DNA of 64,000 bases, from the IMG/VR virus record IMGVR_UViG_2758568729_000001, positions 64,001 through 128,000 of that record, one strand, 5' to 3'. Source of the stretch: a virus. Taxonomy: Duplodnaviria; Caudoviricetes. This document shows positions 1 to 64,000 of this stretch, piece by piece. Numbering within the stretch: position 1 is the first letter of the stretch; the number at the start of each line of letters is the position of its first letter. The notes beneath the pieces were generated by a model. That model saw nothing but the letters and a program-made list of their open reading frames with translations, made no database searches and was not told the DNA's origin. A program made the position numbers and the translations under genes.

Positions 1-1
1 G

Positions 2-1357
2 TCCGGTAAGACCAACGCCGGCAACGTCATCGGCGTAGGCGTGGCCCGCTGCCGCGACGCCCTGCTGTGGGACATCGATTTCACTGCCGGCCTGTACCTC
101 AACCTCCTCGCCGCGTTCATGGCAGGCAAGGCCAAGCAGCCGGCAGTCGACTGGGCGGCGTGGGACGAACACGAAGCCCTGCTGATGACCCGCGCGGCGA
201 TGCGCGGCCACCGGGCTCGGAAGTCCGGCTACCTGGAGCTGATGCGCGAGGTCGATGACGACAAGATCCCCGTGTCGGCGGAGGTGCCCGAGGTGGTCAT
301 CCGGGCGGACGAGATCAAACGCATCACCGGTGCCCCCTCCGAGTACCCCGAACTCAAGCAGCACCTCAGCGACATCATTTTTGAGGGGCGTGCGGCGGCC
401 TTCCGGGAAGTCCTCCTCGGGCTCCGGGCCACAGCGGACATCGTCGACACCGGCATCCAGGCCCAGTGCGGTGTGATCGCGGTGACCCGGGCCAAGTCCG
501 ACGCCGAGTACGCGTGGGCGTTCGGGTGGCACTCCGGCGCCACCGTGGAAGGCGCACCCCACCCTGGGTGCGGCTTCATCTCATTGGAGTCCGGGGCGAA
601 GCCAATCCCGGAGAAGTGGCGCAGGCTGCGCCCCAAGCAGTTGATGGAGGTAGGCATGGCCGTGGACGGTATTCAGCCACAGATGGACGAACTGACCCGG
701 CTGGCACTCGACGGACGGAACCCGGACGGGACACCGATGCAGGGGCTCCTCCCCGGTGACCTGGACTGCTACTCGACTAGGTGGGAGAGGTTCCGGGACC
801 GGTTCGGCGGTGACCACCCGTCGCAGCCGGGGCTGCCGACGCCGCCGGCCGACGATGTCGAGTCGAACGCCGCCCAGGGTGTGCGCAGCGAGGGCGACGA
901 GCTGCCGACGCCGCCGGCCGGGCCGGTCGTGTCTCAGGCGCAGGCGCTTTCCGACCTCGCCGCCACGATGGCCACTCTTCAGGAGGCGGTCGCCAAGGCC
1001 AAGGCCGAGCACGGCGAGGATGCCAACCTGCCCCCGTATGACCCGCAACTGCACGCCGATTTCGATGCCATTCTCGAAGCCGAAGGGTTCGGCACTGATG
1101 TGGACTGGGGTGACCCGGACAACTGGGCAACGCTGGTGGAGAGCGCACCGCAGCCCGACGACGAGGACAAGCTGCTCAACCTGATCCGTGATGCCGGCCC
1201 GACCGGTGCCCGCCCTCGGGACCTGCTGAACCAGTTGAAGGAGCAGCACGGCATCGTCACCAGCCGGGACACACTCCACACCCGGTTGCGGGCTCTCCGC
1301 GACGCCGGCAAGGTCCACAACCGGGAACACGGCCGCTGGAAGCTTGAGACGAACTGA
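2..1357 (+). CDS. TraB/FtsK-SpoIIIE-like DNA translocase, C-terminal part (5' end outside window)
   Basis: Frame is open from the window start and reads SGKT (Walker A end) at nt 2-13. Walker B-like VVIRADE, a Pro-rich linker and a C-terminal winged-helix-like segment (SRDTLHTRLRALRDAGKV...GRWKL) match the architecture of actinomycete TraB. Confidence 0.65.
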   Translation, partial: SGKTNAGNVIGVGVARCRDALLWDIDFTAGLYLNLLAAFMAGKAKQPAVDWAAWDEHEALLMTRAAMRGHRARKSGYLELMREVDDDKIPVSAEVPEVVIRADEIKRITGAPSEYPELKQHLSDIIFEGRAAAFREVLLGLRATADIVDTGIQAQCGVIAVTRAKSDAEYAWAFGWHSGATVEGAPHPGCGFISLESGAKPIPEKWRRLRPKQLMEVGMAVDGIQPQMDELTRLALDGRNPDGTPMQGLLPGDLDCYSTRWERFRDRFGGDHPSQPGLPTPPADDVESNAAQGVRSEGDELPTPPAGPVVSQAQALSDLAATMATLQEAVAKAKAEHGEDANLPPYDPQLHADFDAILEAEGFGTDVDWGDPDNWATLVESAPQPDDEDKLLNLIRDAGPTGARPRDLLNQLKEQHGIVTSRDTLHTRLRALRDAGKVHNREHGRWKLETN

Positions 1358-2100
1358 TGCTCGGGCGGACTCATGCGCTGAGCGGCGCGACCGGCTGGGT
1401 AGCCGGCTGCGCCGCAGCGACCGCCGTCGGGGCGGCGCCCTCGATGCAGGTGATGGTCGTCGGCGGGTTGGTGTCCGCCGGCATGGCGATCTTCCCCGAC
1501 ATCGACCACCCGCAGTCGACGATCGCCCGCACCCTCGGCCCGGTCACCGGCCTGGTGGCCCGGGGCATCGCCGCCGGGGCGTCCCGGCTCCGATCCGCGT
1601 CGTGTGACCACTGCGCCACCGGCCGGCGGAAGGGCGGGCACCGGCAGCTCACCCACACCGCTCTGTTTGCCCTCGCCCTCGGCGGGCTGGTCAGCCTCGC
1701 CGGCTGGCTGGCCGGGGCGCGCGTCGGCCTGGTCGTCGTGTGGGTTGCGGTTGGGCTCGCCGCCCGGGTGCTCCTGTCCCGCCGGCAGCGCGGCACCCTC
1801 GGCGCCGTGTTGATCGCCTCGGTGGTCACAGCCGCGGTTGCGGTCACTACCGAGATGCCGTGGTGGTGGCTCGGTGGGCCAGTCGCGTGGGGAACGTTCG
1901 CCCACTCCCTCGGCGACGCGGCCACGAAGTACGGGGCGCCACTGTGGTGGCCGGCCCGGATTCGCGGGTGCCGGTGGGCGCGTGTCGGCATGTGGGAACC
2001 GTTGAGATTCACCACTGGCGATACAGTGGAGCGTGTGGTGTGGTGGTTTCTGCTGTTCAGCTCGATCGGCGGCACCAGCTACGTCCTCACAGGAAGCTGA
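1357..2100 (+). CDS. YdjM-like metal-dependent membrane hydrolase
   Basis: MLGRTH start, PDIDH, HRQLTHT and HSLGD motifs, several hydrophobic helices; coupled to the upstream gene. Confidence 0.85.
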   Translation: MLGRTHALSGATGWVAGCAAATAVGAAPSMQVMVVGGLVSAGMAIFPDIDHPQSTIARTLGPVTGLVARGIAAGASRLRSASCDHCATGRRKGGHRQLTHTALFALALGGLVSLAGWLAGARVGLVVVWVAVGLAARVLLSRRQRGTLGAVLIASVVTAAVAVTTEMPWWWLGGPVAWGTFAHSLGDAATKYGAPLWWPARIRGCRWARVGMWEPLRFTTGDTVERVVWWFLLFSSIGGTSYVLTGS

Positions 2101-2104
2101 TGCG

Positions 2105-2455
2105 GTGGCCGATGGTTGGCATTGGGAGACCCGTGACGCGCAGGGCACAGTCCGCGCTCACGGGTCCGAACCGATGTGGGGCACCCCCGAAGACCAAGCC
2201 CGCGCCATCGGCCTGTGGGTGATGAATCAGATGGCCCAACTCGTGTGGGCCGCCGCCCCCGACTACGACCAGTTGGCTGGTGTACAGATCCGAGCCTGGT
2301 CAACCAAGCACCGGATTGAGGCGGTCGCCACCGGTGATGAGTGGCTGGAAACCCTGCGACCGGCCGATCGAGTCACCCCAGATGGTGCACCTCGGAAACG
2401 CGAGAGGGGCCGGCGTCCAGACCGGCCCCTTCAATGCGCGCAGGTGTCAGGCTAG
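2105..2455 (+). CDS. hypothetical protein
   Basis: ORF directly after the hydrolase; GTG start estimated. Confidence 0.5.
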   Translation: MADGWHWETRDAQGTVRAHGSEPMWGTPEDQARAIGLWVMNQMAQLVWAAAPDYDQLAGVQIRAWSTKHRIEAVATGDEWLETLRPADRVTPDGAPRKRERGRRPDRPLQCAQVSG

Positions 2456-2545
2456 CAGCCGTCGACCACGAGCAGTACCGTCGACAACACCTAACGGGAC
2501 CGTCCAGGGTCCCGCCCATCACCCTCGTCCAGGAGGGCAGGATCA

Positions 2546-3778
2546 GTGCAGACCATCGGGGATAACATCGCCCGGATTCGTAAGCAGCGAACGATCACCC
2601 AGGAACACCTTGCCGAAGCTGCCGGCCTCAGCGTCGAAACGATCCGCAAGCTCGAACGGAATGAGCGCACGGCCGCGCGGATGTCGACCTTGAACAAGAT
2701 CGCCCGTGTTCTGGGGGTTGCCACATCCACCCTGCTCGGCAACGTGGCCCGAGGTGCAGCCAACCGGGAGCCCGACTCGATACCCCTCGGTCTCGTCGAC
2801 ATGCGGCGAGCACTGACACCGGTACGCGGCCTCGGCGGGCAACTCGTTGAGGCGGGCCCCGAGCAAACCGCCCCCGCCTTGGATGATGTTCGGGACGCGA
2901 TCCTGACCGCTAACCGGATGTACCACGCCAACGACTACACGAACACGCTGATGGTGCTGCCTGGCCTGCTTGGTGAGGCCCGAATGCTGGTCGACATCAC
3001 CGATGGGGACGAGCGCCTGACCGCGCACATCCTTGCCGCCCGCGCGCATCAACTCGCAGGCAGGCTGATGATCCAAATGCGTCAGGTTGACCTGGCGCAC
3101 GCCGCCCTGACGTTGGCGCTCGACCACGCCGACCAGTCCGGTGACGAACTCACCGGCGCGGCAGCTATCGGCCCCATGTGCTGGCTGCTGCTGCGGCAGG
3201 GGCGGCTCGGCGAGACTGAGCAGTTGGCCATCAGTACAGCCGACCGAATCGAACCTCGTATGTCCCGGGCTCGGCCTGCTGAGGTCGCCCTGTGGGGTGA
3301 GATGTACGTGCGGGCGGCGGCAGCCGCGGTACGGGACAACCGGGACAACGACGCCGATCAGATGTTGGACCTTGCTGCCACAGCGGCGCAGCGCCTCGGC
3401 GACGAAACCGATGAGGTCATCGCAACCGGTGGAATCGACCTGTCGACCGGGTCGGTGGCGATGATGAGGGTGGAGGCTGCGGTGATCGCGGGCCGCCCGG
3501 ATCGGGCGTTGACGCTCTCTACCGGCATTGAGCGGTCTCCGCAGGTCACCCCGTCGTCCCGCCAGCGGCATCGTCTTGACGTTGCGTCGTCGTACGCCCA
3601 AACGGGGCAGTACGCCGAGGCGACCGGTGTGCTGCTGGAGATTCGGGAGCAGGCTCCCGCGTGGATTCGTCAGCAGCGGTATGCCCGAGACATCGTGGAA
3701 TCCATTCGGGATGTGCGACGCAGGGCGATGACGCAGGAGATGGCGGACTTGGCGAAGCTGGTCGGTGTAGACGTCTGA
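2546..3778 (+). CDS. XRE-family HTH transcriptional regulator with helical/TPR-like C-terminal domain
   Basis: N-terminal HTH (ITQEHLAEAAGLSVETIRKLERNER) followed by Ala/Leu-rich helical repeats; GGAGG RBS upstream. Confidence 0.85.
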   Translation: MQTIGDNIARIRKQRTITQEHLAEAAGLSVETIRKLERNERTAARMSTLNKIARVLGVATSTLLGNVARGAANREPDSIPLGLVDMRRALTPVRGLGGQLVEAGPEQTAPALDDVRDAILTANRMYHANDYTNTLMVLPGLLGEARMLVDITDGDERLTAHILAARAHQLAGRLMIQMRQVDLAHAALTLALDHADQSGDELTGAAAIGPMCWLLLRQGRLGETEQLAISTADRIEPRMSRARPAEVALWGEMYVRAAAAAVRDNRDNDADQMLDLAATAAQRLGDETDEVIATGGIDLSTGSVAMMRVEAAVIAGRPDRALTLSTGIERSPQVTPSSRQRHRLDVASSYAQTGQYAEATGVLLEIREQAPAWIRQQRYARDIVESIRDVRRRAMTQEMADLAKLVGVDV

Positions 3779-3808
3779 CCAGGGAAACCTGTACCGCATG
3801 TACCAGTT

Positions 3809-3844
3809 GGGACGGTGCGTACACGAAGTGGTACGCACCGTCCC
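3809..3844. promoter_or_regulatory. 14-bp perfect inverted repeat (operator or terminator) downstream of the XRE gene
   Basis: GGGACGGTGCGTAC-N8-GTACGCACCGTCCC. Confidence 0.55.
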
Positions 3845-3870
3845 TTCACCTTCTGTGATCGTCTGGGGAC

Positions 3871-3931
3871 GATCGGAGTAGGCGCGGCGACTAGTTCCGT
3901 GAGGGGTACGTAGTCGCCGCGCCTCCCGATC
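3871..3931. other. long stem-loop in the leader of the small-gene operon
   Basis: AGGCGCGGCGACTA...TAGTCGCCGCGCCT with flanking GATCGG/CCGATC. Confidence 0.5.
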
Positions 3932-4025
3932 GGCGCCGGGCCGACTTCCCCCGTGGTGGGCCCGGCGCTTCCCTTTGGTGGGGGAGCAGACGGGCGTCAC
4001 CCCCACCCGCGACCGAGGTGGGCGA

Positions 4026-4268
4026 ATGACGAACAGCAGCAGGCGAAAATACTTCAACGACGGGCAGGAGCCCGAGAGCGGGCCGCTGCCCGAACCGGAA
4101 ACCCCACCAACCCCCAAGCCCGCACCGTCCCCGCCGCCGGTGGTCGAGCCGCCGGCCGACGTGGTTAGCCTCATCGCCGCCACGATGGTCATGGGACGCT
4201 CCGGCACCCCGCACGCCCAGGCTCTGATCAGCCGCAACCGCAGTCGGCGCTGGCGGCGGATCGGATGA
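4026..4268 (+). CDS. small Pro-rich hypothetical protein
   Basis: ATG after GAGGTG; stop overlaps the next start. Confidence 0.4.
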   Translation: MTNSSRRKYFNDGQEPESGPLPEPETPPTPKPAPSPPPVVEPPADVVSLIAATMVMGRSGTPHAQALISRNRSRRWRRIG

Positions 4269-4777
4269 TGGCCGTGGAGGACTCCCGCCCGCACGGCACG
4301 ATCATGCCGCCGCAGGTGTGGCCGGCGATGCTCGGCAACGCGAGGGCGATCGTCGAAGCGCACCTCAACGAGCAGGAGTGTGGACTGTGCCCGGCGTATC
4401 GGCGGGGCGAGTGCGCCCGGTTGGCGTGGGCGAACCGGATGCTCGCCGACCCGGTGATGCTCGCGGTCGAGCGTGCCGCCGAGTCTGGAACACGACCGGT
4501 TACGGTCGGCGACCTGCCCGCAGTACCGGACGGCACGGTGGTGCACCTGGCGCCGGGGGACTGGTCCGACGGGCGTACGACGCAGACGCTGACCACGAAC
4601 GTGAGGGTCCTGCGGGTGCATACCGACCGGGCGGACCCGAACGGAACCCAGGTGTGGGTTACCGGCCACTGGTTGGAGTGCGGGTGGGAGTCGGTGCCGC
4701 CGCATCCGCCATGCGCGGAGGTGCTGGTGGAGGCTAGGGCTGTCCTGACCGCGCTTGTGGCGTTGGCGGGATCATGA
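4265..4777 (+). CDS. hypothetical protein (Cys/His motifs)
   Basis: Coupled ORF with H...CxxC...C...WA motif. Confidence 0.55.
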   Translation: MMAVEDSRPHGTIMPPQVWPAMLGNARAIVEAHLNEQECGLCPAYRRGECARLAWANRMLADPVMLAVERAAESGTRPVTVGDLPAVPDGTVVHLAPGDWSDGRTTQTLTTNVRVLRVHTDRADPNGTQVWVTGHWLECGWESVPPHPPCAEVLVEARAVLTALVALAGS

Positions 4778-5004
4778 GCCGCGTTGATGAGCCGTTGACC
4801 CGGGCCGCGATCTGGGAGGCGGCGGCGATGACGATCGCCCAGCACGAGGGCCGGGGCACCTCCTATGCCCCCGGTACTTGCGCCTGCTGTACCCCGGACG
4901 GGTGCGCCCAGCTCGCGTGGGCGGTGGCGATCCGGGCCGGCCGGAGCGCGGTGTACCCGGAACCGCAGCATCAGCCGGTTGATCGGTTGGCAGTCGCCCT
5001 GTGA
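4774..5004 (+). CDS. small Cys-rich hypothetical protein
   Basis: H...CxxC...C..LAWA motif, similar to the N-terminus of the previous ORF. Confidence 0.55.
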   Translation: MSRVDEPLTRAAIWEAAAMTIAQHEGRGTSYAPGTCACCTPDGCAQLAWAVAIRAGRSAVYPEPQHQPVDRLAVAL

Positions 5005-5222
5005 CCGATGAGGACGGCGCGGGGTTGACGAAGGTCACCTACAACCTGACGCCGGGTGCGCTTGATGCCCGGGACGAGTTGGTTGCGGGGTGGCGGGTGA
5101 CGAGGACGAGGGCGGTGGATCGGGCGTTGCGTGTTGCCGCGATGGTGCATCGTATTGCGCCGGATGGGCATATGCGTGTGATGCGGGATGACGGGTCGGT
5201 CGCGGACGTGTATTTCGTTTGA
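5001..5222 (+). CDS. small hypothetical protein (possible ribbon-helix-helix)
   Basis: KVTYNLT...RTRAVDRALR pattern; coupled start. Confidence 0.5.
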   Translation: MTDEDGAGLTKVTYNLTPGALDARDELVAGWRVTRTRAVDRALRVAAMVHRIAPDGHMRVMRDDGSVADVYFV

Positions 5223-5336
5223 GTTGGCGGGGTGGTTGCCGGTTCGCCGGTTGATGAGTGCTGTTCTTTTTTTGCACAACAGAAACACGACTTACATTCA
5301 TGTGTGTCTATTGACTGATGGAAGACTGGCCCTCTA

Positions 5337-6569
5337 ATGTCCTTCGCTATGAGAACACTCAGCCGCCGCGCAATCGCGGCGACCCTCGCCGTCGTAACCG
5401 CCCTCACGGTTATCGGCAACCCCGCCGTAGCGGCATCGGCCTCCTTCACGCCCCCTGCCGAATCGACGATCTCCAGCAGCGCGATCACCGGCCCAGTCCC
5501 CGCCCCATTCGCAAGCTGGGACGCGCTTTTCGCGCGGCAGGCCCTGATGAACAGCGCTCTCGACGCGATCCGGGCCGCCGACCCGGTCGACAACTACGGC
5601 GGCGCGGTCGCCGACCCCTCCAAAGACGCGTTGGTCATCTACTGGCGCGGTGAGATGTCGCCGGCAGCGCAGGCCGCCCTGGTCGAGCACCGCAAGCGCG
5701 TGCCGATCAGCGTCATCCCGGCCCGGTACACGGAGGCTGAACTGCTGGCTGAGGCCCAGCGTCTCAGCGCCAACCGGGAGATTGCCGTCGTCGGCCCGGC
5801 CGCCGACGGAAGCGGCCTGGTCATTCAGGGTCACGACGGCGCCCCCGGCGCGGCCGTACGCCAGTGGGTGTCGACAACGTCCCCCGGTGTCGCTGTTCGG
5901 TACAGCACCGCACCGGCCGACAAGATGATCCCCGCGACCCGGCAGAACGACAGCTCGCCATGGTCGGCCGGTGCGCGTACCGACGACTGCACCACCGGCC
6001 CGGTTGTACGCCGGGGGACGTCCGCGATCCGGATTATGTTCGCGGCCCATTGTGGCGGCAACGGCACGCAGGTGTTCGACAACAACGGTGAGCTAATCGG
6101 CACGGTCGAAGACGCCAACGCCACGGCCGATCACTCGCTTATTGTCCCCAACATTTTGGGCAGGGGCTGGACATGGGACGGCCCGGTCCAGTCAACCCAG
6201 GCCAAGGCGGTCGCCAGCGCGGGCGCCCCGGTCCTCGGTAACTGGTACTGCTCGTCGGGTAGCCATTCGGGCATCATCTGCACCATCCAGATGACCGAGG
6301 GTTTCGCCATGCGCGGCGGGATCGGCCCGCTCGCGCTCGGCGACAAAGACGTGGCCACTCTGCCTGCCGGCGGGCAGGGTGACTCCGGCGCCCCGATCTA
6401 CGACCTGACCGGAGCAAAGGTGATCATGCGTGGCCAACTCAAGCAGATCAGCACCAGCCGCCTGGTGCCCTGCCAAGGACTCGGCGGTCGCCTCTGCTCC
6501 TCCCGGATTGCGTTCTCATCCGTGCCTGCGTCGATGTCCGCACTCGGTGTGGGAATCGTGACCGGGTAA
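5337..6569 (+). CDS. secreted trypsin-like (S1, streptogrisin/alpha-lytic type) serine protease with pro-region
   Basis: Signal peptide; CTTG, AAHC, DHSLI and GDSGAP catalytic motifs. Confidence 0.85.
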   Translation: MSFAMRTLSRRAIAATLAVVTALTVIGNPAVAASASFTPPAESTISSSAITGPVPAPFASWDALFARQALMNSALDAIRAADPVDNYGGAVADPSKDALVIYWRGEMSPAAQAALVEHRKRVPISVIPARYTEAELLAEAQRLSANREIAVVGPAADGSGLVIQGHDGAPGAAVRQWVSTTSPGVAVRYSTAPADKMIPATRQNDSSPWSAGARTDDCTTGPVVRRGTSAIRIMFAAHCGGNGTQVFDNNGELIGTVEDANATADHSLIVPNILGRGWTWDGPVQSTQAKAVASAGAPVLGNWYCSSGSHSGIICTIQMTEGFAMRGGIGPLALGDKDVATLPAGGQGDSGAPIYDLTGAKVIMRGQLKQISTSRLVPCQGLGGRLCSSRIAFSSVPASMSALGVGIVTG

Positions 6570-6659
6570 CCAATCGGTGGAGCCGTTCGGGGCAGTATGC
6601 CCGTCATACTCCCCGAACGGCTTTACTCTCCGTATAGGAACAACTATCAAGAGGTGATC

Positions 6660-7256
6660 ATGCGCACACGCACACCGCTTACCGTCGGCGCCTGCATGCT
6701 GCTGGCGATCGTGACGCTCGGAGGATGCGGGCAAGCTACGGCCGCCAACGAATCGGCCCCGGTGCCCCCGCAGTCGACGGAGTACCCAATACCCCGCCCG
6801 ACCACCCCGCCCCCGTCGAACTCCCCCGTGCAGTCAGAGCTGACCAAATACGCGGAGCAGGTACAGGCGCTCGGCGAACGCCCTGAGTACCGCTCCGTGT
6901 ACGCCGGGGTGGAGACCGACATCTCCGGAAACCGGCTACTTGTCCACAGTCGCGAGTCCTCCACGTTCGCCGCAGCGGTACGAGCTGTCGTACCGGAGCA
7001 ACGGCTGTGGCTCCGGGAGGTGCCCCTGAGCGCGGACCAGTTGGCCACCGGTGTGACCGACATCAGCGGAGACATCGCCGACTGGAAGGGCCGAGGTATC
7101 GAGATCCGGAGCGTGGGGGCGCAGCCGGGGCTTGGGTGTGTGGAGATCGGTGTGGCGCAGCCCGACCGTGACCGAGAGACCTTGGTCGCCCACTACCAGG
7201 CGACCGTGCCGGTGTGCGTGATCCTGGGGAGCGTCCTGATCCCCGCCGCAAGCTAG
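6660..7256 (+). CDS. lipoprotein resembling the protease pro-region
   Basis: Lipobox LGGC, Pro-rich linker; YAGVETD..NRLLVH resembles YGGAVAD..DALVIY in the upstream pro-region. Confidence 0.7.
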   Translation: MRTRTPLTVGACMLLAIVTLGGCGQATAANESAPVPPQSTEYPIPRPTTPPPSNSPVQSELTKYAEQVQALGERPEYRSVYAGVETDISGNRLLVHSRESSTFAAAVRAVVPEQRLWLREVPLSADQLATGVTDISGDIADWKGRGIEIRSVGAQPGLGCVEIGVAQPDRDRETLVAHYQATVPVCVILGSVLIPAAS

Positions 7257-7347
7257 TTTCGACGATCGCCGCCGACCCGAGAGGCGGCGAGCCAGAAGGG
7301 GCGTCCCGGTTGGGTGCGCCCCTTCTGGTATTCCGAGGGAAGGTCTC

Positions 7348-7858
7348 ATGTCGCAAGCCGAATTCCGAGAGCTGTTCCGCGCCACCCGACACTCAGCGGT
7401 CCACCTTGAACTCCGCAACAGCTACGAGATCGACGCCCCCCGGCGTCAGAGCGAAATCCATCCCGACCCGGCCGTCCGGTCGACCTGGTGGACGCCGTGG
7501 CTCAATGATGTGGATGCCGCGAGAAAGCGCAAGGTGACCGTGCGCCGGGCACGGATGGTTGATGAGCCGGTGTCCGAGTACATCCGTTGGGAGCACTCCA
7601 CCACCTGGCGCAACCTTTGCTGCGGGGGAGGATGTCCGGTGGCTTCCTCGCCGGCTGGCCACCGGGCTGCTCGTGCCGGTCCATGACTTCTGGCTGTTGG
7701 ACGGCGAGGTGCTTGCGGTCGCGCACCACGGCGGTGACGGGCAGCTCGTGGAGGTGGAGATCCTGCGCAAACCGGCGCTGGCGGCGATGCACGCGGAGGC
7801 GTTCGAGCAGGTGTGGGAGTTGGCGGTGCCGCACGCGGATTACGTGCTGGCTGCCTGA
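7348..7858 (+). pseudogene. DUF6879-family gene with a frameshift
   Basis: AVHLELRNSY and RRARMVDEPVSEYIRWE in one frame continue as AAGEDVRWLPRR...DFWLLDG...VWELAVPH in another; one extra T at about 7616-7618 (CCTTTGC). Confidence 0.75.
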
Positions 7859-7878
7859 GCCGAGAAATCGCCACACGC

Positions 7879-7935
7879 GGCAAATTTGTTGCCAGCCTCC
7901 TTGACTTGCCCGATCGGGCTGGCAACATATTTGCC
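7879..7935 (+). promoter_or_regulatory. promoter with two GGCAA-N5-TTGCC operator palindromes
   Basis: Sites at 7879-7893 and 7921-7935 flank TTGACT (7901-7906); ATG follows immediately at 7936. Confidence 0.6.
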
Positions 7936-8841
7936 ATGACGACGGTTCGAATCGCCCCCCTTGAAAAGCCCACGGCGCTCTACCGCCACGCCAACAACAA
8001 GGTCATGCCCACCTACCTCCAGCTCAACTTGCAGAACGGAGCACTGGAGGCAATCGCCGAGGAGACCACCAACGACCCGCCGGAACGAGCCATACCCGGC
8101 AGCGCGCTCGAAGGACGGGTGCGGCGGTGGCTCATCCCGCTACTGACCGCCGAGGCCGCGAACGCCCTGCTCACCGAAGCCGGCCCGCTGGCTCAGAGGA
8201 TCCTCAACGGCGTCGACATCCGCCGCACTCGCGACTCCAGCGCCGAAGGCGTCGCCACCCTGAACGACGACGCCCGCGCGGCCGATGACGAACTTGACGT
8301 GCTGATCCAGACCTACCAGGGCGCCCCCACCATCAGCGAGATGCCGGCGGCCACATGGCACGCCGACGAGGAGCCCACCGAGATCGCCGACGACTGGGGC
8401 ATCACCGCATCCTCCGACGATGCCAAGCTGGACCGGGTGGCCGTTGAGATCGCCGCCGAAATCGAGGCGAGCGCCGACGCCACGTACGTCCCAACGGGCG
8501 TGCTGGACTACCTGCGCGAGGTACGTGACGGGCTCCGGGATGCCGTCCGGGCGGAGCTTAGCGAGGTAGCTGACCAGCGGGCACGGCTGACGGCTCGCCG
8601 CGACAAGTTGATCCGCCGGATCCGGTCCTGGGACGTCGACTCTGACCGGTCGATCGGGATGCTCGCGGGTGTGTCGCACACACAGGTGCAGAACATCGCC
8701 AAGGTCAGCGCCGGAGAGGGCGCCGTTGTGCGAGAGATCGCCGACCGTGTGTCCAAGGGCCACGGCCTGGATGACATCGCCGACGATCTCAATGCTCGGG
8801 GGGTATCCGTCCCCGAGGACGTACGGAAGTCGGCCCCGTAA
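7936..8841 (+). CDS. hypothetical protein with C-terminal HTH
   Basis: SDRSIGMLAGVSHTQVQNI HTH-like segment; apparently leaderless ATG. Confidence 0.6.
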   Translation: MTTVRIAPLEKPTALYRHANNKVMPTYLQLNLQNGALEAIAEETTNDPPERAIPGSALEGRVRRWLIPLLTAEAANALLTEAGPLAQRILNGVDIRRTRDSSAEGVATLNDDARAADDELDVLIQTYQGAPTISEMPAATWHADEEPTEIADDWGITASSDDAKLDRVAVEIAAEIEASADATYVPTGVLDYLREVRDGLRDAVRAELSEVADQRARLTARRDKLIRRIRSWDVDSDRSIGMLAGVSHTQVQNIAKVSAGEGAVVREIADRVSKGHGLDDIADDLNARGVSVPEDVRKSAP

Positions 8842-8854
8842 CCTAACGAAGACC

Positions 8855-8894
8855 GTTGTGGTTACCACAACAGGAGTGTTACTGTAACCACAAC
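8855..8894 (+). promoter_or_regulatory. promoter/operator inverted repeat
   Basis: GTTGTGGTTAC...GTAACCACAAC overlapping a TACTGT -10-like hexamer; strong RBS downstream. Confidence 0.55.
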
Positions 8895-8920
8895 AGACGC
8901 GGGAGGAGAGGTGAGCGAAC

Positions 8921-10060
8921 ATGACCGACCGTAAGCCCGTCACCGACGGCATACCCACTGACGTTGCCTGGCAGGAAGGCCGCCGCATCTACATCAGATG
9001 CGGCTACAACAGCAACCTGAACAAGCAACTCCTGGAAATCAACGCGAAGTGGGACGGCGACGTTGGCGCCCGGTACGTCGGCACCACCCGCCGAGACGCC
9101 GTGCTCCCACTGGTGCAAGCCCACGTCGAACGCATCGCCGCCGCGACCGCCATCAAGACCGCCGGCCGCTGGATCGCCATTCCGTACGAGGCCGAGGCGA
9201 TCCGGGAGCACGCCCAAAGCCTCGGCGGCAAGTACGACAAGCCGACCAAGCGGTGGGCAATGCCCAGCGCCGATACCCTGGCCGACGTTCACCAGCGCGT
9301 CCACGACTGGACCGCAGCGGTCGAGGCGAAGCGGCAAGCCGAACGAGAGGCCGAGAAGGAAGCGCGCGCGGCGGCCGAGCGTGAAGGTCGGGACGCAGCA
9401 GCCGCGGCCAAGGCATCCCGGGAAGAACGCCTGATCGCCTCGTCGGGGCGCACCATCATGGAGGATCGGGGACAGGTCCGATCGCAGCGCCTACACGGGT
9501 GGATGCGCCGGCCGGAAGCGGAGCAGCGCAAACCTCAACCCGGAGACGTCCGCAAACTGCGGGACGGCCGCCGGGTGCTCGTCCTGAACAGTGAGGTGTG
9601 GTTCGCCTCCCAGGACGCGATCGATGACGGGCTCGCGGCGGGCGTCAACCTGTGGGAGGACCCCGGCTGGTTCTACAACTACAACTTCGTTGTGGTGGAG
9701 CCGACCGCCGAGGAGGTCGAGGCTGACCGCCAGGAGAAAGCCGAGCAGGACGACCTGACCGAATTGGCGGAGGTCATGAAGCTTGCGGATCGCACCCCGC
9801 GCCAAGCTGTTGACTCGTTGACCAACCTGGAAGGGGCGACGATCACCGAGGACTCAGCCGGCGGGATGACCATCCACGGCGGGCAGATCACCGTCACCCC
9901 CACCGACGAGGTGTGGTACCAGCACCCGGGTTGGTACGACGACTATGTCCGTACAGAAGGCCGGGTGGATGATCCGGAGTTGATCGCGCGAGTGCGCGCC
10001 ATCATCGCCGGTGGAGACCGCCGCCGGGGAGCCTACGCGGTAAAGGAGTTCCAGCGGTGA
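8921..10060 (+). CDS. hypothetical protein with two DUF5710-like repeats and a coiled coil
   Basis: IxxxY...xAKWD / GGKYDKPTKRW duplicated motif. Confidence 0.6.
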   Translation: MTDRKPVTDGIPTDVAWQEGRRIYIRCGYNSNLNKQLLEINAKWDGDVGARYVGTTRRDAVLPLVQAHVERIAAATAIKTAGRWIAIPYEAEAIREHAQSLGGKYDKPTKRWAMPSADTLADVHQRVHDWTAAVEAKRQAEREAEKEARAAAEREGRDAAAAAKASREERLIASSGRTIMEDRGQVRSQRLHGWMRRPEAEQRKPQPGDVRKLRDGRRVLVLNSEVWFASQDAIDDGLAAGVNLWEDPGWFYNYNFVVVEPTAEEVEADRQEKAEQDDLTELAEVMKLADRTPRQAVDSLTNLEGATITEDSAGGMTIHGGQITVTPTDEVWYQHPGWYDDYVRTEGRVDDPELIARVRAIIAGGDRRRGAYAVKEFQR

Positions 10061-10590
10061 CGAAGCGCGAACCGGTGTCGGTAGATGAAGCCGACCCGGT
10101 AGGGGCCACGGAAATCGCCGAACGGGCCGGGGTGGGGCGGCCTGCTGTGGAGCGGTGGCAGGAGCGTCACGCCGACACGTGGCCCGAGCGCCGGTGGACG
10201 GTGGGCGGTCGGCCGGCGTGGGACTGGGCGGTGGACATCGTGCCGTGGCTGGAGGCGACGGGTCGGATCGAACCGCAAGTGCGATCCCGCTCCACCGCAG
10301 CGAACCGGCGACGCCGGCTGAGTATTGAGCGTTCGCCCGAGACGGCCCGACCTCGGATCCGCGCCGAGGTGATGGCGTACGACGAGCCGATGGACCAGCA
10401 GCGGTTGGACGGCGCCGCCGAGGTGGAGGCGATGGTCGACGAGATTCTTGCCGCATGGCTGGCCAACCCGGTCGGTCACCGCAACGGCCTGCGCGGGTTC
10501 ACCGAGCGCTGGTTGCGGGACCACTACGCGACCTGGCGAGCGCCGTCCCCGGCATCTACCCACGCGCAGACCGGAGGTCTTGAGGCATGA
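10057..10590 (+). CDS. AlpA/excisionase-like HTH protein
   Basis: VGATEIAERAGVGRPAVERW...WP....GGRPAWDW. Confidence 0.6.
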   Translation: MTKREPVSVDEADPVGATEIAERAGVGRPAVERWQERHADTWPERRWTVGGRPAWDWAVDIVPWLEATGRIEPQVRSRSTAANRRRRLSIERSPETARPRIRAEVMAYDEPMDQQRLDGAAEVEAMVDEILAAWLANPVGHRNGLRGFTERWLRDHYATWRAPSPASTHAQTGGLEA

Positions 10591-10955
10591 CAGCACCGAT
10601 CATCGTCAACGCGGTCGACGGGCACCCGGTCTGCGCCGGCCCCGCCGACACCATCCAGGCGGCCCTACGTGGGGCGCAGCCGCTCACCATCACCGGCAAG
10701 CACGCCACCGGCGACACCGTGTACCTCGCTCCGCGCGACGGCGCCGACATCGCCCGTACCGTGCCCCACCCGGTGCACGGTGACATCCACTACGCCTGGG
10801 TCGACACCGCCCGGATGGGCGACGCGCCACAGCTCTCCGAGTTGTACCGCGATCGGGCCGCTCAAGGCAGGATCGCTGCCATGCAAGCAGAGGACCGCGG
10901 CCGGGCGATGGTGCCGGCGTGCGACAACTGTGGGGAGTGCTCGCGCTGTGTCTGA
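10587..10955 (+). CDS. hypothetical protein (C-terminal CxxCxxCxxC)
   Basis: Coupled ORF with RBS. Confidence 0.55.
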   Translation: MTAPIIVNAVDGHPVCAGPADTIQAALRGAQPLTITGKHATGDTVYLAPRDGADIARTVPHPVHGDIHYAWVDTARMGDAPQLSELYRDRAAQGRIAAMQAEDRGRAMVPACDNCGECSRCV

Positions 10956-11385
10956 CCCGATCGAAGGACGGCTTGGAACCCTGGTGCTCGGGGGCTGGAT
11001 TGCGCCCGCACCGACAGGCCACGACGAGGCGTTCTTTCTCTTGACCACCCCCGACAAGCGGGCGGCGCTGACGATGCCCGTGGTCGCTGCGACCCTCGGG
11101 CTCGGTGCGGCCGGCACGGTGACCGAGCGCCCGGACCCGGAGGTGCGGGTCGAGATCGGGGCCGACGGGTGGGCCACCCTGCACACCCCCGGTGGCGAGC
11201 GCTTTACCCGGCCGGTCGCGGCAGAGTGGGCGCAGATCGCGCACGAGCGCGGGCAGGTAGTGCTGTGCGTCGGGATGGCGCCGATGCCGCCCGGGATGAA
11301 TGAGGACGCCTACACCGATCGGTACGGCGTCAAGATTGCACTCGGGCTTGTCCCAGCAGCGAGGGTGCCGGCGGGGGAGCGCTGA
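10948..11385 (+). CDS. hypothetical protein
   Basis: Coupled ORF; GTG start estimated. Confidence 0.55.
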   Translation: MSDPIEGRLGTLVLGGWIAPAPTGHDEAFFLLTTPDKRAALTMPVVAATLGLGAAGTVTERPDPEVRVEIGADGWATLHTPGGERFTRPVAAEWAQIAHERGQVVLCVGMAPMPPGMNEDAYTDRYGVKIALGLVPAARVPAGER

Positions 11386-11630
11386 TGGGATCACCGCCGG
11401 CCTACTGGGACCTTTCGGACCTGGCCGCTACCGGTGACCTCGCCAGCGAGTTCGAGGTCAACAACGCGACGATCTCGAACTGGGCGGCCCGCTACCCCGA
11501 CTTTCCTCGCCCCCTGGCCACGCTGTCGACCGGCCCGGTCTGGTCCCGGTGGATGGTCCGCCAGTGGCACGACAGCCGAGATTGGCAGCCGGGTCGGCCA
11601 CGTAAGCAGACACTTCCCGAGCCGGATTGA
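11385..11630 (+). CDS. AlpA/excisionase-like HTH protein
   Basis: DLASEFEVNNATISNWAARYPDFPRP...GPVW...VRQW. Confidence 0.65.
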   Translation: MGSPPAYWDLSDLAATGDLASEFEVNNATISNWAARYPDFPRPLATLSTGPVWSRWMVRQWHDSRDWQPGRPRKQTLPEPD

Positions 11631-11735
11631 CGACCACAGAGGAGACCACGATGGCCGCAGGGCCTACACCGGCATCAACGAGTGGCAGGACGTCATCCTG
11701 CCGGCCGGCTACGACGTTTCGGACGAGGTGAAGGC

Positions 11736-12248
11736 ATGAGCCTTATCGACAAGATCGAAGAGTTGGGTGCGGCCGTTGACGCCGGCCTACTCGACCGGGC
11801 CACCGCCGCGCACCAACTCGTCCAGTACAGCGACGGCGGTCTGACGCTCTACGGGGCCAAGGAGTCGATCGACAACTGGCAGACCCGCCGGGCCGCGTAC
11901 GCCGACATTTTCATGAACGCTGAGCTCGGGGTGGCCGCTGTTCAAGCGGGGCTGCGGCGAGGTGAGCAGCGGGCTACCGGGGCGGAAAACCCCGCCGGCG
12001 GCTTTGTGCTGGAGACGACGGACGAAGACCTGCTCGACTGGCTCACCAGCCCGAGCATGGGCACCAGCCTCGCCACCAGGTTTGGTGGCCAGCAGGTCGC
12101 TGAGCGGATCGACGGCGGCGCGAGAATCATCCGTTTGGATCTTCTTCGTGAACTCGGCCCGGACGAGGATGGCTCGATCACGGAGGAAGACGGGAGGTTG
12201 GCCATGTGGGTTGGGGGCAGCCCGTACCCGATCCGTGTCGACGCCTGA
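11736..12248 (+). CDS. hypothetical protein
   Basis: ORF with RBS, ending at the terminator. Confidence 0.55.
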   Translation: MSLIDKIEELGAAVDAGLLDRATAAHQLVQYSDGGLTLYGAKESIDNWQTRRAAYADIFMNAELGVAAVQAGLRRGEQRATGAENPAGGFVLETTDEDLLDWLTSPSMGTSLATRFGGQQVAERIDGGARIIRLDLLRELGPDEDGSITEEDGRLAMWVGGSPYPIRVDA

Positions 12249-12254
12249 CACGCG

Positions 12255-12290
12255 AAAGCGGCCCCGCACCTGACTGTGCGGGGCCGCTTT
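12255..12290. terminator. bidirectional intrinsic terminator
   Basis: AAAGCGGCCCCGCAC-N6-GTGCGGGGCCGCTTT between convergent genes. Confidence 0.8.
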
Positions 12291-12300
12291 GGGCGCGGGG

Positions 12301-12798
12301 TCAGAAAGGCCAGGTGCCGTTCCGCCGGGCTTCGAGGAGCGGGATCATGCCGAAGCCCTGATCGGTCAACCCCCCGAACGTGTGCCGGTTCGCCACCCCC
12401 GACGAGGCGTGGCCGTGCTGGTACCCGGCCAGGTTCCACGTGTACATCGGAACAGACTCCGGTACGGCCCGGTCGACCTCGCTCAAGTCCTGACCCGCCT
12501 GCTCATCGGTCAGGATGACCACCCGGTCGTGGCCGGCGAAGTGCTTGCGTACCGCAGCCGCGGTGGCCGTCCCGCCGCCGAGGAACCAGCCGCCGGACTT
12601 CCACCGGTCGATCGACCGAAGCAGCGACTCACCACCGGTCAGCGGGAACACCTTCGTGTGGGCCCCGGCGACATCACCCCAGTAGCGGGCGGTCGACGAG
12701 AACGACACCACCTCCGCGTTCTGGGCGCGCTGGGCGAGCGCCACCCCGAAGATTACGGCCGCGTCCCACCTCATCAGGGTGCCGTCCTTGCTGAACCC
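12301..12798 (-). pseudogene. 3' fragment of a TROVE/Ro60 (Rsr-like) gene, vWA C-terminal part
   Basis: GFSKDGTLMRWDAA, GGGTATAAAV, HDRVVILTDEQ, YTWNLAGY and TFGGLTD...IPLLE...WPF match actinobacterial TROVE C-termini; the DxSxS motif and HEAT ring are absent. Confidence 0.75.
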
Positions 12799-12845
12799 CT
12801 CGTTATCCCGCACCCGATCGAGGTGGCGTAACCCGGGCACGCCGA

Positions 12846-12890
12846 AACGGCCCCCACCCGGACCTCCGAAGAGGCCGAGTGGGGGCCGTT
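12846..12890 (-). terminator. terminator at the end of the late operon
   Basis: AACGGCCCCCAC...GTGGGGGCCGTT stem with a C(UUCG)G loop on the minus strand. Confidence 0.65.
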
Positions 12891-13273
12891 GCCTGCTGTG
12901 GCACCCGCAGGCTCGGTCACCAGGTTCACCGCTGGTGCGGTTGGCGCGGACGCACGTGGCTACGTCCGGTTGCGCCGCGAGGGCCCCATGTCCACGGCGG
13001 GGCCTCATTTTTAGGAGTAGGTGGCGGGTGGCCCTTCGCGTCCGGCTGTCGGCATCGCACCCGCGTGTTGGTGGCCCGTCCCCGTCCGGTTACCCGGCGC
13101 TTCTCGGCATCGCACCAACATGGTCGATGTTACGCCTTAGAGGGCGGCAGCGCCTGCGGGGATCGAGGCGATGACGCAGGCGAACGCGAGCCAACCGAGG
13201 TGCACTCGTCCGCCGACGCCGACTGCGTGGAGTACGGCCAGGACCACGGCGGCGGCGAGGAGCAGAACCGCGA

Positions 13274-13498
13274 TCACGGCCTCGCGTCCCCGGCGTAAGT
13301 CGGGTGCATGACGCATCCGCACGGGGTGGACACGATCATTGCGGGGATGCCCAGCGGCTTCGGGAAAGCCGTGTGCCGGCATTGCCAGCCGAGCGCCTTC
13401 GGGTCGTTGCTGCTCAGCCGGGCGAAAGTTACGGGTGCCGGTGCGGTGGCAGTCCGGTGTAGGTTCCGCTTGGCCCACCGGAGGAAGGTGTCGATCAC
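13274..13498 (-). CDS. hypothetical protein
   Basis: Coupled to the holin stop. Confidence 0.45.
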   Translation of the reverse strand: MIDTFLRWAKRNLHRTATAPAPVTFARLSSNDPKALGWQCRHTAFPKPLGIPAMIVSTPCGCVMHPTYAGDARP

Positions 13499-13956
13499 TG
13501 CGCCTGCCTGCGCTGGGTGCGTTCCAGCGCCTCAAGTGACACCTCGGTCGGCGTGAGGGTCATCGTGGGGGATGCCGCCGGTACGACACCGGTGGGGCGC
13601 GGGTCGGCGGCCGGTGTCGACTGCGGCCACACCACGATTGCGGTCATCAGGGCCACGGACGCGGCGGACAGGACACCGACCTGCGATTGGGTGAGGTCGA
13701 AGCCGTAGGTGCCGAGGAGGGTGGCGCCGGTGGTGATCAGGGTGGTGAAGATCGTGGGGGCGATCGGCCGGACCTTGAACGCGGTCCACACACCGGCGAG
13801 CGCGGTCAGGACGGCGGTGATCGCGCCGGACTGGTTGACGGTCAGGGCGTCTGGCATGAAGCCGATGACGACGGCGAGTACGGCTGCGATGGCGGCGATG
13901 ATGGTGGCCGGTTCGCGCCCGAAGATCGTGACCGGTTTGGGTGTTACGTCACTCAT
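13495..13956 (-). CDS. holin
   Basis: IFGREPA start motif, four hydrophobic helices, lysis-module position. Confidence 0.75.
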   Translation of the reverse strand: MSDVTPKPVTIFGREPATIIAAIAAVLAVVIGFMPDALTVNQSGAITAVLTALAGVWTAFKVRPIAPTIFTTLITTGATLLGTYGFDLTQSQVGVLSAASVALMTAIVVWPQSTPAADPRPTGVVPAASPTMTLTPTEVSLEALERTQRRQAQ

Positions 13957-14012
13957 GGTGGGCCTTTCAGGGTGTGCGGGATTCAGGAAAACAGCCGGCG
14001 TACGCTGCCCGG

Positions 14013-14426
14013 GTGAGCGAGCGGAAGCCGGCCGACTGGGGAAAGATCCGAGCCCGGCCAGGGCAGTGGGCGTGCCCGGCCGACGGGATCGTGGAACCGA
14101 GGCCCGAGCTCGTGCCGTCGTGCCCGTACTGCATGCGGGCCGTCCACCTCGCCCGGGTCGGCCCGAACGGGATGCTGGAATGGGTCGAACCGGCCCCGAA
14201 GACGTGCGGCTGCGGGCAACACCCGGTCCGGGCCGGTCACGTCCTGATCGGCACCTGGGCATGCACGTGCTCACCGACCGGCACCCACCGGACGTGGACC
14301 GTCGAGGGATGCGACCGGCCAGCAGAGTGGCCACCCCACGACCCGACCGGCGCGGCCCCGTTCTACGGGCCAGGGTCAGGGCCGGTCAGCAGCTCTGAGA
14401 CGGCGGCGGCGGCACCGGGTTACTGA
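14013..14426 (+). CDS. Cys-rich hypothetical protein on the opposite strand
   Basis: CPYC, CGC..H and CTC...H motifs; fills the gap in the lysis module. Confidence 0.45.
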   Translation: MSERKPADWGKIRARPGQWACPADGIVEPRPELVPSCPYCMRAVHLARVGPNGMLEWVEPAPKTCGCGQHPVRAGHVLIGTWACTCSPTGTHRTWTVEGCDRPAEWPPHDPTGAAPFYGPGSGPVSSSETAAAAPGY

Positions 14427-14877
14427 GCCGCGCCCGTTCGATCTCCGCCCGGCGATCGCTGTTCAGCCGGCGGGCCTCCGCGTTCTCGGCGCGCACATCG
14501 GCAACCTCGGTGCGCACCTTCAACAACGTCTCGAACGCAGTCAGGGTGGCCTGCCGGTCCTGCCCGGCCATCGCCTGCAACAGCACACCCAACGCGTCAT
14601 CGGCACGGGCCGTTGCCGCCCGGTCAACTTCGGCGATTTGCCGGTCGGCCAGGTCGATGGCCCGGTCCTCGGACGCCGCCTGCGCCCTAGCCGCGGTCGA
14701 CGACGCGGACGCCTCCGCGTACCGGGCGAGGCACCCGGACACCCGGGCGTACCCGACGACCAGGGCACCGATGATGAGCGCGTAGGCGATCATCCCGACC
14801 GTGATCGCCCGGACGGACCCGGGAGAGCCGAGCCACATCCACACCCGCCGCCGGCTGGCAGCACCGGGCACTGTCAT
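14386..14877 (-). CDS. membrane protein with coiled coil (lysis module)
   Basis: One TM helix, coiled coil, terminal Cys. Confidence 0.6.
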   Translation of the reverse strand: MTVPGAASRRRVWMWLGSPGSVRAITVGMIAYALIIGALVVGYARVSGCLARYAEASASSTAARAQAASEDRAIDLADRQIAEVDRAATARADDALGVLLQAMAGQDRQATLTAFETLLKVRTEVADVRAENAEARRLNSDRRAEIERARLSNPVPPPPSQSC

Positions 14878-15005
14878 TGTCGTCCCCCTTGCTGTCGGGC
14901 TTTTTGGTCGTAGGCGCGGCGGGCCGCCCGGCCGGTCATCCACCAGACGACACCGGAGGCGACGGCGAGGACGACGTAGACGGCTAGGTCGAGATCCGGG
15001 CTCAT
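14874..15005 (-). CDS. small membrane protein
   Basis: Single TM helix; coupled at both ends. Confidence 0.45.
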   Translation of the reverse strand: MSPDLDLAVYVVLAVASGVVWWMTGRAARRAYDQKARQQGGRQ

Positions 15006-15277
15006 GGGGTGGGCTCCGGGGGTTGGGGAATCGCGGGCGTGGCCGGTTCGATCGGCGGGGTTCCGACTGGTCCGGTCCGCTGCCAGGGGGTGTACAACGC
15101 GCTGTAAGGCGCCAACGGAATCCCCCAGAACCAAAATGGTGGCAGGGACTCCAGCACCTTGGCGCCGGAGCTAAAGAGCTGGATGACGGCTGCGCCGGCG
15201 TAGATGGTCCAGATGCCGAGGATGACCAGCATGATCAGGTCCCGGACCTGCTCGGCGCGGCTACGGGCGGTCGACAC
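15002..15277 (-). CDS. two-TM membrane protein (lysis module)
   Basis: Hydrophobic segments; RBS. Confidence 0.6.
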   Translation of the reverse strand: MSTARSRAEQVRDLIMLVILGIWTIYAGAAVIQLFSSGAKVLESLPPFWFWGIPLAPYSALYTPWQRTGPVGTPPIEPATPAIPQPPEPTP

Positions 15278-15409
15278 GGGGCCCCGCCTTCCGGGTTACG
15301 AGTGGGTTGGGCGGTGGTCAGCTCGCGCGGGGGTGGCCGCGACCCGGCGAAGCAGGAACGTCGTCTCGAACGGCTGCCTACCGGAGGTGACGAGGACGGG
15401 CGGCACCGA

Positions 15410-16333
15410 TCACCCGCCCGTTGGGGTGGCGCCGTCCACGGAACCGAGGACGGTGGTGAGTGCGGCGACGAGGTCGTCACGGTCTACGGGGCCCTGCTGC
15501 GGCAGCCGGGCCATGATGTCGGCGACGACGCCGCTGCGGATTTCCCTTGCCTGCTGGTCGATGCGGGCGAGGATCGCGGACTCGTCCACGCCGTCGCCGA
15601 GGTTCGCAACGATGACCGCCAACTTGTCGTGGATCTTGTAGAACTCCTCGCGGACGTCGGTACGGCCGCCCCCGTCACGCCGCTGGGCACCCTGCCACAG
15701 CAGGTAGCTGATGTCTTTGAGCCAGGTGTACACCTGCCGCTGTTCGGTCGCGCTCAACTCGGCCATGAAGTCCTCCTCGTCGTCGGTTGTCTGGCCGTCG
15801 CCTACGAGGGCGACGGCTTGCCGAAGGATCTCGGCCTTCTGCGCCTTGATCGCCGGTCCGGGGCACTGGGAGTGGCCCCAGTCGTAGCCGGACTCGGCGC
15901 CCATGCTGTGGTGACCCAAACCGCGCCCGGCCGGGCTGTTCGCGAGCTGCAACGGGATCCCGTGTTCGCGGTGAGCACGGGCCAGGATCTTCGCGTTGGC
16001 TGTCACCTGCGCTGGGGTGAGCGCACCGGGGATGAACCCCTCGTTTTCGATGCTCAGCCAGCTTGAGTTGCCCGTCCGCTGCGTCCACGCCCGCTCTGCG
16101 GTGTCGACCACCTGGGCGATCCGGCCGTCCTTGGCCACCACGAAGTGCGACGACACGTCGGCGGACGGGTTCTTCTGCCACGAGATGGTGCCCTCGAAGT
16201 AGCCCTCAGCGATGTGGATGATCACGCCCCGGTGTTCAGCCAGCCGGTCGGCCGCCTCACCGGTTTTGCCATCCCCGTCACCCGAGTTGACCGTTGCTCC
16301 CCGCCACTGGGCGAGGTCTGTCCAGCGCCCCAT
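15410..16333 (-). CDS. endolysin, N-acetylmuramoyl-L-alanine amidase (Amidase_2)
   Basis: IIHIAEG, SSHFVV, AW...GN...SIENEG and H...CPG motifs. Confidence 0.9.
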   Translation of the reverse strand: MGRWTDLAQWRGATVNSGDGDGKTGEAADRLAEHRGVIIHIAEGYFEGTISWQKNPSADVSSHFVVAKDGRIAQVVDTAERAWTQRTGNSSWLSIENEGFIPGALTPAQVTANAKILARAHREHGIPLQLANSPAGRGLGHHSMGAESGYDWGHSQCPGPAIKAQKAEILRQAVALVGDGQTTDDEEDFMAELSATEQRQVYTWLKDISYLLWQGAQRRDGGGRTDVREEFYKIHDKLAVIVANLGDGVDESAILARIDQQAREIRSGVVADIMARLPQQGPVDRDDLVAALTTVLGSVDGATPTGG

Positions 16334-16350
16334 GGCGCTCCTCCTTCGGG

Positions 16351-17019
16351 TTAGGTGCCGATCCAGGTGTCGTGCCAGTCGATCGGGGAGAGGACCACCC
16401 CAGTCACGCTGGCAGGGTCGACCGGGCCGATGAAAATGCGCGGGACCTCGGGGTCTACCGCCGCTTTCAGCCCGGTAGGCACGTAGTCGGATCCGGACCA
16501 GTACAGGACGTTCCCATTCGTCCCGGCGGGGCTGGTCCACCGCACACCGGACGGCTGCGCCGAGTCGGCGGTCAACACCTGCCCGTCGGACCCGACACTG
16601 ACCGGGGTCGGCACACCCGCTGAGGCGCCAACAAGGACAGTGCCTTGCTCGATGTACAACTCGGTCGTCACGAACCGGCCATCGAGGTCGTCCACGGATC
16701 CGATACCGACGGCGGACATGAGGACCCGGGGCCCGTCATCGCCCTGCGCCCACAACCGGTCCAACCCGTCCGGGCCGAAAAAGGTGGGGATCTGGCCTAC
16801 GCCGCGGCCGTCGCCGCCGAGAGACGAAACCACGGAGACGATGGGGGTGGTGCCGTCGGAGTCGAGGAGGTCGGTGAGTTGCGCCCCACCGGTCTCGGCG
16901 TTCCAGAAGGTAACCACGACACCACCGGCCAAGCCGACGATTTCGTCCTCACCGTCCACATTGTCGATCGCCGCGAACGTCCAGTCGGCGATGCCGCCAC
17001 CGAACTGAAAACGTGCCAT
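16351..17019 (-). CDS. minor tail / fibre-associated protein
   Basis: MARFQFGGG start and VGSDGQVLTADS fibre motif. Confidence 0.65.
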   Translation of the reverse strand: MARFQFGGGIADWTFAAIDNVDGEDEIVGLAGGVVVTFWNAETGGAQLTDLLDSDGTTPIVSVVSSLGGDGRGVGQIPTFFGPDGLDRLWAQGDDGPRVLMSAVGIGSVDDLDGRFVTTELYIEQGTVLVGASAGVPTPVSVGSDGQVLTADSAQPSGVRWTSPAGTNGNVLYWSGSDYVPTGLKAAVDPEVPRIFIGPVDPASVTGVVLSPIDWHDTWIGT

Positions 17020-17029
17020 TGGTAGCTCC

Positions 17030-17965
17030 TTACGAGGCGGCGGGGAACGACCCGGCGATCCACACCTGCGAGGTGCTGCCGAGGCCGCCGTGGGAGACGA
17101 GGGTGACGAGACCGTTGCTTGCGGTGACCATTGCGGCGGCGAGAGACCCGTTCGTGGCGGACACCATTCGCCCGAACACGGGGCGGTCGGCGCGGGGCCG
17201 GAAACCGGCCGGCAACTGGCACATGGACTGGGAAACACCGGATCCGAGCCCTGTGCCCGCACGCCCGTAGCAAAGGTTCACGAACACCGTGCCGCCGAGC
17301 CGGCAGACGGTCGACGCGAGCGTTGTCCACCCGGCACCGGGGGTCGCCGCCACGGGCACCTCACCGGTGTCCTGGTAGAGCACCGTCCACGCCAGCCCGG
17401 TCGATTGAAGTTGCCGGCCGGTGTCGGTCTCATACGCCAGGCGGCCCGGGTAGTGCGGTGGGCGCGTCGTCTGGGTGCACAGGATTTGCCCGTCGTCGCC
17501 GGCGTACCAGGCCAAGGGGACGACCCTGTTCGCCGCGATCGCGTTGACGCCGGGGTCGACGGCTACCCGAGCCAGGGGGATGTCAAAGAGAGAGTTGGTG
17601 TTCAGCGGCGCCGGCACACCTTGCCCGGGTGTACCGGTGATGACCGTCTCGTAGGCGCTGTAGTCGGCCCGGTTGAGCCGCACCACGATCAGGTCGATCC
17701 GCTGGGTGCCGCTCACATTCGCAGCCAGGGACGGCATGCTGATGTCGTCGGGACCGGAATCCCACAAGGTGCCGCGGAGGTTGACCCGGCGGTTCGCCCG
17801 GAGCTTGACGATCCTTGTCGCGGTGTTGTCCGCGTACGCCACAGGCGGGTCGGATGGCACCCCTTGCAGTCCGTCTGGTGCCCACGCATGCACCAGCCGT
17901 TCGTGTTCGAGCTCGGTGATGTGTCCACCGGCGTAGCCAGACCGGGGGTAGCTCTTACTGGCCAT
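17030..17965 (-). CDS. minor tail protein (baseplate/fibre base)
   Basis: RIDLIVVR, IPLARV and LPAGFRP motifs. Confidence 0.75.
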   Translation of the reverse strand: MASKSYPRSGYAGGHITELEHERLVHAWAPDGLQGVPSDPPVAYADNTATRIVKLRANRRVNLRGTLWDSGPDDISMPSLAANVSGTQRIDLIVVRLNRADYSAYETVITGTPGQGVPAPLNTNSLFDIPLARVAVDPGVNAIAANRVVPLAWYAGDDGQILCTQTTRPPHYPGRLAYETDTGRQLQSTGLAWTVLYQDTGEVPVAATPGAGWTTLASTVCRLGGTVFVNLCYGRAGTGLGSGVSQSMCQLPAGFRPRADRPVFGRMVSATNGSLAAAMVTASNGLVTLVSHGGLGSTSQVWIAGSFPAAS

Positions 17966-17968
17966 GTG

Positions 17969-19126
17969 TCAGCGCACCTCCAAACGGTCCATGCGGCGGG
18001 ACAGGTCACGCAGGTACGCGACCCACAGGGGGTCGGCGGACGCGGATTGGGAGCCGACGAGGGCGGTGACGTACTCGCCGGTCTTCGGGGTGGCCTGGTA
18101 GTGGGCGCCCCGGACGATGTCGGCGACCTCGATACCGGAGGCCAGCTCGATCGAGACGATGTCGCCGAGCCCGTAATCGACACCGAACCGCTGCTCGGGG
18201 ATGTCGATGGTCACGGCGGACAGGCGTGCGGTTTCGGCGCCTTCGGCCAACGCTTCGTCGCCGGCCTGCTGTAGTTCGGCGGTGTTGCCCACCGTGTCGT
18301 CGGATTGGCGGCGGTCGACGAACGTCTCAAGCCGGCCCCACAGGGCGACTGCGGCGGTGTTGACTCGCTCGACGATGACCCGGTCGACGCCCTCGTCCTG
18401 GCCGCCGACGATCGCCACCGTGGCGGTGGGGGCTTGCGGTTCGTACCGGTACGACCGCAGGTTCGACAGGCCCTGGCTGAACCGCACCACGCCCCGCAGG
18501 TCGCGGGGCCGGTACACCTGAAACTCGATCAGGCGCCCGGGGACCTGCGTGGTGCGGAACCCGAGACCACCGGCCAGAGCCACGGAGCGGAGCGCATCCC
18601 CGAGGGATTCGAACCGGGTGCCGAAGGTGACGTTGGTGCCGACGCCCATGTCCGGGCCGAGGACCAGGCGGGGCAAGCGGCGGGCGGCAAGCGCGGACGG
18701 GCCCGCGTTGAGGTTGACCAAAGCGCGGAGGATGTCTTCGGCGTTTCCGGTGGCGGTCCACCGGGCGTCGGTCTGGGCGGTGACCGGCACCGCCGGTGTG
18801 GGGTACGTGCGGCGGGCCACCAGCCACGCGAGGTCATCGGACCAGGTGATTTGGGTGGTGCCCGGTTCGGAGTTCGGCCCCTCAACGGACCACTCCTCAA
18901 CCCCCGGGACCTCGATCCGGCCGGCGCAGAACACCTTGCCGTCGCGGTACATGACCATGCGGCTGCCGGGGGCGACCTGGTCGGCGGTGACCGCCGTCCG
19001 GGGAAGGCTGACGGTGGCGGTGCCCGGCTCGTTGTACCGCAACGTCACATCGAGGTTGGTCCAGTCGGCGATCGGGTCGCCGACCGGCACCAGGTTCGCA
19101 TCGGTGGTGATGAGGGTGACGTCCAC
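17969..19126 (-). CDS. siphovirus Gp37-like minor tail protein (hub)
   Basis: Position after Dit; GGQDEG..R, ETFVDRR and DYGLGDIV motifs. Confidence 0.8.
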   Translation of the reverse strand: MDVTLITTDANLVPVGDPIADWTNLDVTLRYNEPGTATVSLPRTAVTADQVAPGSRMVMYRDGKVFCAGRIEVPGVEEWSVEGPNSEPGTTQITWSDDLAWLVARRTYPTPAVPVTAQTDARWTATGNAEDILRALVNLNAGPSALAARRLPRLVLGPDMGVGTNVTFGTRFESLGDALRSVALAGGLGFRTTQVPGRLIEFQVYRPRDLRGVVRFSQGLSNLRSYRYEPQAPTATVAIVGGQDEGVDRVIVERVNTAAVALWGRLETFVDRRQSDDTVGNTAELQQAGDEALAEGAETARLSAVTIDIPEQRFGVDYGLGDIVSIELASGIEVADIVRGAHYQATPKTGEYVTALVGSQSASADPLWVAYLRDLSRRMDRLEVR

Positions 19127-19144
19127 ACGTCACCGCCCACCGCG

Positions 19145-20089
19145 TTACTCGGTTTCGTACCGGGCACGGAACGACAAGCTGATCCGTGTGCCGACGTTCG
19201 CGCCGGCCACCTCGAAACGCACCGAGTTCGTGCCCGGCGCCAGCGGCCACAGCCGCGCCCCGGTCCAGTCGAGTGCGCCGGTCCACACCTGCCCGGCCGG
19301 GCCGCGCAACCTCGGCGGGAACGTGGTGATGGTGACCGTCTCCCCGGCGGCGAGCGGCCCATCGCCGTTCCAGTCCGGGTTCAGGGTGAACGACAACCCT
19401 GTGGTGAGGTTCGTGGCGACGATGCTGGAGGCGGGCCCGTCGATCTCCCATTCCGGCCACGCCTCTACCTCGCCGGGGTTGTCGATTGTGGTGTCGCCGA
19501 GGACCCGCGACGAGCTGATCGACGGGTACGGGGCGAGGTACGGGGACCCGCCGACGGCGAATTCCCGCTCCACCACGGTCGGTTCGGGGTCCCGCCAGTG
19601 CGGGTCAGCGCAGTACAGGGCGAGGACCGCGATGTTGCTGTTTCGGCCGTGGCCCGGGGCTACCTTCAACCCTGCGGTGCAGACGACCTCGATCTCCCGG
19701 ACGGTGCCTTCGGGCTGTGCGATCTGAAGGAGGCCCGGCCCCCTCGTGCGGGTCATCGCGAGGACCCGCACGAGGCTTTGCCACAGGTTGTTGTAGTCCC
19801 GGTGGGTGTGGGCGTACACGGCGAGCGGCCAGTTGATGATCCGCTCACTTTTGAAGAAGTGGCGGATGGTGGTGCCACCCCACGGGTGCGGGTCGGCGGT
19901 CAGTTCGCCCTCGGTCGCACCCAGCCCGGTGACGTCGTTGAGGGTGCAGTAGCCGCGGTCCGGCTCATCCAACGGCCACACCGACCCGTCCGGGGCGATG
20001 TACGTTGCACGAGCCCGCCCAACATCAACGCCGGCTTGGTACAGCCGTGGTGGTGATGGTGGGCGGGCGGTACCGATGAGGACTGGCAT
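19145..20089 (-). CDS. distal tail protein (Dit)
   Basis: Directly after the tape measure gene; DPHW, NPGEVEAWP and LAPGTN motifs. Confidence 0.8.
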   Translation of the reverse strand: MPVLIGTARPPSPPRLYQAGVDVGRARATYIAPDGSVWPLDEPDRGYCTLNDVTGLGATEGELTADPHPWGGTTIRHFFKSERIINWPLAVYAHTHRDYNNLWQSLVRVLAMTRTRGPGLLQIAQPEGTVREIEVVCTAGLKVAPGHGRNSNIAVLALYCADPHWRDPEPTVVEREFAVGGSPYLAPYPSISSSRVLGDTTIDNPGEVEAWPEWEIDGPASSIVATNLTTGLSFTLNPDWNGDGPLAAGETVTITTFPPRLRGPAGQVWTGALDWTGARLWPLAPGTNSVRFEVAGANVGTRISLSFRARYETE

Positions 20090-20092
20090 GGG

Positions 20093-23000
20093 CTACCTGG
20101 CCCTCCCGAGTCGCGCTTCGATCGCCTGCCGCTGCTGTAGCGCCGCGAGCTGCGCCAACGTCGCCTCGGAGTTGATCAACGTGGCTTCGAAGTGGTCCCC
20201 TCCCCGGACCGGTGCCGGGGCGGGGGTGAGCCCACCGACCCCGTCGACCGGAAACTGCACGGCGGCGGCAAGCCGGCCGGCGGCGGCAGCAACGAGCGGG
20301 GTGCGCTCGTCCATACCCCCGGCCAGGAGTTGGGCGATCGACCGGCCGCTGTACCGGGGGTTGCCCTTCCCCGACAGTGGGCCTTCCTTGGCGGGCGAGA
20401 AGGGGAGGAACCCACGGATCTTCGACGCGACCCCGGCCATGGTGCTGCCGAGGTCACCGAGTTTGTCCCGGATGCCCTGAATCAGGCCGCTGATCAGGTT
20501 CCGGCCGGCGTCTCGCAGCAAGTTCCCGAAGCCGTCGACCGCGTTCCGGATCGTTTCGCCGGCCCGCTGGAACTCGCGGATCGTGGCGCCGATGCCGTCT
20601 TTCACAGCCCGCCCGAACGCGGTGGTCGCTGCCGCGGCTACCTGGATGATCGCAACAGCGCCGGCAACAGCGTTGCGGATCAGCATGAGGGCCACGGTCG
20701 CCCCACCGACGATCGTGGAGAGGATCGCCATCGCGGCCTTGAGGGATCCCGACTGGACGGCCAGGGTGATGAGCTGACCGGCCAGTTGCATCATCACCGG
20801 CAGCAGCGGCAGGACGGCGATCATGAGTTGGCTGAACGCCATCATGAGCTGCAACCCGGAGGCAATGAGGTCCGGCAGCAGCGGCATCAGGGCGGTCAAG
20901 GCAACCATGAGGTTGGCGCTGAACGCCTGAGCCACGGCAATGATCACCGGCACCAACTGGGCCGCCATGCTCGCGAATAGCGGCATGTGCGCCAGGAGTT
21001 GCTGGGCGATGGTTGTGGCGACACCGACCAAGGCGGGCAGCAGCGGGGCGAGTGCCTGAGCCAGTCCCATGACGGCCTGCGCGACGAGCGGCAGGATCCG
21101 CACACCCCAGGCGGCGAAGTTTGTGGCGAGTTGCACCCCGATCGGCAGCAGGGTTTCCGCGAGCGCCACGAACTGCGGTAGGGCGGCCAGGAGACGCCCT
21201 GCCAGCACCTCGGCGACGGAAACCAGCGCCGGGACGAGCGGGGCGAGCGCGGCAGCGAACGCGGCGCCGGCCCGCGCCGCGAGCGGCAGGACTGTGGCCG
21301 CGAGTTGGGTGAGGACGGGCAGGAACACCTGGAGTGCGCTGACGAGACCGCCGGTCAGGAGCGAGATGACGGGTCCGAGTTCGGTCGCCAACGCCGTCAA
21401 CGCGGTAGCGACAAACGTCAATGCGGCGGCGAGTCCGTTGCCCAGCACCGGAAGCAGCGGGGCCACCGCAGCCAGCAGGGAACCGAGCGCGTTACCGACT
21501 AGCGGGGCGACGGCCGCCAACGGCCGCAACCCGTCCGCCAACGCGGACAGGAACACGGTCACCCCGGGCGCCAACCGGGTAACCAACTCGGCGACGATGA
21601 CCGCGATCTGACCCAACACCGGGGCCGCAGCCGCGGCGACGCTCCCCAGTGCCTTGCCGACCTGCGACGCGACCGACGCGACCGACCCGAACCCGGATCC
21701 CGGGCCAAACGCCGACCCGAACCCGGACCCGGCAACTGTGGCAACCTGGCCGAGCCCGCTCAAAGCCGAGCTGATCGACTCGACGGCCGCCACCAGACCA
21801 GGCGACAGCCCGGCAAGGAGCTGCCCGAACACCTGCGCGAGCGGCTGAATTGCTGCCGCGACGGCGGTCAGGACCGGCGCCAGCGAAGACACAGCGGGGG
21901 ACAGGGATGCGATCCCGACCGCCAGGGCTTCCACGAGTTGTGTCAGGCCGGGTGAAAACGCCTGGGCCACGTCGGCGACCGCCGACGCGAGTGGGCTCAA
22001 CGCCAAGAACAGGGCGGTCGCGGCCGGGGCCAGGGAGTTCGCCGTGCTGGTCAGCTCGGAGAAGAAGTGGGTCAGGTTTTGCTGACCCTCAACCGAGTTG
22101 ATCGCCTCGTTGATCCGCCGGAACAGGCCAAACACGCCCTCGCCGGCCTCCCCGGCAGCCTTGCTGATGCCCGAGAAGATCCCGAAGATGTCGCGGGCCA
22201 GCTTGAGGAGTTCGCCTGCGGCGTTGAGCCCGTCGAAGAACATGCGCTGCAACTCGCCGGAGTTCGCCATGGCGGAGATGCGGGTGGCGAGGTCGGTGAC
22301 GGCAGCGCCGAGGCCGACGGTGAACACGGCGACGGCTTGGGAGCCGGCCCGGACCACGTCGAGGAGTGCCTGCGCGACGGGGCGCAGGGCCCGCCCGAGT
22401 TCGCCGACCACACTGTTCGCGGCGGAGAACGTCTGGGCGATGTTGTTGCGGTTGGCTTCGGTGTTCAGACCGCGTAGGGCGGTGACGACGGCCCGGTTGA
22501 TGGTGTCGGCGAGCCGGGTCATGCCGGTGGCGAGGACGGGAAGCCCGGTCTTCGCCAAGTCGCGCAGGGTGCGGGCGGTGTCGGCGAACAGCTCGTTCTG
22601 AATCTTGAGCCGGAGCTTGTCGAACGCAGGCTTGATCTTGTTGACCTCTTTGACGAACGCAGCCGCGTTCGGGGCCAACTCCTTCAGCGCCTCCGCCAGG
22701 GCCTTCGCGTCGCCCTCACCGACGGCCTTGAACGCCTCACCCAGGCCCACCGTGCCGAGACGGATCGTGCCGATCGCGGCGGCGGCGATCGCCACAGCAC
22801 CGGGGATCGCAACCAGCGCCCCGGCCGCGGTGACAACGGTGGCGCCAAGTTGCACCAGGGCGGGGATCGCGGCCACGGCGGCACCGGCCAGTCCGAACAG
22901 GGCGGACGCGGCAATGGCGGCCCCGGCGGTGATCGCAGCGGTTTTCAACGCGGCGGCGACCCCGCCGGTGAACAGGTCGGTGATCTGCCTGGTGACGTTG

Positions 23001-23599
23001 GCGATCGCGCGCCGGTCGACGGTGAGCGGCACCCGCAGGGTCGGCATGGACTTCTGCGCCTTCGTGACAGCGGCGCGGGTCTGCTTCCGAACGTTCTTGT
23101 CATCGATCTTGACGGGGATGGTGGCCTGAACCCGCCGCTGCACCTGCTCGACCAAGGCCCGAAGCTCGGCCTCGTACTTGGCCCGCTTGGCCGGCTCGGT
23201 CGGCACGGTGACCTTGACCCGGCGTTGCAGGTCGGCGAGCTGCGCACCCAACTCGGCGCGAAGGCGCCCGGTTTCGGCGGTGACCGGGATCTTCGTTTCG
23301 ACCTGGCGGGCGATCCGGGCGGTGTCCGCCTTGACCTTGTCCAAAAAGGCGCGGGTCATCGGGTCGAGCTGCACCCGCGCCCGAGGCGGGTTCTTGGTGG
23401 GGATCTCGCTGGGCAGGTCGGACGGGTCGATGTCCGGCCGGATCTTGACCTTCACACCGCTGAGGGCGTCGCCGATCTCCTTGTCCAAGCCGGCCTTCTT
23501 GAAGGCGGCGACGACCTCTTTGCGGAGCCGGGCGGCGAACCCCTTAGCGGATGCGTTGACTTCGACCGTGACGCTTCCTACAAGGATCGGGGATGTCAT
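20093..23599 (-). CDS. tape measure protein
   Basis: 1168 aa, Ala/Leu-rich amphipathic repeats, C-terminal LPFSPAKEGPL motif. Confidence 0.9.
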   Translation of the reverse strand: MTSPILVGSVTVEVNASAKGFAARLRKEVVAAFKKAGLDKEIGDALSGVKVKIRPDIDPSDLPSEIPTKNPPRARVQLDPMTRAFLDKVKADTARIARQVETKIPVTAETGRLRAELGAQLADLQRRVKVTVPTEPAKRAKYEAELRALVEQVQRRVQATIPVKIDDKNVRKQTRAAVTKAQKSMPTLRVPLTVDRRAIANVTRQITDLFTGGVAAALKTAAITAGAAIAASALFGLAGAAVAAIPALVQLGATVVTAAGALVAIPGAVAIAAAAIGTIRLGTVGLGEAFKAVGEGDAKALAEALKELAPNAAAFVKEVNKIKPAFDKLRLKIQNELFADTARTLRDLAKTGLPVLATGMTRLADTINRAVVTALRGLNTEANRNNIAQTFSAANSVVGELGRALRPVAQALLDVVRAGSQAVAVFTVGLGAAVTDLATRISAMANSGELQRMFFDGLNAAGELLKLARDIFGIFSGISKAAGEAGEGVFGLFRRINEAINSVEGQQNLTHFFSELTSTANSLAPAATALFLALSPLASAVADVAQAFSPGLTQLVEALAVGIASLSPAVSSLAPVLTAVAAAIQPLAQVFGQLLAGLSPGLVAAVESISSALSGLGQVATVAGSGFGSAFGPGSGFGSVASVASQVGKALGSVAAAAAPVLGQIAVIVAELVTRLAPGVTVFLSALADGLRPLAAVAPLVGNALGSLLAAVAPLLPVLGNGLAAALTFVATALTALATELGPVISLLTGGLVSALQVFLPVLTQLAATVLPLAARAGAAFAAALAPLVPALVSVAEVLAGRLLAALPQFVALAETLLPIGVQLATNFAAWGVRILPLVAQAVMGLAQALAPLLPALVGVATTIAQQLLAHMPLFASMAAQLVPVIIAVAQAFSANLMVALTALMPLLPDLIASGLQLMMAFSQLMIAVLPLLPVMMQLAGQLITLAVQSGSLKAAMAILSTIVGGATVALMLIRNAVAGAVAIIQVAAAATTAFGRAVKDGIGATIREFQRAGETIRNAVDGFGNLLRDAGRNLISGLIQGIRDKLGDLGSTMAGVASKIRGFLPFSPAKEGPLSGKGNPRYSGRSIAQLLAGGMDERTPLVAAAAGRLAAAVQFPVDGVGGLTPAPAPVRGGDHFEATLINSEATLAQLAALQQRQAIEARLGRAR

Positions 23600-23621
23600 G
23601 AGACACCCCCGACCGGCCGCG

Positions 23622-24473
23622 CTAGGTTGCTACGTCCTGCTGCGCCAGTCGTTCACGGACTGCGTCAGGGTAGGTCGAGACAATGAAGTCGACCAGATCG
23701 GCAACACGTTGCCCACGAAGATGGGGAGTTACCCACAACTCAAGATTCTCGGGCCTGTTGTCAAGTCGGTCGCCATTCTTGTGATGAACCGATTCGCGTC
23801 GGCTCAGCGACCGACCAAGCACGCTTTCCATGACTAGCCGGTGCTCGCCTACGAGTCGCCCGTTGATCGAGATAACCCGGTAGCCGTTTGGCTTGACGTG
23901 GCCCTTGCTGCCCGCCGACCCGTACAGGGGTCGGAGAGGTTTTCCTTCACGCTGTTGGCTGTCGTGCCCCGAGCACAGGGCACTGCCCTGACTGGTTCCC
24001 TTGGCTGGTCGGTCGCAGCCGTCGAAGCGGCAGGGTGGTCGAGGTCGCGAGGCCCTTCGGCGGTCGACCAAAATGGGCTTGAGGTCTTCGCCGCGAGCGC
24101 GTTGCTTTGCGTGAGTGTCACACAGGCCCCGGTTGCTGATCGCACGGTCGCATCCACTGAATTCACAGGACGGTGACGACCGGCGCTCCCGAACCCTGAG
24201 CGGCTTCAGGACGCCGTTGCGTCGGAGTTGCACTCCGTGTGGAGTGCATAGCCCTCGTGTCGACGCCCTGCGGTCGCAGTCCGCGAAATAGCAGACTTTG
24301 TATTCGCCGAGGTGTCTCGGTACCGCGTGCTTATAGCAGAACGGATGCGATCCACGTGCGACGAGACTACAACCGCCGTGCTGACAACGTGGCCTGCTGT
24401 TGTAGTGCTCAGGGCAGTTCGATGAGCCACGGTACCCACGATTTTCCGAGCACCCGTGTGCGGAGCATTTCAC
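23622..24473 (-). CDS. HNH endonuclease with repeated Zn-binding N-terminal modules
   Basis: Five CxxxxC...CxxH repeats, then EHRLVME...VHHKNGDRLDNRPENLELW. Confidence 0.85.
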   Translation of the reverse strand: MKCSAHGCSENRGYRGSSNCPEHYNSRPRCQHGGCSLVARGSHPFCYKHAVPRHLGEYKVCYFADCDRRASTRGLCTPHGVQLRRNGVLKPLRVRERRSSPSCEFSGCDRAISNRGLCDTHAKQRARGEDLKPILVDRRRASRPRPPCRFDGCDRPAKGTSQGSALCSGHDSQQREGKPLRPLYGSAGSKGHVKPNGYRVISINGRLVGEHRLVMESVLGRSLSRRESVHHKNGDRLDNRPENLELWVTPHLRGQRVADLVDFIVSTYPDAVRERLAQQDVAT

Positions 24474-24568
24474 TTACCAATCATAGCGAGATGCATGACG
24501 TTCACCTATTTGATGCAACGCTGCCGACGAGGATGGGGGAGGTCACGGTTGACCTCCCCCAGCACTCG

Positions 24569-24990
24569 TCAGGTGGCGGGGATCAAACCGAGGTTCGCGA
24601 GCCGGGCGGCGTAGTCGTCGCCGCGCTGCTGCCGGGTTTTCACCGGCCGGTCCGCCGGCTGCTTGGCCGTGTCGGCGCCGACCTTGACCGGCTTCGGCCT
24701 GCTGCCCTTGCCGCCGCCACGCTGCCAGTTCGCGCCGGCGAGCAGGGTGCCGATGTGGGCGAGCAGGTGATCGCCCAAGTCGACGTCAGCGTTGTCGCCA
24801 GCGAGTTCCCGGTACAGGGCCGAGTCACGGCCCAGTCGCCGGATGAGGACCATCAGCTCCCGCGCTGTGTACCGTTCCGACGGGCGACCGTGGAGCGCCT
24901 TTTTGAGCCGGATGTGGTGGAACTGGCTGAGGTCTGACTCAATGGCTCCGCCGTGCTCCCGGAGGAGTTGGTGGAGCCCGAGGATTCCCC
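24569..24990 (-). CDS. tail assembly chaperone, -1 frameshift extension (gpGT part)
   Basis: Overlapping -1 frame (LLREHGGAIESDL...ANWQRGGGKGSRPKP) entered at GGGGGAA. Confidence 0.75.
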
Positions 24991-25329
24991 CAGGTCTTCT
25001 CCGGAGTGCTGCTGCCACTGTTCGAACAGCAGACCGATGGCGGGGCTTGGTTGGTACTGGTCGTCCCACCGGGCGCGCTGCGCCGGGTCGAACCCGTAGG
25101 AGAAGATCTTCCGCAGGATGTCGAGGTCGACGTTGGCGACGTTGTCGGCACCGGTGATCGCGCTGAGTTCGTCCATCAGCCCGGCGGCCCGGTAGTCGAT
25201 CTCGGAGAAGTGCGGCAGTTCCCACTTCACCCCGCCGAAGCGGAACTTGAACGGGCGCTTCCTGACGGCCTGGAACGCGGCGTCGAGGTCGTACACCTCG
25301 TCTTCGTCGTCGTACGGCTGCTCAGACAT
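24853..25329 (-). CDS. tail assembly chaperone (gpG-like)
   Basis: Between major tail and tape measure genes; W...SG.DLGES ending at the slippery site. Confidence 0.8.
   Translation of the reverse strand: MSEQPYDDEDEVYDLDAAFQAVRKRPFKFRFGGVKWELPHFSEIDYRAAGLMDELSAITGADNVANVDLDILRKIFSYGFDPAQRARWDDQYQPSPAIGLLFEQWQQHSGEDLGESSGSTNSSGSTAEPLSQTSASSTTSGSKRRSTVARRNGTQRGS
24985..24991 (-). other. programmed -1 frameshift slippery site GGGGGAA
   Basis: CTG GGG GAA on the minus strand; the -1 frame stays open for about 140 codons. Confidence 0.7.
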
Positions 25330-25591
25330 GCTGCTGCACCTCCTCTTCGGTTTCGGTGGGTTCCTCGGCGCTGATCACGACGTGCCGGGCGAACAGGGTG
25401 AGGGTCACCAGCACCTCATCGCGGTTGACCAGCTCGATCCCGTGGACCTTGACCGGGTGGCCTTCGGGGACCAGCAGGGGCTGACCGTTGATCCGGACCT
25501 CGTTCGGGACGATGACGTCCCCGGCCGGTGTGTCCATCGGCTCGCGCCGCTTCTCGACGATCTCGATGACCGCCCCGCGTGGTTCAGCCAC
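25322..25591 (-). CDS. hypothetical protein
   Basis: Coupled ORF, EVRINGQPL motif. Confidence 0.6.
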   Translation of the reverse strand: MAEPRGAVIEIVEKRREPMDTPAGDVIVPNEVRINGQPLLVPEGHPVKVHGIELVNRDEVLVTLTLFARHVVISAEEPTETEEEVQQHV

Positions 25592-25988
25592 CGACGACCT
25601 CCGGGGTCCAGCCGGGGATGCTCTCCCGGGGATCCCGCTGGGCAGGGTTGCCCCACGACCGGGAGGCCCGCCCTTCCGGGGTAGTCACGGGCGCGGCCCG
25701 CCCGATCGACACCTGGTCGGCGTCCACGGTGAAGACGACGACGGTGCCGGTCGGGCTGTGGCCGATCTCGTAGCCGCGCACCACCGCCGGGATCAGGACC
25801 CCGTTGACGCGGACGTCGAAGGTCGGCGGGCCGGGCAGTTCGGCCTTAGGTTCGGCCTTCGGTTCGGCGTCGGCGGGCAGGTGGCCGAGGCCGGCGAGCT
25901 TCTGGGTGTAGTCGGCGTTCCGGCGGGCGGCGCGTTCGGTGATGACCACCGACACCTGTCCACCGGATCCGCCTGCGGTCATGGGCAT
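25584..25988 (-). CDS. hypothetical protein
   Basis: RBS AAGGAG; DVRVNGVLI motif. Confidence 0.55.
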   Translation of the reverse strand: MPMTAGGSGGQVSVVITERAARRNADYTQKLAGLGHLPADAEPKAEPKAELPGPPTFDVRVNGVLIPAVVRGYEIGHSPTGTVVVFTVDADQVSIGRAAPVTTPEGRASRSWGNPAQRDPRESIPGWTPEVVGG

Positions 25989-26088
25989 GCGGGTCTCCTT
26001 CGTGCGGGTCTTGTGCGGGTTCGGGTGGTGAGGTTGGGGACGCTGGCCGGCGACCCGCACGGACTCCGGCCAGCGCCGTACAGGGGGT

Positions 26089-26649
26089 CTACGAGGAGAG
26101 CGCGTCGTCCACGTAGTACCGGTAGGCGACGACGCCGGACTGATCCACGTAGCAGGACAAGGTCCACTCGTAGACGGTGATCTCGGAGTTGGACCAGACG
26201 ACGTCGCCGCGCTCGGTGACCTCGCCGAGGGGGACGACGATCCGCAGGCCACGGGTGCCGTCGATACCGTGGAGCACCCAGGACCGGATGTCCGTGACGG
26301 GGGCGACCTCTTCGACGGTGACCCCGGTCGCGGTCTGGGTGATCGTCGAGCCGGGGAACTGGACACCGATCGTGGTCAGGTTGGTCTCGGCGGCGGCGAA
26401 GGTGAAGGTCTTGACGAACTGGCCGGGGATCCGGCGGGCCAGGGTCGAGCCCTGCCAGATGAACAGGTCGGTGCGGTCCTGGGAGGTGGCTTCGGTGACG
26501 CCGTCCTCGCTGATGGCACCGACCTCGGCGAGGTCGCCGGACAGGGCGGCCACACCATCGGTCGGCAGGGTGGGGTTCGAGTCGCCGAACGCGGAGACGG
26601 CGACGAGCCCGTTGTTGTAGGCACGGATGAGAGAGACGTCGACCGCCAT
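26089..26649 (-). CDS. major tail (tail tube) protein
   Basis: LPT...L...EVGAISEDGV, WQG and G.V.ERGD motifs typical of actinophage tail tubes. Confidence 0.85.
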   Translation of the reverse strand: MAVDVSLIRAYNNGLVAVSAFGDSNPTLPTDGVAALSGDLAEVGAISEDGVTEATSQDRTDLFIWQGSTLARRIPGQFVKTFTFAAAETNLTTIGVQFPGSTITQTATGVTVEEVAPVTDIRSWVLHGIDGTRGLRIVVPLGEVTERGDVVWSNSEITVYEWTLSCYVDQSGVVAYRYYVDDALSS

Positions 26650-26731
26650 CGGTCAGCTCCTTCGGGCATGGGGACGGCCCGGCGGTCGCGCCGGGTGAGG
26701 GAAAAGGGGTGTGCGGGTCCCTTGTGGCCGA

Positions 26732-27067
26732 TCAGGGCAGCCGGTAGGCCGAGAGCTTGAGGTCCGCGTGGTCGACGTCGACCTGCATCTGAGCCCCGTA
26801 CGTGGCCTGGTCGAACGGGCCGATGTACCGGGACGCGGCGGCGGGGATCTCGTAGGTGCGCGGGGTGACGGCTTGGCCGTCCACGTCGCGGGCGAACCGA
26901 ACGGTGACGGTTCGGGCGGTCGCGGCGCCGTTGCTGTTACGAACCAGCAAGATCACCTTGCCGTTGTTGGCGACCACGTGGTTGTCGGTGGCGTTGCCGT
27001 TGGTCTCGGCCGCCGGTGCGATACCGGCGCGGGTGACCTCGGTGACAGGAATGGAGACGCGGGGCAT
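26732..27067 (-). CDS. small virion structural protein
   Basis: Beta-rich ORF in the neck/tail region (YIGPF..ATY). Confidence 0.6.
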   Translation of the reverse strand: MPRVSIPVTEVTRAGIAPAAETNGNATDNHVVANNGKVILLVRNSNGAATARTVTVRFARDVDGQAVTPRTYEIPAAASRYIGPFDQATYGAQMQVDVDHADLKLSAYRLP

Positions 27068-27132
27068 GGGGTCCTCCGGGCATGCGGAAACGGCCGAGCC
27101 CGGAGCCGGGTCGGCGCAGGTTGGTACAGGGG

Positions 27133-27528
27133 TCAGATGAGGCCGTGCAGGGCGACCCGGTAGGTCGCGTCCCGGCGGAACACGGCCGGGTCAGGTGCCC
27201 AGGTGGGCGACATGGCGGTGGTCACCGACTTGATGACCACCCCGCCGAGGACGGTGTTCGGCAGCCGCAGCCGCAGGGCGGCCCGGATACCGGTGGACAC
27301 CGCCCGGACACGATCGGCGTCGGCCCCGTAGACGTTGACGTCGAGCAGGGCGATGTCGAGAGTGAGTTGCTGGTCGCCGTCGTCGCCGCCCCGTTGCACG
27401 TGGGCGATCGGGGCGGTGTAGTCGTACCCGGGCGGCAACCGGGGATCAGCCCACGCCTTGACCCCGAGGGTGGACACCAACCAGTCGGCGATCAGGGTCT
27501 CCGGGTCCGCGTACGTCGGTTGCGCCAC
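27133..27528 (-). CDS. tail terminator
   Basis: Size, position, VQRGG and LDVNVY motifs. Confidence 0.7.
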   Translation of the reverse strand: MAQPTYADPETLIADWLVSTLGVKAWADPRLPPGYDYTAPIAHVQRGGDDGDQQLTLDIALLDVNVYGADADRVRAVSTGIRAALRLRLPNTVLGGVVIKSVTTAMSPTWAPDPAVFRRDATYRVALHGLI

Positions 27529-27531
27529 GAG

Positions 27532-27861
27532 TCACCCCCGGGCGGTCGCAGCACGCAGGGCGTCGCGCATGATGTGCTGCGCCGGGGCACCGAGGCTGTT
27601 GCCGCGCTCCACCCAGTAGCCGTGGGGGGCGAGGTTCGTGACCCGGGCGCCGGCGCCCGTCCGGGACCGGTGCGGGGTGACGTCGAACCCACCCGGCTCG
27701 ATGGTCCCGTACGCGTACTGGCCGGTGACGACCGGCGGGTTCATCTCGGCCGCGATCCGGACCAGCTCGGCGCGGCGCACCATCTCGTCCTGCATGAAGT
27801 CGGCCCGGACCATCCGGTTGACCCCGACCCGGCTGACTTTGACCTTCACCTTGACCGTCAC
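27532..27861 (-). CDS. HK97 gp10-like tail completion/neck protein
   Basis: PVVTGQY, WVERG and HIMRDAL motifs. Confidence 0.7.
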   Translation of the reverse strand: MTVKVKVKVSRVGVNRMVRADFMQDEMVRRAELVRIAAEMNPPVVTGQYAYGTIEPGGFDVTPHRSRTGAGARVTNLAPHGYWVERGNSLGAPAQHIMRDALRAATARG

Positions 27862-27871
27862 GGCAGCCCCC

Positions 27872-28606
27872 TCACAGATAGTCGTCGCCCCAGGGGACTG
27901 GCCTGGGGAAGGAGTAGATGGGCATCACCGCGTGGTCCTGGCCGGGGGTGGTGCCGGTCTCATCCGCGAGCGCCCTCACCAGGTCGGCCCGGGTGCGCTC
28001 GGCGAGCTGCTGCAACTGGGTGGCCCGGTTCAGCGACACATCCGAGTCCGGCCAGCCGCGCTCCACGGCGGCGGCGGCGTACAGGGCTGCGGCCACGGAA
28101 GCGGTTTCGGCGAGCGCCGTGGTGACGGTTGGGGCGACGGTGGTTACCCAGGCGACCCCGTCGGCGATGAGCCGGTCGACCTGCACCCCGGCGGGCCGGG
28201 TGGTCGAATCGAACGTGTGCGGGTAGATGTCGGCCTTGGTCGTGGTGGTGGCGGTCGATCGCACGAGGGTGCGGGTCGGTACGTAGTTCGCCACCCTGCT
28301 CCGCCCGGGTGTCCAGGTGGGTCCACCCGCTACTGGGGACGCGGAGACGTACACCTCTTGGGTCTCAACGCCGGCCCCCGTGCCGGTAACAGTCCACGTG
28401 AGGACCCACCGGCCGGGGTAGGTGTACGTGACCGGGGTGGTGATCCACGTCTGGACACCTGCGTTCGTGCCCTCCACATACGGCACGAGAGTGCTCGTCG
28501 TGCCGCCCGGACCGGTCACCACCAAGGTCGCGGCCGTGGTGCCGTCGAACGGAGTCACCGTCAGGCGTGGGGTTTCGGCATCACCAACACCAACATCGGT
28601 GGCCAC
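27872..28606 (-). CDS. head-tail adaptor with N-terminal Ig-like domain
   Basis: GRWVLTWTVTG beta domain, then helical adaptor-like FDSTTRP...AAAAVERGWP. Confidence 0.6.
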   Translation of the reverse strand: MATDVGVGDAETPRLTVTPFDGTTAATLVVTGPGGTTSTLVPYVEGTNAGVQTWITTPVTYTYPGRWVLTWTVTGTGAGVETQEVYVSASPVAGGPTWTPGRSRVANYVPTRTLVRSTATTTTKADIYPHTFDSTTRPAGVQVDRLIADGVAWVTTVAPTVTTALAETASVAAALYAAAAVERGWPDSDVSLNRATQLQQLAERTRADLVRALADETGTTPGQDHAVMPIYSFPRPVPWGDDYL

Positions 28607-28608
28607 AG

Positions 28609-29700
28609 TTACCCCCTGCTCGTGGTCGCGGTCAGGGACGGGCGGCTACTCGACGCGGTATGAACACCGGGCCGGTACTGCGGCAGGTGTTCCGGTACGG
28701 CGGCGGTGAGTACGCTTCCGGCGCTCAGGTCGGCGGCGGCGAAGTGGTTCAGCGCGGCCGTCGCCGTGAGGACGCTGCTCGCGGCGAGCGCGGCAGCCGC
28801 CCGCATCGTCGCCGTACCGGTGCCGCCGAGCGTGAAACTCGCGGACAGGTGGGCGGCGGCTTCCTGCTGCCGGGCACCAGCTGCGGTGAGGGTCGACGAT
28901 CCGACCAGCGCGGCGGCGGCGTACCGGGTCACGACCGGGGCGGCGGTCGCCGTGGTTGCCGACACCAGACCGGCGGCGGCCGGGACCACCCGGACCGCTG
29001 TGGCGGTAAGCGTTGAGGACGCGGCGAGGGCGGCGGCGGCAAGGTTCAGCCCGGCCAGCGCCAAGGACACGCCCTGCCGCTGCACGGTGGCCGACGCGGT
29101 CGCTACTCGTGTGCCGGTCGGGCCGGCGGCGGTCAGTTCCTGAGTGGCGATCAGCATCGTCGTGTTGCGCTGGGTGGTGCTCGTTGAGCACACGTCCACG
29201 CGTTCCGTTGTCGCCGCGTCGGCGGTCCAGGTGGCGGTGGTGTTGATGACGTTGAGAATCACGCCGTGGATTGCGACCAGCAGCGTTGACGTCGGCACGG
29301 GGGCTACCGACGGGGCGGTGACTACTGTGCCGTTGCTGTTCGTCTCGTCAACAGCAGAGGCGACTACAGTGGCGCTGGTGACTACCACGCACCCAATTGC
29401 GACCCGGGACGACGAATCGATCGTGAAGCTGACGCTGGCACCAACATCCCCGCTGGCCAGGGTTTTTGTCCACACGAGGAAGTTGCCGGAACTGGCTGTG
29501 TCGACGGTTGGGGTGCCGGGTAGGGCGGCCCAGCCGGCGGCGGCCATGTCGTTGGTCGGCAGCCCGGCGGAGATGGCCATGGCGAGTACCGCGAGGTGGC
29601 CGGCCTGCGCCCCCGCTCCGGCGTCCGGGAGGGTGATCGCTGCGGTGGTGCCGCCGAGGCTGCTGGCGGAGGTGGCTGCGACGTAGGTGGGTGCGGCCAC
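28609..29700 (-). CDS. Ser/Thr/Ala-rich fibre-like virion protein
   Basis: N-terminal beta domain plus six ~20-aa AAAxLxxxSxLTA repeats. Confidence 0.6.
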   Translation of the reverse strand: MAAPTYVAATSASSLGGTTAAITLPDAGAGAQAGHLAVLAMAISAGLPTNDMAAAGWAALPGTPTVDTASSGNFLVWTKTLASGDVGASVSFTIDSSSRVAIGCVVVTSATVVASAVDETNSNGTVVTAPSVAPVPTSTLLVAIHGVILNVINTTATWTADAATTERVDVCSTSTTQRNTTMLIATQELTAAGPTGTRVATASATVQRQGVSLALAGLNLAAAALAASSTLTATAVRVVPAAAGLVSATTATAAPVVTRYAAAALVGSSTLTAAGARQQEAAAHLSASFTLGGTGTATMRAAAALAASSVLTATAALNHFAAADLSAGSVLTAAVPEHLPQYRPGVHTASSSRPSLTATTSRG

Positions 29701-29714
29701 GGCTCAACCCCCGC

Positions 29715-30098
29715 TCAGGACAGGGCGAGGGTGAACGACCCGGCGGGGAACGACAGGGAGTCCCCGGCGCCGACGGTCTTGCTGGCGGTCAAAGCCCCCC
29801 ACCACAGGCGGCGGGGCGAACCAGCGGAGTCCCAGACTTCGACGCCGACGACCGTTGCCGCAGGCAGGCCGGCGAACGTCACGGCACCGGAGCTCGCGGA
29901 CGCGCCGGCCGCAGCTGCGGTCATGGTGATGGTTTGCCGCGTGTACGACCCGCCGGTGACTTCGGTGCCGGCCGCAGTGGCGGACCCGTTCGCGGTGACC
30001 AACGCGAGCCGGATCGGGGTGGTGGGCGCCGTGTAGGAGGCGGTGCCCATGGTGGCATCGAGCAGGCGGTTGGCTTCGGTTGTGGTCAGGGCCGGCAC
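29715..30098 (-). CDS. fibre-associated small structural protein
   Basis: EVTGGSYTRQ, VWDS and GDSLSFPAG motifs common in phage fibre adaptors. Confidence 0.65.
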   Translation of the reverse strand: MPALTTTEANRLLDATMGTASYTAPTTPIRLALVTANGSATAAGTEVTGGSYTRQTITMTAAAAGASASSGAVTFAGLPAATVVGVEVWDSAGSPRRLWWGALTASKTVGAGDSLSFPAGSFTLALS

Positions 30099-30169
30099 AT
30101 CGGCCCCCTTTCGCGGTGAGCCGATGTGGGTGGTGGTGAGGTGGGGCCGGCCTCGGTGGGCGTGGTCGG

Positions 30170-31189
30170 CTACAGCCAGTCGTCTTGTGCGCGTAGCCGG
30201 ATCGGGTGCGGTTCCCACGCCCCGGCGACCCGGGCGCGGGCGGAGCCCATCGCGGCGACGCTGATGGTCACGAAGTCGATGCCGATCCCGGATCGGTCAT
30301 CGGTGACCGTCAGGCTGAACGTCAGGGTGGCCCCGGTGGTGGTTGCCGGGGCGGTGAACGTGGCGTCCACGGTGCCCGCCCCGGTGAGAGTCACCGGCGG
30401 CCCGGACTGCTGTGCCCACAGGTAGGCGGTGACCGTGCCGTCAAGGTCCGTCGACCCGGACGCGTTCAGGTGGACCGTCGCCCCCGGAGGGACGGACCGG
30501 TCAGGGCCTGCATTCGCGATCGGCGGCGCGTTCGTCGAGGACAGGATGATCGACGCGCAGGCGGGGCCCACGGTCGACTCGGACAGGCCGTGTGGGGTTG
30601 CCGGTACCGGGGCGTTGGTGCCGAGGGCCTTCGTCGCGAGCGCCTGCACCGCGTTCTTGAGCGTCAACGTGGTCGACACCGTTTGCCCGGCCAGGGTCCA
30701 CCCGACAGCAGGGGTCACCGTTGGCTGCGCCCCGGCCAGGTTGCAAGCCCCGCCGATGACCCCGAGGAGCACCGTTGTTGCCGCAGCCGGGGTGACCGCA
30801 GGGGTGTTCGGGGTGGCGGTCTGGGTGCCGGAGTACAGGGTGGTGATCTGCTCGACCACCACGGGTGCCCCACCGGTGTCGTACACGGCGGCCACGTTCA
30901 TGGCCCACCGGGTGCTGGCACCCAACCCGAACTCCAGGGCCGCCCCAGCGTCCCCGGCCTGGGCCCGCCGACGCGCACCACGCAGCGAACCGGTGGTGGT
31001 CGACGCCGGCACCATCTCCGCGAGCTCCGTCCACCCCGCCGGTGGAGCCAGGGTCGCGGCGGCGGCCAGAAGCTGGATGGTGGCGACGAGCAGGTCACCC
31101 GGTTGGGTACTGGCGGGGATGTTGCCGAGAGCCGTGGAGGTCGACCCGGCCGACGATGACGATTCGACGGCGCGCACCACAATGGTCAC
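30170..31189 (-). CDS. virion surface protein with PKD/Ig domain
   Basis: NAPPIANAGPD...LNASGSTDLDG...YLWAQ...FSLTVTD. Confidence 0.7.
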   Translation of the reverse strand: MTIVVRAVESSSSAGSTSTALGNIPASTQPGDLLVATIQLLAAAATLAPPAGWTELAEMVPASTTTGSLRGARRRAQAGDAGAALEFGLGASTRWAMNVAAVYDTGGAPVVVEQITTLYSGTQTATPNTPAVTPAAATTVLLGVIGGACNLAGAQPTVTPAVGWTLAGQTVSTTLTLKNAVQALATKALGTNAPVPATPHGLSESTVGPACASIILSSTNAPPIANAGPDRSVPPGATVHLNASGSTDLDGTVTAYLWAQQSGPPVTLTGAGTVDATFTAPATTTGATLTFSLTVTDDRSGIGIDFVTISVAAMGSARARVAGAWEPHPIRLRAQDDWL

Positions 31190-33441
31190 GGGATGAACTC
31201 CTCAAAGTGCGAGGCGGTCCAATTCCGCACGGGCGTACCTTCGGTCACATAGTGGGAGTAGAACCACCGTCCGGGTGCTTTCCCTTGCCGGTGATACGTT
31301 TGCCCGCTGATGTGCCACACGTTGCTGTCGTCGAATATCTGGTTGAATCCGGGGGTGATTTCGTTGGCCCACGGGCCGGAGATGAACCTCAGCCCGAAAC
31401 GGTTGCGCCTGTAGAACAGGTTGTAGGTGACGAAGGTGCCCCGAGAAACGGTCTGGGGACTCTCGACCCCGGCCCGGACGATCAGGTTGCAGCCGTCGCC
31501 GTAGTTGTCGTCGAAGGCGAACCAGCTACAGTCGCCGGTCATGTGGCCCACGATGGTGATGGCGTTCGCCACGTCGGCGAGCAACGGGCTTGGGGTGTCC
31601 TGGCCGCCTGTGTACATGTCGAACCGGTTGAACCGCACGGCCGCGTTGTCACCGGAGGTGATTTGGTGTGAGTCGCAGTGACCGCCTGGCGCCTTTTGTA
31701 GGCTGTGGGTCCAGCAGAACTCGATCAGCGTGTCCTTGCCGGTCTTGAACGCGTCATTGCCGCAGTGGTACACCTCGCAGTACCGGGCGGTGTACGACCC
31801 GTACGGGGGGATCGCGGCGGACACCGAAAGCCCGCACTCGATCTCGCAGTACGACATGTTGAAACCGGGGTAGGTGTCGCTTGTCGCGATGACGTACTTC
31901 CCGGACCCGACAATTTCCCGACCGGAGATCCGGCAGTACCGCATCGTCACATTCGGGGCGGAGATCTTGACCTGTCCGACCATGTCGATGTACTCGACCA
32001 GCGCCCCGGGCCGGGTGATTTCCAGCCCCAGTGTGCCGGTGATCGTGTCGAGTCCGATCGTGCCCGACACCAATCCTTTGGCGTCGATGAACGGCTGCCC
32101 CACGTGCGAGTAGTCGATCACCCGCAGGTACGTGTAGTCCCGGCCCTGAGCGTCCAAGACTGGCCGAACCCCGCAATACTCCGGGCCCATCTGGGCGCCG
32201 TTGGTGACACCCGGAGGCGGCTCGGTTGCCCCGTAGTAGCCCCTGCCGTTGTTCGCCCCACCGTTGCCGCCCCAACCATCGGGGGCGCCGACGATCGGGC
32301 CGATCGAGCCGATGACCCACTCGCCGGCGGGAACGGCCAGGACCTCGGCCGGATCCGACGCCAGCGACGCGTTCGCCGCAGTCAGGGTGATCGTGTAGTT
32401 GGTGCCGTTGATCAGGCCCTCGATCGTGTGGTTACGCGCTGACGGCGGCAGAGTCACCGGTGCCGCGTCGTCGGGCAGGATCGAAAGGTGGTAGCCGACG
32501 ATCGGGGCACCACCGGAGTCAGCCGGCGCGTCCCACGTCAGCGCCAGTTCACCGGTCGCGGGGATCGCGGCCAGGTCCCGGGGCGGGGTTGGTGGGACTA
32601 CTGTGGCGACGTCACCGGACAGGACACGCCACTCCTGGGTGTACCGGGTCCGTACGGTGCTCGCCGCACCGGGCACGTCCACGGCCGGCCCAGCAATGTC
32701 CCAGGTGGTGACGACGCTGCCGGTGACAACGGTGGTCGGGGCGGTATCCACATCCCATGTGGTCGCGGCGGTCTTGGTGACCTGTGTCGACACGGACCCG
32801 ACCGGCAGGACAGCGGCGAGGAACGCGACGTAGGAGGAGAACACCAAGCTGACGGTCAGGTTGCCGGTGCTGCCGGTTGTCGCCTTCGCGGCGGTGGCGA
32901 TACCGGAGGCGGAGTCCAAGCCCTCCACGGTCAGGATCTCGACCTGCTCGGTCAGCGCGCCAGGGTCGGTGACCGCCCACGCGGACAGGCCCCGGTTGTC
33001 GATGACCCCGACCCCGGCGACGATCAGGGTGTCCGCGACGGAGGTGACGATCGCCGGGCAGCAGGAGTCGATCGGCGGGACCGTCGAGTTGATCTGCGAT
33101 GACGTGCTGTCGAACGGGGAGCCGGTGGCGATGGCGCCGCGTACGACGAGCATCGCGGCAGTGGTAGAGCTGGTGCCGCCGGTCCATGTGTAGGTGGTCG
33201 GGTCGGCGCCGTTGACCCTTCGCCACGCCAGGCACGCGTACCCCTGCACCACGGGTGCGTCACCGAACGTCAAACCAGCCTCGGCGGTTGCCCACCCGGC
33301 CGGTTGCATCAGCGGGGCGGTGCCGTGGGTCGACGCAACCACCAGCAGCAGGTCACCGGCCTGCGCCTCCACGGGGACGGTGATGGTGACGTCGGTCAAG
33401 CCGACCCCGGAGGCGGTGGCGACCACGGTGGGTGCTGGCAT
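31186..33441 (-). CDS. virion surface protein with FN3 and right-handed beta-helix domains
   Basis: FN3 (LTWDAPADSGGAPIVGY...GLINGTNY) and C-terminal beta-helix (DAFK...HCDSHQ). Confidence 0.7.
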   Translation of the reverse strand: MPAPTVVATASGVGLTDVTITVPVEAQAGDLLLVVASTHGTAPLMQPAGWATAEAGLTFGDAPVVQGYACLAWRRVNGADPTTYTWTGGTSSTTAAMLVVRGAIATGSPFDSTSSQINSTVPPIDSCCPAIVTSVADTLIVAGVGVIDNRGLSAWAVTDPGALTEQVEILTVEGLDSASGIATAAKATTGSTGNLTVSLVFSSYVAFLAAVLPVGSVSTQVTKTAATTWDVDTAPTTVVTGSVVTTWDIAGPAVDVPGAASTVRTRYTQEWRVLSGDVATVVPPTPPRDLAAIPATGELALTWDAPADSGGAPIVGYHLSILPDDAAPVTLPPSARNHTIEGLINGTNYTITLTAANASLASDPAEVLAVPAGEWVIGSIGPIVGAPDGWGGNGGANNGRGYYGATEPPPGVTNGAQMGPEYCGVRPVLDAQGRDYTYLRVIDYSHVGQPFIDAKGLVSGTIGLDTITGTLGLEITRPGALVEYIDMVGQVKISAPNVTMRYCRISGREIVGSGKYVIATSDTYPGFNMSYCEIECGLSVSAAIPPYGSYTARYCEVYHCGNDAFKTGKDTLIEFCWTHSLQKAPGGHCDSHQITSGDNAAVRFNRFDMYTGGQDTPSPLLADVANAITIVGHMTGDCSWFAFDDNYGDGCNLIVRAGVESPQTVSRGTFVTYNLFYRRNRFGLRFISGPWANEITPGFNQIFDDSNVWHISGQTYHRQGKAPGRWFYSHYVTEGTPVRNWTASHFEEFIP

Positions 33442-33456
33442 GCCCGCCCTCCCCAG

Positions 33457-33993
33457 TCAGAGGGTGGTGCCGGTGACGGCGAGGGTGAGCCCGTCAGCGG
33501 TGACCGCAGCGGAGTTGGTGCAGGTGCGCCGGACCCACACGGCCCGGACACGGCCGGGAGCGATGTCGCCGATACTCAGCGCGGTTCCGGTGGAGGTCGG
33601 GACGCTGAACACCACCCCGGGTGGGGCGGTGGTGGCGTTCGCGATCCCCAACGCCTGCGGGGTGCCGGCCTGCCCGACCGGGGACACCGGGGTTGGGTCG
33701 ACCCCGATGGCGCAGGTGGTGCCGCCGCCGACCTGGGCGGAGATGTACACCCCGGCAGCGTTGAGGGTCAGGGTGGCGTGGGTGTTGCGCACGAACACGC
33801 ACGCGTAGTCGATGGTCGACGCCACGTTCTGGGCGGCGGTCACGTTCAAGAGCAGGGTGTTCGCCCCGGCGACCATTTGGGTGGTGGCCACGTACCGGCC
33901 GAGGCTGGCCCCGACGGTGCCGGCGGCCACGTACCCGGCCGAGGCCCCGGGTGCGCTGAGGTGGAACAGGATGTCGGCGGCGACGATGGCCAC
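33457..33993 (-). CDS. virion structural protein
   Basis: DYACVFVRNTH and IGDIAPG...VWVRR motifs. Confidence 0.6.
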   Translation of the reverse strand: MAIVAADILFHLSAPGASAGYVAAGTVGASLGRYVATTQMVAGANTLLLNVTAAQNVASTIDYACVFVRNTHATLTLNAAGVYISAQVGGGTTCAIGVDPTPVSPVGQAGTPQALGIANATTAPPGVVFSVPTSTGTALSIGDIAPGRVRAVWVRRTCTNSAAVTADGLTLAVTGTTL

Positions 33994-34057
33994 GGGTGCG
34001 CCTCCCTACTCGCCGGTGGAAAGGGCACGGGTTGGTGGCGCCGGGAACTGCGGCAGG

Positions 34058-34753
34058 TCACATCCCCGCAGGTGCGGGTAGCGGTGTCTCGTCAAGGAGC
34101 GCGCGCACCGCAGCCGGGCCGTGCTTGGCGGCGTACTGGTAACGCACCTGCAACGCCCGGCTTGGTGCGGATCCGACGTGCCGGTTCAGGCGCTCCTGCG
34201 GCGGGTGCCACAGGTGGTACAGGGGTGCGGTTCCACGCCAACTGGGCCCGGCCAGGGATGTCAGGGCGAGCGCCCACGACTCGTCCTCGCCGCCCCAGCC
34301 CTGGAATCGGGGGTCGAGCGGCACCTGCTCGTACACGATGCGCGGAAGGACGGTGATTCCGCCGCCGTCGAGGCCGCGGTACGGGTCCTGCGTCGTCGCA
34401 CCGGCAACGGATGCGGGCTTGACTCCACTGAAAACGGCGGTGGTGGCCAGCTCGGTCAACCGGTGCACGTTGCCGTGCGGTACCGCCCACGGGGCACCAC
34501 GTTCGACCGCGTCCACGGCCAGGTCGACGCCGTGGCAGATCACGTCCGCGTCGGCGATGACCAGCATGTCGCCGTCGGCCCGGGTGAGGGCGTAGCCGAC
34601 CGCGTTGGCTTTGACCCAAGGGCCGCCGACGTTGGTGCCGGCAACCACCTGCCAGTCAGGGTGTGTGGCCGCCCACCACCGCCGAACCCACGCCCACGCC
34701 CGGTCCCGGTGCCCGCCATCGGGCCGCCACGGCACCAGAACGGTGACGGTCAC
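34058..34753 (-). CDS. GT-A glycosyltransferase (GT2/GT7C-like)
   Basis: VLVPWR, IADADV (DxD), DPRFQGWGGED and HLWH motifs. Confidence 0.85.
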   Translation of the reverse strand: MTVTVLVPWRPDGGHRDRAWAWVRRWWAATHPDWQVVAGTNVGGPWVKANAVGYALTRADGDMLVIADADVICHGVDLAVDAVERGAPWAVPHGNVHRLTELATTAVFSGVKPASVAGATTQDPYRGLDGGGITVLPRIVYEQVPLDPRFQGWGGEDESWALALTSLAGPSWRGTAPLYHLWHPPQERLNRHVGSAPSRALQVRYQYAAKHGPAAVRALLDETPLPAPAGM

Positions 34754-35544
34754 TGCCGCCACCGCAGGTACGCGGCCGGGTCGTGCACCATGCCGGAGTC
34801 GGTGGGGGACAGGTACCAGAAGTGCTGCCGGAACACGTCCGCGAGAGCTTCGACGCCGTGCCGTTCGGCGATCTCCCCGTAGGCCCGCCAGTGCGCCCCC
34901 TGGTCGGCGGGGAGGTCGGTGCGCCGGTACGCCTCCGCCCCGTTGACCGCCTTCCGCACGAACTGGTCGGCCGACCGGTAGGGGAAATGCCGCACCTGAA
35001 GCACCGGCGCCGCCCGGCCACCGGACGGGAGAGTCACCCCATGGTTGCCTTGGTGGATGACCGCCCCGGGTTCCCACCGGAACGCGACCTTCGGCAGCCG
35101 AGTCGCCTCACGTTGTCGCCACACCATCGTGCGGAACGGGTCGGAACCGGCCGGGTCCGGGTCCACCGATGTGCAGAAGTGGTTGGTCAGCGCCGCTTGG
35201 GCAACCGGGCGGTCCAGTTCGGGAAGCACCAGGCGGATCCGGTCCGCTTCGGCGGTCCACAACTCGTCGGCGTCGAACGGCACAATCCAGGTCTCCCCGG
35301 GTCGCAGCGCGGCGGCTTGGTCAGCCAGAGCCGTCATCTTCCGGGACTGGTAGTACGCGGGCTCGGGGTCGTCGACCACGGTCAGCGGCAGCTCCCGGGC
35401 CAACCGGTCGAGGATGTCCCTGGTGCCGTCGGTGGAGCCGTTGTCGGCGACGATCAGGTGGTCGACCTCGTCGGCCATGTGCCGCAGGGTGCCCTCAACA
35501 ACATCCGCTTCGTCGCGAACCATTGAGATCCCGAATACGGCCAC
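34750..35544 (-). CDS. GT2 glycosyltransferase
   Basis: MVRDEAD, DNGSTDGT, FDADE and HFPYRS motifs. Confidence 0.9.
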   Translation of the reverse strand: MAVFGISMVRDEADVVEGTLRHMADEVDHLIVADNGSTDGTRDILDRLARELPLTVVDDPEPAYYQSRKMTALADQAAALRPGETWIVPFDADELWTAEADRIRLVLPELDRPVAQAALTNHFCTSVDPDPAGSDPFRTMVWRQREATRLPKVAFRWEPGAVIHQGNHGVTLPSGGRAAPVLQVRHFPYRSADQFVRKAVNGAEAYRRTDLPADQGAHWRAYGEIAERHGVEALADVFRQHFWYLSPTDSGMVHDPAAYLRWRQ

Positions 35545-35545
35545 G

Positions 35546-36181
35546 TCAGTGCCTCCTCGCGTCGTAGAGCACGGGGTGGACCACCGGCCACGGCGGAGAC
35601 AGGGGTGTGTCGAACAGTTCCGGGAACTGCTCGGGTGTGCGGGTCGCTACCAGCAGGTTCTGGCGGTACCAGTTCTCCACCCGGTCGTCGTTCCAGATCG
35701 ACCAGCGGAGCGCACCGGACACCGACCACCCGTGGGCCTTGAACCGGGTTACCCAGTAGTTGGGCCACTGCTCGTTGACGTGCCCCACACCGCCTTGGCC
35801 GGGGATGGCCGCCGAGAACAAGAGCGTCGGGGCCAGGTTGCACAGGTCGTCCACGAGGCTGTCGGCCCGGGACGGGGGAAGGTGCTCGGCTACCTCAAGG
35901 CACACCGCAAGGTCGAAACGGCCGTGCAGGTGCGCCGGGAGCGGCAGTGCCAGGTCGTGGGGGATGAACCGGTCGCCGAGCGGTGACCCGGTCACGTAGG
36001 CGCCGTCGACACCGATGACCTCGCACCCGTGGCCGGCGAACGTGTCCGCCCACCAGCCCTCACCGCAGCCGACGTCGATCACCGTGGCGGGTTTGACGAT
36101 GTCGACGACGACGGGCACCACGGCGGCGGCGGATGCCCGGGTGCCGGCCCGGATGGTGTCGTAGAACGAGCCGTTGTACAT
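35546..36181 (-). CDS. class I SAM-dependent methyltransferase
   Basis: VIDVGCGEG, FDLAVCLEVAEHL and PGQGGVGHVNEQ motifs. Confidence 0.9.
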   Translation of the reverse strand: MYNGSFYDTIRAGTRASAAAVVPVVVDIVKPATVIDVGCGEGWWADTFAGHGCEVIGVDGAYVTGSPLGDRFIPHDLALPLPAHLHGRFDLAVCLEVAEHLPPSRADSLVDDLCNLAPTLLFSAAIPGQGGVGHVNEQWPNYWVTRFKAHGWSVSGALRWSIWNDDRVENWYRQNLLVATRTPEQFPELFDTPLSPPWPVVHPVLYDARRH

Positions 36182-36870
36182 CAGTACCCGACTCCGATCC
36201 GCTGATGACCGACGTGTTCCACCCAAGGTGAGTCGCTGCGCGCGCCCCAGTAGCCGAACCGGACTTGGTCGCCCGGCACGGTGCCGAGCCCGGAGGAAAG
36301 GAGCCGGTTGGTGAAGTGGCCTTCGGACTGTTCCCGGTCCGGCCAGCCCACCTGAAGCAGCTCCGTTCGGTACAGGCAGGGGTTGGTGGTGAAGAACTGG
36401 CGGTGCTCCAACCACTGGTGCCCGTGATCGTCGTGGCAGGCGGTGTACGCCTCCGGGTGCTGTTCGACAACGCCCCCTGCGGCCCGCTCGGCTGTGTTCC
36501 ACGACTGCCGGCGGAGCGCCATCTGCACCAGGTGCGGGCGTTCGGTAAGCACTTCGGCCATCGCCGCCAGGTCGACCGGCCGGTGAAAGGTGAAGTCCTG
36601 CTCGATGTGGAACAGCCAGTCGGCGGTGCTGTGGGCGGCGAGGTGCGACCACGCTGCCCGGATCGCCCCACCGAACCCTTGCCGTGGGCCGCCGTTGATG
36701 TGCCGGAACTCCGGCCAGACGGCGGCGAGTCGGGCCCGGTAGGCGGCGTTGCCGGTGTCGTCGTACATCCACCGCTCGCTGATCGGCCCTTCGAGCGCGT
36801 CAAGCGAAGAGATGCACTGGGCGAGGTAGTCATCGCGGCCGTCGGTGATGACGAGGAGGGCGATGCTCAA
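36181..36870 (-). CDS. GT-A glycosyltransferase
   Basis: ITDGR..YL, YDD, HIEQDF, NPCL and VEHVG motifs. Confidence 0.75.
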   Translation of the reverse strand: MSIALLVITDGRDDYLAQCISSLDALEGPISERWMYDDTGNAAYRARLAAVWPEFRHINGGPRQGFGGAIRAAWSHLAAHSTADWLFHIEQDFTFHRPVDLAAMAEVLTERPHLVQMALRRQSWNTAERAAGGVVEQHPEAYTACHDDHGHQWLEHRQFFTTNPCLYRTELLQVGWPDREQSEGHFTNRLLSSGLGTVPGDQVRFGYWGARSDSPWVEHVGHQRIGVGY

Positions 36871-37466
36871 CCAAGCACCGCCTTCACGATCTGGTGGTGA
36901 ACGCGGTTCTTCTCGACCATCGACGGGGCCCGGTTGCGGCTGCCCCGCCGGACGTGCGCCCGGTACACCGCTCGGGGGATTGCTTCCACCGTCGCGCCGG
37001 CGGCCCAGCACCGCAGCCACAGCGACCAGTCCTCGTACAGGGGTTCGTCCCACCAGCCGCCGACGGCGCGGACCAGGCCGGTCCGGACGGCGGTACCGAC
37101 GACCAGCCAATTCCCGTGGGGCAGGCATCCGGCGTGGCAGATGTGGAGGTGGCCGGCGACCCTCGGCAAGCCCGGTGCGCCGACCCGGCGGCCGTGGACG
37201 TACCGGACGGCGGGGGCCCGCAGATCGGCGGTGCCGGCGGCCATGGCGTCGAGGTAGCCCGGCTCCAACTCGTCGTCGGCGTCGAGGTGCACCACCCATT
37301 CGGTGGCCACCTGGGCGAGCGCACCGTTACGGGCGCTGTGAAGGGAGTCGGCGTGGACGTGGACGACGGGAACACCGAACGCCTGCGCGGACGGTATCGC
37401 CCGTGTTTCGGCGAGCTGCCGCCACGACTCGTTCCCGTAGGTGCCGACGGCGATCGTCACGTCCAC
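36867..37466 (-). CDS. GT2 glycosyltransferase
   Basis: ARNGAL, HLDADDEL, VGGW and EDWSLWLR motifs. Confidence 0.9.
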   Translation of the reverse strand: MDVTIAVGTYGNESWRQLAETRAIPSAQAFGVPVVHVHADSLHSARNGALAQVATEWVVHLDADDELEPGYLDAMAAGTADLRAPAVRYVHGRRVGAPGLPRVAGHLHICHAGCLPHGNWLVVGTAVRTGLVRAVGGWWDEPLYEDWSLWLRCWAAGATVEAIPRAVYRAHVRRGSRNRAPSMVEKNRVHHQIVKAVLG

Positions 37467-46808: not shown

Positions 46809-46844
46809 AAAAGCCAGCCGCGACTGGGTCTACGGCTGGCTTTT
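46809..46844. terminator. terminator at the early/late boundary
   Basis: AAAAGCCAGCCG-N12-CGGCTGGCTTTT. Confidence 0.7.
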
Positions 46845-46887
46845 GAGACACGGGTGCTCGCGCCAATCTGTATCACGATCACACGTG

Positions 46888-47307
46888 TTAGTGCAAGGAC
46901 TGGGTCCGTTTTTGTTGGGCGCGTCGTACGGCGAGGGCTGCTTCGAGGACGGCGCCGGCCAGGTAGAGGGTTTCCTTTCCGCGTCGCCCGAACCGGGGGA
47001 GCAGGGTTTTCGACTGGTCTTCAGGGTGTTTCGCGGTCGCCCACTGCCGGATGGTGTGCGGTTGGACGTGGACGAGCTCGGCGGCCTCCGCCGTGGTGAC
47101 TTCCTGTTCCGGCTCGACGAGCTGTTCCCGCTCCAACATCCAGGTCTCACCGAACTCGGCGGCAACCTCGTCGGCTTGGTCGCAGAGCCGGGTGTTCTGG
47201 GCGCGGAGGTGGGTGCGGTACATGCGGGCGATCGCCCGTGCCCGTTGGGCGGGCCCGTCGGTGGGGTTGGGCCACGCCGGGTTGATGAGCCGGTCGAAGG
47301 CGTTCAC
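46888..47307 (-). CDS. HTH (MerR/excisionase-like) protein, possible late regulator
   Basis: VTTAEAAELVHVQPHTIRQWA. Confidence 0.65.
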   Translation of the reverse strand: MNAFDRLINPAWPNPTDGPAQRARAIARMYRTHLRAQNTRLCDQADEVAAEFGETWMLEREQLVEPEQEVTTAEAAELVHVQPHTIRQWATAKHPEDQSKTLLPRFGRRGKETLYLAGAVLEAALAVRRAQQKRTQSLH

Positions 47308-48155
47308 CGGTCGGCGTCCTCGGGGTCCGGGGTGTCGTTGTACTGCGGCCACCGGAGGGTGGTCAGGTACACCTGGTAGTCGTCCCAGTTGCGCCACTGG
47401 GAGCACCGGTCGCACCAGATGCGGTCGGAGTCGTCGTCCTCGTGCGGGTGGCCGGTGTCCGGGCGGTGGCGGGGTTCGGACCGGTACAGGGGCCCGTCCT
47501 TGGGGTCGTTGTCGCGGCCGTCGCAGGTCCAGCAGTCGCCGGGAACCCAGTGGGAACGTTGGGTCCAGCCGAGCATGCCGCGGGCGCGGGCCCGGAGCCG
47601 TTGGAGGTGGTGGACGGCTTCCCAGCCGGCCATGTCGGTTGGGTTGTCTTCCACACCGGACGGGAACACGGTGCGGGGTTCGAGGCGGGCGAGGGTGCCG
47701 AGGTGCGGGGCGAGCAGGTTGACGGCGCGTTGGACTGCACCGCCGTGAAGGACCCGCGCCGGCGGTGGCGGGTTCGACACGGTGGTGTGCCACGCCCCGA
47801 TGATGATCGTCCGCGCCGGTGGGGTCAGCCTGCCCTGTAGGCGCAGCTCGTTGGCCCAGAGGGTGGTGACGTAGTGGATTTCCCGCTGCAACGCTTCGGG
47901 TTCGCCGCGGAGTGGCATCGGTGGGGCGGCCTTGCCGCGCGGTTGGCTGCTGATTGCCTGCGACAGGACCGGGGTCTGCAACTGCTCCAGGTCGAGGTAG
48001 TCGTAGACGAGGGTGCGGACGTCGCGGACGGCGGCGGCTAGGCACGGGTCGCAGAGGGGGCAACCATCAACCCATCCGGGATGCTTGTCGATGTTGTCGT
48101 ACGACCGGCACCGGTCGCCGGTGGCGCAGTACGGGTCATTCGGGGTGGTGTTCAT
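47304..48155 (-). CDS. Zn-finger hypothetical protein
   Basis: LCDPC, CWTC and CDRC motifs; last early-operon genes. Confidence 0.6.
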   Translation of the reverse strand: MNTTPNDPYCATGDRCRSYDNIDKHPGWVDGCPLCDPCLAAAVRDVRTLVYDYLDLEQLQTPVLSQAISSQPRGKAAPPMPLRGEPEALQREIHYVTTLWANELRLQGRLTPPARTIIIGAWHTTVSNPPPPARVLHGGAVQRAVNLLAPHLGTLARLEPRTVFPSGVEDNPTDMAGWEAVHHLQRLRARARGMLGWTQRSHWVPGDCWTCDGRDNDPKDGPLYRSEPRHRPDTGHPHEDDDSDRIWCDRCSQWRNWDDYQVYLTTLRWPQYNDTPDPEDADR

Positions 48156-48418
48156 GCGGGTGATCTCCGTCCGCGCTGGTGGGGCTACGCTTGCGGTGAT
48201 CTTCCGCACCTTGGGGGTGAGGGTGGGTCGTTGCCGGCGGTCGGGGTGGTGCCCGGCCGCCGGATCTTTGTGTCAGTCCCGGTCGACCCAGGCCAGGCCG
48301 GTGAACAGGATCGCGCCGAAGCCGGCGCCGATGATCCCGTTGACCACAGTGGGGTCACCGGCGTGGTGTGACCAGACTGCCAGCCCGAAGATCGCCCAGA
48401 ACACTGCGGCCAAGGACT

Positions 48419-48688
48419 TCACGTGGTTGGCCCCCAGTCGTCAGGTGGTGTCAGGTTGGACTGGAGCCAGTGGTTGCATGCCCAGCAGAGGTCGAGCCAC
48501 CGGTTCCCGATCTTGGTGTGGGCAATGTAGGCGACTCCAGCGGGTTCGGGGCACCGCAGGCAGTCGTGTACCTCGCCGTAGCGGCGGTACTCGATGGCCG
48601 CGGCGAGGTTCCCAGCCTTCGGTGCCGGCGGCAGGAGCGTCGGTTCCGTCTTCAACAGGTGCAGCAGGCCGTCGGCCAGTGTGGTCAC
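48419..48688 (-). CDS. hypothetical protein
   Basis: CLRC...LCWAC; coupled. Confidence 0.5.
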   Translation of the reverse strand: MTTLADGLLHLLKTEPTLLPPAPKAGNLAAAIEYRRYGEVHDCLRCPEPAGVAYIAHTKIGNRWLDLCWACNHWLQSNLTPPDDWGPTT

Positions 48689-48894
48689 GTCAACCCACCC
48701 CTGAACAGGTCGGGGTGCTCGGCGATGAACTGGTTGCCGGCGGCGTGCATGGCGGCTGCGAGCTGGTCGTGTACCCAGTCGTCGTAGCCGTCGGTGGTGG
48801 TGTCCGCGTCGGCCTGGTCGACGTGCTCGGGTGTCCAGTGGTCGACGTCGGCGACGGTGGCCGCCCAGTGAAGTCGGATCATGGTTGCGCTCAC
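48685..48894 (-). CDS. hypothetical protein
   Basis: Coupled small acidic ORF. Confidence 0.5.
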   Translation of the reverse strand: MSATMIRLHWAATVADVDHWTPEHVDQADADTTTDGYDDWVHDQLAAAMHAAGNQFIAEHPDLFRGGLT

Positions 48895-49367
48895 GGCTGG
48901 CCCCAGTGTTCGGCGTACCCGGCACGGCCGGCGTACGGCCGCGCATCCAGCTTGAGTAGCGCCTCGGCCCGCATCGCGTCGATCTTGTAAGCCATTCGCG
49001 CTTCCGGTCCATCGGACACCTCGGGTGGTCCCTCAAGCATGGCCAGAGCGAGGCTGATGCGCTTCCGTCGGGCGTCGACTTCGGCCAGTACCCGTTTGGG
49101 GCTGGCAAACCGGGCGATGTGTTCCGCATCGAACTCCGCGAAGTCTTCCGTCCTCACGACGTGTTGGGCTGTGTACGGAGGGCGGTCGGTCCGAACCCGG
49201 TGGTAGTCGATATGCGGCGGCGATTCGTTGTTCACGACCCGCTCCGCTACCCAGTCTTCGGGGTCATTGCCGGCGTAGCTCTCGCGGTGGTGTCGCAGGA
49301 TCCGGCGGGCGACCCGCTCATCCTTGTCGACCTGTGCCAGTAGCCAAACGATCCGAGGCTCGGTCAC
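48891..49367 (-). CDS. DUF6221-like protein
   Basis: WL.AQ.D.DE, HIARFASPKRVLAEVDARR and YA.R.GY...W motifs. Confidence 0.7.
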   Translation of the reverse strand: MTEPRIVWLLAQVDKDERVARRILRHHRESYAGNDPEDWVAERVVNNESPPHIDYHRVRTDRPPYTAQHVVRTEDFAEFDAEHIARFASPKRVLAEVDARRKRISLALAMLEGPPEVSDGPEARMAYKIDAMRAEALLKLDARPYAGRAGYAEHWGQP

Positions 49368-49873
49368 TGCTCTCCCCAATGCTCGGTATACCCGGTTCGG
49401 GCCGAGTAGACCGGGGCCAGTGCTGTCACAACCCGGGACAGCACGGCGGCGGCAACCCGGTGAAGGTCGTCGTTGGGGTGCTGTTGCACCGCTTGCAGCG
49501 CTCCCTCGTACTTGGCGATGATCTCCCGCTTGAAGGCCACCTCCGAAAGCGTGCGCCGCGGGTCCTGGTTGGCGGCGTGCTCAAACGCCGGTATGGGTGA
49601 CGGTGCGCCGGCGTAGTTGTCGTCGGGGTAGTACGTGACGACGACACCCCAGTGCCCGCCCAACACGTCCGGCGGGCGGGGCAGATCGGGGCGGAGGGCG
49701 ACAAGCAGTTCCTCGTCACCGTTGACGTCCCGAAGGGCCTCCCACTCGTCGCCAGCCGGAGATGGGCGCCAGTAGCCGGCTTCGCCGACCACGGTTCCAC
49801 CGGATGCGGCCAGGGCCTTCCGTTCGTCTCGATCGATCTGTGCGAGCAACCAGGTGATTCGTGGTTCGGTCAT
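49364..49873 (-). CDS. DUF6221-like protein (paralogue)
   Basis: Same motif set (H...QDPRRTL.EV..KR.I; Y..R.GY..HW). Confidence 0.7.
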   Translation of the reverse strand: MTEPRITWLLAQIDRDERKALAASGGTVVGEAGYWRPSPAGDEWEALRDVNGDEELLVALRPDLPRPPDVLGGHWGVVVTYYPDDNYAGAPSPIPAFEHAANQDPRRTLSEVAFKREIIAKYEGALQAVQQHPNDDLHRVAAAVLSRVVTALAPVYSARTGYTEHWGEQ

Positions 49874-50860
49874 GGTGTTGCCTTCCGAATCTGTTCATCC
49901 CGAAGAAACTGCTGGCCGCAAGCGCACCGGTATTCGTCGACCTGCATCGACCAGACAAGGAAGTGCAGGCCCACTCGGCACAGACCGCGTCGTGCCCGCC
50001 AGCGGAGCAGGGGCCGGAACTCCATCTCCCGCTGGGGCTCACGGTGGAACACGGAGCGGAGTACCGGTTTCCATTGCTGCCAGGGCGCATGGACCCAGCG
50101 TTGGCGGCGGCGATCCGTGGTACCGCCCTCCCTGTTGCCGCCGATCACGGCCACACCGCCCTGATACGGATGCCGTCGCCTGCCGCGTGCCGACCCGTGT
50201 GCTCGGCAAGGCGCGTGCACACGAAGGAACCGCGAGGCGACATGGCGCCGGTGACCCGCCAGCACCGGTCGCGGCGGCGGCCAGTCGGAGTCAGGTCGGG
50301 TGGGAGAGAGTCGAAAAGCCCCCCACGCAACCCGATGGTGTCCCACGTTCGCGGGTAGTCGTCTTCGTCGTAGTAGGTCACGTCAGGTCCCCGGCGACGT
50401 GGATGGTGGACCTCGGGTTGAGGGCAGCGGCGCCGAACTGCTGCAAGGACCACCAGTGGAGGAGCCGGGCGGCCCGCCGGTCCATGGCCGCGTAGTGCGC
50501 CCTGATCTGCGCCACCTGTTCGTCGGTGAAGTCGAAACCGCCGCTGCCGACCCGGATGCCGGTGATGTGGTCGTCGTCGCTGATGTCGAGGACGGCGGCG
50601 CCGGCCGGCACAGCGGAGTCGATGTGGACGGGGATCCCCGTCGGGTCACCGAGAGGATGCCCGGACTGGCTATGCATGGTGCCGTCCTCGGAGTTGTTGA
50701 AGGCGGGCGTTCGCCTTCCTGATGCGGGCGTTCGCCGCCTCGATCCCTTCCCGTGCCGCAGCCTCCTGCCGCCGGGCTTGGACCGTGATCCGCGCCCAGT
50801 GCGCTGCCCGGAGGGCGATCGCAAGGGAAGCGAGCGCAACGACCAACCCCACCCATCCGA

Positions 50861-51208
50861 TCACTGCGGCTCCCCGGCGGGTGGCTGCTCCAAAACGGGC
50901 GGGGACGTCTCGGTAGATGGTGCCGGTTGGTAGGTGAGCGTGTAGTAGGGGCCGTCGGTGCGGAAGCGGCGGTACAACACATCTAACGTGATCTTGACCC
51001 GGCGGTCCGGAGACGGGTACCACCGATACAGGTCTTCGTCCCCGAACCGAAACACGCTGACCTCGTCCAGATCCGCACCATGCTCCACCTCAACGTCGAA
51101 CACGCCGCCCTCGTGGAGCTGCATTGCCACTTCGGAGCCATCGGCGTACCGAAGGGTGATCGTCGCTGACACCGGCGGCAGCGGAGGCTGATGCTGGTAG
51201 GTGTTCAC
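50861..51208 (-). CDS. hypothetical protein
   Basis: Coupled ORF. Confidence 0.5.
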   Translation of the reverse strand: MNTYQHQPPLPPVSATITLRYADGSEVAMQLHEGGVFDVEVEHGADLDEVSVFRFGDEDLYRWYPSPDRRVKITLDVLYRRFRTDGPYYTLTYQPAPSTETSPPVLEQPPAGEPQ

Positions 51209-51597
51209 CGGCGTTCGTCCTGTTCCCAGTAGTACCGGTACGCCCAGACACCGGCGTCATCCACGTACAAGTGGGCCTCGCGCGCGTTGTCGAACTCGAT
51301 GCGGGGCAGTACGAGGCGGACACTGCGGGCGGGGCCGACAGCAGCGTGAACCACCATCCGGAACGGGCCGGTGAGGGGACGCCAGTTCTGGGCACTCCAC
51401 CCCGGGTCCATCACTGTCCACGGGACATGCAGCAGCCGGTCGTCTTGGTAGCGCAGCAGAGACTTGTCCAGTGGGTCCCATTCGAGGTAGCCGGCCAGCT
51501 TGAACCGCTGGTTCAGGGGGGCGTCGTACGTGACCGGTAGCGGGGTGTCGGCGGGGGCAAGCCACCCGTCGGCCAGCGTCGCGATCGTCTGGTTCAT
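51205..51597 (-). CDS. miniature major-tail-protein-like protein
   Basis: LAPADTPLP...F..AGYL N-terminal motif and YVDDAGVWAYRYY versus YVDQSGVVAYRYY in the major tail protein. Confidence 0.6.
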   Translation of the reverse strand: MNQTIATLADGWLAPADTPLPVTYDAPLNQRFKLAGYLEWDPLDKSLLRYQDDRLLHVPWTVMDPGWSAQNWRPLTGPFRMVVHAAVGPARSVRLVLPRIEFDNAREAHLYVDDAGVWAYRYYWEQDERR

Positions 51598-53018
51598 CGG
51601 TGTCCCCTCCTGCGGGAGTCGAGTGGGGCCGGGGGCGGCCCAGTGTTGCGGTTGCGGCGGGCGCCCAACGCCCGGCGTTGGTCGTCGGTCAGCCCGCCCT
51701 CGAACCGGGTCGGCTCGGCCTGCTGCCCGGTGTGGAAGCGGTCCATGGCGGCCCGAAGTTGTTCGGCCACCGGAACAAGGGGCGCCATGCCTCCCAGGAT
51801 CGCTTCGTGGACACGCCGGCCGAGTTCAGCAAGCGAGACCCTGAGGCTGGACATGTCCGGTGCGGGGAGGGCCTGGCGTTCGAACCTGATCTGCCGCGCC
51901 CGAACCACGGACATGGAGTGAAACCCCGGCGGGGGCTCGGGCTCGTTGAACCGCAGACCGTCCTCGGCGACGTGGCCGAGTTCGGTGTACCTGGTCGGGT
52001 CCGTGACGTCGCCGTCGACCGGGCCAACCCAGACCCGCCCGGTGGAAGTCTCGCGCCACACCCGCGCCGGTGGCCGGGGCTGCGGCTCTGCCCCCGGGAT
52101 CTGCCGCAGCAGTTCGAGCTCCATCCGGTCCCACTCGTACTGGATCAGTGCCGCCGGGTCGACCACGGCGGTGAGGTGTCGCATCGAAAGGAGCTGGCGA
52201 TGGCCGTACCGGTGCCCGTTGTTAGTGGCGGTCAGCGACAGCCGCCAGGAGTCCCACTCCGGTTCCCGCTCGGCGGCTGGCCGCAACACCGGCCCTGGGT
52301 ATTCGGTGCCGCAGTGCGGGCACTCCTGGGCTGCCTCAACCCGCACCCTGAGCTCGGTGCCGAGACGTAGCCCGTACTGGGGTGCCCCGTGCCGGTTGCA
52401 GCTCATACACAACCGCCTCCACGGGTAGCCCTCCACCAGGACTGGGGCGGGCACCCAGATGGCTTGGGACGCAACCAGTGACATGCCGGGGAAGAGGTTA
52501 GAGAGGTCAAGGCTGGTCAGGGGGAGACGGTCATCGGCGACCGTGTGATCCCGGTTGGTCAGCTCCCGCTCCAGGCGGCGCCACACCTCCCCGATGCGGG
52601 TGACCAGCTCGTCTGTGACCGGATCCTGCCGGCCGCCGACATCGGCTAGGTCGGTGCCGACGTACCGGTGGCCGTCGTTGAGGCGCAGGTGCCACGCGTC
52701 GGTGCCGTCGTGTTCGAAGATCTGCGCTTGGAACCGGCCGGTGTACCACGTTTGCGACCCGAGCGGGGTCAGGCCGGTGTCATCGGCGGCGGTAACCAGG
52801 TCGGGGCGCCACCGGGCCGGCCCGTCCGGGTACTGGTAGTCGGGGTCTTCGCTGGTGTAGACCTCGCGAGGGTTGTGGGCTTGGGCGTTGTGCCACCGGG
52901 CCTGGCAGTTGGCGCTGCGGAAGTACGCGGACTCACCGTCCGGTGAGAGGGGCCGACCGCAGCCGCAGGCGCAGAGGTTGTTGATGGCGGCGTCGATCTG
53001 GTCGAGGGTGTCACTCAC
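51594..53018 (-). CDS. multidomain hypothetical protein (CACGC N-terminus)
   Basis: 474-aa coupled ORF with Zn motifs and a tail-tube-like segment. Confidence 0.6.
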   Translation of the reverse strand: MSDTLDQIDAAINNLCACGCGRPLSPDGESAYFRSANCQARWHNAQAHNPREVYTSEDPDYQYPDGPARWRPDLVTAADDTGLTPLGSQTWYTGRFQAQIFEHDGTDAWHLRLNDGHRYVGTDLADVGGRQDPVTDELVTRIGEVWRRLERELTNRDHTVADDRLPLTSLDLSNLFPGMSLVASQAIWVPAPVLVEGYPWRRLCMSCNRHGAPQYGLRLGTELRVRVEAAQECPHCGTEYPGPVLRPAAEREPEWDSWRLSLTATNNGHRYGHRQLLSMRHLTAVVDPAALIQYEWDRMELELLRQIPGAEPQPRPPARVWRETSTGRVWVGPVDGDVTDPTRYTELGHVAEDGLRFNEPEPPPGFHSMSVVRARQIRFERQALPAPDMSSLRVSLAELGRRVHEAILGGMAPLVPVAEQLRAAMDRFHTGQQAEPTRFEGGLTDDQRRALGARRNRNTGPPPAPLDSRRRGHR

Positions 53019-53099
53019 AGTTTCGGTCCTTTTCCCCGCAAACAGTCACATGGTTCGCATCTTGTTTGGTGTCCCGCCGGTGGGCGAATCGCACTTTGG

Positions 53100-53339
53100 T
53101 CACTCCGTGTGAGCGGCCTTGCGTTTGGTTTTCTTCGGTCGGGGCCACTCGAACCCGCCTGCCCGGAGGTCACGGAGCAGGTTCCGGGGGCCGCGCCAGT
53201 CCGATGACGAGTTGTGCGCAGTCGCGACCAACCGACCATCAGGGTTGTGGATCTTCCAATGTCCGGAGCCGGCCTCGGTCACCGTCCAACGGGCCCGGCG
53301 CAGCGCGGCGAACAGCTTCCGGCGGGCGCTGTCATCCAT
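53100..53339 (-). CDS. HicA-like toxin
   Basis: W.V....SGHWKI..PDG...SSSD.R...NL..DLR.GG pattern. Confidence 0.6.
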   Translation of the reverse strand: MDDSARRKLFAALRRARWTVTEAGSGHWKIHNPDGRLVATAHNSSSDWRGPRNLLRDLRAGGFEWPRPKKTKRKAAHTE

Positions 53340-53706
53340 TGACTGGTCCGTCCTCTTCCGGTGCCGGGTTTTCCGGAGGGTTGGTGGTGCAGTCGGGGTG
53401 GACCAGGCCGGTCGGGTTGTGGTTCCACACTGCCGGGTCGCCGTGCATGATCACCTCAGGGCACACCTTGCACCGCGTGCGGACCCTGTTGCCGAGCCCG
53501 CCCCGGGCGCTCAACCGGTGCGGGGACACGGGGCTCACCGCAGCCACCGGCCCATCGCCCGGAGACGGCGGTGGTGCTCACGGCGGAACCGGCGGCGTGC
53601 CCGCGCAACGACGGCGGCGTGCCGAAACCACCAGTCCAGGTCGTTCACGGCCCGACCCGTCTGCACGGCTCGGCCTCGATAGGCCGCTTCCGGTACACCT
53701 CGATCA

Positions 53707-54063
53707 TCACGCTGACACCCGAGGTTGCACCGGGGTGGGGGTCTCCAGCGAGGCTGGGCATACCCAGTTCGCTCCGCCCTCGTCCCACTCCACGAACAGG
53801 GTGACCATCCCGTGCTGGTTGGCGACCACCTGGGCAACGGTGGCGTCGTCGACCGGGCGCAGTTGGTGCGGTGACACCGGCAGGGCCGGCGCCTTGTAGG
53901 TGCCGATCCGGCCCGGTTTGCGCGCCTCCCCATGGAGGACGGGGGTGCCGGCGGGCCAGCGGCGAGCAGCGCCGCGCATCACAGCACAGGTACGGCAACG
54001 TTCACCGGGAGGGTGCGGGGCGAACAGGGCGAGACCGGCCTTGGGGTCCTCAGGGGCGCTCAC
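53707..54063 (-). CDS. hypothetical protein
   Basis: Coupled ORF. Confidence 0.45.
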   Translation of the reverse strand: MSAPEDPKAGLALFAPHPPGERCRTCAVMRGAARRWPAGTPVLHGEARKPGRIGTYKAPALPVSPHQLRPVDDATVAQVVANQHGMVTLFVEWDEGGANWVCPASLETPTPVQPRVSA

Positions 54064-54542
54064 AGCATCTCCCGCTGGGTGCCGGACGGGTCGATGGTGT
54101 CGGCGCAGGACGGGCACCGGGGTTCGCCGTTGATGCGTGTGATGGCTGGGTCGTGGGGGTGCGAGTCATTCGTGCGGCAGGCCACCGGGCACTGCTCCTG
54201 CTCGACCGCCTTACGCACCAGCGGGGAGTTCGGGTCAACCAACCGTCCCGCAACCCGCAGCCAGAACTGCATGCCGGCGTTCAGGCCCTCGTCGTCGTGG
54301 AACACATCGGCCAGGTCTTCGGCCAGCATGGTCCGGAGGTCTTTGCTGTGCTGCTGGTCACGGACGGTCCGGAGTGTCTGAACGGCGGCTTCGACGGCGA
54401 TCCACGCGGCCCGGTGGGCGGTGTCGGCGGTCAGGTCGTCGGGGAGCCGGCGGCCGACCTCGGTCCGAAGTGCGGTATCGATGGCCGTGTAGGTTTGCCG
54501 GCCGAAGTCGGACAGGCTCGACAGGTCGGGTGCGGTGGTCAT
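54060..54542 (-). CDS. hypothetical protein
   Basis: GGAGGAG RBS. Confidence 0.55.
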   Translation of the reverse strand: MTTAPDLSSLSDFGRQTYTAIDTALRTEVGRRLPDDLTADTAHRAAWIAVEAAVQTLRTVRDQQHSKDLRTMLAEDLADVFHDDEGLNAGMQFWLRVAGRLVDPNSPLVRKAVEQEQCPVACRTNDSHPHDPAITRINGEPRCPSCADTIDPSGTQREML

Positions 54543-55238
54543 GGCTACTCCTCCGGGTTTGTGCGGCGGTTTCGGTCTTGCAACCAGGCAGCGGCGCCCC
54601 ACGCGGCGAGGCCGAGCAGCTTCAGCCAGAGGTGGTTGTGGGCGAGTCCGAGGCCAACCCATATCGCTCCGCCGAGCCAGAGCAGTTCGAATCTGGTCAC
54701 CGCGTCCGCCAGGCGAGTCGGTGCCACCAGCGGCGGGAAAGGATGGCCTCGGGGCCGGTCGTAACGGGGCGCGGCTCCAGGGCCACGCGTGTCGACGCAA
54801 CGTGGGCCGCGCTCCCGCTGTCGGCCGGCGCCTCCTGCGAGGCGTCCACCGTTCCGAATTCGGGGCCGGTGCCCTGAAGTGACCTCCACCCCAGGCCGAT
54901 CGCGCCAGGGTGGTACGCGCCGCAGGGAACGCACTGCGCCTTGCAGGTCCAGCCGCCGTCAAGCGAGACGGACACCCACTGCGGGGAGCCGCAGCGGGGG
55001 CACACCTGCGCGGTGTCCTCCGCCCGCACCTCCGCATAGGTACGCGGCGGCGGCCAGTCCAGGTCGGGTTCGCCGAGGTTGAGGTTCGGTACGGGTGCGG
55101 TTCGCTCGGCAATCCGGATCCCGACCCGACGTGCGGCCTCACGTGTTGCCTCCGATGGCCAGGTCGGGTCACCGGACGGGGTGTTCGCGTAGGTGGCGTA
55201 ACCGGGCCGGGTGCGGGCGACGGCGGACGGGTCGTTGC

Positions 55239-55532
55239 TCATGAGCGAGTCCAGTTGGTGGTGTAGGTGACGATGGTGTGGGTCTCGATGAGCGCTGGGG
55301 CGTACAGCCGCGCTGCGATCAATTCGGCTTGATCGCGGGTGGCGGTGGTGGCCCAGACCCCGCCGTCGCCCGTTGCCACCGCCGGGGCGACGACGCGGGA
55401 GCAGCGGCAGGTGCAGTTTTCGTGCAGTTGGCAGGCGACGGGTTCGTAAGTGAGTGCCGAGGCGATGACGCGGTACTCCGTCCGCTCGGTGCGGACGCCG
55501 GGCTCGCCCATCAGCGAGAGTTGCGTGCTCAT
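55239..55532 (-). CDS. hypothetical protein
   Basis: Coupled ORF. Confidence 0.45.
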   Translation of the reverse strand: MSTQLSLMGEPGVRTERTEYRVIASALTYEPVACQLHENCTCRCSRVVAPAVATGDGGVWATTATRDQAELIAARLYAPALIETHTIVTYTTNWTRS

Positions 55533-55737
55533 CGCCCACCCGCCAGCCACTCCGGGATGTTGACCAGTTCCTGCGGCAGACCGCAGTGGTACCAGTGCCG
55601 GCGGCGGACGCTCACCAGGTGCTCGGACTCCCACCGGGCAATGAGGGTCGGCCTGCCGTACGGGCAGCGGCACATGGTGGTCGGCAGGTCGGTCGTTGTC
55701 GTGTCGGGTGCGGTCCGGACACGGGTGCGGGTGATGG

Positions 55738-56097
55738 TCACGCGGACTCCTTCGAGGTGAGCTTGGCCAGGGCGTCGTGCAGGGTGGTGTCGTCGGACTG
55801 ATCGGCCCAGAGCGCGGCTGCGACGACCAACTCCCGCACCTCGGCGGCGGTCAGCTCCAGCAGCGGCAGGTGGTGGTCGCCGACCAAGGCCACATGCAGC
55901 CCGACTACCTCGGCTACGTCGATGAGGGTGCCGCTGAGTACGTCTTGGTTGACCGTCTCGATTCCGGTCATCCGGCTGTGGCTGGTGCCGACCTGGGCGG
56001 CCACGTCCCGGGATGTGAAGCCGAGGGCGAGGCGGTGGGCGCGGATGCGGCGGCCGAGGGCCTTGCGCTGCTGCACGGCGCGGGGCTGGCGGTTCAT
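55738..56097 (-). CDS. XRE-family HTH protein
   Basis: LGRRIRAHRLALGFTSRDVAAQVG.SHSR...IE. Confidence 0.75.
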   Translation of the reverse strand: MNRQPRAVQQRKALGRRIRAHRLALGFTSRDVAAQVGTSHSRMTGIETVNQDVLSGTLIDVAEVVGLHVALVGDHHLPLLELTAAEVRELVVAAALWADQSDDTTLHDALAKLTSKESA

Positions 56098-56690
56098 ACG
56101 ATCTTCCGCCCGGCCGCGTCGTTGGTAACCCACTGAAGGATGCCCATGATCTGTTCGGTCGTGACCCGGTCCTTGATGGCCTTCGCCGTGCCCTCCGCTT
56201 TGCGTTCCTCCACCCACCGGGTCAGCGGCTCACCGGTCAGCCCATACGGTGGGGCAGGGACCAGTACCTCTGGCGGGCGCTCTCCGGCCTGCCAGGTGCG
56301 GATCCGCGACCGGCGGGTGGCCTCCTTGCGGGTGAACCGGCCAGCAACGCTGACGTGATGGACGTACCGGTGCCCGTCCGGTCCCCACCAGGCGTTGCGT
56401 TCGTCCGACCAGATCAGCCACGCCGGCTCGTACCCGCGACCGGTGTCGGAGCGGACGTGGGTAGCGAGCGCACGCAGGTCGGCGGCCGGGTCGACGGCCA
56501 GCGTTTCGTAGACCGCTTGCGCGGTGGCGAGCAGGTCGGCGGGCGTCTGGTGCAGGTAGCTGTAGACCCGAACCCCGTTTTGAGACGCGGAAACCTCCGG
56601 CTCGACTCCGCCGATGATTTCGAGGTCGGTGTCCGGGTGGTACCAGCAGACGCCGGTACTACCGAACGCGTGGGTGACAATGACGATCAT
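56094..56690 (-). CDS. hypothetical protein
   Basis: WLIWS.E..AWW......Y...AGRFT motif. Confidence 0.55.
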   Translation of the reverse strand: MIVIVTHAFGSTGVCWYHPDTDLEIIGGVEPEVSASQNGVRVYSYLHQTPADLLATAQAVYETLAVDPAADLRALATHVRSDTGRGYEPAWLIWSDERNAWWGPDGHRYVHHVSVAGRFTRKEATRRSRIRTWQAGERPPEVLVPAPPYGLTGEPLTRWVEERKAEGTAKAIKDRVTTEQIMGILQWVTNDAAGRKIV

Positions 56691-57058
56691 GTGGTGGGTT
56701 CCTTTCGGTTTGGCGACCCATAGAGATAGGCGCGGGCGACCCACAGCACCGCCCGGTAGTTCCGCTCGATCCAGTCCGCGTCCACCCGGTACTCGGTGTC
56801 CTCGATTCGATCCGCCTCTTCCTCAAGCAGTTCGGCGACAGTCGTAGCGGCGGCCGGGTGCCAAGCCGCACAGTGGGCGCCCATCGGCCCGCCGAGGTAG
56901 TTGTTCACCAACCCGCCCCACTCGTCCTTCGGGACCGGCGGGATGGTGTTGTCGCCGTACGGGCGGCGGGCTTCGTCGGTGTTCGCGGCCTGCGCCCGTT
57001 CGGTCATCAGCCGGGCGGCGCTGCGCAGGATCTCGGCGTACTCCTCTGTCACGCTCAC
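56687..57058 (-). CDS. hypothetical protein
   Basis: LRSAARLM...AAWHP...VAELL...VARAYL motif. Confidence 0.6.
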   Translation of the reverse strand: MSVTEEYAEILRSAARLMTERAQAANTDEARRPYGDNTIPPVPKDEWGGLVNNYLGGPMGAHCAAWHPAAATTVAELLEEEADRIEDTEYRVDADWIERNYRAVLWVARAYLYGSPNRKEPTT

Positions 57059-58161
57059 AGAGCACCCGTCCCGTCGAGCGCCCGCGCGATCTGTTGCGCC
57101 TCGGCGGTGTTCAGGTCGGCGTACGCGACGTCAGCGACGGTGAGCCGGATCGGCCGGTCCGGGTCGCCCGCCTGCCGCTCCGTCGGCCTGGTGACCCGGA
57201 CGCCCCGGACGGCGACATCGGCGGGCGCCGGACTACCGGTGGCCCCGTCGGCGCCGAGCACAGCCCATGCCGCCTGGTGGCTCGCGTCGTGGGCCGGTTC
57301 CGGGTCGGCGCTGCGGTCGTGTTCGATCGCCCGGCCCGGTTCGGCGGTGCGCCAGTCCGGCCACGTCCGTCCCTCGTTACGGATCTGCTTCGCGATGATC
57401 GCGTCGATGATCGCCTGTTCCCCGTGGCCCGCTCGCCACGCCCCGTCGAGGGCGAGGATGACGACGTCGACCCACTCGCCGAGGTCTTCGGGGTCGGCCT
57501 CGATCTCGCGCAACTCCTTGCGAATGTGATCAAGTACCCCATGGGTACGAGAACCGGGGCCGAAGGTCCGCTCCGAGAACTCACGCTGGCGAGTGAGGTG
57601 CGCGGCGTCGATAACGGCACCGGTGCCCTCGGCCAGCGCCCGGTACGCCTCTACCGCCCGCTCCCGCGACACCCGGGCCAGCTTCGCGTTCTGGCGTTCG
57701 TTCTCCCGCCGGTACGCCAACCAGCCCACGAAGGTGCCGATGGCGGGCGCGGCCCCCTCGTACGCGGCACCGAGCTTGTCGGCGTGGGCTTCCCACTCCT
57801 CCGGCGGCAAGTCCAGGCCAAGCTGTTCGCGAAGGTTGTCCCGGTCGGCGGTGACCCGGTTCAACTCCGCCTGGAGCCGGACGTTCTCCCGGTTGACGCG
57901 CACCAACCCACGGGACAGCTCGCGGGCGCGGGCGTTCGCCCCACCCACGTCGGTCGGTTCAACCTCGTCCGGGTCAGGGGACATGGCGAGGTCGGCGGCC
58001 CGGATGGCGTCTTCGGCGAGCCGGTAGTACGCCTCGGCCGGCATGAGCGCCGCGTCCTCGGCGTACTGCTCGCCGCGGTCGTCGGGCCAGTCGAGCACGC
58101 GTAGGGCGGCAACAACCCGGTGTTCGGCCACGGGCGGCAAGTCGGTGGGCTGGTCAGGCAT
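57055..58161 (-). CDS. DUF550 dATP/dGTP pyrophosphohydrolase-domain protein
   Basis: RQREFSERTFGPG...DHIRKELREI...EWVDVVILALDG...KQ.RN..R.WPDW...AIEH. Confidence 0.85.
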   Translation of the reverse strand: MPDQPTDLPPVAEHRVVAALRVLDWPDDRGEQYAEDAALMPAEAYYRLAEDAIRAADLAMSPDPDEVEPTDVGGANARARELSRGLVRVNRENVRLQAELNRVTADRDNLREQLGLDLPPEEWEAHADKLGAAYEGAAPAIGTFVGWLAYRRENERQNAKLARVSRERAVEAYRALAEGTGAVIDAAHLTRQREFSERTFGPGSRTHGVLDHIRKELREIEADPEDLGEWVDVVILALDGAWRAGHGEQAIIDAIIAKQIRNEGRTWPDWRTAEPGRAIEHDRSADPEPAHDASHQAAWAVLGADGATGSPAPADVAVRGVRVTRPTERQAGDPDRPIRLTVADVAYADLNTAEAQQIARALDGTGAL

Positions 58162-58468
58162 TGGTTCCTCCAGTGGGTGTCGTACGGGAGTCGCAGCGGA
58201 CGCAGACCCGCCCGCCGGCGAGGTGGTCAAGAGGGCTGGCCTGGCGGTGCACGATCTGCCCGCACAGGGCGCGGACCCCGTACCGGACCTCACCGGCCAC
58301 AAGGTGCAGGGTCCGGCCGGCGTCCGTGACCGCGTAGGTCCACTCCGCCGATGGGCACTGCTGGTTGGGGTGCCCGCACGGTTCCGGTAGCTCAACCGGG
58401 GTGCCGGACGGCGACCGGACCCAGGAAAGGAAGTCCCGGGCCGCCCACACCTCGCACACGTCCATCAC
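58154..58468 (-). CDS. Cys-containing hypothetical protein
   Basis: LH...ALCG...CVRC motif. Confidence 0.5.
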   Translation of the reverse strand: MMDVCEVWAARDFLSWVRSPSGTPVELPEPCGHPNQQCPSAEWTYAVTDAGRTLHLVAGEVRYGVRALCGQIVHRQASPLDHLAGGRVCVRCDSRTTPTGGTNA

Positions 58469-59829
58469 ACGATCGCCAAATCAGCGAACCGGGCCAGGTG
58501 CAACTGAGCAGCCACGGTCACCGTGTCGGTAGGCCCGTTCCTGTGCTTAGCCACTATGAAATCCGCTTCACCGGCGCGAGCGGATTCCTTGTCGTAGTAG
58601 TCGTCCCGGTGGAGCAGGATCACCACGTCAGCGTCCTGTTCGAGACTGCCCGACTCGCGAAGATCGCTCAGTTGTGGGCGCTTATCAGCCCGCTGCTCGG
58701 GGCCGCGGTTCAACTGGCAGACCGCGATGACCGGACAGCCCACCTCCTTCGCAAGAAGCTTCAACCCACGAGACAGGTCGGAAACCTCCTGCTGCCGGGA
58801 CTCGGTCCGCTGCGGCGACGACACGAGTTGGAGGTAGTCCACGACGATCATTCGCAGGTCGTGGCGCTGCTTCAACCGGCGGGCCTTCGACCGGATCTCC
58901 ATCAGCGACGTCGCGGCGGTGTCGTCCACGAACAGCGGCGCCTCGGCGATGTCGCCCATGCACCGGGCCAGCTTCGTCCAGTCGTCGTCGGAGAGCTGCC
59001 CGTTGCGGAGTACATGGAGCGGCACCCGTGATTCGGCGGACAACAACCGGGTGATGATCTCGACCTTGGACATTTCGAGAGAGAAGATCCCGACCGTTTG
59101 CTTCGCCCGGATCGCAGCGTTCCGGGCGAAGTCGAGAGCGGCCGTCGATTTTCCGAGTCCGGGCCTGCCGGCGACAATGATGAGCTGACCAGGGTGGAAC
59201 CCATTCAGCAACCGGTCTAGGTCAATGAACCCGGTCGGCACCCCGGTCTGCAACGCGTCCTTGCTGCCAGCGGCTTCAATGTCGTCCAGCGTCGGTTGCA
59301 GCATCTCCGCCAGCGAGGCGAAATCGTCGTTGCCCTGACGGCCGGTGATGTCGTACACCGTCTGCTGGGCGAGGTCGACCATGTCGCCGAGGGTCTTCCC
59401 CGGCACACGGGTGGCGCTGTATCCGAGTTGGGTGATCCGGATTCCGGCTTCGATCATCTTCCGCTGGGTCGAGCACTCCGCCATGATCTTGGCGTAGTGG
59501 CCAACGTTCGCTGCACTCGGAACCCCGGCAATCAGGGTGTGTAGGTACGGGGCACCGCCGACCCGGATCAGGTCACCGGACTCGCGCAACGCGTGCGCCA
59601 CGGTCACGGTGTCCGGTGTGCCGCCCTTCCCGTACAGGTTGATGATCGAGTCGAAGATGGTTCCGTGGCGGGGAAAGTAGAAGTCGCCTGATTTGATCAT
59701 CTGGCCGACGGCGTCGATCGCATCCTGTGACAGGAGCATCGCCCCGAGGAGCGCCTGTTCCGCCTCAAGATCGTGCGGCGGGGTCCGGTCGTCCTGCCCC
59801 GCCGCCGGGGTCTCAATGGTGGCGGTCAC
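58465..59829 (-). CDS. dnaB: replicative DNA helicase
   Basis: PPHDLEAEQ, GRPGLGKS, FSLEM, VDYLQL, QLNR, DLRESGSLEQDAD and KHRNGP motifs. Confidence 0.97.
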   Translation of the reverse strand: MTATIETPAAGQDDRTPPHDLEAEQALLGAMLLSQDAIDAVGQMIKSGDFYFPRHGTIFDSIINLYGKGGTPDTVTVAHALRESGDLIRVGGAPYLHTLIAGVPSAANVGHYAKIMAECSTQRKMIEAGIRITQLGYSATRVPGKTLGDMVDLAQQTVYDITGRQGNDDFASLAEMLQPTLDDIEAAGSKDALQTGVPTGFIDLDRLLNGFHPGQLIIVAGRPGLGKSTAALDFARNAAIRAKQTVGIFSLEMSKVEIITRLLSAESRVPLHVLRNGQLSDDDWTKLARCMGDIAEAPLFVDDTAATSLMEIRSKARRLKQRHDLRMIVVDYLQLVSSPQRTESRQQEVSDLSRGLKLLAKEVGCPVIAVCQLNRGPEQRADKRPQLSDLRESGSLEQDADVVILLHRDDYYDKESARAGEADFIVAKHRNGPTDTVTVAAQLHLARFADLAIV

Positions 59830-60281
59830 GGAAGAACCTCGCCCTCAACCTCGTCGCCGGTCGGCCACGCCGGGCCGGGGGTGATCTCACGCAACTGGTC
59901 GAGCGGCGCGGTCTGGCCGGACCGCTGGGCCAGGTGCTTGATCACCATCGCCAGTGCCTCGCGGGCCGCCGCACCACCACGCTCGTTTCGGATCTGCCGG
60001 TCCATGTCGTCGGTCTCGAACCGGCCTGGCAAGGCTCGAACCTCGTGTTGCCCGGTCACCCGCCGCTGGTCGGTCCGGATCTGCCTGACGATCCGACGCA
60101 CGTGGGCGGGCATGATCCGATCGGTGTTCTCCCGGTAGTACAGCGACACCGCGAGCTTGGCGTCCTCGAACTCGATGTCTTCCAGGTCCTGGTGCCAGGC
60201 CAGCACATCGGTGTCACCGATGTGGCGGTAGTCCCTGGTAGCGGCCAAGCCGAGAAGGATGGCGACTTCGGACCGGTTCAT
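59826..60281 (-). CDS. helicase loader/inhibitor-like protein (G39P-like)
   Basis: Between initiator and DnaB; AWH..L...AV...Y....IMPA motif. Confidence 0.6.
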   Translation of the reverse strand: MNRSEVAILLGLAATRDYRHIGDTDVLAWHQDLEDIEFEDAKLAVSLYYRENTDRIMPAHVRRIVRQIRTDQRRVTGQHEVRALPGRFETDDMDRQIRNERGGAAAREALAMVIKHLAQRSGQTAPLDQLREITPGPAWPTGDEVEGEVLP

Positions 60282-61288
60282 GCCGCACCTCGATCAAGTT
60301 CGGCGTACTTCGCGGCGAGCGCCACCGCGTCGGACATGCGGGCATCGGCAGGGGACCGGGAGGGGTTGCTGCCCGCCAGACCACCGGATTGGCGGCCCTG
60401 CCACACCCGATCCGACTGAACCCGCTGCGCCGAAAGCCGATGGAGTTGCATATCGAGGCTCACCCAGCCGCCAACAGCCATCTCCTTCGCCGCCTCAATC
60501 AGCTTCTCGGGCGGAACGTTCTCCTTCTCGATGAGCCGCTTGGCGTCGCGGGAGAATTTCCCGATGGCCCCGCTGGTGGGTGGGTCGCCGCCTGCGTCGG
60601 TGATGGCGTCGATCCACGCGGCGGTGACGTCCCGGGCGGTGACCTTGTCCGGGACAGCGACGTCCGTGCCGGGTGCGGTCGGGAACAGCGCTTCGGCTGT
60701 GGTGGCTTTGGCCGCGGTCCGCTTCGACGGCTTGGTGGTCTTCGGCTCGGCTGTGGTCGCCGGCGGCGGAGAAGAAGGAACTTCCGTAGGAAGTTCGGTC
60801 GGGTCGGGTCGGGTCGGGGGGACCGTGACTGCGGGTGCGACATCGGTGTGACTGTCGGCGTGAGTCACGTCAGCGTCACGCCGTGACGCACCCCCCGCTT
60901 GGGTGTTTTCGCCCTGATTCTGCGTTTTCGCCTTCGCTCGATCCCGCGCCCGCTGCTGCCGGGCCGCCGCCGCAGCGCGCTCCTTGAGAACCTGCTCCCT
61001 GGACGGTTGATGATCGGTCCACTGGTGAAACCGCCATCCCTCCTCGCCGTCACGCGTGACGCGCTCCCACAGACCAGACCGCTCCAACCTCGGGGTCAGG
61101 GCCTCACGGAGGCCCGGGGCGAGGTAGTCGACAACGTCATCAGGGACCCATCCGTCGGTGAGGTCATCCGACGCCCACGACCCAGCCACAGCCCACAGAC
61201 CGATCGCCGCGAGCCCCTCCAGATCGAGGCCGGTACGGATGCGCTTACGGTGCTTGTGGAACCCGTCGTCCATCCGGAACCACGTCAC
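60278..61288 (-). CDS. phage replication initiator protein
   Basis: WFRMDDGF..H.K, A.GLW...SW, TDGWVP, GWRFHQW..HQP and PTRPDPT motifs. Confidence 0.75.
   Translation of the reverse strand: MTWFRMDDGFHKHRKRIRTGLDLEGLAAIGLWAVAGSWASDDLTDGWVPDDVVDYLAPGLREALTPRLERSGLWERVTRDGEEGWRFHQWTDHQPSREQVLKERAAAAARQQRARDRAKAKTQNQGENTQAGGASRRDADVTHADSHTDVAPAVTVPPTRPDPTELPTEVPSSPPPATTAEPKTTKPSKRTAAKATTAEALFPTAPGTDVAVPDKVTARDVTAAWIDAITDAGGDPPTSGAIGKFSRDAKRLIEKENVPPEKLIEAAKEMAVGGWVSLDMQLHRLSAQRVQSDRVWQGRQSGGLAGSNPSRSPADARMSDAVALAAKYAELDRGAA
60778..60890. repeat. putative replication origin inside the initiator gene
   Basis: GAACTTCC/GGAAGTTC palindrome, tandem GGTCG units and clustered GTGAC/GTCAC motifs. Confidence 0.5.
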
Positions 61289-61641
61289 AGGACTCGCGCC
61301 CCCTTCCGGGTGTCGCGGGAACGGGAGACAGCCGGGACCGGTGGCAGGTTCATCGGGCACAGCCAGCACCCGTCACGCCTCGGCTTCGGCTGGTACTTCA
61401 GCGGGGCCCGTGAGTTGAGCCGGGTCAGCCCGGCGGCCCACGCCACCCCGGCGACGACGCACGAGTCCCACGGGTTCAGAGCCGCAGTCTCCGCTCGGCA
61501 CTGCTCCAGCACCGGGCAGTCCGACAGGCAGATGTGCCGGGCCAGCGGGTACAGGCTGCGGGTCGTCCACACATGGCTGTTCCGCTGGCACACGGCGTGC
61601 TGGCGCCACCCGGCGTCAAGGTCAATGGTTGGTGCGGTCAC
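61285..61641 (-). CDS. WhiB-family regulator
   Basis: W...AVC...ARHIC..CPV...C...VVAG. Confidence 0.7.
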   Translation of the reverse strand: MTAPTIDLDAGWRQHAVCQRNSHVWTTRSLYPLARHICLSDCPVLEQCRAETAALNPWDSCVVAGVAWAAGLTRLNSRAPLKYQPKPRRDGCWLCPMNLPPVPAVSRSRDTRKGARVL

Positions 61642-62054
61642 AGTGCGTCTCCGGTGGCGATCGTGGTGATCCGGCGGCGCCGGTACCGGGCGGGAACCCG
61701 AGTCGGGACGGCGTACAGGCGGACCGGGGGAGCGATCGGCCCTTCGACGCGGCACACCTCGCACCCTTCGGTGCGGGTCTGGTGGCGGCGGCGGGCGGTG
61801 TCGGTCCCGCAGGGCAACACATCATTCGGCCCGTACCGGGGGCCGCGAGGGGGAAGGAGTCCGTGGTCGCGGGCGTACGCGACGGCGGCCGGGCCGGAGG
61901 GCACCCGCAGGAGCGCGAACACCCTGCTGAGTTCCTGCGTGACGGCACCGGTGGTGCGGTTGGTTTTGAGGCCGATGGCGGCCCGGGTGAGCCCGTCGGC
62001 GAGGAGGTCGAGCAGGGTGAGTTGGTGGTCGGTGAGTTGCGGAATCTCAGGCAT
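61638..62054 (-). CDS. LuxR-type HTH protein with C-terminal Cys motif
   Basis: LTDHQ...L.LLADGL....IG...; CGT...H....C..C. Confidence 0.7.
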   Translation of the reverse strand: MPEIPQLTDHQLTLLDLLADGLTRAAIGLKTNRTTGAVTQELSRVFALLRVPSGPAAVAYARDHGLLPPRGPRYGPNDVLPCGTDTARRRHQTRTEGCEVCRVEGPIAPPVRLYAVPTRVPARYRRRRITTIATGDAL

Positions 62055-62691
62055 CGTTGGCCGCCTTCCGAGATCCCTTGCGCTTCCGCATCACCGTCAC
62101 CAGGCGGCTAGCGTTCGCGCCGCGCCGGTCGGTACCCCACGGCCGTGACGGCACCTCGCCCTCATGCCAGTAGGACAGGAACCGGCGGCGGGCGTTCGCC
62201 AGGTGGGTGGCGTAGCAGGACAGGTCACCGAGCGCAGCCCGTGCGAGCGCATGGTCATCGAACGCGGCCAGAGCGCCAATGACCTCCCGCTGCCGTTCCG
62301 TAAGGGTGGGGAGAATCTGAGCGAGAGCCAGCCGGTCAACGATGTGGTTCTCCGGCGACGGGGTGACCCGGGTGACGTCGGTCCAGTAGGTGACGAAGTT
62401 CGGGCCTGTGCCGCTTTCGCCCCACCCCTCGTCGTTCCGGTATGCGGCGCCTCGGTAGCTGAGGGTCTTCCGGTTCTCCGTCCACAGCGAGTCCTGCGCG
62501 GCCTGGAACAGCTTGTGCTCCGGGATCCAGTGTTCGGCCTCGTACAGGCGCTCTGCGGCGGCACCGAACGCTTCGGCGTACCGGTCGTCGTAGTCGCCGG
62601 CCATCGCCCGGGTTGTTGCCGCAGCGGACCGGGCGACGCGTTGCAGGTCGGCGAGGGTGTAGCCCCATCGGAGTTCGGTGTCGGTGTTCAT
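62047..62691 (-). CDS. ECF sigma-factor-like protein
   Basis: SPENHIVDR.AL..IL..LTERQREVI region-4-like segment. Confidence 0.55.
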   Translation of the reverse strand: MNTDTELRWGYTLADLQRVARSAAATTRAMAGDYDDRYAEAFGAAAERLYEAEHWIPEHKLFQAAQDSLWTENRKTLSYRGAAYRNDEGWGESGTGPNFVTYWTDVTRVTPSPENHIVDRLALAQILPTLTERQREVIGALAAFDDHALARAALGDLSCYATHLANARRRFLSYWHEGEVPSRPWGTDRRGANASRLVTVMRKRKGSRKAANDA

Positions 62692-63854
62692 GCTGCCTCT
62701 CCGAAGAGGTCGAGTTGCTGGTGCTGGATGACCACCGGAGATGTGGCCGGCATCGGGTTGGTTGGCTGAGCCGGTTCGGTGTGCTCCGTGGCGGCCCAGT
62801 CCCATCCGCTCTGGGTGAAGGACTCACCCGGCAGGTCGGCGAGCTGCGGGTGGTGGTCGTCGTAGACCTGCTTGCTGGTCTTGCCGAGAAGCAGGGAGTC
62901 CGCCACGCCGATCCGGGGGATCAGGTTGCGGGGGATGGTGTCGAGCCGGATCGGCCCGGTGGTGAGCCCACCCCGTTGGGCAAGGTGCGCGGCGTACACG
63001 GTGCACCGCAAGCGAGCGACGGCCGCGGTGAGCGGGTCCAGCTCCACCCCGTCAACCGAGGCGACCACGCGGGTGAGGGCATCACCGGGGGCGGACACGA
63101 TGCCGCCCGTGGCGACCAACCCGGCCTTGGCCTGGCGGGGGCGAAGGGTGCCGGTGGTGTACCACTCCCACAGGTAGTCCATGGCCCGGACCATGAAGTG
63201 CCCGGTGCCGGCGGTCGGGTCGACGGTGCGAATCAGCCGGTCGGCGCGGAAGGCGACGCACGCGGGGACCATCGTCCGGTCGAGGATGAAATCCGCCACC
63301 CACCACGGGGTTTGCGCCAACGCGTGCTCTTTGCGGCGGTCGTCGGTCACGGCCTGAAGCAGGTCCCCGATGATCCAACCGCTGATCGACGGCGGCCCGT
63401 CGATCACCTCGTAGGCGAGGGACGGTGCGTCACCGGCCCACCAATCGACCAGGTCTTGGATCGCTGCATCGGACGGGGTGCCGGCGTGCAGGTCCGGGTT
63501 GTACCGGGGGTGCATGAGCCACTGGGTAGCGGGATGCACGGTCAACCCAGCCATGGCCTGCAACAGTGCGACGCTCGGCGTCGGGTTCGGCATGTACCAG
63601 CCGGGCATTCCCTTCAGCCCGTCACGTAGCCACACGTTAATGAGCCCGTGGTCTTCAGCCCAGGCGGTGACAGCGGACAGGTACACCCACGCCCCGGCGA
63701 TGCGGGTGCGGCGGGCGTGGTCGGTGTATTCGGTGCTGGCGGGCGGGATGGTGCCGGCGAGGCGGTCGACGTGCTTTCGGAGGGCTTTGACGAGCGTGTG
63801 GGTGTATTTGGTGTTGTCCACCGGGTTGCTCGTTGGGTGAGTCTCGGTCGTCAT
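62688..63854 (-). CDS. truncated PglX-like (BREX-2) adenine methyltransferase, N-terminal half
   Basis: AW......WAEDHGLI, GDLLQ...RK.HAL.QTP..V..FILDRT, DPTAGTGHF, GVELDP and ADSLL motifs; no NPPY. Confidence 0.7.
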   Translation of the reverse strand: MTTETHPTSNPVDNTKYTHTLVKALRKHVDRLAGTIPPASTEYTDHARRTRIAGAWVYLSAVTAWAEDHGLINVWLRDGLKGMPGWYMPNPTPSVALLQAMAGLTVHPATQWLMHPRYNPDLHAGTPSDAAIQDLVDWWAGDAPSLAYEVIDGPPSISGWIIGDLLQAVTDDRRKEHALAQTPWWVADFILDRTMVPACVAFRADRLIRTVDPTAGTGHFMVRAMDYLWEWYTTGTLRPRQAKAGLVATGGIVSAPGDALTRVVASVDGVELDPLTAAVARLRCTVYAAHLAQRGGLTTGPIRLDTIPRNLIPRIGVADSLLLGKTSKQVYDDHHPQLADLPGESFTQSGWDWAATEHTEPAQPTNPMPATSPVVIQHQQLDLFGEAA

Positions 63855-64000
63855 GGCAGTCACCTCCGTCGATGTTTTGGTGGGAATGGTGGAGCGCGGC
63901 CCGCCCCGTGCCGGACCGCGCCCCGTCGACCGAATCAGCCGGACTTGCAGGTTTTGTCCAGCCGGCACGCGGCCTCCGCTCCCACCCGCCGCTGTAGCTC

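What the first reader, a model, noticed from the sequence alone, without database searches (positions are those of the whole stretch)
62688..63854. Phage-encoded PglX N-terminal half lacking the catalytic motif: possible anti-Pgl/BREX decoy
Seen: an intact ORF coupled to the downstream gene, keeping PglX-type motifs through the SAM-binding motif I (DPTAGTGHF) and ADSLL. It then ends in a low-complexity tail without NPPY or a target-recognition domain, and no other pgl/brx genes are in the window. Known: PglX is the core methyltransferase of the actinomycete Pgl (BREX type 2) defence. Inference: it may be a dominant-negative subunit mimic or SAM-binding sponge expressed early. It ends in QLDLF, a beta-clamp-binding-like motif that could target it to replicating DNA.
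Basis: partly seen in the sequence, partly recalled or inferred. Interest (0 to 1): 0.75.

Follow-up and report, generated by a model that had tools for sequence, protein, structure and literature searches.

The report
Clamp-tethered half-PglX protein of a prophage
A prophage gene encodes the front half of the PglX defence methyltransferase, without its catalytic and DNA-reading parts but with a new tail that should bind the DNA sliding clamp; it belongs to a conserved, unstudied family of phage and mobile-element proteins that may disarm Pgl/BREX defence or link replication to phage transcription.

Summary
Window 62688-63854 (-) is an intact 388-aa gene in the early/replication region of a ~75-kb prophage. 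It matches only positions 53-328 of the 1185-position BREX-2 PglX model (E 8e-29). The model shows a helical N-domain plus strands 1-3 of the methyltransferase fold (motifs X, I, II, III). A disordered tail follows, ending in QLDLF, the consensus beta-clamp-binding peptide.

It is not a recent truncation. More than 230 same-length homologues (44-78% identity) form one clade nested in BREX-2 PglX on a long stem. dN/dS is 0.17-0.34. None of the best 120 homologues has NPPY, but a few other members keep NPPY and motif V before the clamp tail.

The family lies in prophages, viral contigs and conjugative-element-like islands, never in pgl/brx loci. The clamp motif occurs in phage-type members only, and full-length PglX lacks it.

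New here: the translationally coupled downstream gene is an ECF-sigma-like protein. It sits directly beside family members in at least seven loci, in either order.

The function is unproven. My best reading is an anti-Pgl/BREX dominant-negative tethered to the replication fork (about 0.35). The main rival is a clamp-linked partner of the phage sigma factor (about 0.25). This host has no PglX or PglZ. This scan had noted the same stretch once before, untested.

The parts
62688..63854 (-). Gene for the 388-aa half-PglX protein (P0001), stop codon included
   Evidence: ORF and translation. NCBIfam BREX_2_MTaseX E 8.4e-29 over profile positions 53-328 of 1185. PADLOC PglX E 1e-29. More than 230 homologues of the same length.
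63863..63867 (-). Shine-Dalgarno GGAGG, 8 nt upstream of the ATG at 63854
   Evidence: Read from the sequence.
63255..63827 (-). Helical N-terminal domain (residues ~10-200), homologous to the PglX/BrxX N-domain and to HsdM_N. It contains the family-invariant WAEDH at 63648-63662.
   Evidence: AF2 model with pLDDT mostly above 90. VIA-align gives PglX 8c45 Z 11.7 (model 10-347 against chain 1-497), HsdM chains Z 9-10 and MmeI 161-460 Z 11.6. Invariant columns.
63273..63317 (-). Motif X region (AQTPWWVADFILDRT, residues 180-194). The T-P pair is shared with full-length PglX.
   Evidence: Alignments A1 and A2.
62835..63242 (-). Truncated Rossmann half (residues ~205-340): strands 1-3 only, with motif I at 63195-63224, motif II at 63033-63056 and motif III at 62886-62912. 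Motifs IV-VIII and the target-recognition domain are absent.
   Evidence: AF2 secondary structure shows strands at 229-230, 267-271 and 314-317. D212, G216, T217, G218, G269, D273 and D319 are invariant in 34 homologues. No NPPY.
63075..63176 (-). Family-specific conserved segment and insert after motif I (YLWEWYTTG... residues 227-260). The ~15-residue insert within it is absent from full-length PglX.
   Evidence: Alignment A2, columns ~270-295. W229, T234 and G235 are invariant.
62718..62834 (-). Disordered Pro/Ala-rich linker (residues 341-379), variable in length and sequence. It includes the semi-conserved HPxLADLPG..F....W motif at 62796-62852.
   Evidence: pLDDT 38-45. Column entropy is about 3-3.5 bits, and the distance from motif III to the clamp motif is 32-61 residues in homologues.
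62703..62717 (-). QLDLF (residues 380-384), a consensus beta-clamp-binding motif four residues from the C-terminus
   Evidence: A relaxed motif lies in the last 30 aa of 51 of 120 homologues and the strict motif in 33 of 120. D is conserved at the unconstrained position in 36 of 51. QLDLF is the strongest-binding consensus pentapeptide (PMC11139829). Physical binding was not tested.
62047..62691 (-). Downstream gene, translationally coupled by an ATGA overlap: a 214-aa ECF-sigma-like protein (P0271)
   Evidence: Some homologues hit PF08281 Sigma70_r4_2. The AF2 model's best PDB matches are ECF sigma factors H and L of M. tuberculosis, with probability up to 1.0 and E 5e-3 to 5e-2. A homologue lies directly beside the family gene in L026, L036, L037, L042, L045 and L046.

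Best explanation
What is shown. The gene encodes a stable, selected, non-enzymatic derivative of the BREX type 2 (Pgl) methyltransferase PglX. It keeps the helical N-domain and the SAM-binding half of the methyltransferase fold (motifs X, I, II, III). It has lost the catalytic half and the DNA-recognition domain. It has gained a flexible tail ending in the consensus beta-clamp-binding peptide QLDLF.

What is inferred. The most likely mechanism is as follows. The protein is made early from the prophage or phage. The tail docks it on sliding clamps loaded on replicating phage DNA, either the host's clamp or, in this phage, its own DnaN. There the PglX-like core acts as a dominant-negative stand-in for host PglX. 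It would occupy the partners that PglX engages through its N-half (PglY/BrxC, PglZ, or PglX itself) without being able to read or methylate DNA. Pgl/BREX-2 would then be unable to mark or block the phage genome. Relatives that lack the clamp tail would do the same for conjugative-element-like islands.
For: Homology and structure:
- The homology is specific to BREX-2 PglX and covers only its N-terminal quarter.
- The structural match runs over PglX residues 1-497, MmeI and HsdM.
- Motifs IV-VIII are missing, so the protein cannot methylate on its own.
- Residues of the SAM-binding motifs are invariant.

Evolution:
- There are more than 230 same-length homologues.
- They form one clade (SH-aLRT 100) on a 1.83 substitutions/site stem inside BREX-2 PglX.
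- dN/dS is 0.17-0.34.
- A few members (position in the tree unresolved) keep NPPY and motif V before the clamp tail, which looks like stepwise truncation.

Context:
- The family lies only in mobile elements. These are prophage early regions and nine IMG/VR contigs, and islands with DUF4192, ArdC_N, ComM, DprA and NlpC_P60.
- It is never found in pgl/brx loci.
- Neighbours include anti-restriction-type genes: ArdC_N, DpdA with Vut_1, and orphan N6_N4 methyltransferases.
- Full PglX is common in the host taxa: 45 of 201 and 43 of 251 genomes. It co-resides in 6 of 15 other carrier genomes.

Clamp motif:
- It is conserved at the C-terminus after an unconserved linker.
- It is absent from full-length PglX.

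Literature:
- The BrxX N- and C-domains are proposed to contact BrxC and BrxZ (PMC11842806).
- The N-domain is proposed as a conserved interface (PMC12839542).
- PglX is toxic without PglZ, which implies functional coupling between the two (PMC4365076).
Against: - There is no direct evidence of binding to, or inhibition of, any Pgl/BREX component.
- The family is only ~25-37% identical to PglX and has its own invariant residues and an insert. A pure mimic might be expected to stay closer to the original.
- This lysogen has no PglX or PglZ.
- None of the eight phage-type carrier genomes examined has full PglX.
- A titrating decoy does not obviously need a clamp tether.
- The recurrent pairing with an ECF-sigma-like gene is not predicted by this model, although anti-defence genes often sit beside regulators.
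- tblastn found no relative in 50,697 deposited phage genomes.
Confidence: 0.35

Rival explanations
1. Replication-coupled transcription module. The protein is the clamp-binding partner (co-activator or anti-sigma-like regulator) of the adjacent phage ECF-sigma-like factor. It would tie that sigma or RNA polymerase to DNA-loaded sliding clamps, so that middle or late genes fire only on replicating DNA. This is the logic of T4 gp33/gp55 with the gp45 clamp, and of Mu MuC.
For: - The gene is translationally coupled (ATGA) to P0271, which is ECF-sigma-like.
- A P0271 homologue lies directly next to the family gene in six further sequenced loci, upstream in three and downstream in three. These include members that still keep NPPY.
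- In L046 the sigma is 79% identical to P0271, but its partner is only 47% identical to P0001. Adjacency is therefore kept across subtype exchange.
- The consensus clamp motif on a flexible C-terminal tail occurs only in phage-type members.
- This phage encodes its own DnaN three genes upstream.
- ECF sigma genes are typically paired with their regulator (established knowledge).
- Precedents: T4 and the Mu MuC preprint 10.1101/2025.01.04.631326.
Against: - About half of the phage-type loci have no such sigma within 4.5 kb.
- The sigma also occurs without the family gene, as in L047.
- Island-type members have neither sigma nor clamp motif, but keep the same core. Their conserved upstream partner is unrelated to the sigma (hhalign probability 1.8%).
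- The invariant SAM-binding residues are unexplained by this model.
- No known anti-sigma or co-activator domain was detected.
Confidence: 0.25
2. Non-catalytic regulatory subunit of an active methyltransferase, in the manner of DNMT3L or METTL14. The protein would pair with a full-length gamma-class methyltransferase of the host or phage and bring it to the clamp, so that nascent phage DNA is methylated and protected. It would be a positive rather than a negative regulator.
For: - The SAM-binding half and the HsdM_N-type N-domain are conserved. HsdM_N is a dimerisation module in Type I methyltransferases (PMC12839542).
- The clamp tether recalls DNMT1 with PCNA (established knowledge).
- The host has two Eco57I/MmeI-type large methyltransferases at 5.68-5.70 Mb.
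- Some relatives' phages carry N6_N4 methyltransferases nearby.
Against: - No partner methyltransferase is conserved beside the gene.
- No second gamma-class methyltransferase piece lies in this prophage.
- BrxX is reported to act as a monomer (PMC12839542).
Confidence: 0.1
3. Clamp hijacker. The consensus-strength motif lets the protein compete with host polymerases, or with Hda-like factors, for the beta clamp. This would redirect or shut down host replication. The PglX-like core would serve only as a scaffold.
For: - QLDLF is the highest-affinity natural-type clamp-binding motif (PMC11139829).
- Overproduced MuC depletes clamps and is toxic through its motif.
- The phage has its own DnaN, 64% identical to the host's.
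Against: - The core is far more conserved than a scaffold needs to be, including its SAM-motif residues.
- Many members lack the motif altogether.
Confidence: 0.08
4. SAM sponge. The half-domain binds S-adenosylmethionine and lowers the free pool that BREX and restriction-modification systems need.
For: - Motifs X, I, II and III are conserved.
- BREX defence depends on SAM, as shown by the T3 SAMase work (10.1101/2023.02.27.530186, seen).
Against: - A stoichiometric binder cannot deplete a metabolite that is continually made (inference).
- Known phage solutions are catalytic, such as SAM lyase.
- This model explains neither the clamp tail nor the N-domain.
Confidence: 0.04
5. A decaying remnant of a pglX gene, with no function of its own.
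For: - It covers only a quarter of PglX.
- One relative, L020, is broken by a stop.
Against: - The length is conserved in more than 230 homologues.
- dN/dS is 0.17-0.34.
- The model is confident (pTM 0.82).
- A new conserved C-terminal motif has been gained.
- The gene has its own ribosome-binding site and is translationally coupled to the next gene.
Confidence: 0.01

Closest known systems
PglX (BrxX), the N6-adenine methyltransferase of BREX type 2 / Pgl (NCBIfam NF033451; structures 8C45, 9EWZ for type 1)
   Same: The helical N-domain and the first half of the gamma-class methyltransferase fold are homologous, with motifs X, I, II and III. The family nests within BREX-2 PglX in the tree.
   Different: It is one third of the length. 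It has no motif IV-VIII, no target-recognition or C-terminal domain, and no basic C-tail. It has its own insert after motif I and a clamp-binding tail that PglX lacks. It is encoded on mobile elements and never with pglW, pglY or pglZ.
Virus-encoded homologues of defence components used as inhibitors, such as viral cas genes that antagonise CRISPR immunity (10.1101/2023.06.24.545427)
   Same: The concept is the same: a mobile element carries a diverged or partial copy of a host immune component that could poison the complex.
   Different: A different immune system is involved. No inhibition has been shown here. No anti-BREX protein of this type has been described in the papers searched.
Known anti-BREX factors: T7 Ocr (DNA mimic that binds BrxX), T3 SAM lyase, ICP1 OrbA
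   Same: They are phage-encoded early proteins directed at BREX. Ocr targets PglX/BrxX itself (PMC7261183, PMC11341690).
   Different: There is no sequence or fold relation. This protein would mimic the methyltransferase, not its DNA substrate, and would not degrade SAM.
T4 gp33/gp55 with the gp45 clamp, and Mu MuC with the beta clamp
   Same: These are phage proteins with short clamp-binding motifs that couple transcription to DNA-loaded clamps. Here a clamp-motif protein is coupled to a sigma-like gene.
   Different: There is no homology. gp55 itself carries the clamp tail, whereas here the sigma-like protein has none. The association is facultative.
DNMT3L and METTL14, catalytically dead methyltransferase paralogues; DNMT1 with PCNA
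   Same: A methyltransferase-fold protein without catalytic motifs acts through protein contacts. Methylation machinery is tethered to the sliding clamp (established knowledge).
   Different: Those proteins are eukaryotic, unrelated in sequence, and keep a complete fold. Here the fold itself is cut after strand 3.

Membership tests
BREX-2 PglX (NF033451 equivalog) | Full-length match above the curated cut-off (400 bits over ~1185 positions) | tested here: not met
   100 bits, covering positions 53-328 only.
BREX-2 PglX (NF033451 equivalog) | N-terminal helical domain and SAM-binding motif I homologous to PglX | tested here: met
   HMM matches. Alignment A2. Structural match to 8c45 and 9ewz, Z 11.4-11.7.
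BREX-2 PglX (NF033451 equivalog) | Catalytic motif IV (NPPY) | tested here: not met
   No [NDS]PP[YFW] in P0001 or in the best 120 homologues. It is present only in a few other members: P0124, L045 and L046.
BREX-2 PglX (NF033451 equivalog) | Target-recognition and C-terminal domains | tested here: not met
   The protein ends after a disordered tail at residue 388.
BREX-2 PglX (NF033451 equivalog) | Encoded with pglZ, pglY and pglW | tested here: not met
   No PglZ anywhere in the complete genome. The neighbours are phage replication genes. Homologue contexts contain no pgl genes.
Active gamma-class N6-adenine DNA methyltransferase | Complete seven-stranded Rossmann fold with motifs X, I-VIII | tested here: not met
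   Only three strands and motifs X, I, II and III are present.
Split methyltransferase with a separately encoded second half | A gene for motifs IV-VIII and a recognition domain nearby or elsewhere in the genome | tested here: not met
   The only other PglX, Eco57I or N6_Mtase matches in the genome are two complete large enzymes at 5.68-5.70 Mb. No conserved neighbour of that kind exists.
Beta-clamp-binding proteins (clamp-binding motif Q-phi-x-[L/M]-[F/L]) | Motif matching the consensus | tested here: met
   QLDLF at residues 380-384 equals the Dalrymple consensus.
Beta-clamp-binding proteins (clamp-binding motif Q-phi-x-[L/M]-[F/L]) | Motif lies in an accessible, disordered terminus and is conserved while its flanks are not | tested here: met
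   pLDDT is below 50 for residues 342-383. 51 of 120 homologues carry it 3-6 residues from the end after a Pro/Ala-rich variable linker.
Beta-clamp-binding proteins (clamp-binding motif Q-phi-x-[L/M]-[F/L]) | Physical binding to DnaN | not testable with these tools
It needs a pull-down, ITC or two-hybrid assay.
Anti-BREX / anti-defence proteins | Encoded by a mobile element, in an early or accessory region | tested here: met
   Prophage early operon. Viral contigs. Conjugative-element-like islands.
Anti-BREX / anti-defence proteins | Homology to a described anti-BREX family (Ocr, SAM lyase, OrbA) | tested here: not met
   No Pfam or PHROG family matches at all.
Anti-BREX / anti-defence proteins | Inhibits BREX/Pgl | not testable with these tools
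   Requires phage plating on Pgl+ and Pgl- hosts.
Sigma / anti-sigma (or co-activator) gene pair | Adjacent, co-oriented, often overlapping genes, with linkage kept across relatives | tested here: inconclusive
   Adjacent in seven sequenced loci, in both orders. Absent from about half of the phage-type loci. The sigma occurs alone in L047.
Sigma / anti-sigma (or co-activator) gene pair | Recognisable anti-sigma domain | tested here: not met
   No Pfam or NCBIfam family other than PglX.

The most novel reading that the evidence does not exclude
The family would be the first anti-Pgl/BREX-2 factor, and the first anti-defence protein built from a fragment of the defence enzyme itself and tethered by a consensus clamp-binding motif to replicating phage DNA. 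It would poison PglX-dependent complexes exactly where nascent, unmarked DNA appears. In some phages it would be co-regulated with, or act together with, a phage ECF sigma factor.
Probability: 0.25. Interest if true: 0.85.

Novelty: new variant of a known kind. Interest (0 to 1): 0.62.

Why it matters
Pgl/BREX type 2 is common in actinomycetes. It was found in about a fifth of the genomes sampled here. Its mechanism is still disputed, and no phage counter-measure against it was found in the papers searched.

A mobile-element family that copies only the N-half of PglX would point to the surface through which PglX talks to the rest of the system. That would give a ready-made genetic and biochemical probe.

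The added clamp-binding tail would link defence, or counter-defence, to the replication fork. BREX is thought to act on phage replication.

If the sigma-coupled reading is right instead, this would be a T4-like replication-to-transcription link in actinophages, built from an unexpected fold. Either way, a family with hundreds of members, no Pfam or PHROG entry and a clear architecture becomes testable with simple assays.

Tried and rejected
- Pfam and PHROGs on P0001 gave no family.
- tblastn against 50,697 deposited phage genomes gave no match. A megablast of the right-hand 20 kb gave only trivial hits.
- A PDB sequence search with the family profile gave only weak motif-I hits. Foldseek against PDB and BFVD found only full-size methyltransferases and no protein of the same truncated build.
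- Split-enzyme idea: no second half exists in the prophage or genome. The upstream 505-aa gene is a membrane-type protein without NPPY.
- Universally conserved neighbour: none was found. Island-type members share an upstream ~270-340-aa gene of no known family. It is unrelated to the sigma-like protein (hhalign probability 1.8%).
- Phage-encoded DnaN as a general partner: no DnaN lies within 10 kb in 20 other loci.
- Clamp motif inherited from PglX: 39 full-length PglX sequences have none at their ends.
- Co-occurrence with resident PglX: 6 of 15 other carrier genomes have it, all island-type (6 of 9). None of eight phage-type carriers has it, against a background of 17-22%. The numbers are small and the elements are related, so nothing firm follows.
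- P0122, a longer 478-aa relative, looks like a gene-call fusion and gave no functional hint.
- The recent-truncation and pseudogene readings were rejected.
Full report
1. The observation

The ORF at window 62688-63854 on the minus strand is open and encodes 388 aa (P0001). A GGAGG lies 8 nt upstream of the ATG at 63854. The longer GTG-initiated reading (63968) is not supported by homologue N-termini. The TGA stop overlaps the ATG of the next gene as ATGA.

Pfam and PHROGs find nothing. NCBIfam BREX_2_MTaseX matches at E 8.4e-29, and PADLOC PglX at E 1e-29. Both cover only profile positions ~53-330 of ~1185. The BREX-1, -5 and -6 models match only at motif I.

There is no NPPY-type motif.

2. 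Setting

The window is G000:C1:8220949-8284948 of a complete 8.74-Mb single-contig genome. From the taxa of the closest homologues, the host is probably a Micromonosporaceae-type actinomycete. This is inference.

Reading outward, the gene lies in a long same-strand operon. In order, the operon holds:
- a large serine recombinase (window-equivalent ~86.4-88.1 kb);
- a YqaJ exonuclease, an RNase_T-like exonuclease (sub-threshold), a RusA-like protein and DUF5131;
- DnaN and SSB;
- a 505-aa membrane-type protein (P0270);
- this gene, then a 214-aa protein (P0271);
- weak LuxR-like and WhiB-like ORFs;
- a replication initiator, a phrog_6055 protein, DnaB and a dATP/dGTP pyrophosphohydrolase-domain protein;
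- terminase at 43.6-45.3 kb and further same-strand ORFs, which I did not annotate, down to ~12.3 kb.

This is a ~75-kb temperate phage, and the gene is in its early/replication region. The phage DnaN is 64% identical to the chromosomal one. The genome has no PglZ and no PglX above the cut-off. It has two Eco57I/MmeI-type large enzymes at 5.68-5.70 Mb.

3. Anatomy

An AlphaFold2 model built on 34 homologues is confident, with mean pLDDT 83 and pTM 0.82. It has four parts:
- a helical domain at residues ~10-200;
- a three-stranded alpha/beta half-domain at ~205-340;
- a disordered tail at 342-383;
- the terminal QLDLFGEAA.

Structural alignment places residues 10-347 on PglX/BrxX residues 1-~497 (8c45, 9ewz, 8zek; Z 11.2-11.7). 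It also places the model on MmeI 161-460 (Z 11.6), the PacII M subunit (Z 13) and Type I HsdM chains (Z 9-10). The protein is therefore an HsdM_N-type N-domain plus strands 1-3 of a gamma-class N6-adenine methyltransferase.

Motifs X (TP), I (D-P-x-x-G-T-G), II (G-V-E-x-D-P) and III (D-S-L-L) are invariant or nearly so across homologues. Everything from motif IV onward is missing, including the target-recognition domain. The protein cannot methylate DNA alone. It probably still binds SAM, which is inference from the conserved pocket residues.

4. A family, not an accident

A word-indexed search found 231 relatives of 300-400 aa, at 44-78% identity among the best 120. They come from Micromonospora, Streptosporangium, Glycomyces, Actinomadura, Phytohabitans, Spongiactinospora and many metagenomes.

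An exhaustive HMMER scan shows a gap. The short family scores down to ~1e-42. Full-length PglX (1150-1350 aa) then appears at ~1e-15, with 33-37% local identity over residues ~48-330.

In a tree of 29 short and 32 full-length N-halves, the short family is one clade (SH-aLRT 100). It sits on a stem of 1.83 substitutions per site, placed among BREX-2 PglX sequences with moderate support (quick search). Pairwise dN/dS for the folded core is 0.17-0.34 in pairs of 81% identity or more.

A few members still carry motif IV (NPPY) and motif V before stopping, and they also end in a clamp motif. These are P0124 (400 aa), the L045 copy, and a 402-aa protein in L046 that ends QFDLFGEAA. The two that were in the tree, and only P0124 among them, lie in the unresolved base of the clade. 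This looks like stepwise loss of the catalytic half.

One copy is broken by a stop (L020).

5. The tail

QLDLF is the Dalrymple consensus and the strongest-binding natural-type pentapeptide for the beta clamp (PMC11139829). Among the best 120 homologues, 51 have Q-[LPFIVM]-x-[LIMF]-[FWLY] in the last 30 residues, and 33 have the strict QL[DSNGAE]LF.

The motif sits 3-6 residues from the C-terminus. It follows a Pro/Ala-rich linker of variable length (32-61 residues from motif III) and high entropy. The unconstrained third position is Asp in 36 of 51. Thirty-nine full-length PglX sequences have no such motif and end in a basic tail, so the motif is a gain of the short family.

No DnaN lies near the gene in 20 other loci, so the usual target would be the host clamp.

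6. Where the family lives

Phage-type contexts are dense same-strand arrays with RecT/YqaJ, SSB, WhiB, HNH, DUF5131, DpdA with Vut_1, or N6_N4 methyltransferases. Nine IMG/VR viral contigs of 24-109 kb also carry the gene.

A nested subclade (P0033, P0041, P0045, P0058, P0065 and relatives; support 100) lacks the clamp motif. It lies instead in islands with DUF4192, ArdC_N (weak), ComM, DprA, NlpC_P60, an A24 peptidase and tyrosine recombinases. These look like integrative or conjugative elements. No member lies in a pgl/brx locus.

Full PglX is frequent in the relevant taxa. It occurs in 45 of 201 genomes of the host's family and in 43 of 251 genomes of a second family. The denominator of the first count includes two unpublished genomes, G197 and G065. 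Neither is among the 45.

Of 15 other carrier genomes, six also have full PglX, and all six carry the island type. None of eight phage-type carrier genomes does. These numbers are small and the elements are related to each other, so I draw no conclusion from them.

7. The coupled neighbour

P0271 (62047-62691) has no Pfam hit of its own. Several of its 75 homologues hit Sigma70_r4_2. Its alignment shows a region-4.2-like helix-turn-helix. Its model has two helical domains joined by a disordered linker, and its best PDB matches are ECF sigma factors H and L of M. tuberculosis, RpoE and sigma-28 (Foldseek probability up to 1.0, E-values weak).

tblastn and jackhmmer find a P0271 homologue directly beside the family gene in L026, L042 and L045 (upstream) and in L036, L037 and L046 (downstream).

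In L046 the sigma is 79% identical to P0271, but its partner is the NPPY-keeping subtype, only 47% identical to P0001. Linkage therefore survives exchange of subtype and inversion of order.

The pairing is facultative, however. About half of the phage-type loci lack the sigma within 4.5 kb. L047 has the sigma without the family gene. Island-type members have a different upstream partner of unknown family.

8. How it most likely works

Shown: a selected, non-catalytic N-half of PglX with a consensus clamp-binding tail, carried by mobile elements.

Inferred: the tail tethers the protein to DNA-loaded clamps. The core acts through protein contacts and probably SAM binding.

Two specific models fit.

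(a) Dominant-negative of Pgl/BREX-2. The literature proposes the BrxX N-domain as the interface to BrxC and PglZ (PMC11842806; PMC12839542). PglX and PglZ are functionally coupled (PMC4365076). BREX blocks phage replication. A fork-tethered dead copy could keep Pgl from marking or blocking nascent phage DNA. This model covers both phage-type and island-type members, and it fits the anti-restriction neighbours.

(b) A clamp-linked partner of the phage ECF sigma, by analogy with T4 gp33/gp55 with gp45 and with Mu MuC. This model explains the tail and the sigma linkage. It does not explain the island-type members or the conserved SAM pocket.

I rank (a) first at ~0.35 and (b) second at ~0.25. Smaller weights go to a DNMT3L-like positive regulator, a clamp hijacker and a SAM sponge.

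9. Comparison and novelty

The protein is homologous to PglX but fails every membership test beyond the N-half, so it should not be annotated as PglX or as a methyltransferase.

Functionally, the nearest described idea is mobile-element copies of immune components used as inhibitors, such as viral cas genes (10.1101/2023.06.24.545427). No such anti-BREX factor, and no clamp-tethered anti-defence protein, turned up in the papers searched. The family has no Pfam or PHROG entry, and its ESM Atlas cluster is unnamed.

I class it as a new variant of a known kind, with real but unproven interest.

Noticed in passing
window 62047-62691 (-): A phage-encoded ECF-sigma-like protein (P0271) with a conserved C-terminal WHEGE-PS-PWG-DRR motif. 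It has no Pfam hit of its own. The family has about 75 members in actinobacterial phage-like contigs.
   Followed up: yes
L001 3828-4973 (-), window-equivalent 67328-68473, just beyond the window: The prophage carries its own beta sliding clamp (DnaN, all three Pfam domains), 64% identical to the chromosomal DnaN at ~4.238 Mb. An SSB lies next to it.
   Followed up: partly
L001 435-1952 (-), window-equivalent 63935-65452: A 505-aa protein with N-terminal hydrophobic segments and no family in Pfam, PHROGs or NCBIfam sits between SSB and the half-PglX gene. It is an odd membrane-type gene inside a replication module.
   Followed up: partly
G000:C1:5683828-5704779 (L004, L005): Two large Eco57I/MmeI-type methyltransferase-domain proteins (open frames 1033 and 1493 aa) lie 17 kb apart, possibly in a defence island. 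Similar 1300-1900-aa proteins are widespread in the host's family.
   Followed up: partly
L011, L012, L014, L015, L017, L018: the ORF ending 2-53 nt before the family gene: Island-type (clamp-motif-less) family members share a conserved upstream ~270-340-aa protein of no known family, often overlapping the start of the family gene. It is unrelated to the sigma-like protein (hhalign probability 1.8%).
   Followed up: partly
G062:C36:9077-12609 and G191/G203:C5:3003123-3006656: In two genomes the resident full-length pglX is interrupted at the same profile position (~304-306), close to where the short family ends. This could be phase variation or decay.
   Followed up: no
L020 (Plantactinospora sp. 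CA-290183), match 10001-11080: This copy of the family gene is cut by an in-frame TGA into two ORFs and is probably a pseudogene.
   Followed up: partly
window 61285-61764 (-) and 61638-62054 (-): Two overlapping candidate regulator ORFs lie downstream of the sigma-like gene. One is weakly WhiB-like (E 0.026, with a C-x2-C-x5-C pattern) and one is weakly LuxR/GerE-like (E 0.25). Both are below the Pfam thresholds.
   Followed up: partly
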